A stretch of 63,907 nucleotides of DNA, filler included, from Basidiobolus ranarum (taxonomy: Eukaryota): assembly GCA_040143965.1 (NCBI GenBank). It is 3 parts of 3 records of this genome, joined end to end, with 100 filler letters (N's around TTAATTAATTAA, not from the genome) between each part and the next. Parts side by side here need not be neighbours in the genome. Positions count along the whole stretch, not along the records: positions 21,426 to 42,735 come from JASJQH010000209.1; 2 more parts are not named here. The stretch is one strand, 5' to 3'. Below, piece after piece: positions 1-63,907 of the stretch (positions are counted from its first letter, which is position 1; each line of letters begins with the position of its first letter). Made by a program: the position numbers and the translations under genes. The notes under the pieces are model-generated. The model did not search any database. It had not been told where the DNA came from and saw only the letters and a program-made list of their open reading frames with translations.

Positions 1-242
1 ACAGTATATTCCCTATTCAGTATATTATGTTTCACCTTGCAATATCTATGTAAGCCTCATGTATTCCTTGATCAGACCTCAGTCTGATCAACACCAGCTA
101 TCAATAAAGATTCCCACCAAAGCATCTTCCCTGTCTAGTCTTGTCTTGTCTTATCTTGTTTTGCGGTCTACACCCAAGTACTCTCCTGCCTTCTAACCTC
201 TTGTCATTGTTTCCAGTCCTTGTCCAGTTCCTTATTGTGACA
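1..242 (+). repeat. LTR fragment (3' part, ends ...TTGTGACA) of the Ty3/gypsy family
   Basis: 5-48 and 213-242 are repeated at 601-646 and 649-678; both copies end in TGTGACA, an LTR-type CA end. Confidence 0.6.
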
Positions 243-255
243 GGGTCAGTACTAT

Positions 256-678
256 TGTAAATTGATTTTATTTTTGTTAGGGTATTTATTTACTGTGAAT
301 ATCATGATTCTGATCTTGGCATACTCATCTACTACAAATCAAATTTTTTTGTTATTAGATTCTGACATCATACCTGCTGTACCATCCTTTCCTGGCAATC
401 TTGCACAAGTTCAATTATTTTACCTTATATAGAAGTTATGTTCTTGGGAATATTCCGGGAAACCTGACCTATCATATCATCCCACAGATAGTATATTTCT
501 GCCAAGACCTTCCATGGAAGGTGACCTGACCATCCTTACATCATCCCTCTTCAAATTGGTCCTTGTAGTACCCAACACCGTGACACTCAAACTTGCCGTA
601 ATATATTCCTTATTCTGTATATTGTGTTCAACCCTGCAATATCTATATCCAGTCCTTGTCCAGTTCCTTATTGTGACA
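256..678 (+). repeat. Probable 5' LTR of the gypsy element (internally deleted relative to the 1-242 copy)
   Basis: Ends CCAGTTCCTTATTGTGACA just upstream of the gag-pol region; the left TG boundary at 256 is a guess. Confidence 0.45.
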
Positions 679-1072
679 GTTTGATCAGACTACTCACACT
701 TGCCTGTACACATTGCTTGATCCCTGTTTTCTAACTTTGCAACCTCTCAAGGTTGGCTTACCTCTTATTACTCATATGTCCCAAGCTTCCCTGTTAACAC
801 AATGGTACCTTCCACCTTTGGACAATTGGTGTAAGTGCATCCTTGTCAAGTCACTACAGGTTCAGTTTACAGTTGTTTTTGGTCAAAGAAGCTTTAGTAG
901 TTGATAAAGATCAAAGGCCATTGATGCAAGCATATTCTTTTATCAAGTTACCAATCATTTCTTCAACAGAAAGTTGGACATTGCATTGTGATTATCATTC
1001 CTGGAGAAACTTGGGGTTTTCAAACTTCCACCTTGCAACATAGTAAGTATTATGTCTACACCAGCCCCAACA

Positions 1073-3490
1073 ATGGAAAATATCATGTGTGCCCTTGCTC
1101 AGCTTCAGCAAGAAAATTAATAACTTTGAGCTTCACTTGCTCAAGTACAGAATACAGCTCCACCCAACAATCCTGCAAATCCAACTCCTGAGCCAAAGAT
1201 TACGTTACCAAATAAGTTTGATGGCTGTTGCCAAAACTATTGTGGTTTTATCAACCAAGTAAACTCATCATCAGGCTACATCCCCATTGCTATCCCTCTG
1301 ACCAAACAAAAGTAGGCATAGTGGGAACAATATTAGCTGGAACAGCTCTATCTTGGTTTGCTCCTTTATGAAAAGTCAATCTCTGCTTCTTTTAAATTTC
1401 CTTGCTGAACTAGAAACTACATTTGCAAATGCAGACAAGGAAAGAACTTCAGCTATCAAGCTCTGTGCACTCAAACAAGGGTCAAAGCCTGCATCAGCTT
1501 ATGCTGCAGAATTTTGCCTTCTTGCCTGTGATCTGAAATGGGGAGAATCTGCCCTCATCAGCCAGCTCCAATATAGACTACAATAAAATATTAAGGATCT
1601 CTTACTCATTATGGCTGACCCCATGACCTTGAGTGATGCTATCCATTAGGCAGTTATATGTGACAACTGGCCAATTGAAAGACAACAACAAAGCAATCAG
1701 GTTCCTTCATACTCTCCTTCCTCAACATCTTCCAGATCTGCCTTCCATCAGACACAAAATACAACTCATGAAGATGACCCAATGCAAATTGATGGAACTT
1801 GATTTGGAATGCTTATCCCTAAAGAGAAATATCAATGCAAACAGGAGAATCTATGCCTCTGTTGTGGAGCTCCTGGACATGCAGCTGGAAACTGTGCAAA
1901 AATTATCCTGGACTTAAGATCAACAATATGCAAGTAGAAGGGAACTCTCCCCAACCATCAGAAAACTTCAACACCCAGCTGCAATAATGGGCATGCAGTT
2001 GGGCCAACCATCTTCAAAAATGTCTCTTCACCATACATTGCAATCTCTGCAGTCATACCAATCATCAAAGCTGCCCATTGCACTCCTGCTACCAAAATCC
2101 AGATCAATAAAAACAACAGCATTTCTTGATTCAGATGCTTCCTCCTGTTCTAATGACTCTGCCTTTGTCAAATCCCACTATATCCATACATTCCAGAAAT
2201 TTAGTCCAGTCATGGTAGAAGTAACTGATGCAAGGCCACTATTATTGGGCTCTCTAACCCATGAGACAACCTTTATAACACTCATGTCCACTGCTCATCA
2301 AGAAGAAATAGCCTTTAATATCATTTCTTCACCTCACCATCTTGTCATCATTGGTGTCGCATGGCTCATGCATCACAACCCAGTAATCAACTGGAAAAAG
2401 AAGATTATCATGTTCAATCAAGTTCCACCTGCTAGTCCATGCAAAGTATCCAACTCATCATCAGCCCAAATCCTCAAAACATCTCTGCACCCAATATCCA
2501 TTGACAGTGCTGCTGAAGAGCTTAAACCAACAAAATCCATAGTTCCTAAACTGCCACCCAATTACTTAGCTTTTGCAAATATCCTTGGCAAAAAGAAACT
2601 TGATATACTACCAGCTCACTGCCTATCTGATTGCCCTTTAAATCTAAAAGAAGGAAAACAACCACCATTTGGGCCTATATATGAGCAGACCTGGCCATAA
2701 CCCAACATTCTGAAAGAGTATATCATAGAAAATCTGGAGAAAGGATTTATCTGAAATTCAAAGTCTCCAGCAGGCTCTCCATCTTATTTGTAAAGAAAAA
2801 GGATGGATCCCTCCATCTCTGTGCTGATTATCAAGGCCCAAATAGCATTACAGTCAAAAATTGGTACCCTGTGCCATTATTCAACTCACTCTTGGATTAG
2901 CTTGCTTCAGCCAGGGTATTTACAAAGATTGATTCAAGAGGTTTTTACAATCTTATCAGAATCAAACCAGGAACTATTTGACTGTAAACAATCTTGCCCA
3001 CAAGCATTTGCAACTTTAAAGAATGCTTTTATCTAAGCACCAATGCTGGAACTTCCCAAACTAGACAAGCCATTTATTGTTGAAACCAATGAATCTGACT
3101 TTGCTCTAGGAGCAGCATAACACAGTATGGTGACAACAACTTACTACTCCCTATTGCCTCTTACTCAAGAGAGTTCTCTGCAGCAAAAATCAACTATAAC
3201 ATCTATGACATGGAACCATTAGCAATCAATGCTGCATTTGAACAATGACAACAGTACTTGGATGGAGCTAATCACACAATCACTGTCTATTGTAATCATA
3301 AGAATCAACAGTATTTTAGTACAACCAAAGTTCTCACCCTGTGTCAAGCAAGAAGGTCATTATTTCTTGCCAGTTTTAATTTTGTGATTACATATTGACA
3401 GGTAGCCAGCAAGGAAAAACTGATGCCTTATCATGTAGAGCAGAATATCAGGCTAAAGAAGGGGATGAGGCCTTTGGCCAGCAAACTCTT
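1073..3490 (+). mobile_element. Degenerate Ty3/gypsy retrotransposon gag-pol (gag, protease, partial RT, RNase H)
   Basis: Gag PEPKITLPNKFDG and CCHC knuckle CLCCGAPGHAAGNC (~1850-1895); protease AFLDSDAS; RT start PPFGPIY...VKKKDGS; RNase H KPFIVETNESDFALGA; many stops and frameshifts, and most of the RT core is missing. Confidence 0.9.
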
Positions 3491-4840
3491 CCCCTAACAA
3501 AAATAAAATTGATTAGAATTGGATATGATCTACCCTTCTGGATTGTAATAACATCAGAAAGCCATCCCAATATTAGTGGCTGGCATTCTGCCAGGGATTT
3601 TGATGGTGTGATGGTAGTTTCTTGAAGGTATTTTGATGGTGTTCATACATGTTAAAATATTGATCCTCCAACTTGGCATGCATTATTTGATTTCTGGCAA
3701 TTTTTGCAAAAAGCTAATTTTTGAATGGCCAATTACTGGGTTTACTGCTGTAGGAACTTGAATTAATATGCATGCCTTTATTTATACATTTTAGGCTTTG
3801 TATTCCGGCCATAATGAGGATCAAAAAATTCAAGAATCTCATTGTGCTTAGTCTCTCTATATGCACATACTTGACTGATCAGACATAACTCAACAACATC
3901 AATATGCTTTGCCAGCAAACTAATGGTGGGAAAATTGCTAAACATCTGGAATTTTGAATAGTACTAACACTTGGCAAATAGCTGACTCTTGTTACCATTC
4001 ACAATGAGAATAAGCTATTGGATTTGGGCAGATTTCCATCAAGAGTTGAGCCAATATATACCCAACTTGCCTTCAACAAATGTCCTGCCACAAGTAGAAG
4101 TGTCACTGCTTGAATAGATTACCCCATGGCTAAAACAATAATACTACATTTCTTGATCTATCTCACCAAGAAGTCTGTCTTGCAGCTTTCCTAGAAATAC
4201 TGTCAGATAATCACGCAAACAAAAGAGTTCAAATTATGGAGGTTCTTACTCTATGTCCCTGGATTGGGCATTGTTGCTTTTGTTTTGCTCAAATAATGCA
4301 AAAACCTATGAGCACATTGAAAAGAGCCATTAGTTGGAGGTTATATATACTGTGGAGTCTTCTAAACCCATCTCATTACATTACATTCAAAACTTTAAGA
4401 TGAGGAGTCAAAGGTATGTTGGCTAAATATGAACAATATTTTCCTAATTCAGTGATTGCTAATTGTGTGCAAACAGTACATGACTTCAGGTTCTTCAGAT
4501 CACCGGTGAGAGCAAAACCACTATTTGGACTTGAAGTTAGCTTCATTACTGAAGGATCATCAGTCATATACTTGACTAATGTTTTTCACTTGTACCTGGT
4601 CTGTGGCAAGCAACAGTTGCCAATCAACTGTGGTAAAAGTGTAAGAAAACCAATAAACACCTGGTCACAAAGATTGGATTGGACGCTCCACTCCTCAATA
4701 ATCAAAGCTGCTTCCTTTACTGTGAGTGTTATGAGTGGACTAATACCTGCTGATAACCAAGAGTCCGAAGTAAAACCATCATCTTATTCATCAACTTGTG
4801 ATATGCTACCATCAGTACTTGAATTAGCAAGGTGAACATA
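3491..4840 (-). mobile_element. CACTA/EnSpm(CMC)-like DNA transposon fragment with terminus CCCCTAACA at 3491
   Basis: Minus-strand SCTVCTQL...YLANIPLTPHL is homologous to the Tnp2-like fragment at 12040-12830; the terminus resembles the ends at 19698 and 41615. Confidence 0.55.
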
Positions 4841-4849
4841 TAAAATTTA

Positions 4850-5230
4850 GGGCTTTGAACTGATGAAATCCAACTTCAATTATCTTCAAATACAGCTATA
4901 GCACTTTTTTGGATGTATCCTAAGTCTGCCAATAACTTCCTAAACCACGTAGCTTCTTATGTAGCAGTAGAGGCAGCCATATACTATGCTTCTGTAGTGG
5001 AAAATGTTATGGTTGGTTGCTTCTTACTATTCCAAGTTATGGCTCAATTACCTTAGAGAAAAGTGTACCCGGTTGTTGATCTTCTATGATCAAAGTTTCT
5101 TTCCCAGTCTGCATCACTGCAGCCTTCAAACCTTTGTGCATCAGGAGTGGCAGAGTATTCCAGAACTAGATCTACAGTTTCTCTGAAATATCTGAATATT
5201 TGTTGTACTGCAGTTTTATGCTTTGATATA
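4850..5230 (-). mobile_element. Extra Ty1/copia RT/RNase H fragment
   Basis: Minus strand encodes DADWERNFDHRRSTTGY...WNSKKQPTI...STTEA*YMAAS, paralogous to 5540-5830. Confidence 0.8.
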
Positions 5231-5301
5231 AGAGTTGCTATTTACCTCATTTCACCATTTCTACTCAACTAGATATTTTGTAATTGTCTTAAACCTCACT
5301 T

Positions 5302-8300
5302 TTATCTTAATAATTTAAAAGGTGCTTTAGCCAGAGGTTTGGTTAAGATGTCAGCAATCATTTCTGCTTTAGGACAATAGAGAAGTTGAATTAAGTCATC
5401 CTCTATTGCTTTTCTAACAAAATGCTGCCTAATACCTGAATGTTTTGTTCTAGTATAAAAAGCAGGGTTTTTAGCTGACGAAATATAACTTGGATTATCT
5501 TCAAACACAGTAATAGCACATTTTTGCATGTATCCTTAGTCTGCAAACAACTTCTTAAAACTCATAGCTATTTGTCTGGCAGCAGAGGCAGCCATATACC
5601 CTGCTTCTGTAGTGAAAGTGCTCCAGTTGGTTGCTTTGTACTATTTGAAGTTGAGGCTCCATAACCATAGAGAAGAGCATATCCAGTTGTCAATCTTCTA
5701 TCATTGAGGTTTCTTCCCCAGTCTGTATGACTCTAGCCTTCAAACTTTTGTGCATCAGGTGTGGGAGTGTATTCCAAACCTTAATCTACTGTTCCTCTCA
5801 AGTACACAAATATTTGTTTCACTGCAGTTTTGTGTTCATATCTAAAATTTATGAGATATTGCCTGTCAGTTCCCACTGCTACAGCAATTTCTGGACATGT
5901 TCCAACCATTGTATACAATGAACTACCCACCATGGATTGATAAGGGAGCTCCTGGCTTTGATTTGAGTTGTATTGGGCCAAATTGGATGAAATTTTGATT
6001 TACTTCACATTGAGATCCATTGGTGTTGATACAGGCTGAATATTCACCGTGTTGAAGCATTTAAAGATATCTATGATGTATCCAATTTGATTCACTATGA
6101 TTTTTGGATTAGGTTCATCTTTCTTGATTTGGATGCTAAGGAAACAATTTAATTCATTCATATCAGTTGTCTGAATTTGGTTTGATAATCTGCTTTTTGT
6201 CTGATTATGTGCTTCTCAAGCTTTGTGGCTATGATCAAGTCCTCTACATATAGTGCCAAGATAAGGATCCTATACTGTGATCTGCTGTTTATTTTTGGAA
6301 TTCTTGTGATTCCAAATAGAAATCTATCTTGTTGTATCATGCCCTGCATGCTTACTTGAGTCCATATAGCCATATTTGCAATTGACAGACCATATCAGGG
6401 TGGTTGGGGCCAACAAATCCATATGTGTGCTCTATATAGATCTCTTCTTCTAGATTTCCATTCAGAAAGGCTGATTTTTGCATCTGTTTGATGTAAATCA
6501 AGATTATGGATGGCTTAGAGTGCCAGGATTGTTCTGATTGAGGTAAGGTTAGCTACTGAAGCAAATGTTTTATTAAAATCAACTCCTGGGGACCAGTTAT
6601 AACCTTTTGCAGCTAATGTTTCTTTATACTTTTCGATGGTTCCATCAGCTTGGCTTTTGGCTTTGTATATCCATTTGCAACCTGTTGGCTTTCCCCCTAA
6701 TGGTAGGGGACTTAAAACCCATATTTGATTGTCACAAAGTGAAGAAAACTCATCAGACAATGCTTTTTCAGTAATCTTAACTCTGGATGCTCCAGAGATT
6801 AATTTGGAGTCTGTGGCTTGTCACATAATGCTGCATACACATATACATAATCATTGAAAGTGATCCACCTGGTTCCTGGCTAGTTTCACCTTCTGGATCA
6901 TTTTTGAGTTCCTGAATCATCCTCTGCTGTAATTGAGCCTGGAATTTTGTTGCTTAAGGCTCAGATAGAGCTGGAAGTTTGTCAGACACTTTATAAATAG
7001 TGCTGATTGTGCTTTCTGGATCAAGAACTGTGATTTGAGATGAAAAATCTACTTTTTCATCAATAAATCACATCTCTGTACCTAATGACCTTCTAATTTT
7101 TAGTAGCACACAGTCTTTTGGCCTTAGAGGCATTGGAGTAACCAAGAAATATGCATTTTCTGCTTTTGGGTTCCAATTTAGAGCTTTTTTTGAGTAGGAA
7201 TAAGGCTATAGACAGTGCAATCAATGATCCTGAGATGATCCACACTTGGCTTTGATCCATATGGGGCTTAAAATGGAGTATAATTTTGCAGTAATCTTGT
7301 TGGGCATCTGTTTGCAAATGAGACTGCAATGGAGCCAGATTCAGCCCAATATTGGTAATCCATTTTTTGCTCATATAACATTAATCTTGCCATCTTCATT
7401 TTGGTCCTATTAGCACATTCTGCAACTCCATTTTGCAGTGGAGTATAAGGCACAGTAGGTTGATGCTTAATTCCATGTTAAGTACAAAAATTAGCAAAGT
7501 CTTCAGAGCAGTATTGTTCACCATTATCACTCCTTAGCACCCATATTTTTTATGCCAAATCTTTTTATGCCATTGCTTCAAAGGGCTTGAACCTAGCTAA
7601 GGATTTAGATCTTGATTTGAGGCAGAATACACAAGTATATCTTGTTTTATCATCAATACAGGTCATAAAGTACCTGTTGCCACCTAATGAGATATTTCAC
7701 ATGGGCCCACATAGGTCAGAATGAATCAGGGCCAAACTCTGAGTGGATTTGATTTCTCTGGAGCTTGAAAATGGCTGTCTGTGATGTTTTCCATATATGC
7801 AGCCTTCACATAGATCCAATTAAGTTTTATTTTTAATTTCTAAGCCTGAACCAAGCTAATTTTGAAACATTTGGTTCAGTCTTTGTTCCCCAAGGGGACC
7901 TAATCATCTATGCTATGCCATACAGCTTTTTCACTTGTTTTGGCCAAGTTTGCATGCTCTGAATGCATCCAGTGCATAGTCATTACTTGAGTAAACTTCC
8001 CATGTTTGGATAGGCTTTAAGCTGGAAAACCAATGTTTCTTGTTTGATATATGCTGGGAAGCTCCTGAATCAATGTACCACATTTCAGAGTCTTCCTTAG
8101 TGGTTACCAATGGGGCAGACACAAATTGATGATCTCCATCAGTGCTTACTTGATTTGCTTGTTCCAATTTCAGCTTTTTGGCAAAAATCCTTTTGCTGCA
8201 AACTTTGAATAAATGGCCTGCTTTCTTGAAATACTTGCTGATGATTGATTTCCTATTAGGGCCACCATTATTGAAGCCTAAAAATGCCTGTTCTGCCAAA

Positions 8301-8837
8301 TTTTGCTGAGAATTTGATCTCCTTAATACCTCATTCACAAGCCTAGCAACAAAATATTCCATTGTTAATGGCTCTGATCTTGATTCTAGGGCAAATGCAA
8401 GGTTCCCAAGCTTGTCTGGCAGGCTCCTAAGTAGTGGCATGACTAAGTCATCTTCATTTAGAGGTGCTCCAATGGATGAGAGCTGATCAGCCATAGTTTT
8501 ATCTAATTTATGTGATTAAGCATCAAGTGTTTCTCAAGCATTTTGGATACTTTTGGTTGATTATATATACTTCAATTGAGAGTCTTAGAGATGTAAACAA
8601 AGTGTAGAGTGTGCTCTCCTCTTCTTCTTGTGAAAGGTAACAATAGCTTTGGGTGGATCCTTGGGCTCTATTTCTTCTACTTTAACAAATACCCAAAGGT
8701 CCTTGTCTTCAAGCACCACTTGCATCTTGAACTTCCAAAGGTGAAAGTCTTCACCATTAAACCTCTCTGTGGATGCCAAAACGTTGGTTATAGTACTGGT
8801 AGATATTCCTTTAATGGCTAGCTCAGGGCTCATAGCT
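5302..8837 (-). mobile_element. Degenerate Ty1/copia element internal region (gag, protease, integrase, RT, RNase H)
   Basis: Gag FNGEDFHLWKFKMQ, protease WYIDSGAS, integrase TPLQNGVAE, RT GCKWIYK and LYVEDL, RNase H FEDN...RTKH in copia domain order. Confidence 0.93.
8824..8837 (-). promoter_or_regulatory. Primer-binding site complementary to the tRNA(iMet) anticodon arm (Ty5/copia half-tRNA type)
   Basis: Minus strand AGCTATGAGCCCTG directly follows the LTR CA; the expected form is GGTTATGAGCCCTG. Confidence 0.7.
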
Positions 8838-9177
8838 TGCTTAAAGTGTTTAGGGGGTTTGGAAGTGTTTAGGAAAGATTTGGATTTGTGAATTTTTTGC
8901 TAGACACTTGAGTTTTATTGCATTGAATACGTCTTATTTATGATATACTATAAAATAGAACTATTGGATGCAATTAGATCATATCAAAAATGCCTGTTAA
9001 GCTTAGGTGAAGATTTGAGGTGATTTGCATAAGTTTTGAGAAAATAGCAAAAATTGATATTTCTGTCAATTGGAGCAATAAACACATGCTTTTGAATGGC
9101 AGAATTGAGTGCTAAATAATGAGATTGTTTATAAACTAACTACCAAATAATGAGTGGCTATTTATGTAATTTCAACA
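8838..9177 (-). repeat. 5' LTR (340 bp, TGTTGAA...CA) of the minus-strand copia element
   Basis: TG...CA ends on the minus strand; reverse complement aligns with 15245-15568. Confidence 0.8.
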
Positions 9178-9199
9178 GTTTAATCCAAGATAGCAGAGA

Positions 9200-12035
9200 A
9201 ATGATTTTTGCCAAAAAGCTAAAATGGGAACAAGCAAATCAAGTAAGTGCTGATAGGGATCATCAATTTGTGTCTGCCCCATTGGTAATTACTAAGGAAG
9301 ACTCTGAAATGTGGTACATTGATTCTGGAGCTTCCCAGCATATATCAAACAAGCAATGTTGGTTTTCCAGCTTAAAGCCTATCCAAACATGGGAAGTCTA
9401 CTTAAGTAATAACAATGCACTAGATACAGTTGGTAAGGGCACAGTTGAGTTGTGGTGATTTTAGACCAAACTCAGCTATACCATCTGCAAAATTAAATGA
9501 TGTATTCCAAGAACTAAATATAGCCAAGAATCTACTCTCAATAAGTCAAGCAACAACCAAAGGACTAATTTGTGTTCTACAAGACTCAATGCACCATCAG
9601 AGCTTCAATGAATACCATAGGAGCTACCTGGATCAAAACTCAAAACTTATACAAGCTAGAAATGAACAAATGGCATTATGATTATTAACATGCAAACTGG
9701 GCAAAAACTGGTGAAATAAGTTGTCAAACATTGCATAGAAGATTAGGCCACATTGTAGAACAAGATTGCCCTAAATGATATCAAATCAGCTAGATTGAGG
9801 CTTAGAAATTGAAATTGTCATCAAATTGTTTCAGTGTAAAGGTTGCACATATGGAAAACATCACAGACAGCTGTTCTCAAGCTCTGTAGAAATCAAATCA
9901 ACTCACATTTTTTCCCTGATTCATACCAATCTATGTAGGCACATGTTAAACATCTTACTTAGTTGCACAAGGTGCCTAATGACCTTTATTAATCAGAAAA
10001 CCAGATACAACAGGGTATTCTCTCCAATCAAATCTGAAGCCTTAGCAACACTTAGGCACTACAAAGCAGTGGTGGAGAAAGAATCAGCACCAGAAATATT
10101 GGCATAGAGAGGTGACAATGATGGAGAAAAATGTTCTAAAGACTTTGCAAGTGTCTGCTCTAAAATGGAATTTAGCAACAAACTACAGTACCTTTTTCTC
10201 CAAGGTAAAATTCAGTTTAAGAATGTGCTAATAGGACCATAGTGGAGATTGCAAGATCATTATTACATGTCCAAAAGTTAGATTACAAGTATTTGGCTGA
10301 ATCTGTATTGGCTACAGTCTATATCAAAAACAGATGTCCAACAAGATTGCTATGAAATTCTACTCCATTTGAAGCCCTTTATGGATGATAACCAAGGGTG
10401 GATCTTCTCAGGTTCTATGGTTACACATCATATTGCCACATTAAAGCTCCAGGATGTTCTGAATTGGAACCCAAAGGCAAAAAATGTAGATTTCTTGGTT
10501 ACTGTGATGGACCCAAGACCTACAGACTGTCTGACACAAACAATCAGAAGTTAATTATGTGTGGAAATCCAATCACAATTCTTGATCTAGAAAGCACAAT
10601 CACCACTATTCAGAAAGTGTTTGGTGAAGTTGCAGCTGTATCTGAGCTTAACTCAACCTAAAATCCAGCCCCAATTACATCAGTTGATGATTCAGAACCT
10701 AGAAAATCATCCAGAAAGAGGAATAAGGCTGGGAACTGGTGGAACACTTCAAATGCTGCTTGCTATGCTTATGCAGCATTCTGTAATGAGCAACAGACTC
10801 TAGATCAAGTTCTGGAGTGAACAGATTTAATATCATGTGAAGAAGCAATGTCTGATGTGTTTTGGTTACTTCTGGTCAGTAGGATGTGAATATTGAAGTC
10901 TCTGCCATTAGGAAGAAAGTCAATAGGTTGCAAATGGGTCTCTAAAGTCAAAAACCAAACTGATTGAACCATTGCAAGGTACATTGCAGGATTAGTTGCA
11001 AAAGGTTACTCCCAGGCTCAAGAAGTTGATTTTTATGAAATCTTTGCTCCAGTCACCAAATTTAGCTCCATTAGATCAATCCTGGCACTCTCAGCTATCC
11101 ATTACCTTAATTTACATTGAATGGATGTAAATACAGCTTACTGGAAGGAATTCTAGAAAAACAGATCTATAGAGAGCAACTAGATGGATTTGCTGACCCA
11201 AAACCCCTGGATATGGTCTGGAAACTGCTAAAATTGCTGCATACACTCAAGCAAGCATCCAGGGCATGGTCCAACAAGATAGATCATTGGAATTCCAAAA
11301 TGTGCAGCAAATCACAGTATTTTTATCAAGATAACTATGAATAGGATCCTTTCCTTGTTACTATATGATGATGACCTCATCATAGACATAAACATTCTGG
11401 AAGCACTTAATCAGATGAAAAGCAGCTTAGCAAGCTGATTGCAGATGACTGATATGGGTGTAGTTATTTTCTGGGAATAACAAACAAGAGTGCTGAACCC
11501 AATCAGAAAATGCTGCTGAAGCAGTCAGGATACATCCTACACATCCTAAAGCACTTTAACCTGGAGAATAGAAAACCTGTATCAGCACTAATGGAACCTG
11601 ATGTGAAATTAGTCAAGATGTCATCCAACTTGGCCCTAAATGGGTCAAATCAATACCAGAAGTTCCCATATCAATCCATGGTGGGTGGTTTAATGTGACA
11701 ATGATTCCAACATATCCAGACATTGCTGTGGCAGTGGGAACTGTCAGCCAGTTTCACAAGAATCCAGGATCTGAGCACAAAACTGCAGCAAACAAATACT
11801 GAGATACCCAAGAGGAACGATGTATCCAGTTCTTGAATACTCTGGCACTCCAAATGCAGAAGATTTCGAAGGCTACAGTGATGCAGACTGGGAAAGAAAT
11901 CTTGATCATAGAAGAACAGCAACCAGGTACACTTTTCTCAATGGAAATGGAGCTAAAACTTGGGATAGTAAGAAGCAACCAAGCATAGCACATTCTACTA
12001 CAGAACAGAGTGTATGGCTGCCTCTGCAACTACAC
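9200..12035 (+). mobile_element. Degenerate Ty1/copia pol copy (protease to RNase H)
   Basis: WYIDSGAS, CKGCTYGKHHR, GCKWV.KVK, YDDDL, GYSDADW, SKKQPSIAHSTTE; many stops. Confidence 0.9.
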
Positions 12036-12830
12036 CAATTGAACCATCTGAAAAACCCAAAGTCATGTATGGTTTGTGCACAAGTGGCAATGACTGAATC
12101 AGTTAACATTGTGCATGTCTGGCTTACATACCATTAATTACCCATTTTATAGTTTTGATGAAGTCACCCAAACATAGACCATCAATCCATTACCAGAGTA
12201 CTCACCGTAAAGCTGATTATATAGCCAATATGCATGATGGATATTACTACCAGAATCTGAGAAGGCAAGGTTTGTTTAACAACACATATGATCATGCATT
12301 TGCATTTGCTCTGGATGATTACTCACTGAACAAACATACCATTCAAAAGGCTTGCTGGCCAATAATTTTAATTGTCTAAGAACTTCTTCCATCTGAATAT
12401 TAAAGGAGTCATAATATATTAATTGTATGATTATATCTGGACCTACATCACCAGTGGGTATATATAGCTTATTGGAGCTTTCAATTATGTAATTTCAGCA
12501 GTTATCTAATGGGGCTCAGATGGGTGCATATTTTTTTAAAGGTGAGATCATTGTATATATTTGTGATACCCCTGCCATCAATAAATTATGAGGTTTTTGT
12601 GGGCACAATGGATTATCTTGCTGTAGATTTTGTCAAATAAATGGAGTTTACTCTACCAGGCATATGCATTACTACTATGCAAATACTACACAAATTACAT
12701 GATTTTACCATCAAGAGCCAGGTCAGATTTCAAACTCTTGCTGATATCAATTCACCAAATAATCAGTCCAACATCAACCTTGGGATATGCTGTAAGCCTA
12801 GGAATATATTGCTAAAGGGGCCCGCTATGG
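12036..12830 (+). mobile_element. CACTA/EnSpm-like Tnp2 (Transposase_21-like) fragment
   Basis: HDGYYYQNL...AFALDDY...CWPIIL, GPTSP...SLLE, DTPAI...GFCGHNG..C..CQINGVY motifs. Confidence 0.75.
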
Positions 12831-12834
12831 AGAG

Positions 12835-15240
12835 ATCAAACCCACTCACAATTTTCCCTTGATTCATTCTGACCTTTGTGGGCCCATGAAAAACTTCTCA
12901 CTAGGTGGCAAAAGGTACTTTATGACCTTTATTGATGACAAAACAAGATATACTTTGTATTTTTGCAATTCAAGATCTGAAGACTTAGCTACATTCAGGC
13001 ACTGCAAAGCAATGGTAGAGAAAGAATTAGTACAAAAAATAAGTGTCCAAGCAGTGATAATGGTGGACAATACTGCTTTGTTATACACATGGAATTAAGC
13101 AACAAACTATGGTATCTGATTCTCCAATGCAAAATGGAGTTGCAGAACATGCTAATAAGACCAAACTAAAGATGGCAAGATCAATGTTACATGATCACAA
13201 GTTAGATTACCTATCTTGGGCTAAATCTGTCTCCATTGCAGTCTATATCAAAAACAGCTGCCCAACAAGATTGCTACAAGATTGCTACAAAATTCTACTC
13301 CATTTGAAGCCCTATATGGATCAAAACCAAGCTGGGATCATCCCAGAATATTTGGTTAGACAACAAATTGACTAATTCCAGCTCAAAAATGTACTAAATT
13401 GGAACCTAAAAGCAGAAAATGCAAATTTCTGGGTTCTAGTGATGGATCTAAGGCCCGCAGACTGTTTGATACCCAAAATCAGAAGTTCACTAAGTGCAAA
13501 GATGTAATTTTCTGATGAAAAAGCAAAAATTTTTACCTCAAATCACAGTTCTATATCGAGAAAACATAATCAGCACTAATCAGAGAGTGTTTGACAAATT
13601 TCCAGCTGTATCTGAACCCTATTCAACCACAATTGCAGTCCCAAATACATCAGAAAATGATTTGGACTAAGAAGATCATCCAGGAGGAGAAATAAGCCAG
13701 GAAACTGGTGAAACACTTGCAATGCTGATGTACATTCTTATGCAGCATTCTGTGATGAGCCACAGAATCAAGATGAAGCTTGGGAGTGTTGAGAATCAAA
13801 ATCCTGGGAAAAAGTAATGTCTGATGAGTTTTCTTCACTTCAGGACAATAAAACATAGGTGTTAATTCCACTACCATCAGGGAGAAAGCCAATAGGTTGC
13901 AAATGGTTCTACAAAGTGAGAAACTAAGCTGATGGAGCCATTGAAAGGTACAAACCAAGATTAGTTGTAAAAGGTTATTCACAGACTCCAGGAGTTGATT
14001 TTAATAAAAAACTTGCTTCAGTAGCTAAGCTCAACTCCATTAGTTCAATCCTGGCACTCTGGGCCATCCATAACCTTGATTTACATCTAATAGATGTAAA
14101 AAACAACCTTTCTGAATGGAAATCTAGCAGAAGAGCTCTACATGGAGCAACCAGTTGGATTTGTTGACCCAAAACATCCTGAGATGGTCTGTAAGCTGCA
14201 AAAACTGCTATATGGACTCAAGCAAGCACCCAGGGCATGGTTCCACAAGATAGCTACCTATTTGCAATCACTAGAATTCCAAAAATGCACAGCATATCAC
14301 AATATATATATTGAAACATCCAGAAATTGGATCCTTATCTTCACACTGTATATGGGTGACTTGATTGTATCCACAAATGATCTAGAAGCACTTAATCAGA
14401 CTAAAAGCAGCTTATCAAACCAATATCAGATGAATGAGAGGGGTGAATTGAGTTATTTTCTTGGAATTCAAATCAAGAGTGATGAATCCAATCAGAAAAG
14501 CATGCTGAATCAGTCTAGATACATCCTAGACATCCTGGGATGCTTCAACATGGAGAATAGCAAGCTTGTATCAACATCAATGGATCTGACTGTGCAGTTG
14601 ATCAGAATTTCATCCAACTTGGCCCAAAATGACTTAAATCAAAGCCAGGAGTTGCCTTATCAATCCATGGTGGGTAGTTTAATGTAAATAATGCTTGGAA
14701 CATGTCCAGACATTGCTGTGGCAGTGGGAACTGTCAGCTAATATCTCAAAACTCCAGGATCTGAACACAAAACTGCAGTAAAACAAATACTCAGGTATTT
14801 GAGAGGAACAGTAGGTTAAGTTCTGGAATACTCTCCCATGCTTGATGCACAGAATTTTGAATGCTATGGTGATGCATTCTGGGAAAGAAACCTTGATGAT
14901 AGAAGATCAACAACTAGGTACACTTTTCTCTATGCTAATGGATCCTTAACTTGGAATAGTAAGAAGCAACTGACCATAGCATTTTCCACTACAGAAGCAG
15001 AGGATATGGCTGCCTCTGCTGCTACACCAGAATCTATGTGGTTAAGGAAGTTATCCACAGATTTAGGATACATGCAAAAACATGCTATTACCATATTTGA
15101 AGATAATTACAGTTATATTTCATTGGGCAAAAGCCCAAACATTTCACACTAGAGCAAAACATATAGATATTTGGCATGTTGTTGTTAGCGAAGCCATAGA
15201 GAATGATATAGTTGAACTTGTCTATTGCCCTACCAAAGGA
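12835..15240 (+). mobile_element. Degenerate Ty1/copia integrase-RT-RNase H copy
   Basis: [37 protein letters not shown]...STTEAE, FEDN. Confidence 0.92.
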
Positions 15241-15244
15241 TAAT

Positions 15245-15568
15245 TATTTAGTAGTTAATTTATTCACATTCTGATTATTTAGCACTCAATTCTGCTATTC
15301 AAATATGTGTGTTTATTGCTCCAATTGATACATGTATAAATTAGATCACTTTTACCAATTCTCACCATTTTCTCAAAACTTCTCCAAATCTTCTCAAATT
15401 TTAACCCATGCTTTGCAGGCATGTTGATTATGATCTGAGCATTTCTAATAGTTCTATTTCATGGTATAATATGATTAGGGTATATATAATTCAATAAAAC
15501 TTAAATATCTAATTCATAAATCCAAATCTTATTCAAAACACTTCCAAATCCTCTAAACACCTTTTTCA
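15245..15568 (+). repeat. 3' LTR of copia (5' end truncated)
   Basis: Inverted homolog of 8838-9150; ends AAACACCTTTTTCA. Confidence 0.75.
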
Positions 15569-15574
15569 TTCAAT

Positions 15575-18500
15575 AGTAGGTGCATAGTGCCTAATGGGAA
15601 GCTCAAGCTCCAGCTGAGCCCCTTTACTAATATAATCTTAGCCTTACTGCTAATTCCAAGTTTGATGTTAGACTAACTATGTGGTGAATTGATATCAGTG
15701 TGCATGTTGAATCTGACTGAGCTCTTATTGGTAAAATTATGAGGTTTGAAGCTTTATTTGGAAAGTAGTAATGTGTTTCCCTGGAAAAGTAAACTCCAGT
15801 GACTTGACAAAGTCTACAGCAAGATAGTTCATTGTGCTTCCAAGATCCTCCAAGTATGGTGATGGCTGGAGTGTCACCAATAAAGACAATCATATTGGCT
15901 TTAAAAAAATTCACCCATCTGAACACCATCAGATAACTATTTCAATTCCACAATCAATGGCTCCAAGATGCTATCTATAAGCACTGGTGATTTAGGTGCC
16001 AATATGATGAATAGTGTCAAAATATTATGACTCTTATACTGTTTAGAAGGAGGAAGAATTAAGTTAATTAAAATTATTAGCTAGCAAGCCTTTCCAATGA
16101 AACATTTGTTTAGTGGGAAACCATCTGGAGCCAATGCAAATGCATGATCCTTCATGTTGACCAATAAACTTTGACTTTGCAGATTTAGGTAGTGCTCTCC
16201 ATCAAGTGTATTGGTAATACCATCAGCTTTATGGTGAGTGGTTCATCTAGCAGTATGTCCTCAAAGCTGTCTGGACTTTCTGGTTCAACTAAAGTTGAAT
16301 TTCTATCTAAATCACCACCAGTGAACTTGGTCAGCAAAACTGAAGTCAATTTTGTGCCCTTATTACTATTGATATTCACCAAACTCTGTGCAGATAGTGG
16401 CTTAGTACAGTGATGATGCTTGTGATTATCTTTCTATGAAGTCTTCAGCTTTTATAGCACAAGAACATTTGACAAAATTAGCAGGTCTTCTGCTAAAATT
16501 TGTGTAGTTGCATGAGAAGGATAGTGTTAAAAAAAGAGCACCTCCCATGTAAGGGTTGTATTTTAGGTATAGCCTATCAATATCCTCAGCTGCTTCAGTG
16601 ACAATGTCACATATGAGTCATCAGGGGATTTAACAAGATATTTCTAGCAATGGATGACAATTTTGGTTTAGTGTAAGCAGTTTCAAGCAACTCTATTACA
16701 ACAAGATTATTAGCTGAAAATTTCAATGCCATTTGAAAAGCATTCAAAATCAAAATTGAAATTGCCATCCAAATGCCTGCTGGTAGAAAAGGAAAAAAAA
16801 TAGCAAGAACAGAGGACTTAATTGATGAGCAGTCTAGCAATCTGATATCCACTTTGGAAGGCATTAACAATCAGAAACTAACTCAAGTAATAATGAGGTA
16901 TTAATCAACTTACCAGATGTGCTCCTTACCAGTGATAGTTCAAGCAAAGAGATTGTAATACCCCAATTATGTAGTAAGTAAATTGTTGAGCAAAGTTCAA
17001 CATAAACACCATCAACTTCCAAAATGCCTATTTTATCAACTATTCAACATCTGTCTATAAAAAATATGGAGAAAATTATTACACCAAGTGAATATCAGGC
17101 AGAGTACCATAATGATTGGTATGCCATCATAAGTAATAACTACACAGTTGCTATACAAACCATGACAAGCAAAAATGTGGCAATATTGTAATTAATAGAG
17201 TGTTCTGCAAAAAGTAGTCAGCAGTTAGAGAATTACTCAACATTAATACAAGACCTTCTGAATGCTGTACTTGAGCTATAGCAACATACAGCTCCCTCCA
17301 TCCTTTCTCATACAGGACTTCAATCAATCCTACACCATATATACTAACATCACCATGACAATCTAGCAGAGCAGAATATGTGCTGGACTATAAGGCTTAC
17401 ACAACAACCTTAAATTCCAAGCACACATGAAAGTAGAAACCTCATAGGAAAACCAGCAAACCAAAAGACTCTCAATGTCAGAGCTTCTGTCACTTGTTCT
17501 GCTGATGAGTGGCTTAATAATATGGAAACTGTGTGGAATATTGCTCAAAATCACTTTAATTTGGGCCAATTGTGGAAAAACCTAAACCTGATGAGTGGTT
17601 TAGCATTGTGGGAACTGAGAGCATCTAGCCCCAAATCACCTTGATTTGAGCCAATAGTGGAAAAACCATAAACCAGGCATTACCATGAAGGTTTTAGACT
17701 TACTTCATGTGGCTTATCCTAGGTTTTTGCAAGCAAATGGCAACAGGTTTTGTACAGCCTATTTATGAAACTTCCCAAAATTGTATTCAATTATGAACTT
17801 GGAAAAGAAAGAAATGAACCTAAGCAGTACTCAAGAAGCAGGAAGTTGGTAAACCTAAGTGAAAAGCAAAGGAGCCAGTGAATTTAGGCTCTACAGTCCA
17901 ACTTACCAACCTCCTCACACATTACAAAGATCTGTATTTCCTGAGTCAGCTATATTGGCAAAAAAGCTTAATTTCACCATGGAAACAGGTACATCAGTTG
18001 GAAGTCTGCTAAATTTGGAACTTTATCCTACATCTGGCACCTTTCAACATGCCTAAATACTAGCAATGAAAACTCATGGCTCTCCAACCTCAGCTGGTAG
18101 GTTTCAAATATTGAAATTAACCCCAAACTTAAAAGAAAGCAAAAAGCTGCACAAACACTTCAAAGAACACTCAGCAGTGTCACACTACAAGCATGTATAA
18201 AAAAAGTAAAAGTGCTTGGGGAGTATTGATCAGTGTATGAAGAGAAAAACACTGTGCAAGTATGCAGAAAGTGGCTTCAGAAGAAGAACAATCAACTTGA
18301 CATTCTGTTTTGTGTTTACTGTGCAGATATCTGGAAAGAATGTGATATTGAATGCCAGTATATTGCAGAGTATCTTCCAGATAGCTGGAAGAATGTTGGC
18401 TCAGCAACATTAATACAAAAATAGGCTAGATATTGATACAAACTTGTGTTGAGTATGAGCTAAACCTTGTGTAAGAAGAGCTCTATAATAATATTTAGAA

Positions 18501-18797
18501 GAGTATATCCAGAAATCTAAGGATCTCATAGATGACAAATCAAGTTTCAAGTGACAAATGTGTAAAATCTGAGTTGTGTCTTTTGCAAATGTGTCAATCC
18601 ACAGCACTCTGAGATTTTACCTAATCATGTGCAACTATCTTGCCAGATCTTGAAACGTCACTCATAAAACTTAAAAAATTGATTAACATCAAATCCAACT
18701 TGATAATTTTACAACAATAAGTAAATGGTCAATCCAAAATGGATTAAAATTGTGACAGTTTTCCTTTGATACCTATCCTCAAGTTTCTGATGAGGTG
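15575..18797. mobile_element. CMC-like transposon portion: minus-strand transposase N-half plus divergent plus-strand second ORF and terminus
   Basis: Minus strand IGDTPAI...CRLCQVTGVY (15627-15929); plus-strand remnants MPAGRKGKK (~16774) to HVAYPRFLQANGN (~17710); terminal segment shared with 18930-19698 and 41615-42735. Confidence 0.6.
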
Positions 18798-18929
18798 TCA
18801 GTGCTACTATATGCTATTCTGATCAACAACTAATCCACAAAATTATTGATGGATGTGATGCAATAGGTTAAGGAGACTTCAGAGTGTATTGACCTTGCAA
18901 CAAAGGTCTCATTTGCAAGTTTATCCAAC

Positions 18930-19698
18930 ACCTGACACCTCTCAGTAACCAAAACACCAGCCAATTAAACTCACAGCTCTGCAACCTCAACTGGTACATT
19001 TTAAAGTGTTGAAACTAGCCCCAAACACTAAGGCTAGCAAAAAGCCACACAAACACTGCTTAGCACCCTTAGTAGTGTCACACTAAAAGGATTTATAAAA
19101 TAGTAAAAGTTCTTGAGGAGTGTTTTCAAAAGTATGAAGAAAATCATGCAGAGCAAGTATGCAGAAACTGGCTTCAAAAGAAGAAGATTCAATATGACAT
19201 TCAGTTTGGTGTTGCCTGTGCAGATATCTGGCAAGAACTTAGTGTGGAGTGGACACAATATTGCAGGGTATCTGCAGATAGCTGGAAGAATGTTAATTCA
19301 GCAACATTAATACAATGGTGGGCTTTGATGGAGATATTAATACAAACTCATGTTGGATATGAACTAATGCTTTAGTATGAAGTGCTCTATAAAAATAATC
19401 AGGAGAATACATCAAAGAGACTAGGGATTTTGAAGGTGACAAATTAGTGTTCAAGTGGTAAATCTGCATAATATGAGTTATATTTTTTGCACATATGTTG
19501 ATCCATAGTTTTCTGAGATTGTAGCCAATCATGTGCACCTATTGTACAACATCTTAAAATATCACCCTTGAAACTGTAAATTGATTAAAACCAAATCCAA
19601 CTTGGCAATTTTATGATGAAAAGTAAACAGTCAATCTAAAATGGATTAAGTTTGTGATGGTGTATTTATGATAACAATCCTCAAACTTCTGTTAGGGG
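18930..19698 (+). repeat. Second copy of the terminal segment of the CMC-like element, ending TTCTGTTAGGGG
   Basis: Direct repeat of ~18030-18795. Confidence 0.8.
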
Positions 19699-19963
19699 TC
19701 TATGAATCTGGTTATCTACTATGATATGAGCTGATCAATACAGGTATGAGTTTTACCATAGTCAAAGCCTTTGCTCTGGTTTGCTTATATCCTTGCACAT
19801 TTTTCATGTGCTGCATAAAAGAACCCATAGTTGCCCAGTACATATTGATGCTGAGAAGCCTGGGGTAAGCAATGTGAAATGGTTCATCAATGATAACATG
19901 ACTCTGGACATCTGCCCTTTCCAGGTTTTTTTGTCAGCAACACTACCTTGGGCAAGATTTCTC

Positions 19964-21325
19964 TGTTGAAGTTTGTTGTCTTTATCATATTTGTAATCTC
20001 CATCTTTACACACCTAACTATTTCATATATCATAAATAAGTTAGTTAAAATTATTAAGTCATATATCACTTAACTGCAAATCAGAACATACATGACATAT
20101 ATATGTGAATTATGAGAGATTTAACAATTCCATATTGGAAATTTCAAAATTGTCCAAATTTCCCCAAAGATAGCTCATTTTACTCCCACAGATGTTCTGA
20201 GCACAGCCCCAGTGTTAATTTTCTGTATTTCCACCAAAAATATGAATGCTTCATTTCTGGACAATAAATAGTTATTTCTGGACAATAAACAATTACCTCA
20301 CAAAGCTATTCACAACTCCACTTTTCAAAAGTTCCTCAAACAGCCCATTTTTTCCCAATAGGTTATGAGCACCATGTTCTAAACTTCACAGCATGACAGA
20401 AACTACTACTACCACTTTCATTAACTCAAGTGTTGAAAAGCCTGATGGAAAAATTTCAATTTCTGGAAGTTCAAGTTGCAAATCATGCTGGGAGACTGGG
20501 AACTTTGGGATGTAGTCTCCGGAGATGAAAAGGAACCCTTGGACCCTCCTTTATTGGAAGCTTACAAGAAAAAAGACAAGATAGCCTTTAATGTCATTTA
20601 TTAAAGTTTGAAGGATTCACAACCAGTGAGTATTTAATATGCAAAGACTTCCCATCAAGCTTGGACTATATTGGAAGAGTATTATGTAGCAAAGGGTCTT
20701 GCTAATAGACTCTTTCTCAGGAAAAAATTCTTCAATATTAAGATGGAAAAGTCTTAAAGCATGGTTTCTCATATTGCAAATGTGAGATCTTTGGCAAAAC
20801 AACTGGAAAATATTGTTGCAACTTTACAGGAAGAAGATGTCATTATGACTCTGCTAAGTAGTCTTCCAGAACAGTATCTAAAGTTGGGCACAGATTTGGA
20901 AGCAAGACCTGACAAGTTATCTTTGGAGTTTGTTTTGGCAAGACTAATGGATCAACATGTCAGAAGTAAAAATTTGGAAAAAGAATCTGAGAAATTGGCT
21001 CTTTTTGGAGCTGGAAAACATAGCTTTGGCAAATAGAAAGGTTACAGAAGAAGGAAACCAGGTTTATGCTATGGTTATGACAAACTAAGACACTAGTTAA
21101 AAGATTGCAAATCAAGAAATTACAAAAAATGAGAAGGCAGAACAAGCAAATCAGGTTTTCAGCCAAAGAGGAAGTTTTATTCATTTCTGCTCTATAAGGG
21201 ACCACTGAACCAGACTGTGTTGAAGTTTATTGTCTTTATCATATATGTTATCCCTATCTTTATACACCTAACTATTTCATATATCACATATTAGTTAGTC
21301 AACATTATTTAGTCAAATATCACTT
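19964..21325 (+). mobile_element. Copia family 2: LTR (19964-20360), PBS, decayed gag, then second LTR start at 21218 running into the gap
   Basis: TGTTGAAGTTT..TGTCTTTATCATA repeated at 19964 and 21218; PBS GGTTATGAGC at 20361; gag FWKFKLQIML, MTLLSSLP. Confidence 0.85.
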
Positions 21326-21425
21326 NNNNNNNNNNNNNNNNNNNNNNNNNNNNNNNNNNNNNNNNNNNNTTAATTAATTAANNNNNNNNNNNNNNNNNNN
21401 NNNNNNNNNNNNNNNNNNNNNNNNN
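21326..21425. other. Artificial contig spacer (44 N + TTAATTAATTAA + 44 N)
   Basis: Six-frame stop linker flanked by Ns. Confidence 0.97.
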
Positions 21426-21427
21426 CT

Positions 21428-21676
21428 CCAGCTGGACAAACCTGTGGAACGTACGCAGCTGATTTCTTGAAAGTAGCTCCTGGTTACTTGGCTGATAACA
21501 ACACTACTGGACTCTGTAGCTATTGCCCATATACTCACGGACAAGATTTCACCGCAACTTTAGGCTGGGACTTCAGTCATCGTTGGAGAAATCTGGGTAT
21601 TACTATTGGGTTCTGGGTGTTCAACGTTTTCGTCACCCTTGCATTTATTTGGTTGTTTAGAAAAACCAAGCGTTAA
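21428..21676 (+). CDS. C-terminus of a PDR/SNQ2-type ABCG transporter (5' truncated by gap)
   Basis: PAGQTCGTYA...CSYCPY..GQDF...WRNLGI..GF.VFN extracellular loop and last TM helix. Confidence 0.88.
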   Translation, partial: PAGQTCGTYAADFLKVAPGYLADNNTTGLCSYCPYTHGQDFTATLGWDFSHRWRNLGITIGFWVFNVFVTLAFIWLFRKTKR

Positions 21677-22943
21677 TTGTTAATTATCTTCGCCTTATTG
21701 AATTATATCTTTTGCAGCTTATTCAGCAATTTCTCAGCCATATACTTAGATCCATATTAATAACCAAATCTAGACTGTTCTATTGTAAACCTTGTATTTT
21801 CTCCAATATTTCCGTACTGATAAACTGCCATTGAAGACAACTAAGTTGGGATGCTATTTTTGCAATTTAATTATATTCTACAATAGGTGTTCATCGTTGT
21901 AAGCCTAGTTAAAAACTGATATCAATTCATTCCTTTAAGAATGATTCTATTATCTCGTTTTTAGCTCATAGCTCCTTGGTAACTAGGTGTGCTATCAACC
22001 GCAACCAATACTTTACGAATTTTATATCAATTGTACCATTGTGGATACTTTACATGAATTAGTTGAAACCAGCAATACATGAACTATTTCATTTCATTCC
22101 TCAATCCTAATTGGAAGGTTAGTATCAGATATAGGAACTACTTCAAGCAATACTTGCGCACCAAGTGACACCTCTGCATATTTACTATTTAAGATCAATG
22201 ATGATGCTCTGCAAGAGTCCCTGAAGCGAACACATGAAAAGAACAATTGGAAATTCACATAACTAACAATTAGTCAAGTTTTCACGCATTTTCCCTACTT
22301 TTGTATTCATTTGGCTGCTGTAACTGCGTTCTTACTTTATATACTGAGTGCCTTTGCTCACTTGTCTACCAACGAGCTAACTTATATGATTTGGTTAAAG
22401 GGAGCTCGGTAGCTACTTGATTGCCATCACAGTTGAAGTACTTCCCATGATATTTAGTTTAGGAAGTAGGCTTCTATTCGAGTAACGTCTGGATGTCAAC
22501 AAGTATGCAGAATAGATCAGAAGTCGCTACTATCAGACGATATCATCGAAATCATACCCCTTGCGAGGCCGCTTAAACTTTGAAGCCCGCTCTAGAACGT
22601 TTAACTTGATGCTTGTTATGCTCAGCCAGAAATATAATATATAATCAAGCCCCTGAAATCTGTCTGCATATGCCAACTTAAACCTTACACCAAAAAGCAG
22701 CTAAACATAATGAGTAAATCCAAGCTAAACATTTGAGAAACTAGACCATCAATGTAGAACATAACATAATAACTCTCGTTTTGAAGTAGAAAGTCAATCG
22801 ATCCTAAATCAGAAATATTTACATATCAATTAAGTCGCAAACGTTGCACTTCAGTATTATTCAATTCACTATCTGCAGAATGCTCGCTTCTACCCTTTTA
22901 TTTCTTGGTAGGAGTAAATCTGATGCATCACGCACGCCCAGAA

Positions 22944-22984
22944 AGCCAATAGCGGGAAGGGACTACCTCGTTCGTTATAAAAGG
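22944..22984 (+). promoter_or_regulatory. CCAAT box and TATA box upstream of the small ORF at 23195
   Basis: AGCCAAT at ~22944, TATAAAAG at ~22976, followed by a pyrimidine-rich leader. Confidence 0.4.
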
Positions 22985-23194
22985 TGTCACGTCGATCTCG
23001 AATTCACTTAGTAGCCTGAGAGTTTCTTAATTCACTCTCATATTACCTTGTAGTATATCTCTTGTGTATCTGATCTCCGTAGAAATTTTATTTTCCAACG
23101 TTTTCTCCCCTTGAAATCTTCTCTACAACGTTCCAAGTACCTAAAGGCTATACCAACTTTTTCTACAGACTTACTCGCACAACCCACGTAAGAT

Positions 23195-23383
23195 ATGGAT
23201 CAACTTCGAGTCAATATTTCGGCTAGTACTGGATATATTCAACAGACATTTGCCACCCTCTTCGTCAACGAAAACATTGGGGTTATCTGTCCATTGAGTA
23301 AGCCCATTACACCAATTGTCCAAGCACGCGAAGATAAAAATCCCATTAAAGTCGCCGAATTACCCAAAATTACTAAAGTTTGA
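23195..23383 (+). CDS. Candidate 62-aa small protein
   Basis: ATG ORF downstream of CCAAT/TATA and a TTTTCTACAG acceptor-like site at ~23170; no recognised domain. Confidence 0.3.
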   Translation: MDQLRVNISASTGYIQQTFATLFVNENIGVICPLSKPITPIVQAREDKNPIKVAELPKITKV

Positions 23384-23993
23384 AAGCTATCCCGCATACC
23401 GTAGAACTATTTCTACTTTGTTTGAAGTTGGCTACAAATATAGTGGGCGCTTTTTTCTTCGAGCTCTCGCATTATTTCTTTTTACTTTTGTTCGAATGAT
23501 ATCATCAGTGTTAAAGTTAATCATCTACCTTTCTCCGCTTCACATGTGCAACTCATCTATGTTTCTAGATATTCGCTTTTCTTGTCCATGTATATTTTAA
23601 TACAAGGATGAGCCCATACCCTAGTCATCGGTCCAAGATGGTGGCTGGTATATAACTCTAAGATTATAACTCCGTCATAATATAAAACACAGAAAGGGTT
23701 CTTTTTACGATAATTCAATGCTCATAGCACGGACATGCTATGTGATATTCATCAAAACCAAATACATCAATTGCTTTGAAACTACACCTTTGTTGATTTT
23801 ATAATTTTTCGAAATAAAGATTATATTAAAAGAGGAGAGGAGAGAAGGGTGTAAAGATTATTCTAGGTTGTTGATGTTCGTCCTGGAATGCTAGAAAGCA
23901 CAAACGTAGACTGTTTTTTGTACAAACCCGAGTGGGTGATAGGAAAACCATTCGTTTAAAGAATATACATGTAATTATATTAGATGCCCAAGT

Positions 23994-24897
23994 CTAGGGA
24001 GTATATTCGAAGATCTGGTTGGCACTCAGGGCGAAATTTACTCGGGCTTTCGATGAGCTCGGCTTGGAAGATTCAAACTGGGTTACTTCGACCCTTTGTC
24101 GGCGTAATTGAGCACGCATCTCTCGAGCCTCACGTTCCTCACGAGCTCGCCACATTTTCACTTGCGATTCACGTTTGAATCTTCTCACTTGGCGTTCCAG
24201 TTGGGTTAATTTGGCCGGAAACGGATATTCTATATCTGAAATTTGATCCTCTGGGGACATCTGTGACAACGTAGTGTCTACATCTTCTATTGTCAGATCT
24301 ATAGCGAGACTTCTTGAGCTACCGCTTGTTTTCGAATATGTGATACAATTCAGTGAAGATGAGTCGTATGGCTCTGGACATTCTGGTGTCAATGCAGGGA
24401 TACTTATATCACTCTCCAAAGCTGAACCTGTGTTCTCCTCGCCTGGGTCTTGAATGTGTATTATCTCCAGCGTTTCAGTCAAAGCTTTAATCTGAGTGTT
24501 CGAAGACTGACTTAGTCAAATATTAAATTAACCTTAAAATATAAATCATTGGTATTTCCACATAAATAACAACCATACCTTCAGAGTGAATTTACCATCT
24601 TGGCGTTCCAAAAATCCATTAGGTTTTTGAATGTCGTCCATTAGAGCAGAATAAAGAGCTAGGTAGGAATTTCGACCTCTATACAGTCAGTGGGTTAGTT
24701 TTCTTTAGTCATTTAAAAGTAAGAATAATAATAATAAGTTAAAATATACGTGGTAGAAATAAGATAGTTACTTACGAAGTACGCTTTAGATCCTTTCTAG
24801 ATATATCTTGCAAAATTTCCACCACGGTCCAAAGTTTACTTGAATCGAAAGAATCTTTCATTACTTCAACCGCACATTCCACCCACGTCTTGGGCAT
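23994..24897 (-). CDS. HARE-HTH (ASXL N-terminal-like winged helix) protein with C-terminal RVxF motif, 3 exons, ~244 aa
   Basis: Exons 24897-24776, 24678-24579 and 24506-23994 join in frame via GT-AG introns: MPKTWVECAVEVMK...WTVVEILQDISRKDLKRTSGRNSYLALYSAL...FTLK; C-terminus KARVNFALSANQIFEYTP. Confidence 0.75.
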
Positions 24898-25285
24898 ATT
24901 TCCGATGAAGGATTTTCCAAACTTTCTCAAAATCGTTCAAGAATGGTAAGAGAGTTTACACAAGTAGCTTTCTACCCTTTTTGTGTATTATCAAGATGGA
25001 GATAAACACTCAAAGACATAAATAACCAAAAAAAATCGATCCAGATTTTTAATAAACCGAATATTTTGAACATGATTGAATCATATTCGGTAAACCATGT
25101 CAATGATGAATCAATATATGCGTATTTTGATATTAGTTTATTAAGAATTTTAATCACGAAAAAAAAATCGCTTCTCATAGTCGACTTTAAATAGGTAGCC
25201 AAGGTCCAACTAAAGTTCTTTGCATACAAACAACTGAGTAACTTAAATTCGTTAGAGACTTGAATATAAAAATAACCTTATAAAT

Positions 25286-25658
25286 ATGCCATTCCCCAAA
25301 GAAGCTACGGCACCTATTAGAGAGCAAATACAAGACCCCCGTTTGATTGGAAAATACAGAAGACGAATTTTATCTGCCGAGTCTTTAAAACCTACTCTCG
25401 CTTCTAAAGCTATTGGTTTCTTTGCCACCACCTTTTCAGTTGGTATATTCGGCTATTTTGTATTTTATCACGATTTTGGCATGGATTACCATTGCTTTAC
25501 ACCAGTATGTTGTTCATATTTTTTTCATTCAATAGACCTATCATTAACTTGTATCTTGGTTATACTAGATACGTGGCTGGGCTCATCGTAAGCGTCTTGA
25601 GTTTTGGACACTTTCATCTGAGGAAGAACAGGAACTTCGAGAACAGGGCAAAATATAG
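25286..25658 (+). CDS. Small single-TM membrane protein, 2 exons (intron ~25505-25568)
   Basis: GT-AG splice gives ...YFVFYHDFGMDYHCFTPIRGWAHRKRLEFWTLSSEEEQELREQGKI*. Confidence 0.7.
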
Positions 25659-26127
25659 TTCTGAACTCTTTCTCTACTAGCGATTTTTCTCATCAATATG
25701 CATACATATTCTCACATATACAACTCTGGCAACGAGTAACGCGTTTTCAGTTCATAAAGAGAACTCATTTTCCATATTCTCAACGCATATATTCCACTTG
25801 CATCTTACAATACTAATAAACTTGGTGTTGTCGTTCTTCGGATGTTGCAGAGCCGGCATGTGTATTATGGAACGATAATCTGTCAATTGGCACTGATTCT
25901 CTGGAATATCGAGGATGATTGGGATATTCACTCAATTGGAGTAAAGTTCATCGGTAGTATGATGGAGTTATATGTTTATTATATTCACATGTTGGGCAAA
26001 GGAGTTGGTCGATGAATTCAAAAAAATATGGATTGCATATTAGCCTTCGTGTTCAAAGGGTAGTCAAGAAACGTAATGGAATAATTGGTAGTAAAAGGAA
26101 GAGGAATAAAACACGAATGAATTGGAG

Positions 26128-27336
26128 TTACTTTTTTCTAAGTGTAAAATATATAACCACGGCTAGAGCAATCACAATCAGCAAAGCCACAAGAGCCATT
26201 ATTCGATATGTTGACCGATTACTTGAAATGAGTTCCTTACTCTTTTCAAGCTCGCCATTAGCATCGTTCAAATGATCGTTGGTGATCATAATCTTCTCTT
26301 CGACCTGCTGGATCGTCTCTTGTTGCTCTTCGACCATATCATGCACCTGTCTAAATAGTGAATCCAACTCGTTGATCATTCTCGTAATTTCGATGATATC
26401 TTGGTGGCGATCTTTTACTAGTTGTAAGGTTTGATTGGCTTCATTTTTTCTTAAAATCTAAGAAGTATAGAACAATTAGTTTCAGCGAAACCATGTCTAA
26501 CATTTTTTAGTAGTTCTCACTGCATTAGCAAAAACCTGACCACTAGGGTCTCTTTGGATATACTCCTCCACTTCATTGTCAGTCGCTTCAGGATTGACCA
26601 TAGCATAGTGACGTCTTAACATGTTCTTGTAATTCTCTTGACCAATTTGCTCCGTCTCTCGATACCTCCTTAGTGTATTTTCAAGCTGTGCTTTCGCGCT
26701 AGCACACTACAAAAGAGGGCTTTAGATCTTTATTCGGCAATAGAATAGTCAAAAAACTTACTCTTCGTCGACGAAGTTCAACATCGTCTGATTCAAGAAC
26801 GTTTCGATGAAGATCTATAATATAACATGATCAGGTTAGTTTCCCAACACTGTTTGGTCCAGAATTTTCAATTGACATAAATGTATCTTGTATGAGTAAT
26901 ACCTTTCAGATTGCTTTTACATTGCTCCAGCATAAAAGTAGTTTGAGCAGTTAATTCGCGTAATTTTGTTGAATTGGCTAGAGAAATAGAATTAGAGAAT
27001 TCCGAGAGATTTCTATTCGAATGTAAGTACCTGCTGATTCTTCGGCATTCAAAATATCAAGCGAATCTTGGTGGATTTCGTGAATAGCATCAATGTTATT
27101 TTCGATATTTATACGAAGAGCATTGAATTTCTCCAACTATGTTATAAGATATTGAGTATGTACTCTAGCCTTGTGTGATATGACTGTGCTACTGACCGCT
27201 CTATTAAACTCTATCCCAGACATGACTGTGGCAATTCCCTTTTCCATTTGACTTGGTGTCAAACCCTACAAACTCGAGATTTAGATTTGGGAAGAGAGTT
27301 ATGGCCCTTGTTGGTACTCACATTTCGAGCAGTCAT
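26128..27336 (-). CDS. Syntaxin (Qa-SNARE, Sso1-like), paralog 1, multi-exon
   Basis: Habc helices, RHYAMVNPEATDNEVE, SNARE motif RHQDI...ELDSLF...VEEQQE, C-terminal TM. Confidence 0.88.
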
Positions 27337-28312
27337 TTGATTGTAGATGAAGTCGGTATGTCCTTTTGGAAAGAAATGATGATAAGATATCGCGAAAAAG
27401 ATGAGAGTAGTGTGAGCGTTATATATGGCGTCGTCTCCAAACACCAGAGCATATATAGTAAAAATACAGCTCTGCAGAAACAATGAATGATTCAGTTCAG
27501 AATGGTCAAAATCCTAGCCAACTCACATATGAACATGAAACCTTCGCAATCATACTAAAATGGTTAAACTATTTTGGTCTGATTATGGCTGAAGTATTTT
27601 ACCTTATGGTTTCGGTGTATTACAGGAATTGCGGAAGATTTGAAAGCTTTATATATTAATATCAATTGTATGACACCTTGTCCTGATGGTGAGGCTAACA
27701 TAATTTCAAACCCCTGCTGAACTATTAATTACACTGCCACCGAGATGCCTCATGTTATTCAATGGACTTGTCTCTGGGCATTAAAGCTTTCAAAGAATTC
27801 ATTCCCTTCCTTTAGTCACTTGCCCTCGGTACCAACGACTTTGGCCATCAAATCCTTACTTCAATTGATAATTAATGCGCTGCTGAAATCATTATTTCAT
27901 TTATCGATTATTGAGCATGTTCGACATAATGGCTTTGTCACAGAACCCCCTAATCGAAGGTCAACAATCGCTAATCCATATTGTTTTGGAGGCTTAGCAA
28001 TTGGTAGGTGTTAATTAATTTTAGGAAATTTGCAACTCAGCCCCTCGTTTAATGTTAACCCAAGTGGTATCGCAAGATTTAGATTTAATAGGGGCTACTG
28101 GATATCACCTGACATAAGATAATTGGTCAAGTAACTAGACGTGTGACTGGCCTGTGAAGATTTCCCTAACCCTTATCTCGTTGCCAACTAGATAAGGGAT
28201 CACGTCCTCTTATTGGCTTGGTATTATGAGGGGGATTAAATGTACAGTGTACCAGTTCTCTAGAGCTCTGAATCAAAGTTGAAGGTTGCGATTCTGAAGT
28301 AGACTGCTTAGT

Positions 28313-29441
28313 ATGTGAAGATAATTTTCTCTTAAGAATCTATCAGTGAAGGCCATCCAGGTGCTAGACTTTGTTAGCGAAAGTCTACATCAGCTTACTT
28401 TATCTCCATATTAAATAAACTTGAAACAAACTAAACGTATGGCCAGATTTCCAATGCAGTTCTTGATTGCTTGTCTTTCCCAGGACCCACTCTCTAGAGT
28501 GGATTATGAAGCAGCCAGTAAGACTGGTATGATCATGGTACTTAAAGAGATCGCCATTAAAGCCAAATTGAATTTTCAAGCTTTTATACAGGAAACAGTA
28601 CGTGATATTGGCTATACCAGAACGGAGCTAGGTATTTGTTTATTCTGTACTTAATTTAGGAGTATACCGGTCAAGGAATTCCCGCTGAGACATGATTATA
28701 AAGCTTGTAATGCCCTAGTTGTTGCAGAGCAACAGTCTCCAGATATTACTGAAGGTTTAATTCAAATTAGTGGCATTATAGAGGGCATTGGCGTAGGGGA
28801 TTAAGGAATTATGTTCGGTTATACATCTGAAGAAACTAAGGAATTAATGTCACTTACTATTATGCTATCTCATCAACTTATTATGAAATTAAGCGAATTA
28901 CGTAGAGATGGAATTTTATCGTGGTTACATTCAGATATAAAAGCTCAAGTAGCAGTCGAATATTAGAACCACAATGGAGCCATGGTTCCTTTTCGTGTTA
29001 ATAACGCTGTTATTCCCACTCAGTACTCACTTGAGGTTGATGACGAAAGGAAAAAATTAAAGATGAGGCTATACTTGCGAAACTTTTATGGGTGAGCAAG
29101 CGGTATATCATTTGAATGCTTCCGGAAACTTCATTATTGGAGGTCCGCAATACGGATCTACCGAAACGTAAAACCATTGTTGTCACAAATGGTGATTGGA
29201 GTACCCATGGTGGTGGTGCATTTTCTGGAAAAGATTAGTCGAAGGACGATCGTTCTGCTACATACACAGCAGGTTGGATTGCAAAATCATTAGTTACAGC
29301 ACAGACAATTTCGGGTCAAGACCAGGTGTCATCGTTAAAGAACTTGATTTTTGGAAGCCTATATATGGTAAAACTATTTACTGTGTCCGTTTTGGTTGTA
29401 AGGAATTTTCCGGTGAAAAAACAAAAAAACAAAAGTATTAG
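28313..29441 (+). pseudogene. S-adenosylmethionine synthetase (SAM1/SAM2-type) pseudogene
   Basis: ESISEGHP, ACLSQDP.SRV..E...KTGMIMV, EQQSPDI, GVGD*GIMFGY (TAA at 28802), SGNFIIGGPQ, HGGGAFSGK, RPGVIVKELD; frameshifts and a C-terminal deletion. Confidence 0.9.
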
Positions 29442-30012
29442 ATTTCTGTTTGATTCATTATCTCCCATAGTAGAGTTATAACTTCGATGTCATCGCTACA
29501 GTACCAACATTTCATCTATAAACTTGCTTTAGTATGTCCAACCATTGAGTTAGTTAAGTTTTGAGAGAAAACACTAGTCTCCCTATGGTATTGATGTTTC
29601 CACTTCTTTACTTTTAAATGTAGAAGAATCACATAAACATATTTTTGAATCAATTGTGTATTCTTCATTGGCCGTTATCAACAACAAGTCTTTAGGTTTT
29701 GATCCGCAAGGCACTTACTAATGATGTCCAAATAATTCGAGTGTTGCACAGCCAAATTGTTGGCATAACTATCTAAAAGAAACCACTTTTTCTCGAGATA
29801 TAACAATCTGGCGTTACTAATTGCTGATGTATTCAACACGTCTTGGTGAAAAGCGCAAGTATAGAAATAGTGTGACTATGTCGCACAGAAATAAGTCTTA
29901 CGGATTAGGGCGTCCAAAGAAAGGAATAATAATATAGATGTAACATATTTGTTTCTATCGAATATAATCTCACTTTCACCATATAAAAGTTATAAAATTC
30001 AACATCCCAAAT

Positions 30013-30433
30013 ATGCAAAGCGCCCAACAATGTAATAACCAACCTCTTTCCCTATATTGTAAACAAGAACTCCTCTTCGTGGAGTTTCGGCCCGTGGCTT
30101 GTTCGTCGCTCCTCAGCCTCAACTTCATTACGAAGAAGATTTATCTAGATAGGTCTGAAACACTAGACATCTTGACTAAAATAAGTTCTGTCCAAGGGGT
30201 TCTAGCACTTTATATCAATACTACGAATGAGCAACCGGTTGTTGTTTGAAATTTGTTTAGAGTCATCGAATATCTAAGGGGAAGATATCCACAAATCTGT
30301 ACCAAGAAAATCTAGTAATTGTAAAGTGCCTCTCAACTGAATTGAACAGACTTGGTATAATTTTCGCAAGCGTAAGCCAGCATCCTACAGTATACTAATC
30401 AACCTCAGTGTTGTCAAAGTCAGTAGAATTGTG
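30013..30433 (+). CDS. Possible small Roadblock/LC7-like protein or remnant
   Basis: ETLDILTKISSVQGVLALYINTTNEQP resembles the Roadblock N-terminus; exon structure unresolved. Confidence 0.25.
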
Positions 30434-31166
30434 AAAATTCGTGAGCAGTAAAATGACAGTCATCAATAGTATTGAAGATGACGGATTTTTGCCTGATAGA
30501 TTCATCACGAGCGATGCTATATATGCCTCAGTTTACCTGCAACCCCGGAACCACAACATTGATATTAAAGACAAGCTAGTAACAACTATGATCCTATCTA
30601 TGAACGGGAGAGTGACACACCGAAGGAGATTGAGGCTATGCCAAGGTTTGAAGTGGATTGAGACTGGCTAAATGAATGCCAGCTCACTTGAAGCATACAT
30701 TTTTTATTTTACATTCGAATATTTGAAGTTACTATCGCTAATATGGATTGCAGTGAATAACTTTGGACGGTATTTGTGTAAGGCTAGGTGTGATAATTGT
30801 CTCCATGTGATACTAACTCGGCGGTGAAAGACAGATATTTGTAGCAGAAGCACGCTGTGTTGCTTCCTGACTCTTCACCGAAATATACTGCATAGCTGTG
30901 TATGATTTGAGTATCTACCTGTCTACCATTACAATGAGAGTTGCATTGCATACCATCAAAATCACCTGGTTTACTAGTAAATCATCTACGTCTAAGATAT
31001 AGCATAAAAATATTGGGGCTATCTATTAAAATAATCAAAAGCTTCCTGATTGGCTGTAGATTTGTAGTTAGATAGTTTGATTTATTTGGCATGGCTATCG
31101 AGACTCTTTAATACTTACTAAACAGTAGTCGTTCAGCCTTCACTGCAAACTACAGTGTCAAAAAAC

Positions 31167-33391
31167 ATGGCCACTCCCTACAGGAGCTACCTCGCTCCAT
31201 TATGGATATTCTTATTACTATGTATTTGTCAACCCCCAGCTACCCTTGCAATCAAACAGACACTGGTACGTGAAATTTTTATTGTGAAGGACATGTTGCA
31301 AATGAACTTTGAGCGAACACGTTATCCTTTAGACTCAAGCAGATGAGTTCATGCCTTGCCAAGGAATGTATTCCAAATCCTCTATCCCCAATGGGGCTGA
31401 TGCTTACATTTCCTGTAGGTTTTATTTACATCCCTATTTTTATTAGTTATTTGTGTTATTTATCGACTATATTGCGTTATTTGTTTAGTGACCTTCTCAC
31501 CAGAGTCTGAAGGAAAAATATCCACTTTATTTTTTGAATGGAGTGATTTTGAAAACTTGGGCTTAGAAACTTCAGAAGATGGAAAAGTATATTAGATACA
31601 TAACTTACTTTCAAACCATACATTTGCTCACTGAGATTTTCAGAAAACCTATACTTGCGATGAACGTGCCGTTAGAGCAAATGCTTGTACGAAAGAAGAA
31701 CTAGGTTCTTTCATTCATCCCCCAGACGGACCCACTTCTATACAAGTGCAAAATATTATTTTAGGCCCCAAGGTTGATAAGAAAGCATACTTCATTGAGT
31801 ACCCAATTACTAGAACTGGTTACTATTGCGTCAGCGCGAAAGCAATTTCAGGTCATTTCTCTACTACTGTAGATTGGAGAAATCCTTTTGGCCAACTTGC
31901 TTCCTACGACTATCCCAAACTCCCGGTACTTAATTGACTTGATATTGTTCTGTCAAACATATTTCTAACACTGCAAGTGTCTATTCAAAGCTATACGGCC
32001 TTCTAGCAATTGTTTACTTAACTGTAGGGATCGTCTGGTCGATTGGAACCATTCGCTATTGGAGTGAGATTTTACCTGTTCAAGTAATTACTTTTAAATA
32101 TGACCTTCAGCTTATTCCGAGTTAACTCAACTCTTTTGAAGAATTATGTATCTGGATTGATAGCTGTTATAGCTATTGAAATGGGATTCACCTTTGGCTA
32201 TTGGCAGTACTATAACAAACATGGAGAAAAATGTAATATTCCCAATCTATCATCAGAATACTCAGTGTTCTAACCAAAAGCACAGCAATCTTCCTTTTGA
32301 TTATGAGTGTCATCTTTAATGCTGGTCGTGATAGTCTCTCCTTCTTCGTACTGTTAATTGTTTGCCTGGGATATGGTGTTGTTAAGTGAGTAATAATGTA
32401 TTTGTTGGACATAATTTATTTCGCTTACGCCTCTTTTCATAGGCCATCGCTTGGAAGCACAATGAGAAAATGTATAGCTCTTAGTATAGCCCATTTTATT
32501 TTCGGATGCATATATGCATCCAGCGCCGCTTTGAATTCCACCCAACCCGGAAGTCTTGTGGTTCTACTTGCTTCGTTGCCACTCTCACTAGTCTTTACGA
32601 CATTTTATGTTTGGATATCCTTTTAAATTCTCATTCAAATTGCTCACTACCATCATCACTTGTCATGAATGCCTTAACTTGCTCGTACATTCTCCAAGGT
32701 TTGACTAATACTATGCAGGAGCTAGTCGATAAAAAGCAAACAGTGAAGTTGACCATGTACAAATGGCTATGGAGACTGCTTGTTTTTTCCGGTGTTGTTT
32801 TGATTGTTTTCTTTGTGATCAATGTGATGAACTTCCGCTGGAGTGAAGACCCAGATTTGACATCGAAACGCTGGCAAATGGGATGGTTCATGATGGACGG
32901 TTATTTGAATGTTTTGTATTTCATTGTTTTCACCGGAATTATGATCCTATGGAGACCCACAAGCAACAACAGAAGATATCCTTTCATATTACCCTTTACT
33001 TTTGATATAATTGAAACTTGTCATGTTCCTTAACCACTCTCATACGTATGGTCTTCAGGAATTACCCTCCGAAGACGATGACGCCTTTGCGCCAGGTTCT
33101 GAAGAATACCGCGAGGATATTGGCTTCCGTAACCTTGGAGCCGAAAATCCCGAAGACGAACAATTCGATGCCATCTTTGATATTGGAGAGGAGCATGAGA
33201 ATTTTATGGAATGGGCTGGAGATGAAGAATCATTTGATGAGGAAAACGCCAAGAAGTAAGTTGTACCTTTTCCAATGCTAGTTGATCTTCACTTGAGAGC
33301 TCAACAATTACTTGCCATCAACTATAGACCTGAAGAGAGCAATAAGAACAAGCAACGTCAGCCTGATGAACAACCCGAAAGTCAAGCTTAA
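31167..33391 (+). CDS. PTM1/TMEM87-like GOST (lung seven-TM) Golgi protein, multi-exon
   Basis: Signal peptide, TGYYCV, WRNPFGQLASYDYPKLP, LPVQNY, NAGRDSLSFFVLLIV..GYGVV.PSL, LWRPTSNNRRY, acidic tail. Confidence 0.9.
32615..32688 (+). other. U12-type AT-AC intron
   Basis: 5' ATATCCTTT, branch GCCTTAAC, 3' AC; removal joins YVW|ILQG in frame. Confidence 0.9.
32976..33045 (+). other. U12-type AT-AC intron
   Basis: 5' ATATCCTTT, branch TTCCTTAAC, 3' AC; removal gives NNRRYGLQEL in frame. Confidence 0.92.
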
Positions 33392-33817
33392 TTTCATAAT
33401 CTAAAACATATATTTTATCAACCATCTACAAGATGCATCTTTATTCGTTTGCCTTACTATCTTTTTTTAGAAAGAAACCACATCTTTTCCAAGGTTCATT
33501 GATTGGTAACATTTGTAGCGGCCATTTGATTAAAAGTTGATGAAATCTACGCATCAAATGATAATAGGAGCATTCCAGCTAGAACAATAAAAATCGTTCA
33601 CACCATACTTTCACATAGAGAAGTAGGGTTTTTTTGGCCCCGAGTTAGGATTGTGCCGATTGGAATCACTTTGGGATAATATTAATATTCAATCCAATCC
33701 TATTTAATTTACTACTTAAGAATGCAAATTTCATCATGTCATGCCAAATCATGCCAACGCAATTTAAATTAAATCCATTCTGGAAAGATAAGGAACCGCC
33801 TCCCCCCAACACTGACA

Positions 33818-34648
33818 ATGGCCTTAGAATCAAGTACACCTGTTAAGCGTATTGAGTTTCTTTCCCCGGAAGGAATAACTCTCTCGGCCTTGCTCACTGA
33901 GAAGACTAATGCACCTTCTAACCAGGTTGTTATACTTTGTCACGGCTTTTTGAATCATTCGAACTCCAGTATCATCCGTGGGCTGACCAGCCAACTTCCC
34001 TATAATATTTGCGCCGTTGATTTTCGTGGTAACGGATTTAGCACGGGAACTACAAAGTATGGAAATTATCTTGAAGAAGTGGTGGACTTGAAAAACTGGG
34101 TAGACCATCTAAGAGACGCTTTAAACTTTAAAGTGTTGGGCATCGTTGGGCATTCTAAGGGTGGCTCAGTAGTGTTACTCTATGCGTCAAAATACAACCA
34201 GGTTCCATTGATAGTTAATATAGCTGCCAGGTTTGATATGTCTGACTTGCCTATGCATAGATTTACTGCGGAACAGTTGACGGAACTAGAGGAGAAGGGA
34301 TGTTTTGTTTGGCGTAAATACAAGCACAATACCGAAGAAAAAGATTTCATTGTCAGTCAGATGGATCTAACGACCAAGAAAAACACAGATATGTCGGTGG
34401 TGAAGAATGTTGACAAAGAACGTGTTCGCGTTCTCTCTGTCCATGGTGAGGAAGATACCATCATACCAGTGGAAGAAGTCAAGATGTATGATCAACTTAT
34501 GGGGCCGAAGCCTCATCATGAAGTTGCTGTCATCACAGAGGCTAGCCATTTCTTCCGAACACCTGAGGAGCAAAAAGAGCTGAGTCAAGCAATCATCAAT
34601 TGGATGGACAAATACTTCAATTGGGCTCAAGATATCTTATTCAATTAG
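33818..34648 (+). CDS. Alpha/beta hydrolase (esterase-like), intronless
   Basis: ILCHG, DFRGNGFS, GHSKG nucleophile elbow, HGEED, terminal catalytic H (ASHFF). Confidence 0.9.
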   Translation: MALESSTPVKRIEFLSPEGITLSALLTEKTNAPSNQVVILCHGFLNHSNSSIIRGLTSQLPYNICAVDFRGNGFSTGTTKYGNYLEEVVDLKNWVDHLRDALNFKVLGIVGHSKGGSVVLLYASKYNQVPLIVNIAARFDMSDLPMHRFTAEQLTELEEKGCFVWRKYKHNTEEKDFIVSQMDLTTKKNTDMSVVKNVDKERVRVLSVHGEEDTIIPVEEVKMYDQLMGPKPHHEVAVITEASHFFRTPEEQKELSQAIINWMDKYFNWAQDILFN

Positions 34649-35396
34649 ATACATCACACTAGAAATCTAGTATGATCCCCTATTAAATTCATATTCTTGA
34701 TAAAGGATTCAAAACCACTCAACTTTCAATTGTCCCATAGTAAAGAAACTCCGCATCATCATCCTGATCGGACCATCGGCTTCACAATTTTCGACTTGCA
34801 CATTGAGCCATAGCTTACTGTCACCCTACCTAGAACCTCACTTGATGGAATGAAATATGTCTATCCTGATGATCTGCAGGTTCAACCATCTAATCATGTG
34901 ACTGCACTACTCCTGCACTGCTTGGTTTAGAGAAACAAGCGCTACTAACCATTGTTTGGAAAAGAAGTTTGTAAATAAAACTAAGTAGACCAGCAGTGGT
35001 CATTGGCCATAGAATTATCGTTCTAAACTCTGATTCCCTGAGGTTCATCTCTTCAAATGCAAGATTTGACTTCAATATGTTATGTAATCTGCCCACTGAA
35101 TTAACTGCATGCATTGAAGATGTGACTAGATGCAGCCGAACCAAAGGTATGTATCTCATCAACTTCCTTCATATTAATTTATTAATAGATATATCAATTG
35201 TATAATAAATCTGGATGAAGAAAGTAACTCAAGACTTATTATTATTCTGACTATTCTCTAGCCTTTCCCAATTGTTTGAAACACAGCTGCCTTATATTTG
35301 AATAATTAGATCTTTTCTCCTCAACGTTGTTTCTTTACGATCTCTCTTCACTTTAAAAATTGAAACCACTTCGTTTAATCAGTACACTATCTTAAT

Positions 35397-36930
35397 ATGA
35401 GCAGAGACCGCTTAGCAGGTTTAAAGGTAAAATATCATCAAACTTGTCTATCCTTATTAGGCTAACTAATTTATTAAAGAGTGGATATGCCAACTTAGAA
35501 GACCATGGGGCTTTGGAACTGGGAAGTATTCAACATGACCCTACTACCTCTCTTAATACGTTTCTCGAAGAGGTATGCTAATAGTAACCATTAAAAAAAA
35601 TAGAAAATCATACTAATTCCGTTTACTTGGTACAGGTAACAGAAATAGAAGATGTCATCGCACTTTTTCAACAAAACGTGAAAAAGATTCAAGATCTTCA
35701 TACTAATGTACTGGATGCAGTTAGTGAAGAGCAAACAAATTGTAACTCAAATCACGTATTTATTCTCTCTGTCTTCATTTTCTAATATAAGAACTCTGAC
35801 TATACTTAGCCATCAGTAAACAAACAGATAAACTGGTGTCTGAAACTTTTCAACTGGGAAATAATGTGAAGGAGCGGTTAAAGAGTATGTTTTCACTTCA
35901 TGAGCTCGTTCTTCATTACGCAAACAATCTTGCTGACGCTTTTTCTTTAGCTATGAATTTAGCCAACAGAAAAGCTACTGGTGGACCTGGTCAAGTTCAA
36001 ATAAGAAGGAATAAGGTATAGTTCTCATTGAGTGAATTTTCAAATATTAATAATCCATTCATTGAATTGAATCTAACCTTTCATATGTATGTTTAGTACC
36101 AAGCATTACAGGAAAAATTTGTAGAAGCCATCAAAAGCTATCAAAAGGTAGAGTATGAGTCCAGATCCCGATACAGGGAAAGAATGGAGAGACAATATCG
36201 TATTGGTAAGTGACTATTAACTCCGAATATGAGATGCTTTCGATTATGGAATCTTCATTTTGTATTCATAACTCTTATAAATTGACATAGTCAAACCTGA
36301 CGCCTCTGAAGAAGAAATAGACAAGGTGTTGGATGAAGATGGTGGAAATCAACTCTTTGCTCAAGCAGTAAGTACTATCTTATGACTTACACATTACGTG
36401 CTCCAAATACTGACACAATTATAGTTAATGAGTTCCTCAAGATCTTCCGACGCACGAGACGTTTTAAGAGAAGTTCAGAGTAGACACGATGACATCAAAA
36501 AGATAGAAAAAAGCATTGTGGTATAGCATTAATTTGAACCAAAATCAACATTGTTTCGAAACATCGGCTTGACCTCCACGTTCAATTTGGCACTCTTTAG
36601 GAACTTGCTCGTTTATTCGAAGAAATGCAAACTTTAATCACACTTCAAGACGAGATGATACATCAGATTGATGATCAGATGGAAGCGACAGTAACTCATG
36701 GCGTTGAAGCGAACAAACAGATGGATCAAGCGATAGTGTATGCAGAAGCTAGTAGAAAGGTTAGATATAGCTTTGATTCCGTCAATGATTGGAATCGATG
36801 ATTATTGACCATCTCTCACGTTGTTCTACCTATCTAGAAAAAGTGGTGCTTGCTTATATTTTTCTTATTGCTAATTATAATCATTGCACTTGTTGTATAC
36901 TTTACCCAGTTCCGCAAGCCCACACAATAG
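35397..36930 (+). CDS. Syntaxin (Sso1/2-like), paralog 2, multi-exon
   Basis: MSRDRL N-peptide, RMERQYRIVKPDASEEEI, EVQSRHDDIKKIEKSIVELARLFEEM...Q, SRKKKW plus TM. Confidence 0.93.
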
Positions 36931-37609
36931 GTTAGCCAAGTCTAGAAGTGACCATCAGTTGTATGTGCTAACTAGTCGCATGCTCGTTTATATATCCGTG
37001 TTCGCTCGTGAATCGCTCAGAGCTACCTAGATGAAGTAATTCCATAACCTATCATATGTTTCACACCAAAGTCTCGCTTGATAGAATGGCCAAGTACCCA
37101 AACCATCGATTCCCTTTTGTTTTGACCACTCAGTAGATGCTTTATGTAGAATAACAGTGAAGTATTGTTTATGACTTGAAGTCGTATTAAAGCCTAATTG
37201 AACTATTCTTAATCTGGACTTTTTTCATATTTATCAATAAATCTTATCCGAGATGTTCCCCTGTGCTGCGACATTCCAATCTTAGTATCATATCAAGATC
37301 AACAATTGAATTATTGACCCGATTTAAGCAACGTTTATATTAGCTTGGATATCGGCCGATTGATTGGCAGGTAACATGGCTGAGTTTGGAAGCAAGTGAC
37401 TGCTAGAGGAATTGGAATCTAAGCCAAATCCACAACTAGACAGGGCGATAAGCCGCATCCGTGGCCAGGGAGAATATATTAAGAGTAAAGAAGGGTCTGC
37501 AATGATTGAAAATTCCCTAACTTACTAATTGGCTTCTTTGGAACTTCAATTGAAGCAGGTTGTTTTATATTTCCATTTTTGACAAACTACAATCTTGCCC
37601 TTCCCTAAA

Positions 37610-39058
37610 ATGGTAAAGCACTTTCCATTAACGATTTCTTGAATCTCTCATATAATCTCAATGTTGCCCTCACTCTTTTAAGTATGGAACCAATCGAAAT
37701 GGTAAAGAAGTTCCGGCTGATGCATTTTGGGATGAGGTAAATTCACATTATTCTTACCTGATACGCTTATTTACCTATCGATCACTAATGCTTGCTCTAG
37801 TATTCAAGACTGGATACGACTATCCAGATGATCGAGAACCATGTCAAAAGCATCGAAGGAATCCGTTCTCAGATGTTAGAAGCGCTTTCTGAGTCTGAGC
37901 AAGCCCGTATCCTTTTAAATCGAACCTAGAATATGGATAGAAGCTGTTGGATATGTTTTCTTTAACACGACACCATTTTCTTATAGAATATTCTAAAAGG
38001 TTGAATATCTTGGTAACAGAAACGTCACAAATGATGATGAACGTGCGAAGCAGAATTCAAGGTATTTTATTGGACTCTTCAGACTGTCACGCCGATCAGT
38101 GAAATGGTTAACACGTTTTACTCGCTTGATTAAGCCATAGAAGAACTTTCCAAAAACCCCTCTACAGCACCATCGAATTTGAAAGCGTTTCGTAACCGAG
38201 TAAGTAACAGTTTGCCGATCTCGCCTCCTTCTCCGATTAACTTATCTTTGTTTGCTTATTGTAGCTTTTGGGGCTTCGGGAGAAACTCAAGAATGCATTG
38301 CTGGAGTATCAGAGAATACAGCACAAGTATGATGAGGAGCATAAGGAAACCATCATTAGGCAGTATGAGATTGGTAACGAGTGTGATATCTATCACATTG
38401 CAACCCCAACCGCAACTGAATTCTCTTCTTTGACATAGTTAATCCTGATGCTACCCGTGATGAAATCGATGCCATGGTTAATGATTCAGATTACCAGCAG
38501 GTTTTCGCCCAGGCGGTAAAGTCCAGGTTCAGATAAAGATATGTATGTACATACTCCCTCATCAGAATTTTATATAGGTTCTTCAGAGCAATCGTAAAGA
38601 ACATGCAATCCGTGTATTAGAAGCTGTACAGAGTAGAGACAAAGACATTCAAAAAATCCATGATAGTGTTTTGGTATGCAGAATATCGACCTGATTTCTG
38701 ATGGCATTTGAACTCTGGCTCTGACCTTTGATCCAATGACAATATAGGAATTGGCCCAACTGTTTCAACAAATTGATCTAATGATTGAAACCCAAGGAGC
38801 TGTCATCGTCGACGTCGAGAATACAACTGCACAAGTAGTAGAGCATCAAGCGCAAAGTCAGCAGATCCTGGAGAAAACTGAGGGATTATTAAAGAAACTC
38901 CGGCAGGTAGGTTGTCTGAAAGGTATATGACTACGTACCTGAAACTAATACTCTGTTTCCAGAAAAAGCTGATTCTGTTGAGCATTGCATTGATCATCAT
39001 TATACTGATTGTCGTTACTGTGGTCGTCCTCACTAGACCTAAGAGCGCTAGTTCATGA
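37610..39058 (+). CDS. Syntaxin, divergent paralog 3, multi-exon
   Basis: RQYEIVNPDATRDEI, QQVFAQAVLQ, VQSRDKDIQKI...ELAQLFQQ...ETQG, C-terminal TM. Confidence 0.88.
37907..37986 (+). other. U12-type GT-AG intron in syntaxin 3
   Basis: 5' GTATCCTTT, branch-like TTTCTTTAAC ~20 nt before TAG; phase-1 splice restores the frame (QA Q YSKRL). Confidence 0.8.
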
Positions 39059-39690
39059 TTGGTCTCCATCCTTCTTTTCCTTTTTATACATTGCTATGTT
39101 TTCATAGCTAAATTTATATATAGCAGTAGGACGAGTAAATAGTGTACACAATATCCAATCATCTTTTAATCTGCCAAATATGCCTTCAAGCTCTCTTTAG
39201 CTTGACATCGCTGCTCTCAACATCTCTTTCACTCAGCAGGATCACCCAGCATTCATCCCACCAAATTCATTGCCAATCAACTACGGCTAACCATATCCTT
39301 CCAAATTTGATCACTATTTGCACATAAGGAAATAAAGTTGATAGGTTCGAAACATTGTGACTTCTGACCGCCGACCACTCAGGAAATCCATTAATTATCG
39401 TTACCATAATCGGTTCGAGACTTGAGCGATGTCTGGTAATTATTTTTTACCGCTTCTAAGGCAATTCGATTTCGAGATTTTGGGTGCGTTTGGTATGGAA
39501 CATTCGTTGGATCAAATTTGGAAATCCTTAAAACAATTAGCAAAAAAAAAAATTCCATTTAAAAAGCCAGTAAAGTCCCATTCCTAGATCTTACTTTTAG
39601 ATTTTCCTGTAATAGATTTCTTGTATTTTGGCTGGTCTAACCTTGAAATTTCCCTCGTAGTAGCACAAAAGTCTTTTCGGTTTATTATTC

Positions 39691-40655
39691 ATGTCTACAT
39701 CTTTGGATCTGAATCTCCCCTTACAAACTCCCAGCATTGTACCTCACTTCGACACCAGTAGTTTGGACTTCGGCTTCAGTCTAACTCAGGAAGACCTTTT
39801 ACGTGTTAAAGCTCACTTTGTCAGTGAGATTAAAAGTGGACTTTCCAATGCTGGTTCAAGTCTGGCTATGCTCCCTGGTTATATTTCTTCCCTTCCTACT
39901 GGTGAAGAAACGGGTAGATTTTTACTGGTTATGATTAACGAGGCGACCCTTGGAGTTGGCGCTGTCACATTCTTAGGTGGTCGAAAATATGAGCTTACTC
40001 TACAAAAATACGTGGTCGATGCACACGTTAGAGAAAATGCGAAGAACCTGTTTGATTTCTTGGCCAAATGTTTGGCTTCTTTATTGAACGAACTCCATAT
40101 TCCTCTGAACTCCAATTTACCACTTGCTGCTAGTCTAGCATTCCCATTGAGGTTAGTTTTAACATCCCTATTTCCTCTCTATTCCAAATCATTAACCATG
40201 GGTCATTTTAGAAATCAAGATTTTGGGAAAACTCAGGTTATCTCTTCCTGTAAGGGTTTCAAAGTTCCTGGCTTATTGAGTAAGGATGTAGCCGAGTTGC
40301 TCTTTGAAGCATTGCAACGAAAGGTATTTCGTAGTTCCTTTCAACCTCTTACTTAATACAATAACTAACTCCTAATTTCAGAACATTTTAGTGGATATCT
40401 TAACCATCCAAAACGACACGGTGACTAGTCTTCTTGCACATGCCTATTCTGTTTGCTCACAGACCACCATTGGCTGTTTCATTGATTCCGGTGTAAATAT
40501 TGCTTATCTCGATTCATTGGAACAGTTGCCCAAATGGAAATCTCTCTTGGGAGTAGATAAAATGATTTTCAACACTGAATGTGGAGGATATAATGTTGAA
40601 GGTGCACAGATCAAACGTAACAAACTTGATATCAGAGTAGATCTAGAGTCATCAA
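39691..40655 (+). CDS. Divergent hexokinase-like gene, 3' truncated
   Basis: LAMLPGYISSLPTGEETGRFL, LFDFLAKC, KGF, NDTV.SLLAHAY, NTE.G; homology ends at ~40655 where transposon DNA begins. Confidence 0.8.
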
Positions 40656-41614
40656 TGTTAATCAGATCAGCATACAGTAATACTAACAATTTCACATGAA
40701 GCTTCATTTCACTGCAGGTGCACTCCATTGGGAACTTCCAGAATATATAGCAAGGGCCTATAATCTCTAAGCATTGTGAAAGATGCAGCAGAAAATATAT
40801 TGAATACTGGCATATACTCAGTCTATCTTCTTTAAACCTGTAATAAAGTTTTTCATATCCAATTACAAAATGTTTGCACTATTGCTATATCTGCCTGAGA
40901 TCTGCCAATGTGAGTTGATGCCATAAGAATATATTAACAATATTGACAAATAACTCCACATGTTGCCAATACTTATCAGGCAGGAATCTTTTTAAATTCC
41001 ATTTAAATATATACAAATCCAATACTTCCAGTTTTTGAATTTGAATAAATGCCTAGATGAGTGGATATTGACAGGAGTCCAGGTAAAATATGATGGTATC
41101 TTGATGTTTTAAAGCATTTTTCCAATTGATTCAAACTTTGATCCTATCTTATATGGCTCATTCATATTGAATTTACCACTATGTAGCTGAGTAAGCAGTA
41201 TCAGAATGTTGTTGATTAGTAAGTGCATAGTGCCTAATGGAAAGCTCTGGCTCTAGCTAATCCCCTTTAGCAATATAATCTCAAGCTTATGGCTAATACC
41301 AAGTTTGATGTTAGACTGACTATATGGTGAATTGATATCAGTGATCATATTGAAATCTGACCGGGCTCTTGATGGTAAAATCAAGAAGTTTAGCATTGTA
41401 TTTGGATAGTAGTAATGCATATGCCTGTCAGAGTAAACTCCATTGATTTGACAAAATCTACATCATGATTGTGCATTGTGCCTGCAAAAACCTCCAAGTT
41501 TACTAATGGCAGGAGTGTCACCAATATATGCAATAATATTAGCTTTAATAAATTTTCACCCATATGAACCCCATTAGATAAAAATTTGAATTCTGCAATT
41601 TAAGGCTCCAAGAA
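40656..41614 (-). mobile_element. CMC/CACTA-like transposase fragment
   Basis: FLEP, IGDTPAI...GFCRHN, YEKLYY...RL, WKFPME...YADLIN; CpG-depleted; homologous to 12400-12830 and 15575-15970. Confidence 0.8.
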
Positions 41615-42735
41615 CCCTAGCAGAAATATGAGGATTGTGATTGTAGGAAAACCATCACAATTTTAATCCATTTGGGATTGACCATTCACTCACCATCATA
41701 AAATCATCTGGTTAGATTTGATTTTGATCAATTTTTTCAGTCTCAGGAGTGAAATTTCAAGATCTTGCAAAATAGTTGCGCATGATTGGCTACAATCTCA
41801 GAGAACCATGGATGAACACATGTGCAAATAACATAACTCAAATTTTACACAATTACCACTTGAATGCTAATTTTTCACCTTCAAAATCCCTAGTCTCTTT
41901 GATATATTCTCCTGAATATTTTTATAGAGTTCTTCATACCCAAGGTTTAGCTCATACCCAACACAAGTTTGTATCAATATCTCCATCAAAGCACACCTTT
42001 GTATTAATGTTGATGAATCAACATTCTTCCAGCTATCTGGCTGATACCCTGTAATATTGTGCCACTCAGTATTAAGTTCTTCCCAGATATCTGCATGGTC
42101 AACACCAGACTGAACATCAAGTTGAATTTTCTTCTTCTGAAGCCACTTTCTGCATACTTATACTGTGTTTTTCCCTTCATACTTTTGGAAATACTCCTCA
42201 AGCACTTTGACTATTTTTGTACATCCTTGTAGTGTGACACTACTGAGGGTGCTTTGTGGTGTTTGTGTGGCTTTTTGCTTGCCTTTAACTTTGGGGCTAA
42301 TTTCAACACTTTGAAAAGTACCAGTTGAGGTTGGAGAGCTGTGAGTTTTATTTGCTGGTGTTTTGGCTTTTTGAGAGGTGCCAGGTGTTGGATAAACTTC
42401 CAAATTTAGCACTCTTCCAACTGGTGTACCCAGTTCCATGGTGAAATTAAGCTTTTTTGCCAGTATATCTGACTCTGGAATTGCAAAACTTTGTAATGAT
42501 GTGAAAATTTGGTAAGTGGGACAGTAGAGCCTAAACTCACTGGCTCCTTTGCTTTTCCCTTGGGTTTACTAACTTCCTGCTCCTTCAGTACTTCTTTAGC
42601 TGCTTTTCTTTCTTTTCCAAGTTGATAATTGCGTACATTTTTGAGATATTTCATGAATAGGCCTATACTAGCCCAATTGCCATTTGCTTGCAAAAACCCA
42701 GGATAAGCCACATGAAATAAGTCAAGAACCTTCAG
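41615..42735 (-). repeat. Third (inverted) copy of the CMC-like terminal segment, end CCCTAGCAGAAAT
   Basis: Reverse complement aligns with ~17690-18795. Confidence 0.85.
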
Positions 42736-42835
42736 NNNNNNNNNNNNNNNNNNNNNNNNNNNNNNNNNNNNNNNNNNNNTTAATTAATTAANNNNNNNNN
42801 NNNNNNNNNNNNNNNNNNNNNNNNNNNNNNNNNNN
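42736..42835. other. Artificial contig spacer
   Basis: 44 N + TTAATTAATTAA + 44 N. Confidence 0.97.
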
Positions 42836-43983
42836 GACTCTTTCCAACTTCCCCCTGGGGGGGACATGTGATTACTGATGTAATCAGCAAACTTACAACT
42901 ACTACCAACTCAATCCCCCAGCAAGACCCAGATTCCAGAATTTGCCCACCACCGAACACTGTCACTAGGTGATTAACCAAATTTAGGATATTCTTAATAT
43001 GTAAAGATCAATAGAGTTGGGGACAGCAAATAACTTGACAACAGGATCTCTTACCTTCTTCAATTGTTCGGTCAATGCCATCTGTTACCAACTTAATAGT
43101 TTCTAGCTCGGTGGTATAGAGACGGTTGGTTCCGTATTGACAGTATTTGTGGCATAGACGTATGAGAAATCTCCAATGAATCGCGTGTAGCCTTATTGGC
43201 CATGTACTTGTCAAAGCCTCTGGTTAAGAATAAGTAAGTCAAGAGAGAATACTGTTAGGGTTAGGAGAAAATAATCTCACGATTTGCTTAAATAGATATT
43301 TTGTTTTCAGCAACGGCAATGGAAAGTAGATATACTCATTATACCAAAAGGTGACTTGGGCAATTGAGAACATTAACTAGCATCGTAGATGCCAATGATT
43401 GACTTCACTCTCATGGCCTGATTTCTAAATCTAAAGAGACTCTGCTCATCAAGCCTCCTAATTTCACATTTATGATTCATGCCTTGGGTGTAGAAGCAAA
43501 TCCCTGGGAATATGGAGTATCCACTTGCTAAACAGTTTACCATCCCATGCACCAGCTGGTTACCCCTGCTGGATTGGTTTGGACATGGACAGATGTTTGA
43601 CAGTGAAGCGCAGTATCGATGTTGAGAGGTATCTTGATTGATCAAAACAAGCATTGGTAATCTCCTTATCTAGTCATCAGTTTGTAAATCCCAGAATTCA
43701 ACGTGAGAAACTTGAGAACATCTAATCCTAAACCGCATTGCTATCCTTAGCTCCAGGTGCTTTCAATTATTCGTATGATGAATAATAATGATGATGGTAT
43801 ATTGCACATCAGTTACACGAATCGTGGAGTCGGCATCATCATTGGTTGGTTTCATTTCGCTCAGTTGCTTTATTTGAGACTTGGGCATGGGAAAGCATAC
43901 TAGTATTGATTGGTCAAAAGTGATGATTTGGCTTTAGCTAGGTATTTCTCAAGTAACTTCTAAATATTTTCCCTTCATTTCCA

Positions 43984-45411
43984 ATGTTAAAGCTTTTTGG
44001 TAAAACAAAATTCAACGGTGGCTTTACTCCACTCAATACGCTTTGTTCAGCTGCTAAGAACCGTATTTACCTGAGGTCTAATATTCTTCCTTTGGCTTCT
44101 CAAGTGAAGTCAACATCAACTCAGGCTGGTAGTACGGATAAGACCTCAATTAAACCAGCTACTCGTGTTGGCAAAGCGGAGCTCGATGTTTGGACTATGT
44201 TTAATATGGCCGCTACTGAATTTGAGGCAGTTAACCTCGGTCAAGGCTTCATGAATTTCCCTGCTCGTGATTTTGTTAAAGAAGCTGCTCGTTCAGCAAT
44301 CCTAGATGACGCTTGCAACCAATATGCTCCTCCTCGTGGTAGACCAAGATTGAGAAATGCTCTTGCAAAAGCTTACGGTGGCTTGTTTGAACGTTCTCTT
44401 CACGCCGATTCTGAAATCCTTGTGACTGCCGGTGGGAATGAAGGCTTATTATCTATTTTTATGGCTTACCTGGACCCTGGAAGTGAAGTTATTTTGATGG
44501 AGCCAGCTTTTGATCAGTATATGCCAAATATCACAATGGCAGGTGCTATCCCTGTGTTTGTTCCTCTCAAACCCCGTGAAGGTGTTGACCCCACCACTTC
44601 CAATATCTCTTCTAAGGATTGGGTACTTGATATTGAGGAACTCAAGAGTAAGATAACATCCCGTACAAAAATCATTGTCCTAAATACTCCACACAATCCC
44701 ATTGGCAAAGTATTCAGTCGTGGCGAACTAGAAGCTCTTGGTAAAGTTGCCGAAGAACATAATTTACTTATTGTCAGTGATGAAGTATATGACCGTCTAG
44801 TATTTGATGACCAGGAGCATATTCCCATTGCGACTATACCCGGTTTGTGGGAACGGACTTTGACGGTTGCTAGTGCTGGGAAAGCTTTTGGTGTTACCGG
44901 TTGGCGTGTTGGGTGGGTTATTGGTCCCGAAAAGCTTGTCTCTCCTGCACTTGCCACTCATACTCGCATCGTTTTTTGTGTTTCATCACCAATGCAAGAG
45001 GGTATTGCTAGTGCCTTTGAGCAAGCAGAAACCAATGAATTTTTTGACCAGCAACGTGAAGACTATATTAACCGCCGTAATAAACTAACCAGCGCTTTTG
45101 ATGCAGTCAATCTCCCGTACACAATCCCACAAGGTTCTTATTTTCTCTTAGTTAACGCAGAACGTCTTCTTAAAAAGATTCCGGATGATTATCCATTCCC
45201 TGAGCACATTACTGCTAGAGGTAAAAACTATGAGCTCTGTTACTTCTTCACACGTGAGATAGGAGTAAGCTGTATTCCACCCACTGAATTTTATTGCGAA
45301 GAAGATCGTCACTTGGCTGAAAACTATGTTCGTTTCGCCTTTTGCAAAACCGACGACATCCTTGATGAAGCTGCCAAGCGTCTTCTTAAAGTAAATAAGT
45401 GGCTTAACTAG
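43984..45411 (+). CDS. Class I PLP aminotransferase, kynurenine aminotransferase (Bna3/KAT)-like, with mitochondrial-type presequence
   Basis: NLGQGF, NQY, NTPHNPIGK, SDEVY, SAGKAFGVTGWRVGW, RFAFCK; basic N-terminal extension. Confidence 0.92.
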   Translation: MLKLFGKTKFNGGFTPLNTLCSAAKNRIYLRSNILPLASQVKSTSTQAGSTDKTSIKPATRVGKAELDVWTMFNMAATEFEAVNLGQGFMNFPARDFVKEAARSAILDDACNQYAPPRGRPRLRNALAKAYGGLFERSLHADSEILVTAGGNEGLLSIFMAYLDPGSEVILMEPAFDQYMPNITMAGAIPVFVPLKPREGVDPTTSNISSKDWVLDIEELKSKITSRTKIIVLNTPHNPIGKVFSRGELEALGKVAEEHNLLIVSDEVYDRLVFDDQEHIPIATIPGLWERTLTVASAGKAFGVTGWRVGWVIGPEKLVSPALATHTRIVFCVSSPMQEGIASAFEQAETNEFFDQQREDYINRRNKLTSAFDAVNLPYTIPQGSYFLLVNAERLLKKIPDDYPFPEHITARGKNYELCYFFTREIGVSCIPPTEFYCEEDRHLAENYVRFAFCKTDDILDEAAKRLLKVNKWLN

Positions 45412-46047
45412 AAATTAAAACTTGCATGTAATTTACTTGAGATGATTCGATTCGACCCATGATCCAAACTGTCTCCTGTTTCTTCCTGTTCTTTAACGAA
45501 ATAAAAGAACAAAAGGCATTAAAATTGGAGATATAAACCCTCCCTGGTGATCATTTTTTTGAAAGATATTTTTTACGCTATAATAGTATCTCTTCAGCAT
45601 TGTTGGTTTATGGTCTTGACTTTTAGACAACTAATAGACATGATTGTGTACAAATTCTAGGGGTAATGGATGTGTAGTATAGATGTAGTTTGTGCTAGGT
45701 TACATGGCAAAATCAAGAATAATGCTTGTGAATAAAATATTAATGGCCTCTGGCGCCATTACAAAGAAATTCTACAAATCACCAATTCGCAGTATTTTGA
45801 TTTTTTACTGCGCATACATCTATTCAATATTTATTTAGATATAGTACCAATAGAACGTGGCTGTGATTCGTAGTTGATCAAATAAATTAAAAAAATTATT
45901 AGTTGCTACGGCCTGCGGAATAGAATTTTTGTATATATACAATTATATCATGAGCACAAAAATCTTGCCCTTTCAGAAAGAAAGTATCATAGTAGAGATT
46001 ATCGTTACACTTCTTTTGGTTCAAGATACCCTTTCTTATAATATTCT

Positions 46048-49000
46048 ATGTCCAACGAAGAACACATTCCATCTACTCAACAAAAACTATCGAATTCGTT
46101 GAATAAATTAAATAACAGCCCTTCAGACAAGACACCAGCTATCAGTAGACAAGACAAATATACGACATTACCCAGCACCAGCTCTAATGCAATCCCAATC
46201 AATATCACTTCTTCCACAACTAGTGATGCTACAAAAGTCTCAAAAGGTGACGGCAGTCTTCGTAATGGGCCCCGTAGACGACGAGGTAAAGGCCGCGGAG
46301 CTAAATTCGTAGAGGGTTCACGGGATGCTCTACAAAATAATCAACCTCGCTCCGAACGCTCTACGGTTGACTCTTCTCAAGTGGTTGAGAACCAACAACA
46401 GCCTAGTACACCCCGTGTGGAAACTGCTAATAAGAAGAAATACAACGAGCAAAGCAAGAACTTTGCTCAACCTACTACATCCGTAAAAAAATCTACAGAC
46501 GTTGAACACACCCAGAATCATAACGACCATAGAAAAAGGAATTCACGTTGGAACAAAGCTTCCATGCATCGCACAGGCTTTCAAGGTCATCTAACTGAAG
46601 AGCCTGAAATGGAAACAACAGGTGAAGGTACTTCAAAAGATAATCCACTGGATATCAAGGAGGTGCATGAGGATTTCGGGCAAAGTGATAGAGAGCCAAA
46701 AGGTGGTAACAGACGCAAAAGACGACCAAACAAGTCTAAACCTTCTTCAACTAATTCACCAACAGAATTGACTCTTACATTAATTGAGCAATTAAAGACT
46801 AATGAGTATGAATGTATGATATGCTGGGAAAACCTTGGTAACGGCAAAGACTATGAAGTTGGAAATTTAGATACCATTCAAGATACTACCAATCCAAAAG
46901 GTAAAAAGCCTATAAAGCGTAAACCTGCACGTCGCCAAGGCATTTGGAATTGCGAAACATGCTATGCTATGTTTCACCTTCAGTGTGTTCGCGATTGGAG
47001 TACCAAATCTCAAAGTAAGGAATATTTCACTGTTATAGGAAGATACAAAGATTTAACCGTTTTTCATATTCATTAGAAGAACAAGTAGCCCATTCCACAA
47101 CTACACCGGATGCAGGTAAAGGATGGAGATGTCCTGCTTGTCAAAGCGTGAACCAAAAATATATTCCTTCACAGTATCGATGCTTTTGTGGTAGAGTGAA
47201 ATTGTTACATATGTTCTATTGCTATTAAATCTTTTAACTTTTTTAATCATAGGGTCTGTACAAAATCCAATGTACTCTAGCACAAACACACCTCATAGTT
47301 GTGGCCGTATCTGCCGCAAACTCAGAAAGGGATCCTCATGCCCTCATCGATGTACTTTGTGAGTAGTCTTTCAATCAGCGTATGAGAACAAGCAGTTTGC
47401 TTATATTATGATTCGATATGAATAGATTATGTCACCCTGGTCCATGCCCTCCTTGTAGCGCTCTTGCTCCCATCAATTCCTGTCATTGTGGAAAGAAGCC
47501 TTTACAGTTCCGATGTGGTCAGGAATCTGACGACCTATCGTGTGGCGATACCTGTGGTAAATTACTAAATTGCGGAAAGCATAGTTGCTCAACACCTTGC
47601 CATAAAGGTAAATCTTCATTAATGATGAGAATTTGAAGGGAATAAGCTGTTAATTTACTGTGTTATAGGACCATGTGAGCCATGTTCCGAAATTTTTGAA
47701 GTTACCTGTTCTTGTGGAAAAGATAACATGTTCGTTGCTTGCGGAAGTAAAGAAGCTTCTATTAGCTACACTTGCAACAAAGTCTGCGGAAAGTTAGTAT
47801 CAGTTTAACTTACGAATAGCGTCATTTTTGATAACTTAACATCTTTTTTAGGACATTCGAGTGCGGAGAACATATATGCTTATCGAAGTGTCATTTAGGC
47901 AAATGCAACCCAGACTCTTGTCCATTACTTCCATCAAAAGTCTCTTCATGCCCATGTCTTAAATCTCCACTGAAAGAAGCTCGTACTAAATGTACCGATC
48001 CAGTGCCTTCCTGTGGGTTAGTATGACGCAAACCCTATACTGCCCAATTTATAAATCTGACCTGATTGTGTGGAATAGGAATTTGTGTGGGAAATTACTT
48101 ACTTGTGGACATAGATGTAAATCCACGTGCCATTTGGGACCTTGCAAGAAATGTGACGAGCTGGTTTCAAGGCCTTGTGTATGCCATACATCTACTATAG
48201 ATGGTAAATGCACTGGAATCTCAACATACTCGGATCAATTTTCGAGTGTTGGATCGGCGAACGAATTAGTCAATAATACAAGCTTAATGAACCAAGTAGT
48301 TATAGAAGACGAGTATCGAAAAGTCTTCACTTGCAACAATACCTGCCACAAAACTATGTCATGTGGAAGGCACAAATGTGAACAGAAATGTTGCAGATAT
48401 AACGACCCAGAAGTTAGTAGAGGTGAAAAGAACTCCATACATACATGCGCTAGGGTTTGTGGTAAAAAGCTAAGCTGCGGAAAGCATACGTGCGAGGTAA
48501 TTTGGTCTTTCTTTTCCATTCCCTAGAATTTCAGGATTAACACCTGCTATTTTTAGCTCCCTTGCCACCTAGGAAAATGCAACGTATGCTTAGAAGCTTC
48601 TTTTGAGGATTTATTCTGTTATTGTGGTAGTACAGTGGTCCCAGCACCAATTCGATGCGGCACTAAATTACCATCATGTCAAAATCCGTGCACCAGACCT
48701 CGTGAATGTGGTCATCCACCTAACTTGATGCATTCGTGCCACTTTGAAGATGATAAGTGCCCACCATGTTGTGTAAGAGTTCTTTGGTTGATCATTATAT
48801 CCATTCTTAACTAAAATATTCCTGTACAGTTCCTAGTTTCTAGGTCTTGTAGATGTGGCTCCAATGTGATCAGAAATATACCATGCTATAAAGCAACGAA
48901 TCCAGATCAGTTTCTTGCTCCATCTTGTGGAATGGCATGTGGCAAAATGCTGCAGTGTGGACACAAGTGTAGTCGAGTATGTCATAGTGATCCATGTGAA

Positions 49001-50319
49001 ACAGGTAAACTTTCATTGTCATATGTTAAGAAGGATTTATAATAATTCGATTATGTAATTATTAGTGAAGTGCCAATCCAAATGCGAAAGACCTCGTAAA
49101 AAGTGCGCCCACACCTGTAAAGCAACGTGCCATGACGGCGTAGCCTGCCCCGAAGTCCCTTGCTCTACCAATGTAACATTATTATTTTTCAACTTGACAC
49201 ATGTGTATGTACTGATATTTCTATATAGGTCACAAGAACTTGCTCGTGTACAAGGCTGCAAAAATTAAAACCATGCGGTTTATTTGCTGCCCAAAGTGAA
49301 GAGTTGAGCGATGATACTGAGTCACAGACCATTGTTTTGCCTTGCGATAATGAGTGTCGGTTGTATCAGAGAAATAGAAAGCTGGCTGAAGCCTTGAATA
49401 TCACAAAAAAAGATAGTCCGTCAGAGGAGTAAGTGATCTAATACATGTTTATATGATATATACAATAAGTCTAGTAACTAATATTTTCAAAGTGTATACT
49501 ATACTGAGCTTTTAGTTAGCTTTACAAGAAGTAACAGGTTATTTGTCAAAAAGCTGGAAGAAACATTGGCAGCTTTTGTCAATAATACTAGTAAAAAAAT
49601 ACTCCACTTATCTCCAATGAAAGCAATCCAACGAGCTGTAGTTCATGAAATCGCAAAATTCTATCAATTAGACTCTGAGAGTGTTGATTTGGAACCTAAG
49701 CGAAGTGTGATTCTTCACAAAAACTCCGCACTCAGTAAAATGTCAGTACTATCTAATCGATGACCAAAATTACCAGTAACATGTACTAACATATTTTACA
49801 GACCTCAACCCTTAATATCAGAATACATCGCTCAAGGAGGTGGTGTAAATGTTCCAAGTGAAGGATCTGATGAAATCATCGAGCATAATGCAATTGAAAT
49901 TCTTGGTTTGGACGATGACCTAGACGCAAATAACCTAGATGAATTGTTGAAGTTAGTCATTGGGCACGGGCCGAATCAATTTGAATATCGCTGGTAAACA
50001 TTGAATATAATCTTTCCTATTTTCTTCAAAAACTAATATAACCACCATGCATAGGCTAACGGAAAAGGATGTTGCCATCGTAGTCGCAGATACTACTGGT
50101 GAACCTGGAGATGTCGAACGCAAGGTGCTTAAAGCTGTCGAGCAACTTCAACCAGAACTTGCATCGCTGGCGACAAGCGTAACCACTCGTGTTGCTCCTG
50201 TCAGAGGTTACCGAAAGACCAAACAACCTCCAACTGTCCAACTACTGGACAATGTGGGAACAGCACGGTCAAGTAATATGTTTGATGCTCTTGAACCCAC
50301 TGATCCTTGGAATTCATGA
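46048..50319 (+). CDS. NF-X1/FAP1-like RING + NF-X1 zinc-finger + R3H protein, multi-exon
   Basis: YECMIC...[21 protein letters not shown], repeated CGKLLxCGxHxC...CHxGPC, R3H PM...RAVVHEIA...SESVD.EPKRSV. Confidence 0.92.
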
Positions 50320-50878
50320 GAATGCATATATACCGATTAATTATTATTATTGAGCATTTTTTGATGCCATATTAAATTTGATAAATAAAAAAGAACATTC
50401 CACAATCGCATTTTGTGTGAAACAATTATGGGCCACCACCTCACATCAATCGTAAATATCACCATTAACCACCTGTTGTAACTGGTAACAAATTTTTATG
50501 TGCTTACTAAAACATGCATTTCTAGTCGCATCTGGATTTGTCTGATCATTAGCCAAGATCTAGACATAACTACGAACTAATTAGTTCTGAATGTTTCAAC
50601 CATCCACATGTGATGAAAGTGGGTTCCAATGTCAAGAATGAATGAAGTACTATCAATTGGGTACAGAAGGTCTAGAGACCAAGAGGGGCTGTGGATTTGG
50701 GCTGCTCAAACGGCAATGTTACTTTAGTTTAATACTTCCTTGAGTGTGGTGTATATACAGTGGATCGGAAATGGGATATGAGATGATGGGATATAGCATA
50801 TATAGATATACATGATTGACTGTTAGCTGTGTTGGGGGAGCAGGGTTAAATTGGCTACCATCCCACAGCCTACATCAT

Positions 50879-51893
50879 TCAAAATAGAATCACTTCAGGG
50901 GATAGTAAAGCTTGTGAGTATGAAGGTAAATACTCTTCCACCGTCTCGATCGGAGGCATAATAATCAGCGAACATTTTAGCACAATCGATTTAACTTTGC
51001 TCTTAGCTTCGAATAATATACAAATCTCTAGTTGATGCTTCACCGATATGAGGTCGTTGCTCATATCTGGAGTGATCCTGGGCTGGCAAGGAATTTTTAC
51101 ATAGAGAAGCTTGCTCACCAAGGAGGGTGGATCAGAAACAGAGTCTTCTCTCAAGGGGAACCAACGCTCCATCGATCCTTTCTTTCCAGCCAACTTCTCG
51201 AATAGCCCAAATTTCACCCCCAAAATTTTGACATGAGTAAACAAGGGCCATAAATTGAACTCTATGGGAAGTTTCTGCCCCAAGGTCACTACTTTTCGAT
51301 CGATCGTCATTTGATATTCTAGATGTTCTGGCCAGCTATTACTCATCATTATAGAATCGAAAAGGTCAACCTCGTTAGAAACGTGATAGCGATTCACTAT
51401 GATCTTCTTATGTGATCGTATTTTAGTATGAAGCCCAAACCCTGGCTTCTTCAACACTGAAGTCAAAGAGTATTTGACGGCTAACAAGCGAGTTTCTACA
51501 CTCTCGGCCATATCACCACATACGGTAATCTCGAAGGGGAAAGTATGAGTTCCCGCGGGGAGGGTAATTGAAGTTTCATGTTCGATACCGAGGAGTACGG
51601 ACTTCCACAGAGTCTGTGTACTCACCGAAGTCAAGGACCATATTTTGTAATCTATCAATCGAAATCAAGAGCGTTAAATTCATTTGGAATCTGTGAGAAA
51701 TACGACTAGACTACCTACCATATTTGTGAAGCTTCGAGCTTAAACTTAAAGAGAGGGAAATAATCTTGGTGGGCTTTTTCAAGTGAAGTAAGACATGTCC
51801 AGTTAGAAGAATATCCGGAGCATCCAGTGCTCCTCCCATCAACGTAATGTTGGTCTTGGATGGGTGAATTTCCAACGCTGTTATTTCAGTCAT
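50879..51893 (-). CDS. Alpha-arrestin (ART-like) 1, 2 exons
   Basis: LTGHVLLHLKKPTKI, LPAGTHTFPFEI, arrestin-C domain, LPSY PY motif. Confidence 0.85.
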
Positions 51894-53391
51894 ATAACTG
51901 TAAGAGATTTGGGGGAAAGTCTCGTTGTTGAAAGATCAAAGTCAATGTGGCTAGAGAATTGATATTGGTAGCGTGTGAGAGGATACCCAGGGGATAATGT
52001 CGAGAAGGTTGGAATTGTTTTCCCAAGAAGCACAGACCCGTTATTTATACAAATATCTGAATCTCGGAGAGAGGGTTAAGAAATAAGCTTTCGATGGTGA
52101 ACAAGGCTCCTATTCGCTTATTTTCGGAGTTCCTACAGATTCTGTATGGGAATCTCGTACCATTGTAAGGAAACTACTGAGTGGATGTGAATAAAGTATC
52201 CCCTTATTCCGTATATGGTCAAGTTCAAGTCCGGGCATCTAAAACTCTGATTGTGGGCCTAAAGTGATGATTTAACGTGAACCAGTCTCGTCTCTGTACA
52301 CTTGTCCAGTCAGGGCCATCTTCAGGTGGGACGTTGAGTATCTAAGGTCAAGTATGATCATTTTGATTCGCACAAGTCAGGTATGAGGTAGATTAAACTG
52401 GGCGCTACGTAGGACTTCTATTCAGAGACTAACCATTTCGTGCCATCCAAGGGCAACCATTTTGCACAATGTGCACAAACGTCATATCTGGTTTAAACAA
52501 TTGACCTTCTTTTTAGAACGAAGCTTAATCAATGGGACCTCCACATCCAGAGTCAAATTAAGCTGGATGGAGTCTTATTTAAGATTGAAGTTACCATCAC
52601 CACACATCTTGCCCGAATCAATCAGATGGCTACTCTAATATACTGCTTCCCCAACCACCAAGAATCTTTCTGTAGCACCAATGCTGATTAGGTGTGGATC
52701 AGTCTCAAAATAAAGTTTTTGGCAGCCCTCCTTGAATAGCTAAATCATTCCAAATCTGTCGGCGTTCTTTTTGATCCATCACATGATGGTTTTCAAGGAG
52801 CAATCCAATTCAATTCAATTATAGCCACAAAAATCCTCTGGCCAGTAGGGGAAGTTCACCAACTTGTTCATATTGAAGCTGTACTAACGTTATGCTAGAG
52901 TAATGACCCCAGAATGTTTACCCGTCTATGAGGTGGGAACACTGGGCATAGATTGGAGAAGATAATCAGTTCATGGGTTGAGCTACAACACAAACAAGTT
53001 ACTCTCTGGTTGGTTCTAAGCCTGTTTCGGACAGTAGAATCTCTGACTGGGTTGCTTCCATCGGGATAGCCACAAATGATGGTAAGCGCAGCTGCTACTT
53101 ATCGGATGCCCCTAATTAGCAACCCTTGTTTGAGACTCGGTCATGCAACATGCACAGTATATGGAGACTGTTCATGCTAGTGATACAGATTGATTGGCAG
53201 AACTGATATTTGTTTATTTTACACCTTGTAGATGGATATACATATGCACTCTAATAGAGGAGCAAGAGGAATTGAGGATGGTGTTCGTCAACTTATTTAC
53301 AGTGTACTGGGGATAATTCAGAATGCAAAGAGAAAGCGGATTCAACCCAATTATTACCAAAGAAGGGTCATCGAGTGTACCGCACTTTGAA

Positions 53392-54398
53392 TCAGTAGAG
53401 AACCAATCTAGGGGTTAATAGCGCTTGTGTGTATGTAGGCAGCTGGTCTTCAGTTTCATCAAAGGGCATGGTGATGACTAGCTCACATTTGAGTCTAATT
53501 GAGTTGATCTTTTCAGCCACAGTGAAAATAACCCTCATCTCCAATTTGTGTTCCACTTGGATTAGCTGATTTTTCAAGTCCGGAAAGACTCTAGATCGAT
53601 AGGGGATGTGAACCTGAATAAACAGGCACCTATTAACTGACGAATTCGATACGATATCATTTTTGACCGGCAACCAACGCTCCAATTTTCCATTCTTACT
53701 AACGACTTTCTCCAATATTCCCGACTTGACTTCCAGAATCTTCACCTCCTCGCCCAATGGTCGCCATGTAAACTCCACTGGGAGATTCTGCCCCAAAGTG
53801 GCTAATTTGGTGTCGAGCAGCATCTCGTACTCGAGATACTTCGGCCAACGGTTGGTGACCACAACCCTATTTAGCTCATTTATCTCCTCTTCGGCTGTTC
53901 TGTACACTTGGATCTTTTTGGAACTATGTAGGGAAGTACCTATACCGAATCCTGGTTTCTTCAAAACTGTTACTAGGGAATATTTAACACTCACGAAGTC
54001 ACTAATCAAGCTATCTGGTAAATCCTTGTGCAGCGGTATCTCAAAAGGGAATTTATGAGTTCCCAGTGGGAGCGTAATCGATGGATCCTCCTCAGCTGCA
54101 AGTAGTACAGCTTTCCACACAACTGTGGGTGTGACAGGCTTTATAGCTGATAATCCTAGTAAAGAGAATATCGATAAGTATATGGATACGATATTTGTGA
54201 CAGAGCACCTCTCAAAGACTTACCGTGTTCGTTAACTCTGGACTCGAAACGCAGGGTGAGCGATATGATTTTGGTAGGCTTATTGTTGATTCGTAGGAAT
54301 ACGTTTCCCGTCAATACTCCACCGGTCACGTTGACATTGGAGTTGACCAACCTAACCTTATCACTAACAGGACATATCTTCAACATGGAAGAATTCAT
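53392..54398 (-). CDS. Alpha-arrestin (ART-like) 2, 2 exons
   Basis: Paralog of 50879-51893: LPLGTHKFPFEIPL, VLKKPGFG, LPTY PY motif. Confidence 0.85.
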
Positions 54399-55670
54399 GG
54401 AAACAAAGGTTTGATCGATGGTAGTATGCAGTTCGAGGATTCTAATGGATGCGCGAAATGGGCAGCTGCTGTATATAGCTACCAGCGCATCACGTGCCGT
54501 GTTGTCATGCGTTTGGATAATAGTCTTCTCAGTAGGTATTATATCAGTTCAACACTCATTGGCCAGTATGAGACGATCGGATATCAAATAACTACAAGAA
54601 TTCACGGGACTTCCTACAAATATGGGTGGTTGAGTGCGAGAAAGGCCTTGGAGATATACTGGATGAACCATGATAATGGTGATATTGCCCTCAAGCGATT
54701 CTGCTGGGTACCAAGGTTTTGGTCAACAAGCCACTATCCGGTGGGAATACTCCACCCCATATTTTGCCAGGCTCATGATGATTGTAATATCTGGACAATA
54801 GATATATACAACGTATGACCGCTTGAATTATTATTATTTGTTGCTGACACCTGGAGAGTCATCTATTTCCACGAACCGGATTGCTACAAATATCCGAGCG
54901 ATCACGTGTCCGCTTCAGGCCAGATGACCCGTCTCCAACCATACTACTAGTTCAACGAGGCTCGTCACGGAGCCTCACATCTGCGAACTAATGATTTCCG
55001 ATACAATATCACAAAACTGGGTACTAAGGAGGAAGAAATAGGACAGGATCTCCTGAAACACCCCTTGAAAATAGAACCCCAACTCCGGAGAATATGTGAT
55101 TTAGTAAAGTAGCGAGTACTTGGGGCACACAAGGTCTCTGTGAACAGCGATAAATTTACACTCATATTTGGCACTGTGAGGAGTGGCTCAGGGATATCAT
55201 CTAACAGTAATCATGACTGAGTTTGGTGCGGGTAGGCACTAAGCTGCTGCGGAGACGTAATGTGATAGATTAAGAGAGACTCCAATCAAGGGATATCCCG
55301 GACAAACATAAAACGATAAATGGCAAAACTCAATGGCCATTCCGAGCTATATATTTCTCGGAGATGATCAGCAACCATAAATATAGTGCGCTTAACAGGA
55401 GTACTGGCTCTACACTTTGTATCGCTTTGTCTAGTCTGCTATTAACTTTCCTTGGAAATTAGCATTGATATTGCAAATATTTTTAATGCCGTTTCATAAA
55501 CCGAGCCTTTACTTAGTGAATAATGAGATCATACATTGTGTAATTTTGGGGACTGGGAAATAATTGGAGGATTCAATGTTTAGAAAAAGAAGTCATGATC
55601 TTCATGTACGTCACAAAGATGCCAAAAGAATGATGATAAATGCAAAAAGGACATGCTGCAAAGAAATGGC

Positions 55671-56315
55671 CTAAAGCTTATAATTCATGCGTAAGTGGAC
55701 ACGCCCAACTTGGTCGCCCTCTTGATTCGATAAAGTGTACCAATCGTCTATATCGCGCTCCTGTTTGATATCATGGACATCCACGACAGTGACACCTATA
55801 TCCCAGTCGTCCAGTTGAGTAACCTTGATGATGACTACAAACAAAAAATTTCTTACCAAGCTTACTATATGACCTGCGTATGTGCGATCTATCGAAAAGC
55901 TCAACGTAAAGTTTATCGTGCTTCTTGTCGAAATTACTAGATTTCAAGAGAGGTTAACTTCCAATGAAGATCTGAAAGACTCTAGTGAACTGGCAAAGAT
56001 CGCTTACAACTCAAAACTTTCATTCCAGATATATCGTTTATCGTGATCCAGTGTAGATGTTTTCGCCTTTTTGAAGAAGTTATTGCTTGTGTACAGTCTT
56101 AATGACGGTTTGATATCTCCTAGACCAGGTCAAACTCCCTTTTAGCGAGAGTGGTACACTTATAATCCCCCAACTTATAATAATACGATAACTTACCATC
56201 CGAAACTGGATTCTTTAGTTCAATTCCCTCCACTAAAGGGTTCAGTAAAAGATGTCAGTGAAGATTCAGGCAATGTAAACCTACCGTGTATATATCCCGT
56301 AGAGTGGTACAACAT
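55671..56315 (-). CDS. Small single C2-domain protein, intron-rich
   Basis: Spliced VEGIELKN..SDGDIKPSLRLYT...WNESFEFNFD...LYVELFD...DDWYTL...VGRVHLRM. Confidence 0.65.
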
Positions 56316-57314
56316 AAAAGTACTTCTTCTGATTGTCAGCTTGGGATATTACTTATGGAAGGTGGAATTCTAAACTCACCCACTGTAACTTCAATAAATG
56401 CGGGCATCGTTAATAATATTAGTGAAATAGGACTTTTAAATTTAACAAAGTATAGATTAAAACTGGCTGGTCAAGGCTTATTGTACACGATAATGTTAAG
56501 ACGCTCTTGAATACCTGTAGGAGATCAACCTCCTTTATATATATGTGTCAAGCCAGTGTTTCGGGTTGTTACACATTAACTCATCATTACCTTTCGCTCT
56601 TCAGTGAGTTACCATCCTTGGAAGTGTAAATGCGCTTGCTTTATGGTTCAAGTAGTAAACAATGGCCCTAGTTGATTACCTAAATGTTGAACCAGATAGG
56701 CTTATTTGCATATATGGTGAGTAAGTTTATAATTTCAATACATACCAAGTTGGTAATAACACGCTGCACCCCCCTTGTTACATCCCAATTGGTGCATACA
56801 ATATTCATCTCTACTGTTAGCAACCATAATCATCCTGGAATAGGGCGTAACACGTACTACTTGGTTCATCATGCAAAACCTAAATCCAATGCATTGACTT
56901 CGTAATTTCACTTCCATATTAATGCTGTTAATCAGCTCCAGTGACTTGTAGTGATGGAAGGCATGTGTCAATGACACTTCTGTAGCTACTATTTACCTTT
57001 AGAGTTTCTTGATAGTTTGTTCTAGGATAACATTCGCCCAATCAAGAAGCAAATTGGTTTTTTATGCGCTGCATCCATCCATTGACAGCAAACAACTCTA
57101 TTACTACATTGGACGGACATGCTGAGGGTGATTTGCTTCTGATGAGCAAACCTTGAATATAACGCATCACCAAACCTCTTTCATTGGGCGTTATAGTCTT
57201 ATCTCATATTAATTCACTAACAATATCTTAGTAACTGAAATATTTCGCAGAATCAGCCAAATGTTTATTCATATGAATGGGATTTAGCCTAAATACTCAG
57301 ATGGATGTGGCAAA

Positions 57315-57686
57315 TTACCAGCCGCCGCCGCCGTTGAAGTTGTTAAAACCATTGTCTCCATTCCATCCACCTTGTCCGCCGTTAGCGAAGACGATTCTGG
57401 GACCGCTGCCCCCACCGTTGTTCCTATTGTTCCTGTTGTTTCTACGGCGATTACTAGTAGGAGTAGTAGCCGCGGGACGTTGTTGCCATGGGAAGCCATT
57501 ACCACCAGTCAAGACATTACTGATTGGAGTCGCAATGAAATCATCAAGAGTGGCAATAGCAACACGAGCAAGATCACGAGGAATGTGGAACGGGTTGTTC
57601 TGTGGATCAGGTTGAGCCACGGGGGTTCCTTGACTGAAAACAATCATGGAGACCAAACACCCGATAGTCATAAATTGTTTCATCAT
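57315..57686 (-). CDS. Small secreted Gly/Asn-rich protein
   Basis: Signal-peptide-like N-terminus, low-complexity RRNNRNNRNNGGG...FNNFNGGGGW; upstream TATAAAA. Confidence 0.65.
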   Translation of the reverse strand: MMKQFMTIGCLVSMIVFSQGTPVAQPDPQNNPFHIPRDLARVAIATLDDFIATPISNVLTGGNGFPWQQRPAATTPTSNRRRNNRNNRNNGGGSGPRIVFANGGQGGWNGDNGFNNFNGGGGW

Positions 57687-58447
57687 CGTGATATTGGTGG
57701 CAAGTAGAGTGAACGGTGAGTTGAGGAGCAGGCGAGCGGTGCTTTGCTACGAGTAAACAAACGACTATTTTATAGTTTCCCTTGAAAAGACTTCACAGGC
57801 GATAGGAGAGTTTGAGCTTCGTAATTAGTGCATATAACCCCTGAAACATACCTGTTGCTGCAGACGAAGCAAGACTTGTTTGATCCTGTAAATCAATTGC
57901 TTCACTATCAATATCTACATACTATAAGCCGCAGGTGAAACCCAAACAGGTATACCTGCGAATAATGCTTCATCGTATGTTTCAGAATTCTAGTAATAAC
58001 CACTATACAGCTATAACATTAGTCACATTTAAGGTATCAGGAGAGCTCGATACCCTGAAACTGATTATCAAATCACATAAATCTCATATATTGTGCAATT
58101 AGGGATTTCACTTGAATTTCGATATTTAACTCCAAATCAAAATACAGGGGAAAATGTCAGTATCATCAAGAAGTAATATATGCATAAGACACAAGTGAGT
58201 CTGCACGATTAATATCGAACAAAAGGTTATGCTTGTTCTGCTGGACAATTCTTCGCTGATGGATGTTTATTGGTAAAAGTTTGTACAAACATATTCACTT
58301 ACTATTGCACCCCACTCCAAGAATATATGAGTGGGCAAATGTATGGTGAAGGTGTTTCTCAACAATTTATTAGAAAAAAAATGAAAACTAATTTGAATTT
58401 GGCATCACAAATACCCGAACCATTATATTGTAGAAGAGTTGATGAAA

Positions 58448-58819
58448 CTAGCACATGCTAATACGAAGATGGACTTCACCAACAGACTTTCCCTTCTTGC
58501 TGCTTAACACCCACCAACCCTCAATCCATCCACGCTGGGCGACTTCTTGTAGGGAAACAATGCACGATCCAACTTTGTCGGTATCCATACCAAACATCTC
58601 ACGGTCCAATAACTCAACATGGAGGTCTCTGTGGTGGGCATCGAACTTCAATGTGAATGTCTCATTGTACACTGGGTTGGTATCGTTACGGCGGGATGAG
58701 GGCTTTTCCTTAGAAGTGATTCCGCGGCCGGTGTATAGTTTGAAGATAGGATCGATTTTGGCGAACAAATCGTTGTTCTTGAGATTACGACCTTCGATGA
58801 CGGGGACTTGGACAGGCAT
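58448..58819 (-). CDS. Small single C2-domain protein, intronless
   Basis: VIEGRNLKNNDLFAKIDP, NPVYNETF, VELLD, WWVL...GEVHL. Confidence 0.85.
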   Translation of the reverse strand: MPVQVPVIEGRNLKNNDLFAKIDPIFKLYTGRGITSKEKPSSRRNDTNPVYNETFTLKFDAHHRDLHVELLDREMFGMDTDKVGSCIVSLQEVAQRGWIEGWWVLSSKKGKSVGEVHLRISMC

Positions 58820-60914
58820 ACTGAATTGCTGACGTTGATGGAGTGCCGAGGTGCACCGAGGGCCTTTTTAAATGTTTTCTTCAATACAATAATAAGAAAG
58901 GGTTTGATCTGGCTTTGAGGAGATCTGGCTACTGAATATGCTTGTAAGACATTATGCTTCTGTAATTAGATGCAGCTCGATTGAATTCACCAATCTGTAG
59001 AATGTTATGTTACACAGCGTGATGATTTTTGTCAACAATCAGCCACGGATATTCATAACTGTACTTTACTATCCCAACACAATCTCTACGCCAGGATTCA
59101 AGCCTCTCAAGTGAAAGATGATAACTAGAAGCTCTCTTGAGATTTCTCAAAAGAAATCGAATATTTTTTTTGTTACTTCCCAACACCGACAACTGGTTCC
59201 GAGCGAATACGAAATCAGGAATATCCGAAGAAACCGGAATTCCTTTCTATAAGTAGTCTCAACATACTAAATTCAAGCAGCCTTTAATGCTGTACACACC
59301 AGCATAGAAACGTTCATTTTCTGCAATCATATTGGGTGATGCTCAAACAAATGAGCATTCTGTCAATTGTATTATAATGTACTCTTGACCTACATGATAT
59401 TTATAGACATTCTAAATATAAATAGCCAGTCACTATTACCTCTGGAGCGTGTATACTGGCTCCTGCTTATCAAAGTGAATACTTTGCTTCCAGGACTACT
59501 TTACATGTACATGTCCTCATGTTGCCTATCCTTATAGAAACATCAGATATTTTCTGGTATGTATATGTATACATAGAGTGCAGTATCGGAGAAGTTGGGT
59601 TACTTGAACTTTAATGGTAAAGGCTAATGATTTGCTGAATAATTTTATATTACTTGTGTACGACTTTCTTTCTCTGAATTCTTCTAATTAGTAAATAAAT
59701 CCATGTTCCTCTTTTCGATGATTGTCAAGTGATAGTGTATTGTAACTGCACCTTCTGAAAAACATTACTTTATTCAGTAAAATAGGCTAGATTGAATATG
59801 CTTCTGTTAACAACGTTGAACGTCGTTTTCATATTGAAGAGTGATTTTGTTGATTTCTTTTTTTCAAGATATAATTTTTTGTAATCGAACAGCTTGCTGT
59901 AGCCCGGATATGACGAATCGTTCAGTTCCCACTTAACACAGTTAATACTGGTTTTGAAATTTCGTAAATATATGAGTTGGACTGCTAATCCCGGTTCTTT
60001 CGAGTTTAGAGATGAGAGATGTGAGCAGATTGAAAACTCAGTATTTGTTCACTATTGACTTCTCATACTCGCACTCTAAATCTGCCGGAGTTACTATGGT
60101 TAGTACTGGGAGCAGGACCCGTGCTGCTCAGCTAGAGGAAAGCTGCCACTCTGCCGTACGCAAGCCAAACAATCTTGAGCATACCTAAAATGGTAGCCGA
60201 ATTAATTGCCAAGAGTAAACACGTGACCTTGCCTTGATTCTTCAATATTTGGAGTCCTCATTACATATATCTATGATTCCATTTCGGCAATAAATCCACG
60301 AGAACTACCGCAACTCCATAATTACTGGAGAGCTATTTTGACGTTTCTTGGGTTGTCCAATATGGCAACAGATAACATCCCACCCTACAATTGTGGTGAC
60401 CAGATGCCTTGTATAGTCCATGAATATGCAGAGGTGTGAAATCGCTTGGCATCAGGTCGTCTCGTGCTCATTAGTCAAGAAAGAGTGCTGAAACAAATGT
60501 CAAGAACCTAATGAATGAATGCTGATCGGCAGTTTTCATCATTTGTTGTAGGCGCATGCTATTAACAAAGTGAATGACGTGCCCATGGTTAAATTAGGCA
60601 TCTGATTACATTTATGGGTTCCAATCTAAGAATTAGAGTACATCATAATAGACAACATATTACCAATGACTACAATTGCTACTATAGTCATTGTTCACGA
60701 TCAGTTCCTGATTCATATCACTCACCCTCACCTTACATTTCTCCCCCTCCTTACTATATTCGAAACACACGTTCTTGGCATTTTGGTCATTAACAGTGAG
60801 CAGAGGCACAGTTCTGGATTTTGCCTCTTATTTTTAATTTCATATCTTTAAGCTTCGTCCTCTAAACGAAGCCATACATATCACACAATAATTCCATAGC
60901 AACTATACAATATC

Positions 60915-63031
60915 ATGCAATCCTTACCGAACCTTCAACTAGATCAGGCGTTCAATCTATTTAATAGCACATACTCTAGCTTACATCATATGTATCATTA
61001 CCTACCGGGTTCATCCTTCCTTTTACGTTACATTAAGAATTCTTATCAAAACGACCCATTTCGAGTGGTATTGGAACTCTTTCTGGTCTTCTTCGCTATA
61101 AAATACTTGCTCTCTAAAAAATATAACATTGAGAATAATGATGTCCAGTTAACTGAAGAGGTAATTTATTGCAACAATGTTATACACCTGCGCATCCTTT
61201 CTAAATATCTTTAAAAATATTCTTATCAGGAAATTGATGAATTAGTGGATGTTTGGCAACCTGAACCTTTGGTACCAACCCTAAGTACTTCAGACAAAGA
61301 GATTTTGGATAGTGTTCCAATAACTGTTGGGTAAGGATCAGACTAAGTCTTTCACTCTATATTTCATCGTCTGACTATGTTCCTTTGACATTAAAGTCCA
61401 CCTGGTGCTCGGCAAAAAATGCGAAATGGAAAAACTCTTGTCAACATGGCCGCATTCAATTTCCTAGGCTTTCTAGGAAACGAGACACTCAAAGTATGCT
61501 TGTACTCTATTAAGATATATTAGATAGCACCCTTACATATCCTAAATAGGCTGGGGCCGTTCGTACACTTCGTAAATATGGTGTTGGCTCTTGTGGACCC
61601 CCTGGCTTTTATGGAACTTTAGGTATTTCTTGCCAGCATATTAATGGTTCTCAATATGTACTCAATTATCTCGATAGATGTTCACAAGCTACTTGAAAAA
61701 GATATTGCGAATTTTTTGGGGACTGAGGATGCTATTGTTTACTCCCAAGGATTCTCTACCATATCCAGTGTGATTCCTGCATATGCTAAACGTGGTGATC
61801 TAATCGTTTGGTAAATTATCATAGATATCAGCAGCATCGTATAAACCATATTCTTACCACTTTGTTGTTAGTGATGAGGGTGCCAATTTTGCCATTCAAA
61901 AAGGGATTCAAATCTCGCGTAGTAATGTTCGTTATTTCAAGCATAACGATATGAACGATTTAGAGCGTGTCCTCGATGGTATTCTTCGTGAAGATCTAAT
62001 CGTAAGATTTCTAGAGTCACTTTGGTTTTCACTTTACTCATTGCATAATTAACAATCATTAATATACGATAATCATTCAGACAAAACGACCGCTCACTCG
62101 CCGGTTTATTGTTGTTGAAGGCCTCTCCCTAAATTATGGAGATATTGCCCCACTCAAGAAATTAGTAAGGCATTCATGTCGCTAATGTTATCATATTTCC
62201 GCTAACAAATCCTTTGCAGATCGAAATCAAACATACATACAAATATCGGATTATTTTGGACGAAAGTTTGTCATTTGGAGTCCTTGGTAAACGTGGAGCT
62301 GGTCTCACCGACCATTTTAACGTTCCGGTTTGTTGTACTCAACTATACGTAAGATTCTAGCCCGATTCTAATTCATACATACCCAGATTGAAGATATCGA
62401 TTTGCTCGTAGGTTCTATGTGTCATGCCCTCACCTCTTCTGGTGGCTTCTGTGCTGGCAGTAGAGAAATTGTCGATCATCAGAGATTATCCGGCTTGGCA
62501 TACACCTATTCCGCTTCACTACCTGCTGTTTTAGCCGTATGTGCACGTGAAGGATTAGCCATTCTACAAAAGGAAAACCAAGTATTATCTACGTTACGAA
62601 GTAATATAGCGGTATTCAAATCGATTGTAGAAAAGATCCCTAGCATCACTCTTGGAGACACATCAGAAAACTCTCCAATCTTACACATCAGAATCCGTCA
62701 TGATCTGGTAGTCAAACTAGATATGACAATTAGTGAACAAGGAAAGAAATTGCAAGAAATTGTACGTGAAGTAAGTGCTGATTATTGTGTTCATTCGTCT
62801 GTTGATTGTTTCCATGGAACACTTTGATTCCTAACATGAGCGTATTTACCTTAGGTTGGTCGCGATGGATATCTTATCACACGTGCCATTTATGTTTCTG
62901 AACAGGAACTATTCCTTCCTAAGCCAAGTATAAGAATATGCATCTCCGCTGCACACACCAGACGAGAGATTGAGAAAGCAGCGAGTTCGATCAAAACTGC
63001 AGCTTCCAAGATATTTGGCAAGCGTGTATAA
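60915..63031 (+). CDS. LCB1: Serine palmitoyltransferase subunit 1, multi-exon
   Basis: [75 protein letters not shown]. Confidence 0.95.
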
Positions 63032-63499
63032 CTTTGCAGTAGGCAATGTATTTTAATCTACTGGCGTGTACTTATTTTTGACCCATACCATACCATGGTT
63101 ATGCCAGCTCATGTACTAGCTATAGCTTGTTCATGTATATCCATTTAATCCTTTTATTTCATTGTAACTAATTATTGTTGCTTGTCAACCTTGAATCGTA
63201 CAAGTAACACACATCTACCCGAACCTTCGTATACTGCTTATTAACACTTATCTTATCATTCAATATTGATTGCCATGATATTCAATAAAATTATGATTTA
63301 TCCCTAATGAAATTCATGTTTACGAAGTCAATTTTAACCATCCCTATTCAACCAATACAACTGCTACGCACTCCAGTTTTATTTATTAACCCCCTTGTTG
63401 AAACAGAGTTGTATCACACTTCAAACATCTCGAAACAACAAACCTCTAAATAGCATCAGTATCTTTGATGGAATGTGACTATCAGAATATCAACTAGCT

Positions 63500-63907
63500 A
63501 TGCGCAACTCACTCATTATCGCAATCCTATCATCAGTATGTTATGTCACAGCACAAACCCCAGTACTTACGGTAACATATCCAGATGGAAAGTCTGTAAA
63601 TCCTGGAGATGAACTCACACTTGAAGAGACTCAAAAGCAACCGAGTATCCACTTCGACGCCGAAGCTAATGCAAAATACACTTTGATCTTTGCCGACCCT
63701 GATGCCCCTTCTCGTTCCAATCACACCCTGGGAGAATTTAGGCACTGGCTAGTTGGAAATATCCCTGGAAACGATATCGCCAAAGGGGATATAATCACCG
63801 CCTATCTGGGCCCAGCCGCACCACCTGGGACAGGTTTTCATAGATATACTTTCAAGCTCTACCGACAAGAGGGAACCAATCATTACCAAAGACTGCCTGA
63901 AAATGGT
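63500..63907 (+). CDS. Secreted PEBP/RKIP-family protein (runs off window end)
   Basis: MRNSLIIAILSSVCYVTA signal peptide, YTLIFADPDAPSR, FRHWLVGNIPG, YLGPAAPPGTGFHRY. Confidence 0.9.
   Translation, partial: MRNSLIIAILSSVCYVTAQTPVLTVTYPDGKSVNPGDELTLEETQKQPSIHFDAEANAKYTLIFADPDAPSRSNHTLGEFRHWLVGNIPGNDIAKGDIITAYLGPAAPPGTGFHRYTFKLYRQEGTNHYQRLPENG

Follow-up and report, generated by a model that had tools for sequence, protein, structure and literature searches.

A predicted protein phosphatase 1 docking cassette joined to a HARE-HTH-type winged helix in a hypothetical protein of Basidiobolus ranarum

The specificity of protein phosphatase 1 (PP1) comes from docking subunits. The hypothetical protein K7432_005358 of Basidiobolus ranarum (P0001, 239 aa) is probably a PP1-targeting subunit with a new combination of domains. 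The full reading (HARE-HTH-type winged helix, acidic linker and PP1 docking cassette, acting together as a targeting subunit) is favoured at slightly better than even. Its gene was read from the sequence and the frame as three exons on the minus strand, at 23994-24897 of the window (the whole stretch of DNA that was analysed, 63,907 nucleotides). Its features are given below in the order of transcription; coordinates are those of the window.

24776..24897, minus strand: exon 1; residues 1-40 plus 2 nt; first half of the winged helix; ATG at 24897.
24679..24775, minus strand: intron 1; 97 nt, phase 2; GTAAGT...ACTAAC...CTGAC...TATAG.
24579..24678, minus strand: exon 2; residues 41-74; the half of the winged helix with recognition helix and wing.
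24492..24578, minus strand: intron 2 as annotated; 87 nt, GTATGG...CAG; acceptor at 24492, as in P0001.
23994..24491, minus strand: exon 3; residues 75-239 and the TAG stop (23996-23994).
24222..24491, minus strand: acidic linker, probably disordered; residues 75-164, net charge -15; pLDDT <50, no secondary structure.
24069..24215, minus strand: basic helix with MyPhoNE motif; residues 167-215; AF2 helix, pLDDT 70-94; conserved throughout the family.
24150..24173, minus strand: MyPhoNE-type motif RESQVKMW; residues 181-188; regular expression R..Q[VIL][KR].[YW].
24033..24044, minus strand: RVxF motif RVNF; residues 224-227.
24009..24014, minus strand: hydrophobic pair (phi-phi) I234-F235; six residues after F227.

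The predicted docking cassette and the fungal family that shares it

As read from the translated gene, the C-terminal part of P0001 carries a cassette of three putative PP1-binding motifs: MyPhoNE, RVNF and a hydrophobic pair, in this order. The acidic linker, the basic helix and an RVNF followed by a hydrophobic pair had been listed in a first-pass annotation of this DNA and are all present as described. RVxF-like strings are common by chance, and the looser RVxF pattern is [RK]-x(0,1)-[VI]-{P}-[FW]. The site of P0001 (K-A-R-V-N-F) has this loose form and not the strict one, [KR][KR][VI]x[FW] (PMC11728760), its prefix reading A-R-V-N-F. It is found in a segment predicted to be disordered (pLDDT <50 at residues 222-227 and 232-239). 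The MyPhoNE consensus is given as RxxQ[VIL][KR]x[YW] in two published accounts (PMC11728760, PMC10296329); P0001 matches it literally, N-terminal to the RVxF motif. The spacer between the MyPhoNE Trp and V225 is of 36 residues in P0001 and of 31-47 residues in most members outside the Mortierella group.

Relatives of P0001 found with phmmer align to residues ~150-239 only. A profile built from 10 of these tails retrieved at least 71 proteins at E<=1e-3, a lower bound on the range of the family (lengths 215-2000 aa; best 8000 candidates scored). All of these bear the name "hypothetical" or no name at all, and no precomputed Pfam domain is listed for any of them. They are found in Mucor, Rhizopus, Phycomyces, Pilobolus, Umbelopsis, Bifiguratus, Mortierella and relatives, and Basidiobolus. 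Altogether at least 77 proteins of this unnamed family were retrieved, from Mucorales, Umbelopsis, Bifiguratus, Mortierellomycotina and Basidiobolus. Six bacterial repeat proteins that matched in several stretches (P0003-P0006, P0012 and P0015) were left out of the alignment of 77, because they matched the acidic linker only and are probably spurious. These phmmer matches cover linker residues 74-128 (24330-24494, minus strand) at E 1e-12 to 5e-4 and ~31% identity, and correspond to the repeat units of the bacterial proteins; in the sister species, this part of the linker shows little conservation.

Only five columns of the 77-protein alignment are invariant: R177, R181, Q184, V225 and F227. 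Four of them are the Arg and Gln of MyPhoNE and the Val and Phe of RVxF. The first-pass annotation had made its reading depend on conservation of RVNF in orthologues, and V225 and F227 are each retained in 77/77 members. The columns show the following pattern. MyPhoNE: R, Q, [VIL] and [KR] in 77/77 each; final position W/Y in 44/77 and L in 33/77, the latter in members of Mortierellomycotina type. The strict MyPhoNE expression is found in 44 of the 77 proteins, once in each, at the aligned site only. RVxF: K/R at position -3 from the Val in 72/77 and at -2 in 62/77; among the 57 members in which the motif can be placed by regular expression, 22 have the strict form and 49 the loose form. Hydrophobic pair: V/I at column 234 in 73/77, I/F/L at column 235 in 77/77.

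The Mortierellomycotina proteins (P0052-P0083) differ at two of these sites. Their final MyPhoNE residue is always L, not W/Y, and Cys frequently precedes the RVxF Val (C-V-G-F). The two changes go together and may follow a change in the PP1 of these fungi.

The winged helix is not a feature of the family: in a Pfam scan of the 77 members (E<=0.01), HARE-HTH was found in one, P0001. The other 76 have variable Ser/Thr-rich N-termini without a fold, and the annotated orthologue of Basidiobolus meristosporus (P0002, 156 aa) is without winged helix. No ankyrin repeat was found in P0001 at E<=10 nor in the 77 members at E<=0.01.

Literature searches returned no paper joining HARE-HTH with phosphatase 1 and no paper joining RVxF with Mucorales; for MyPhoNE with fungal proteins, only Ppz1 was returned. 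The combination of HARE-HTH with a PP1 docking cassette has probably not been described before, and the cassette family is probably uncharacterised. Few animal regulators are known to have MyPhoNE; one study counted 7 (PMC11728760). A fungal family of at least 77 members, in which the key residues of MyPhoNE and RVxF are invariant, provides a non-animal test case for the evolution of composite docking. It also allows dozens of "hypothetical proteins" of Mucorales, a group that includes human pathogens, to be named by function.

The predicted PP1 complex and alternative partners of the tail

No PP1 gene was found within the window. The catalytic subunit that was modelled is a stand-in, chosen among metagenome-contig ORFs that were retrieved with a short, degenerate active-site pattern, and is not the PP1 of Basidiobolus itself. 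This ORF (L117:209-1168, 320 aa) has human PP1-gamma as a match at E 2.9e-188; in its alignment to full-length PP1-alpha, the numbering is offset by +2. Its partner in the model was the segment of P0001 from residue 155 to residue 239.

The complex scored 0.90 (median of 3 runs) vs 0.05 for the best of 3 controls, a mark that 51/78 solved complexes and 2/108 mismatched pairs reach. The score has no calibration for peptides or disordered chains. Since many RVxF-PP1 complexes have been solved, this pass may reflect likeness only. Contact agreement between runs was at least 71% and the pLDDT of the partner at least 58. The confident contacts of P0001 are residues 223-229 and 231-239; the MyPhoNE helix is outside them. 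Those of the stand-in are residues 22, 72, 76, 164, 166-167, 240-241, 259, 269, 277 and 286-298. With the +2 offset, they include I169, L243, R261, L289, C291 and F293 of PP1-alpha, which correspond to the RVxF pocket. In one description of this groove, the Val sub-site is made of Ile169, Leu243, Leu289 and Cys291, and the Phe sub-site of Leu243, Phe257, Cys291 and Phe293 (PMC3387161).

The predicted complex supports docking of RVNF on PP1 in the canonical groove. The RVNF with its downstream pair had already been read as typical of PP1 regulators; the MyPhoNE motif upstream and the passing complex model make the PP1 reading stronger than it then was. From motifs and model, it is fairly likely that the tail really binds PP1. 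The cassette would clamp the PP1 catalytic subunit: V225 and F227 would fill the RVxF groove, and I234-F235 would run along PP1 strand beta14. The MyPhoNE helix could help to clamp PP1, and the acidic linker would give reach.

The tail, a helix followed by a short strand, could instead serve another partner (nucleic acid, importin or an unrelated protein), the PP1 motifs being coincidental. The helix is highly charged (18 K+R within 75 residues of the tail) and absent from the confident interface, and the final MyPhoNE position is L, outside the consensus, in 33/77 members. No PP1 regulator came up in sequence searches of PDB chains with P0001, with the tail profile or with P0009 (E<=10 for the latter two), so the link to PP1 is at the level of motifs only. 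Against coincidence, the invariant columns are defining residues of two PP1 motifs in their known N-to-C order, the strict MyPhoNE expression is found nowhere else within the 77 proteins, and the modelled chain occupies the canonical groove at a score far above that of the controls. Another partner is considered unlikely, and PP1 remains the preferred partner of the cassette.

Known PP1 regulators resemble P0001 in part. In the MYPT family (MYPT1/PPP1R12A), as in P0001, a MyPhoNE helix precedes RVxF in one disordered docking segment; both motifs of MYPT1 are described within its disordered N-terminal 40 residues, MyPhoNE folding on binding (PMC13545437). MYPT proteins have ankyrin repeats, whereas P0001 has none and no such Pfam match; it is therefore not a MYPT. 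Its cassette is C-terminal, not N-terminal, and includes, unlike that of MYPT, an additional hydrophobic pair after RVxF. No sequence homology was detected between the solved MYPT1 chain and the tail of P0001. SH2D4A/B is a non-MYPT example of binding to PP1 through MyPhoNE (PMC13545437); these proteins are metazoan and have an SH2 domain.

Spinophilin, PNUTS and NIPP1 are PP1 regulators of the RVxF-plus-phi-phi type, with a spacing of 5-8 residues. As in P0001, where the pair is modelled along PP1 strand beta14, two hydrophobic residues come a few positions after their RVxF. Their sequences are unrelated to that of P0001 and their targeting domains are different. P0001 ends four residues after the pair, so no Arg motif is possible.

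The N-terminal winged helix and its possible target

Residues ~1-75 of P0001 very likely adopt a HARE-HTH-type winged-helix fold. The Pfam HARE-HTH profile (PF05066) matches the joined protein at 17.6 bits, E 0.005, over residues 4-73 and profile positions 2-68/71 (67 of the 71 positions covered). The E value refers to all 24,736 models scanned. The family had been named beforehand, and the match is significant as a pre-named single-family test. The search proposed in the first-pass annotation thus gave the expected family, at a score under the curated gathering cut-off (17.6 vs 25.9 bits). Exon 1 by itself gives 13.1 bits over profile positions 2-33/71.

The structural evidence compares predicted models on both sides. 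The ESM Atlas model (residues 1-78; query residues 1-80) overlays other models at TM-by-query 0.76-0.82. PF05066 is the aligned part in 7/9 rows of the search, 3 rows pass the threshold for naming, and a chordate ASXL cluster is among the rows (TM-by-query 0.81); the first-pass annotation had already likened this N-terminus to that of ASXL. In Atlas feature matches, rated as a lead only, HARE-HTH clusters are 2 of the top three (0.89). The single-sequence AF2 model gives, at low confidence, H5-14, H19-34, H42-57, E62-67 and E70-75, i.e. helix-helix-helix-strand-strand (pLDDT: mean 45, ~40 over the winged helix). A Foldseek search of the PDB with this low-confidence model gave nothing at E<=0.001 and a few winged helices at E 1-4, which are uninformative.

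No relative of residues 1-73 was found at E<=0.001 in an exhaustive phmmer search of 1.84 billion representatives, and a word-indexed search with residues 1-76 (lengths 131-419 aa) returned the query itself only. NCBIfam gave 0 matches. Of 156 pattern matches from a metagenome scan for P0001 relatives, none was confirmed. Two PHROGs matches at E 0.1-0.3 were judged to be noise, and two tape-measure proteins matched by tblastn against phages at E 7 are spurious.

ASXL1-3/Asx: like P0001, these proteins have a HARE-HTH-type winged helix at the very N-terminus. They have in addition DEUBAD/ASXH and a PHD finger, and recruit the BAP1 deubiquitinase. P0001 has neither domain (no Pfam match to DEUBAD or PHD at E<=10, in line with the first inspection) and is thus not an ASXL; PP1 would be its effector. 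The nearest structural neighbours of residues 1-78 are prokaryotic fusions of HARE-HTH with a Mrr-type endonuclease (PF05066 + PF04471). P0001 differs from these by the lack of a nuclease domain; it is encoded by a eukaryotic spliced gene and has a phosphatase-docking cassette as partner of the winged helix.

From its fusions in restriction-modification systems, HARE-HTH has been proposed to be a modified-DNA reader (PMC4738411), and pull-downs with the HARE-HTH of ASXL1 are reported to show binding to 6mA DNA and not to 5mC (PMC6591016). By analogy, the winged helix of P0001 might read DNA or a modified base. Its net charge is +1. Such a nearly neutral charge is unusual for a strong DNA binder, and DNA binding by this domain is therefore not self-evident. 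Targeting of DNA or chromatin by the winged helix is put forward tentatively, at slightly less than even. The winged helix would select the site of action and bring the holoenzyme to nucleic acid or chromatin.

P0001 could also bind PP1 as an inhibitor or a substrate, its winged helix being a protein- or RNA-binding module with no part in DNA or chromatin targeting. The UniRef label of P0001, "HTH OST-type domain-containing" (LOTUS-like), would suit such a role, as would the near-neutral charge of the winged helix and the Ser/Thr-rich, unfolded N-termini of the 76 other members, as found in substrates or regulators. The label itself is at odds with the searches: Pfam OST-HTH has no match in P0001 at E<=10 where HARE-HTH is matched, and 0/9 structure rows are OST-HTH clusters. 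This alternative is rated as distinctly unlikely, and we infer a targeting rather than an inhibitory role for P0001.

If the winged helix binds DNA or a modified base, P0001 would offer a case, open to direct test, in which a DNA mark recruits a phosphatase. Levels of 6mA are reported to be unusually high in early-diverging fungi (PMC11258239, PMC8298701). A broader scenario, put forward as a speculation of low probability, is that the early-diverging fungi have an ancient portable cassette of the three motifs, older than the animal MYPT/SH2D4 proteins, which Basidiobolus joined to a HARE-HTH possibly of bacterial origin, giving a holoenzyme recruited by a DNA mark such as 6mA. If true, a 6mA-recruited holoenzyme would link DNA methylation directly to protein dephosphorylation.

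The gene model and the surrounding DNA

The winged helix and the cassette are placed in one protein by splicing, which is predicted here from genomic sequence. The N-terminus had been described as spliced and missed by the ORF track; the track did miss it, but the public annotation already had the gene. All peptide strings quoted at that time are present in the spliced minus-strand reading. The NCBI protein is the spliced product with the second acceptor of intron 2. The translation of exon 3, used as a query, matched P0001 at 99% identity and also P0002, which covers only the C-terminal part.

The ATG at 24897 is the earliest one downstream of an in-frame stop. Both introns have canonical splice sites and keep the reading frame. 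ACTAAC and CTGAC inside intron 1 are branch-like sites. Removal of this intron restores TC|A (Ser41), and a single HARE-HTH alignment spans the junction of exons 1 and 2. Exons 2 and 3 are 72-87 nt apart, with compatible phases. Intron 2 has two in-frame acceptors, 15 nt apart (24507 and 24492). AG at 24508-24507: 72-nt intron, ...FTLK|SSNTQIK, with five additional residues SSNTQ. AG at 24493-24492: ...FTLK|IKALTE.

The frame of exon 3 is closed upstream by TGA at 24516-24518 and its earliest ATG encodes M150. Residues 74-150 are nevertheless conserved as protein between P0001 and P0002: gaps are whole codons, and overall identity is 46%. The exon-3 region thus needs a start upstream. The three-exon model is highly likely to be correct, the joining of exons in RNA being predicted from sequence. 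That the model is an artefact, the winged-helix exons being unexpressed or belonging to a product separate from the cassette exon, is very improbable: splicing is read from the genome alone, the Pfam score gains just 4.5 bits from exon 2 and the model of P0002 begins just before the conserved LTETLE block, without winged helix, but exons 2 and 3 are almost adjacent, the splice sites and frame are intact through both introns, and exon 3 encodes conserved residues between its upstream stop and its first ATG.

The alternative acceptors of intron 2 (24492-24507, minus strand) would give isoforms with or without SSNTQ. A similar S-K-N-Q stretch in the B. meristosporus protein at the intron-2 junction hints that the proximal acceptor may be used.

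Two copia gag/RT ORFs are found in the leftmost third of the window.

7931-8515, minus strand: copia gag/RT ORF.
14100-14687, plus strand: copia gag/RT ORF.

The repeats of this genome had been said to show a methylation footprint. This footprint is real: CpG o/e is 0.00-0.10 over the copia-rich region at 1-20 kb, vs 0.57-0.99 in other genic bins. Over 1-21000, which is retrotransposon-rich, CpG is almost completely lost and TpG/CpA is 1.33-1.48. A second CpG-poor patch is found at 40-44 kb (40001-44000; CpG o/e 0.24-0.30). This pattern, limited to repeats, is the mark left by cytosine methylation at CpG sites and by deamination. It is of CpG/5mC type and does not bear on a 6mA reader.

Next to the gene, the ORF at 25286-25591 (plus strand) is divergently transcribed, its start being ~390 bp from the ATG of the gene; it encodes a hydrophobic segment and has no Pfam match. 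Farther away, ORFs at 50879-51664 (minus strand) and 53392-54219 (minus strand) both encode Arrestin_N and Arrestin_C domains and are probably a tandem duplicate.

What the first reader, a model, noticed from the sequence alone, without database searches (positions are those of the whole stretch)
32615..33045. Two consecutive AT-AC U12 introns flanking one exon in the PTM1/TMEM87-like gene
Seen: both introns start ATATCCTTT, carry a CCTTAAC branch ~10-12 nt from an AC 3' end, are 74 and 70 nt long, and restore the conserved frame (YVW|ILQG; NNRR|YGLQ). Known: Dikarya model fungi lack the minor spliceosome, and GT-AG-only gene predictors mis-model AT-AC introns. Inference: this fungus has a functional minor spliceosome, and an exon bounded by two very short minor introns is an unusual splicing substrate.
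Basis: partly seen in the sequence, partly recalled or inferred. Interest (0 to 1): 0.75.

Follow-up and report, generated by a model that had tools for sequence, protein, structure and literature searches.

The report
Two ancient minor introns, fungal TMEM87
A Golgi membrane-protein gene of a Basidiobolus fungus carries two back-to-back introns of the rare minor-spliceosome (AT-AC) type; they look real and very old, but this genus is already published as rich in such introns, so the find is correct and fairly ordinary.

Summary
Confirmed. Introns 32615-32688 (74 nt, phase 0) and 32976-33045 (70 nt, phase 2) have ATATCCTTT, CCTTAAC and AC ends. They score best among 53 and 76 open-frame alternatives. 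The genome holds U11, U12, U4atac and U6atac. The gene matches a record labelled Basidiobolus ranarum that stops inside intron 1.

The premise that this is surprising fails. B. meristosporus has 249 published minor introns. The 58 AT-AC introns found here are 67-87 nt, and human DERL2 also has an exon between two minor introns. The scan already reported single AT-AC introns in this genome.

What this adds: intron 1 very likely sits where human TMEM87A has its AT-AC intron. Intron 2 is AT-AC at the same codon in two other fungi that lack intron 1. A paralog keeps both. The only U6atac found lacks the AAGGA box. No reads could be laid, so splicing is inferred.

The parts
31167..33391 (+). PTM1/TMEM87-like (GOST family) gene, 11 coding exons: 31167-31265, 31333-31414, 31489-31586, 31644-31925, 31991-32083, 32142-32232, 32286-32385, 32443-32614, 32689-32975, 33046-33255, and a last exon starting at 33328 (or 33298)
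   Evidence: Open frame aligned to P0002; PF21902 + PF06814. One search used acceptor 33297; the annotated paralog P0123 favours the in-frame acceptor 33327
32615..32688 (+). U12-type AT-AC intron 1, 74 nt, phase 0, after Trp339
   Evidence: best of 53 open-frame models; retention stops at residue 342, which is where P0005 ends
32615..32623 (+). 5' splice site ATATCCTTT of intron 1; pairs with the 5' end of this genome's U11
32672..32678 (+). branch motif CCTTAAC of intron 1; pairs with this genome's U12
32689..32975 (+). 287-nt exon between the two minor introns; encodes PF06814 positions 157-246, the last part of the seven-helix domain
32976..33045 (+). U12-type AT-AC intron 2, 70 nt, phase 2, in an Arg codon just after the WRPTSNN motif
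   Evidence: best of 76 open-frame models; same site AT-AC in L076, L077, L080 and paralog L082
32976..32984 (+). 5' splice site ATATCCTTT of intron 2
33028..33034 (+). branch motif CCTTAAC of intron 2

Best explanation
Two genuine, constitutively removed U12-type AT-AC introns in the PTM1/TMEM87 gene of a Basidiobolus fungus. Mechanism, inferred from known minor splicing: the U11/U12 di-snRNP binds across each ~70-nt intron (intron definition), U11 on the 5' site and U12 on CCTTAAC. U4atac/U6atac.U5 then joins, and the nearby AC is used as the 3' site. Each intron is probably defined on its own, so the 287-nt exon needs no special mechanism. Both introns are old: intron 1 is probably shared with animal TMEM87A/B, and intron 2 is shared with Glomeromycotina-like fungi. 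Shown: motifs, frame, snRNA genes, predicted pairings, position of intron 2 in other fungi. Inferred: actual splicing, the exact codon of the human intron, intron definition.
For: (1) Against a profile of 119 non-Basidiobolus homologs the AT-AC model scores 586.5 bits; the best GT/GC-AG alternatives score 540.9 (intron 1) and 567.0 (intron 2). Retention or exon skipping gives early stops. (2) U11 84.6 bits and U6atac 66.3 bits exceed Rfam cut-offs; U12 49.4 and U4atac 46.6 are full-length but below the cut-off of 53. The U4atac candidate forms a 13-bp and a 6-bp stem with this U6atac. (3) PF16021 (PDCD7, recalled as U11-59K) and PF18036 (recalled as the U11/U12-25K family) each hit over cut-off. 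(4) Genome-wide patterns: AT-AC 62 vs 15 control, GT-AG 56 vs 7. (5) The B. meristosporus protein P0002 reads through both joins, and the annotated paralog P0123 joins NNRR|YGLQ across its AT-AC intron. (6) The human TMEM87A minor intron has TGG|ATATCCTTC, human CWW-IFIS aligns with YVW-ILQG, and it is retained when U4atac is mutant. (7) L076, L077 and L080 carry an AT-AC intron at the same phase-2 site. (8) The paralog keeps both introns, with diverged interiors.
Against: No reads could be laid on this window, so splicing of these two introns is not observed. U12 and U4atac score below Rfam's gathering threshold; the U4atac/U6atac duplex energy was reached by 6 of 500 shuffles. The one U6atac found pairs with only 4 of 6 positions of the 5' site. 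The PDCD7 hit is at the cut-off (27 bits). The public model of this gene (P0005) does not splice intron 1.
Confidence: 0.95

Rival explanations
1. AT-AC introns removed by the major (U2) spliceosome, the minor snRNA genes being relics.
For: U2-type AT-AC introns exist (PMC2831892 passage). U12 and U4atac score below cut-off, and U6atac has a divergent 5'-site box.
Against: U2-type AT-AC introns described there have G at +5; these have C5C6 and a perfect U12 branch motif. More than 100 strict-pattern minor introns are kept genome-wide. U4atac and U6atac remain complementary.
Confidence: 0.02
2. The introns are mostly retained or skipped, so the gene makes a truncated 342-aa product as annotated, or is a decaying copy.
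For: P0005 ends at YVWISF inside intron 1. Minor introns are often slowly spliced (recalled).
Against: The downstream exons are intact and 83-87% identical to B. meristosporus. Truncation removes PF06814 positions 158-246. Both splice motifs are kept in the paralog while intron interiors diverged.
Confidence: 0.02
3. The pair is a regulatory device: two minor introns in series act as a double rate-limiting valve or exon-skipping switch for this Golgi protein.
For: The animal TMEM87A/B minor intron takes part in tissue-specific mutually exclusive splicing. Both introns survive in both paralogs.
Against: About one adjacent pair per genome is expected by chance. Other fungi keep only intron 2. 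Skipping the exon gives a frameshift and stop. Larue and Roy favour neutral explanations and found no proliferation link in Rhizophagus.
Confidence: 0.1

Closest known systems
Minor (U12-type) introns of Basidiobolus meristosporus (Larue and Roy 2023, PMC10639083: 249 introns, 0.554%; PMC11347168: 237 introns, divergent U4atac)
   Same: Same genus, same intron class; all four minor snRNAs, with U4atac found only at low score.
   Different: Different species. I found no mention of TMEM87/PTM1 in PMC11347168 (0 hits); the term count was also 0 for PMC10639083.
AT-AC minor intron of human and mouse TMEM87A/TMEM87B (PMC6717393; PMC8329584; PMC6800510)
   Same: AT-AC subtype; the last exon triplet is TGG in TMEM87A, matching the aligned Trp before intron 1.
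   Different: Mammalian intron is 2-5 kb and is tied to mutually exclusive exons 11/11a. Only one minor-intron position is listed per gene, so the site of intron 2 is not minor in mammals.
DERL2 (human, mouse): exon between two minor introns
   Same: Two minor introns 94 nt apart (human chr17:5480583-5481295 and 5481390-5482808).
   Different: Introns 0.7-1.4 kb; subtype not checked.
NHX5/NHX6 and NHE6/NHE7: genes with two AT-AC introns (bioRxiv 10.1101/2020.10.19.345900)
   Same: Two ancient AT-AC introns in one membrane-protein gene.
   Different: Adjacency not stated in the passages seen.
U6atac 'CC variant' [GU]CCGA (PMC2396436, section 16)
   Same: The box expected to pair with the 5' site is not AAGGA, while introns keep ATATCCTT.
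   Different: Here it reads GUCGA. The two fungi in that paper (Rhizopus, Phycomyces) had AAGGA.

Membership tests
U12-type intron, AT-AC subtype | 5' site ATATCCTT(T) | tested here: met
   both introns
U12-type intron, AT-AC subtype | branch motif (T)CCTTAAC close to the 3' end, no long pyrimidine tract | tested here: met
   10 and 11 nt from motif to end
U12-type intron, AT-AC subtype | AC 3' end whose use restores the conserved frame | tested here: met
   top of 53 and 76 open-frame models
U12-type intron, AT-AC subtype | complementarity to the organism's own U11 and U12 | tested here: met
   U11: 7 and 6 consecutive pairs; U12: 8 and 7 consecutive pairs with one A bulged
U12-type intron, AT-AC subtype | complementarity of +4..+9 to the U6atac box | tested here: inconclusive
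   4 of 6 positions; similar loss is published for other lineages
U12-type intron, AT-AC subtype | observed removal, dependent on the minor spliceosome | not testable with these tools
   no reads available for this window; only indirect support from annotated P0002 and P0123
Genome with a minor spliceosome | U11 and U6atac genes | tested here: met
   84.6 and 66.3 bits, over cut-off
Genome with a minor spliceosome | U12 and U4atac genes | tested here: met
   full-length, E 2.2e-7 and 1.7e-5, but below the gathering score of 53; U4atac pairs with U6atac and U12 with the branch motif
Genome with a minor spliceosome | minor-specific proteins | tested here: inconclusive
   2 families searched, 2 hits over cut-off, PF16021 only just; the link of these families to 59K and 25K is recalled; 65K, 48K, 35K and others not searched
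GOST / TMEM87 / PTM1 proteins | PTM1-like N-terminal domain plus GOST seven-helix domain | tested here: met
   PF21902 and PF06814; human TMEM87A structures hit the ortholog at 1.6e-34
Orthologous intron of animal TMEM87A/B minor intron | same codon and phase | tested here: inconclusive
   TGG last triplet and aligned Trp fit phase 0; no human exon map was available, so the exact codon is inferred

The most novel reading that the evidence does not exclude
The ancestral opisthokont TMEM87/PTM1 gene had both AT-AC introns. Animals kept the first as minor, Glomeromycotina kept only the second, and Basidiobolus keeps both. It splices them with a U6atac that has lost the AAGGA 5'-site box (GUCGA) and a U12 whose branch-pairing strand has co-shifted with the genome's branch sites (ATCCTTAAC). 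This would make the fungus a natural test of whether U6atac:5'-site pairing is dispensable.
Probability: 0.35. Interest if true: 0.5.

Novelty: new member of a known kind. Interest (0 to 1): 0.27.

Why it matters
Practical: the public model of this gene stops inside intron 1 and loses the last part of the seven-helix domain. Three of four named Glomeromycotina ortholog records I inspected (P0025, P0047, P0109; P0006 is intact) also lack the join at intron 2, so AT-AC-blind annotation probably hides minor introns in early-diverging fungi and lowers published counts. Evolutionary: one gene shows reciprocal retention of two old minor introns across animals and fungi. It does not change the picture of who has a minor spliceosome.

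Tried and rejected
Rfam scan of the window: 0 matches. The 5' motif alone is at chance level. GT/GC-AG alternatives, retention and skipping were all worse or stopped early. 'Unusually short' rejected. 'Adjacent minor introns are unusual' rejected. Other two-minor-intron genes here (two MyTH4/RhoGAP-like paralogs, a VPS33-like gene and one unnamed gene; names are my reading of the translations) have other introns or over 900 nt between the pair. A second, canonical U6atac copy was sought by pattern and by model: 1 match each, the same locus; the assembly is fragmented (13,754 contigs), so absence is not shown. Two of 5 metagenome hits (L078, L079) are chance matches with no PTM1 gene and were dropped; L077 and L080 are 98.6% identical and count as one organism. 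Plant orthologs: no mention in the DROL1 preprint main text (its supplements were not seen); untested. A human exon map for the site of intron 2 was not found; that human TMEM87A has a phase-2 major intron there is recalled only. Transcript-derived proteins spanning this gene's joins: none among 3 hits of 82 candidates. The shared 10-mer before both branch sites is matched or exceeded by 8 of 1653 intron pairs, this one included; treated as probable chance. No structure or complex prediction was run.

Full report
Observation. Each begins ATATCCTTT, has CCTTAAC 10 or 11 nt before its end, and ends AC. The 5' motif alone is at chance level in the window (7 vs 6.27). The complete pattern occurs twice, against 0 in 300 simulated windows.

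Gene and organism. The exon between the introns is 83% identical to a Basidiobolus meristosporus protein, P0002. An 11-exon model is open and aligns with P0002 end to end. It has PF21902 and PF06814, and P0002 hits human TMEM87A structures at 1.6e-34. Record P0005, labelled Basidiobolus ranarum, equals my model over the first 340 residues and then ends YVWISF, which is read-through into intron 1. So the organism is a Basidiobolus (Zoopagomycota), and the public model misses the AT-AC junction.

Are the AT-AC junctions the right ones? I enumerated GT-AG, GC-AG and AT-AC pairs around each intron that keep the frame open (53 and 76 models) and scored them on a profile of 119 non-Basidiobolus homologs. 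The proposed pair is first both times: 586.5 bits against 540.9 and 567.0 for the best GT/GC-AG model. Retention stops at residue 342 or 453; skipping the exon frameshifts. No reads could be laid, so splicing is inferred. Indirect support: P0002 reads through both joins, and the public model of the paralog's 3' half, P0123, joins across its AT-AC intron. That such a model reflects transcript evidence is my inference.

Machinery. The genome has one match each for U11 (84.6 bits), U6atac (66.3), U12 (49.4) and U4atac (46.6); the last two are full length but under Rfam's cut-off of 53. U4atac forms 13-bp and 6-bp stems with this U6atac, and U11 and U12 pair with both introns. Two Pfam families recalled as U11/U12 proteins hit over cut-off, one barely. 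Strict patterns find 62 AT-AC matches (58 distinct; control 15) and 56 GT-AG matches (control 7).

Is it unusual? No. Larue and Roy report 249 minor introns (0.554%) in B. meristosporus, the highest fungal density; another survey gives 237 and a divergent U4atac. The 58 AT-AC introns are 67-87 nt, median 74.5, and the gene's major introns are no longer. At that density about one adjacent minor-minor pair per genome is expected by chance (gene number assumed 8,000-14,000). Human and mouse DERL2 have two minor introns 94 nt apart (1 of 6 genes I looked up, picked from memory). The scan has already noted many single AT-AC introns in this genome (86 notes fit, 8 shown); none was found for this gene by word search.

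Age of the introns. Intron 1: the human TMEM87A minor intron has the 5' site TGG|ATATCCTTC, and human CWW-IFIS aligns with fungal YVW-ILQG. This fits the same codon and phase, but I had no human exon map, so it is an inference. Intron 2: a pattern for the junction plus a U12 5' site found 5 metagenome contigs. Three carry PTM1 with an AT-AC intron of 80 or 127 nt at the same phase-2 site; they are two organisms, best matched by Gigaspora P0006 (75% and 68%; the 68% one is about as close to Mortierellaceae). In the two contigs that cover it, the site of intron 1 is uninterrupted. The pattern could only find positive cases, so it gives no frequency. Three Glomeromycotina protein records lack the join at this site, as mis-annotation would cause. 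A paralog in the same genome keeps both introns. Mammals list a single minor-intron position in this gene; that they hold a major intron at site 2 is recalled, not tested.

Side results on the snRNAs. The U6atac box reads GUCGA, not AAGGA, and pairs with 4 of 6 positions of the 5' site. A [GU]CCGA variant is published for several non-fungal lineages, while the two fungi examined had AAGGA. One search found no other relevant paper; figures and supplements of PMC11347168 were not seen and may show it. U12 reads GGAUAA where the Rfam consensus has GGAAAA, predicting A before TCCTTAAC. Among 71 fetched introns (58 AT-AC, 13 of about 51 GT-AG), 43 have TCCTTAAC: A 21, T 16, C 3, G 3, against A 32 and T 132 of 243 in human plus mouse (not independent). 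Against the fungus's own intron composition the excess is modest (p 0.005; 0.03 on local background). A count by eye of the GT-AG list gave 20 A of 51. Neither window intron has the A. This is post hoc and only suggestive.

How it works. Most likely each short intron is defined on its own by U11/U12, activated by U4atac/U6atac.U5 and removed constitutively, giving a 525-535-aa Golgi GOST protein. Intron 2 lies two codons past the residue aligned with human N465-N466 at the TM7-helix 8 junction. The pairings are computed; the pathway is established knowledge; intron definition is inference from length. A regulatory role for the pair is possible but unsupported.

Papers seen. PMC10639083: passages and supplement list. 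PMC6717393: passages and supplement rows. PMC8329584, PMC7367187, PMC2831892, PMC4853521, PMC9711517, bioRxiv 10.1101/2020.10.19.345900: passages. PMC6800510: supplement rows (one file not searched). PMC2396436: passages and section 16. PMC11347168: passages and section 24. PMC10853781: term search, 0 hits.

Verdict. Real, correctly described, a new member of a known kind. Interest 0.27.

Noticed in passing
L064 (G000:C9846) 1452-1527 and L082 (G000:C7261) 132-202: Paralog of the gene, split over two contigs, keeps both AT-AC introns (76 and 71 nt). The second has a non-consensus 5' site ATATCATTA yet is joined in public record P0123. The exon between them is interrupted after GLTNT by unrelated sequence with no Pfam hit: an insertion or an assembly fault.
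   Followed up: partly
window 37907-37986 +: Probable third minor intron: GT-AG subtype, 80 nt, GTATCCTTT with branch TCTTTAAC, in a syntaxin-like gene. Removal opens the frame; retention stops.
   Followed up: partly
L001 1501-1634 (G000:C89): The only U6atac found has GUCGA in place of the AAGGA 5'-site box.
   Followed up: partly
L002 1501-1648 (G000:C7055): U12 has GGAUAA in the branch-pairing strand; branch sites show a modest excess of A at the matching position.
   Followed up: partly
L015 (C80), L056 (C7260), L006 (C10), L031 (C790): Other genes with two minor-type introns 1.0-1.4 kb apart: two MyTH4/RhoGAP-like paralogs (both AT-AC), a VPS33-like gene and one unnamed gene (AT-AC plus GT-AG). 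Names are my reading of the translations.
   Followed up: partly
window 32657-32666 and 33016-33025: Both introns share ACTTGTCATG just before the branch motif; 8 of 1653 intron pairs share 10 nt or more.
   Followed up: yes
P0025, P0047, P0109: Glomeromycotina ortholog records lack the WRPT..R/FAMS join, as expected if the same AT-AC intron is mis-annotated. Their DNA was not seen.
   Followed up: partly
window 1900-15200: Decayed retrotransposon fragments (gag, protease, integrase and reverse-transcriptase-like ORFs, by my reading).
   Followed up: no
window 33773-34648 +: Intronless alpha/beta hydrolase gene directly downstream.
   Followed up: no
L001-L004, about 40-70 nt upstream of each snRNA: All four minor snRNA genes have a similar upstream element (RTCCCAY), a candidate shared promoter motif.
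   Followed up: no

What the first reader, a model, noticed from the sequence alone, without database searches (positions are those of the whole stretch)
37907..37986. Minor-to-major intron class switch visible among three neighbouring syntaxin paralogs
Seen: all three syntaxins have an exon of exactly 35 codons + 1 nt followed by a phase-1 intron. In paralog 3 this intron has a U12 signature (GTATCCTTT, TTTCTTTAAC branch). The same intron in paralog 2 (35742-35809: GTAACT, CTGAC branch) and paralog 1 (27030-26978, minus: GTACTT, CTAAT branch) looks U2-type. Known: U12-to-U2 conversion is the commonly described direction of class change. Inference: duplicates of a gene carrying a minor intron diverged in which spliceosome they use, so only one paralog would depend on minor-spliceosome activity.
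Basis: partly seen in the sequence, partly recalled or inferred. Interest (0 to 1): 0.8.

Follow-up and report, generated by a model that had tools for sequence, protein, structure and literature searches.

The report
Minor-type intron in one syntaxin paralog
One of three neighbouring syntaxin genes of the fungus Basidiobolus ranarum carries a rare minor-spliceosome (U12-type) intron exactly where its two relatives have ordinary introns; this is real, but it is a familiar kind of intron-type change, and its direction is not proven.

Summary
Three syntaxin (Qa-SNARE) genes each have a 106-nt exon (35 codons + 1 nt) followed by a phase-1 intron and a 75-nt exon. My spliced models of paralogs 2 and 3 equal public Basidiobolus ranarum proteins letter for letter.

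Intron 37907-37986 matches the U12 5' splice-site consensus at 9 of 9 positions. It has a branch-site 9-mer one mismatch from consensus, ending 20 nt before the intron's last base. The other 23 introns of the three genes reach at most 7 of 9 and 3-4 mismatches. Two AT-AC U12-type introns lie 5 kb upstream in a GOST-family gene, one with a junction seamless in the Pfam profile. The congener B. meristosporus is reported to have the highest minor-intron density among fungi.

A U12/U2 class difference between the paralogs is therefore well supported (about 0.9). The direction is not shown: the protein trees are unresolved and no outgroup gene structure could be obtained. No RNA reads, genome or snRNA search were available.

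It is a new member of a known kind, of moderate interest.

The parts
37610..39058 (+). Syntaxin paralog 3 (public locus tag K7432_005367), 10 coding exons including a first exon that is only the start codon (37610-37612).
   Evidence: The model has a translation identical to public protein P0165 (279 aa). Pfam Syntaxin PF00804 scores 49.5 bits against a cut-off of 26.7 on the shorter isoform P0001.
37801..37906 (+). 106-nt exon (35 codons + 1 nt) before the intron in question.
   Evidence: It aligns without a gap to the equivalent exon of paralog 2. The sister-locus protein is identical at 33 of 36 residues.
37907..37986 (+). Candidate U12-type (minor) GT-AG intron, 80 nt, phase 1.
   Evidence: Retaining it gives a stop 7 codons after the last whole codon of the exon (frame 0).
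37907..37915 (+). 5' splice site matching the U12-type consensus at 9 of 9 positions.
   Evidence: 9/9, against at most 7/9 in the other 23 introns; it is the only 1 of 6,702 GT sites in the window with this 9-mer.
37958..37966 (+). Branch-site-like 9-mer, one mismatch from the U12 consensus, ending 20 nt before the last base of the intron.
   Evidence: the best match has 1 mismatch, and the other 23 syntaxin introns have 3 or 4. One search gives the distance.
37953..37955 (+). ATG inside the intron. It is the start of the second public isoform (P0001, 236 aa), which reads through the 3' splice site.
   Evidence: translation from 37953 equals the first 20 residues of P0001; both isoforms carry the same locus tag.
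35397..36930 (+). Syntaxin paralog 2 (K7432_005366), 10 exons. The internal exon sizes 106, 75, 65, 109, 77, 96 and 159 nt are identical to those of paralog 3.
   Evidence: The model is identical to public protein P0003.
35742..35809 (+). Homologous phase-1 intron of paralog 2, U2-like.
   Evidence: It matches the U12 5' consensus at 4/9 and the U1-type consensus at 5/9. Its best U12 branch match has 3 mismatches.
26128..27336 (-). Syntaxin paralog 1, 7 exons. It shares the 106- and 75-nt exons. Its 186-nt exon equals 109 + 77 nt of the other two, so an intron was lost.
   Evidence: my model only, not checked against an annotation. SNARE domain hit of 21.7 bits on the last exon, below the cut-off of 26.8.
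26978..27030 (-). Homologous phase-1 intron of paralog 1, U2-like.
   Evidence: It matches the U12 5' consensus at 3/9 and the U1-type consensus at 7/9. Its best U12 branch match has 3 mismatches.
32615..32688 (+). Context evidence: an AT-AC U12-type intron (74 nt) in the neighbouring GOST-family seven-transmembrane gene.
   Evidence: 5' 9-mer and a branch motif with 1 mismatch ending 10 nt before the last intron base. The flanking exons match Pfam GOST_TM profile positions 99-156 and 157-246, end to end. Retention gives stops.
32976..33045 (+). Context evidence: a second AT-AC U12-type intron (70 nt) in the same gene.
   Evidence: 5' 9-mer and a branch motif with 0 mismatches ending 11 nt before the last intron base. 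Removal keeps the frame open into the acidic tail, and retention gives a stop.

Best explanation
Intron 37907-37986 is a genuine GT-AG U12-type (minor-spliceosome) intron of a Basidiobolus ranarum plasma-membrane-type syntaxin gene.

Inferred mechanism:
- Its 5' splice site is read by U11 and its branch site by U12 snRNA.
- The intron at the same codon position and phase in the two neighbouring paralogs is read by U1/U2.
- The ancestral syntaxin gene carried this intron before the duplications.
- The more likely history is that the ancestral intron was U12-type and was converted to U2-type in the lineages of paralogs 1 and 2, with paralog 3 and its sister-locus copy keeping it.
- When the intron is not removed, the reading frame stops after 7 codons. 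The only long reading frame left starts inside or after the intron and lacks the first part of the N-terminal regulatory domain. This is what the second public isoform looks like.

Shown here: the positions, the signals, the equality with public protein models, and the presence of AT-AC introns nearby.

Inferred: which spliceosome acts, the direction of change, and that the second isoform reflects retention.

The class difference itself I put at about 0.9. The direction U12-to-U2 I put at about 0.6 to 0.65 given the class difference. The confidence below is for the whole statement.
For: 1. The intron is real and its ends are right.
- The spliced model equals public protein P0165.
- Paralog 2, with the same exon sizes, equals P0003.
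- The sister-locus protein P0164 aligns over 279 of 279 residues without a gap. It is identical at 51 of 54 residues upstream of the split codon and at 193 of 224 downstream. The upstream exons are therefore conserved as coding.

2. The signals are U12-type.
- The 5' site matches at 9/9, against at most 7/9 in the other 23 introns.
- The 9-mer follows 1 of 6,702 GT sites in the window.
- The branch 9-mer has 1 mismatch, against 3-4 in the other 23 introns.
- The base before the intron is C, not G.

3. Minor splicing is used in this genome. Two AT-AC introns with the same 5' 9-mer and branch motifs of 0-1 mismatch lie in the GOST gene, and one has a junction seamless at Pfam profile positions 156|157.

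4. The congener is minor-intron rich.
- B. meristosporus is reported with 249 minor introns (0.554%), the highest density in fungi (passages of PMC10639083).
- A second survey reports 237 minor introns. It also reports U11, U12 and U6atac genes in several zoopagomycote species, and a putative divergent U4atac in B. meristosporus (passages of PMC11347168).

5. Direction. Published surveys hold that conversion runs almost always U12-to-U2 and mostly in the GT-AG subtype. One survey found 87 mixed clusters and a single U2-to-U12 case (passages of PMC2831892).

6. Isoforms. Both paralog-3-type loci have a second, N-terminally short public isoform tied to this intron (2 of 2). Neither paralog-2-type locus has a second member in its 90% cluster (0 of 2). 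This fits the slow removal typical of minor introns (recalled knowledge).
Against: - No RNA reads, no whole genome and no snRNA search were possible for this organism. No trained classifier was run.
- The branch motif ends 20 nt before the intron's last base, against 10 and 11 nt in the two AT-AC introns. That is long for a U12 intron.
- The pyrimidine content before the 3' site (0.67) is the same as in the U2-type introns.
- Branch regions ending in the same five letters occur in two ordinary introns of the same gene, 38062-38134 and 38200-38264. The branch motif is therefore less telling than its mismatch count suggests.
- Complementarity to U1 (4 of 9) is low but equals that of two ordinary introns, 36521-36600 and 26520-26458.
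- On direction, two of three paralogs are U2-type, so a U12 ancestor needs two conversions unless the root lies on the paralog 3 branch.
- The trees leave the order unresolved.
- The published reconstruction gives a low ancestral minor-intron density for Zoopagomycota, although Basidiobolus is rich. This leaves room for gain in this lineage.
- The second isoforms could come from internal transcription starts or from a gene predictor rather than from retention.
Confidence: 0.58

Rival explanations
1. The class difference is real but the direction is the reverse. The ancestral intron was U2-type, and in the paralog 3 lineage its 5' splice site drifted into the U12 consensus. The existing branch region, already compatible with U12 pairing, was co-opted. 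This would be a U2-to-U12 conversion, that is, a gain of a minor intron.
For: - Only 1 of 3 paralogs in the window is U12-type, so a single change suffices.
- The long branch-to-3' distance (20 nt) and the ordinary pyrimidine content look like a U2-type 3' half.
- A similar branch region occurs in ordinary introns of the same gene.
- Paralog 3 is a very long branch with relaxed or changed constraint: stem length 2.37 changes per column, and only 1 protein at E <= 1e-30 among 2,144 hits.
- Basidiobolus is minor-intron rich although the reconstructed Zoopagomycota ancestor is poor.
- One U2-to-U12 case is documented in Diptera.
Against: - Published surveys find such gains extremely rare compared with U12-to-U2 conversion.
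- Gain needs about six specific 5' positions to be fixed while splicing is maintained.
- The authors of the reconstruction flag its caveats.
- The AT-AC introns in the neighbouring GOST gene show that this genome does hold typical U12-type introns. Mouse Tmem87a and Tmem87b are minor-intron genes and would be members of that family by my recollection, but whether the introns are orthologous was not tested.
Confidence: 0.27
2. There is no class difference. The intron only resembles a U12-type intron and is removed by the major spliceosome, whose 5' site requirements in this fungus are loose.
For: - U2-type 5' sites in these genes are degenerate, and two have as little U1 complementarity as this one.
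- The 3' half looks U2-like.
- The 8-letter 5' motif is not enriched in the window as a whole.
Against: - The 9-letter 5' motif occurs at 3 places in the window, and all 3 are intron starts with a branch motif of at most 1 mismatch. The two AT-AC ones cannot be ordinary U2-type sites.
- My rough estimate, from the 24 introns and the GT-site count, is about 1 in 7,000 for the 5' match alone by chance.
- None of the 23 other introns comes close on either signal.
Confidence: 0.08
3. It is a hybrid intron that either spliceosome can remove: a minor-type 5' site with a 3' half usable by both. Dependence on the minor spliceosome would then be partial.
For: - The 3' half has features of both types.
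- The published taxonomy describes minor-like and hybrid classes, only a small share of which respond to minor-spliceosome inhibition.
Against: - The base before the intron is C and the 5' site matches U1 poorly.
- In the published work, a G at the boundary is what is thought to lessen reliance on the minor spliceosome.
Confidence: 0.06

Closest known systems
Minor (U12-type) introns catalogued in Basidiobolus meristosporus (Larue and Roy 2023, PMC10639083; Olthof et al. 2024, PMC11347168; passages read, supplements closed)
   Same: Same genus. The signals are GT-AG and AT-AC U12-type, in old, intron-rich housekeeping genes. Minor snRNA genes are reported for the group.
   Different: This is B. 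ranarum, for which I saw no catalogue. Whether the orthologous syntaxin intron is already in those papers' supplementary lists could not be checked. No paralog-3-type protein from B. meristosporus appeared in my searches.
U12-to-U2 conversion at homologous intron positions (Burge et al. 1998, as described in Lin et al. 2010, PMC2831892)
   Same: Introns at the same codon position and phase in homologous genes differ in class. The U12 copy is of the GT-AG subtype, the subtype reported to convert most often.
   Different: Here the comparison is among old paralogs within one fungal genome (26-30% identity). There is no outgroup, so the direction is assumed, not shown.
U2-to-U12 conversion in the dipteran URP gene CG3294 (Lin et al. 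2010)
   Same: It would be the same kind of event if the rival reading is right.
   Different: In that case the U2 sites are still active as a twintron. In the paralog 3 intron, any 5' site further downstream would include an in-frame stop, so no such second pair of sites is apparent.
AT-AC minor intron of animal syntaxin 6 (STX6/Syx6; table in Lin et al. 2010)
   Same: A SNARE gene with a minor intron.
   Different: By recalled classification it belongs to a different SNARE subfamily, Qc, whereas this gene is a Qa plasma-membrane-type syntaxin. It is also of the AT-AC subtype. Homology of position was not tested and is unlikely.

Membership tests
U12-type (minor) intron | 5' splice site matching the extended U12 consensus from +1 to +9 | tested here: met
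   The match is 9 of 9, against at most 7 of 9 in the other 23 introns. It is the only 1 of 6,702 GT sites in the window with this 9-mer. The consensus itself is recalled.
U12-type (minor) intron | Branch-site consensus close to the 3' end | tested here: met
   The 9-mer at 37958-37966 has 1 mismatch, a C-to-T change that would still wobble-pair (inference). The other 23 introns have 3-4 mismatches.
U12-type (minor) intron | Short branch-to-3'-site distance (typically about 10-15 nt; recalled) | tested here: inconclusive
   The motif ends 20 nt before the last intron base, against 10 and 11 nt in the two AT-AC introns. By recollection this is inside the tolerated range but atypical.
U12-type (minor) intron | No strong polypyrimidine tract | tested here: inconclusive
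   The pyrimidine fraction at -18 to -4 is 0.67, within the range of the U2-type introns here (0.40-0.87).
U12-type (minor) intron | The intron is removed at these exact ends | tested here: met
   The spliced translation is identical to public protein P0165. The sister-locus protein shows the same junction and conserved upstream exons. These are annotations and conservation, not reads.
U12-type (minor) intron | The organism has U11, U12, U4atac and U6atac snRNAs | not testable with these tools
   No genome is held, and there were 0 Rfam hits in the window. Indirect support comes from two AT-AC U12-type introns in the window. The literature also reports U11, U12 and U6atac in several zoopagomycote species and a putative divergent U4atac in B. 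meristosporus.
U12-type (minor) intron | Splicing depends on the minor spliceosome | not testable with these tools
U2-type intron (homologous introns of paralogs 1 and 2) | No U12 5' or branch consensus; GT-AG ends with a U2-like branch motif and pyrimidine-rich 3' end | tested here: met
   The U12 5' match is 3/9 in paralog 1 and 4/9 in paralog 2. The U1-type match is 7/9 and 5/9. The best U12 branch match has 3 mismatches in both.
Intron class conversion between homologous genes | Same codon position and phase in homologous genes | tested here: met
   A 106-nt exon, a phase-1 intron and a 75-nt exon occur in all three genes. The protein alignment is ungapped across the junction for paralogs 2 and 3.
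Intron class conversion between homologous genes | Direction polarised by an outgroup | not testable with these tools
   - No eukaryotic genomes were on hand.
- The first metagenome scan found nothing.
- The second gave mostly intron-free transcript contigs.
- Three genomic-looking loci (L075-L077) have no intron at the site.
- The trees are unresolved.
Syntaxin (Qa-SNARE) | Syntaxin N-terminal domain, SNARE motif and C-terminal membrane anchor | tested here: met
   - PF00804 scores 49.5 bits against a cut-off of 26.7 on P0001.
- PF05739 and PF00804 are precomputed for paralog 2.
- SNARE hits on single exons fall below the cut-off because they are fragments.
- A hydrophobic tail and the central glutamine are visible in the alignment. 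The criterion for these last two features is recalled.

The most novel reading that the evidence does not exclude
The paralog 3 intron is a recent U2-to-U12 conversion. An ordinary intron of a fast-evolving syntaxin duplicate acquired the minor 5' splice site and co-opted its existing branch region. [quoted passage not shown] It would mean that Basidiobolus owes part of its minor-intron richness to gain rather than retention.
Probability: 0.27. Interest if true: 0.65.

Novelty: new member of a known kind. Interest (0 to 1): 0.35.

Why it matters
Minor introns are rare and slow to splice, and it is debated whether they are regulatory or neutral relics. A genome that holds homologous introns of both classes in neighbouring paralogs offers a built-in control. 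The same position, phase and gene family can be compared for splicing efficiency, retention and response to loss of the minor spliceosome.

Basidiobolus is the fungal genus reported as richest in minor introns, while its phylum's reconstructed ancestor is poor. Polarising cases like this one would help decide whether the genus gained or kept them.

In practice, the short second public isoform of K7432_005367 should be read as a likely intron-retention product and not as a distinct protein.

The phenomenon itself, a class difference at homologous positions, has been known since the late 1990s. The finding extends a known pattern and does not open a new one.

Tried and rejected
- Whole genome of the window: none is held, so there was no snRNA search and no genome-wide intron background.
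- Rfam on the window at gathering thresholds: 0 matches. This is uninformative, since snRNA genes need not lie here.
- Earlier notes of this scan: nothing on this genome or on look-alikes. A word search gave only two human U12 cases with no bearing here.
- U1-complementarity count as a discriminator: rejected. The candidate scores 4/9, and so do two ordinary introns.
- Metagenome scan with the paralog 3 protein: 597 pattern matches, none a relative.
- Metagenome scan with a 14-protein alignment:
  - 251 stretches matched, 152 were relatives and 80 loci were kept.
  - 73 of the 80 show one long uninterrupted match, so they are probably transcripts or intron-free genes.
L075, L076 and L077 read straight through the site, so they have no intron there and cannot polarise the change.
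- Protein trees:
  - The quick tree had 66 rows: 62 library hits of 240-420 aa taken in order of protein id, the three models and P0002.
  - The careful tree had 35 hand-picked rows.
  - Both leave the order of paralogs 1, 2 and 3, the B. meristosporus psy1-like protein and two Coemansia proteins unresolved. Paralogs 1 and 3 are very long branches.
- Paper searches for the source and method of the B. ranarum annotation found nothing usable. Whether the two isoforms rest on transcripts is therefore unknown.
- Other sites with a loose U12-like signature (5530, 39293, 43629, 4915, and on the minus strand 38542 and 15071) were not pursued. Their 5' sites are weaker or they have no coding support.

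Full report
**What the window is.** One exon of paralog 3 matched at 100% a public protein named 'hypothetical protein K7432_005367 [Basidiobolus ranarum]'. The window is therefore from this zoopagomycote fungus. G+C is 33-42%. All evidence therefore comes from the window, protein databases and papers.

**Checking the observation.**
- I read the three regions and built exon models.
- All three genes have a 106-nt exon (35 codons + 1 nt), a phase-1 intron and a 75-nt exon.
- Paralogs 2 and 3 share every internal exon size (106, 75, 65, 109, 77, 96, 159 nt).
- Paralog 1 has fused 109 + 77 into one 186-nt exon and has a single long last exon, so it has lost 3' introns.
- The paralog 2 model is identical to public protein P0003.
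- The paralog 3 model is identical to public protein P0165, a 279-aa isoform of K7432_005367.
- The paralog 1 model was not checked against an annotation.
- The proteins are syntaxins. Pfam Syntaxin scores 49.5 bits against a cut-off of 26.7, and SNARE plus Syntaxin domains are precomputed for paralog 2. They are only 26-30% identical to each other.

**Is the paralog 3 intron U12-type?**
- Its 5' site matches the recalled U12 consensus at 9 of 9 positions. The other 23 introns of the three genes match at 2 to 7 of 9.
- The 8-letter motif is not enriched in the window: 7 found against 6.27 expected, and 41 of 100 shuffles reach 7.
- The 9-letter form follows 1 of 6,702 GT sites and 2 of 12,104 AT sites. 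All three occurrences are starts of frame-consistent introns.
- Near the 3' end lies a 9-mer one mismatch from the U12 branch consensus. The other 23 introns have 3 or 4 mismatches.
- The base before the intron is C.

Points against:
- The branch motif ends 20 nt before the last intron base, against 10 and 11 nt in the two AT-AC introns.
- The pyrimidine content upstream of the 3' site is ordinary.
- Two ordinary introns of the same gene have branch regions ending in the same five letters.
- U1 complementarity (4 of 9) is shared with two ordinary introns.

I could not run a trained classifier. My rough odds use the published density of about 0.5% as the prior and about 1 in 7,000 for the 5' match by chance. 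They favour U12-type by well over ten to one.

**Does this fungus use the minor spliceosome?**
- Five kb upstream, a gene of the GOST seven-transmembrane family has two introns with AT-AC ends. Both have the same 5' 9-mer and branch motifs of 1 and 0 mismatches.
- For the first (32615-32688), the upstream exon matches Pfam GOST_TM profile positions 99-156 up to its last residue. The downstream exon matches 157-246 from its first residue. The junction is therefore exact.
- The upstream exon, taken as a fragment, scores 20.8 bits, below the cut-off of 25.2. The downstream exon scores 68 bits.
- Retaining either intron gives stops.
- Passages of Larue and Roy 2023 give B. meristosporus 249 minor introns (0.554%), the highest density in fungi.
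- Passages of Olthof et al. 2024 give 237 minor introns for B. meristosporus. They also report U11, U12 and U6atac genes in several zoopagomycote species, and a putative divergent U4atac in B. meristosporus.
- None of this is a search of the B. ranarum genome itself.

**Is the intron spliced?**
- The public 279-aa isoform equals the spliced model.
- A second locus, K7432_007639/007640, repeats the paralog 2-paralog 3 tandem.
- Its 279-aa protein P0164 aligns to paralog 3 without a gap. It is identical at 51 of 54 residues before the split codon and at 193 of 224 after it. The upstream exons are therefore under coding constraint.
- If the intron stays in, the frame stops after 7 codons.
- Both paralog-3-type loci also have a short public isoform. 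P0001 (236 aa) starts at an ATG at 37953 inside the intron and reads through the 3' site. P0002 (210 aa) starts at a methionine just after the intron.
- Neither paralog-2-type locus has a second member in its cluster.
- This pattern fits retention of a slowly spliced minor intron. I could not find how the annotation was made, so this remains an inference.

**Direction of the change.**
Passages of Lin et al. 2010 and of Larue and Roy 2023 support that as the usual direction, especially for GT-AG minor introns, with one documented reverse case.
- In this locus nothing polarises it. A library search found 2,144 syntaxin relatives at E <= 0.001, but only one at E <= 1e-30, and that is the sister-locus copy.
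- No B. meristosporus orthologue of paralog 3 appeared.
- In a quick tree of 66 rows, the three paralogs fall with a B. meristosporus psy1-like protein and two Coemansia proteins in a clade with 93% SH-aLRT, unstarred.
- In a careful tree of 35 rows, their order is an open polytomy. Paralogs 1 and 3 have branches of 3.3 and 2.4 changes per column.
- Metagenome scans gave no usable outgroup gene structure.
- With one U12 and two U2 copies, a U12 ancestor needs two conversions unless the root lies on the paralog 3 branch, while a U2 ancestor needs one rare gain.
- The low reconstructed minor-intron density of the Zoopagomycota ancestor and the U2-like 3' half of the intron keep the gain reading alive.
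- I put retention plus conversion at about 0.6 and gain at about 0.27.

**Comparison with what is known.**
- Class differences at homologous intron positions, and the U12-to-U2 route, have been described since Burge et al. 1998 (recalled, and as summarised in the passages).
- Minor introns in Basidiobolus are published at the genus level.
- The only syntaxin minor intron I found in print is the AT-AC intron of animal syntaxin 6. Search one search returned 3 papers, and the table was read. One search found no mention of syntaxin in the main text of Olthof et al. 2019.
- Supplementary tables, which may list a Basidiobolus syntaxin intron, were closed.

**Verdict.** The class difference is well supported by sequence, and the direction and the functional dependence are unproven. 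It is a new member of a known kind and of moderate interest, mainly as a natural within-genome control for minor against major splicing.

Noticed in passing
window 32615-32688 and 32976-33045 (+): Two AT-AC U12-type introns lie in one GOST-family seven-transmembrane gene. Mouse Tmem87a and Tmem87b are reported as minor-intron genes; that they belong to this family is my recollection. These could therefore be ancient conserved minor introns. Orthology of position was not tested.
   Followed up: partly
window 37953 (+); proteins P0001, P0002, P0164, P0165: Both paralog-3-type loci of B. ranarum carry two public isoforms. One is full-length at 279 aa. The other is a short form that starts inside or just after the U12-type intron. 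This pattern is expected from intron retention.
   Followed up: partly
outside the window: locus tags K7432_007639/007640 (proteins P0004, P0164): The paralog 2-paralog 3 tandem is present a second time in the genome on another contig, at 92% and about 88% protein identity. A further paralog-2-like copy is K7432_007782.
   Followed up: partly
window 26128-27336 (-): Paralog 1 has lost introns towards its 3' end: one exon of 186 nt equals 109 + 77 nt, and the last exon is 330 nt. It is an extremely long branch in the trees.
   Followed up: partly
window 37610-37612 (+): The first coding exon of paralog 3 is just the start codon, followed by a 70-nt intron. The public protein models of both paralog-3-type loci agree.
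   Followed up: yes
window 5530, 39293, 43629 (+): Further sites have a loose U12-like 5' motif plus a branch-like motif. They have no coding support or a weak 5' site.
   Followed up: no
window 50879-51664 and 53392-54219 (-): Two neighbouring open frames both carry arrestin N and C domains, so they are probably tandem duplicates. Other long frames are a hexokinase (39664-40356), a class I/II aminotransferase (43957-45411) and an alpha/beta hydrolase (33773-34648).
   Followed up: no
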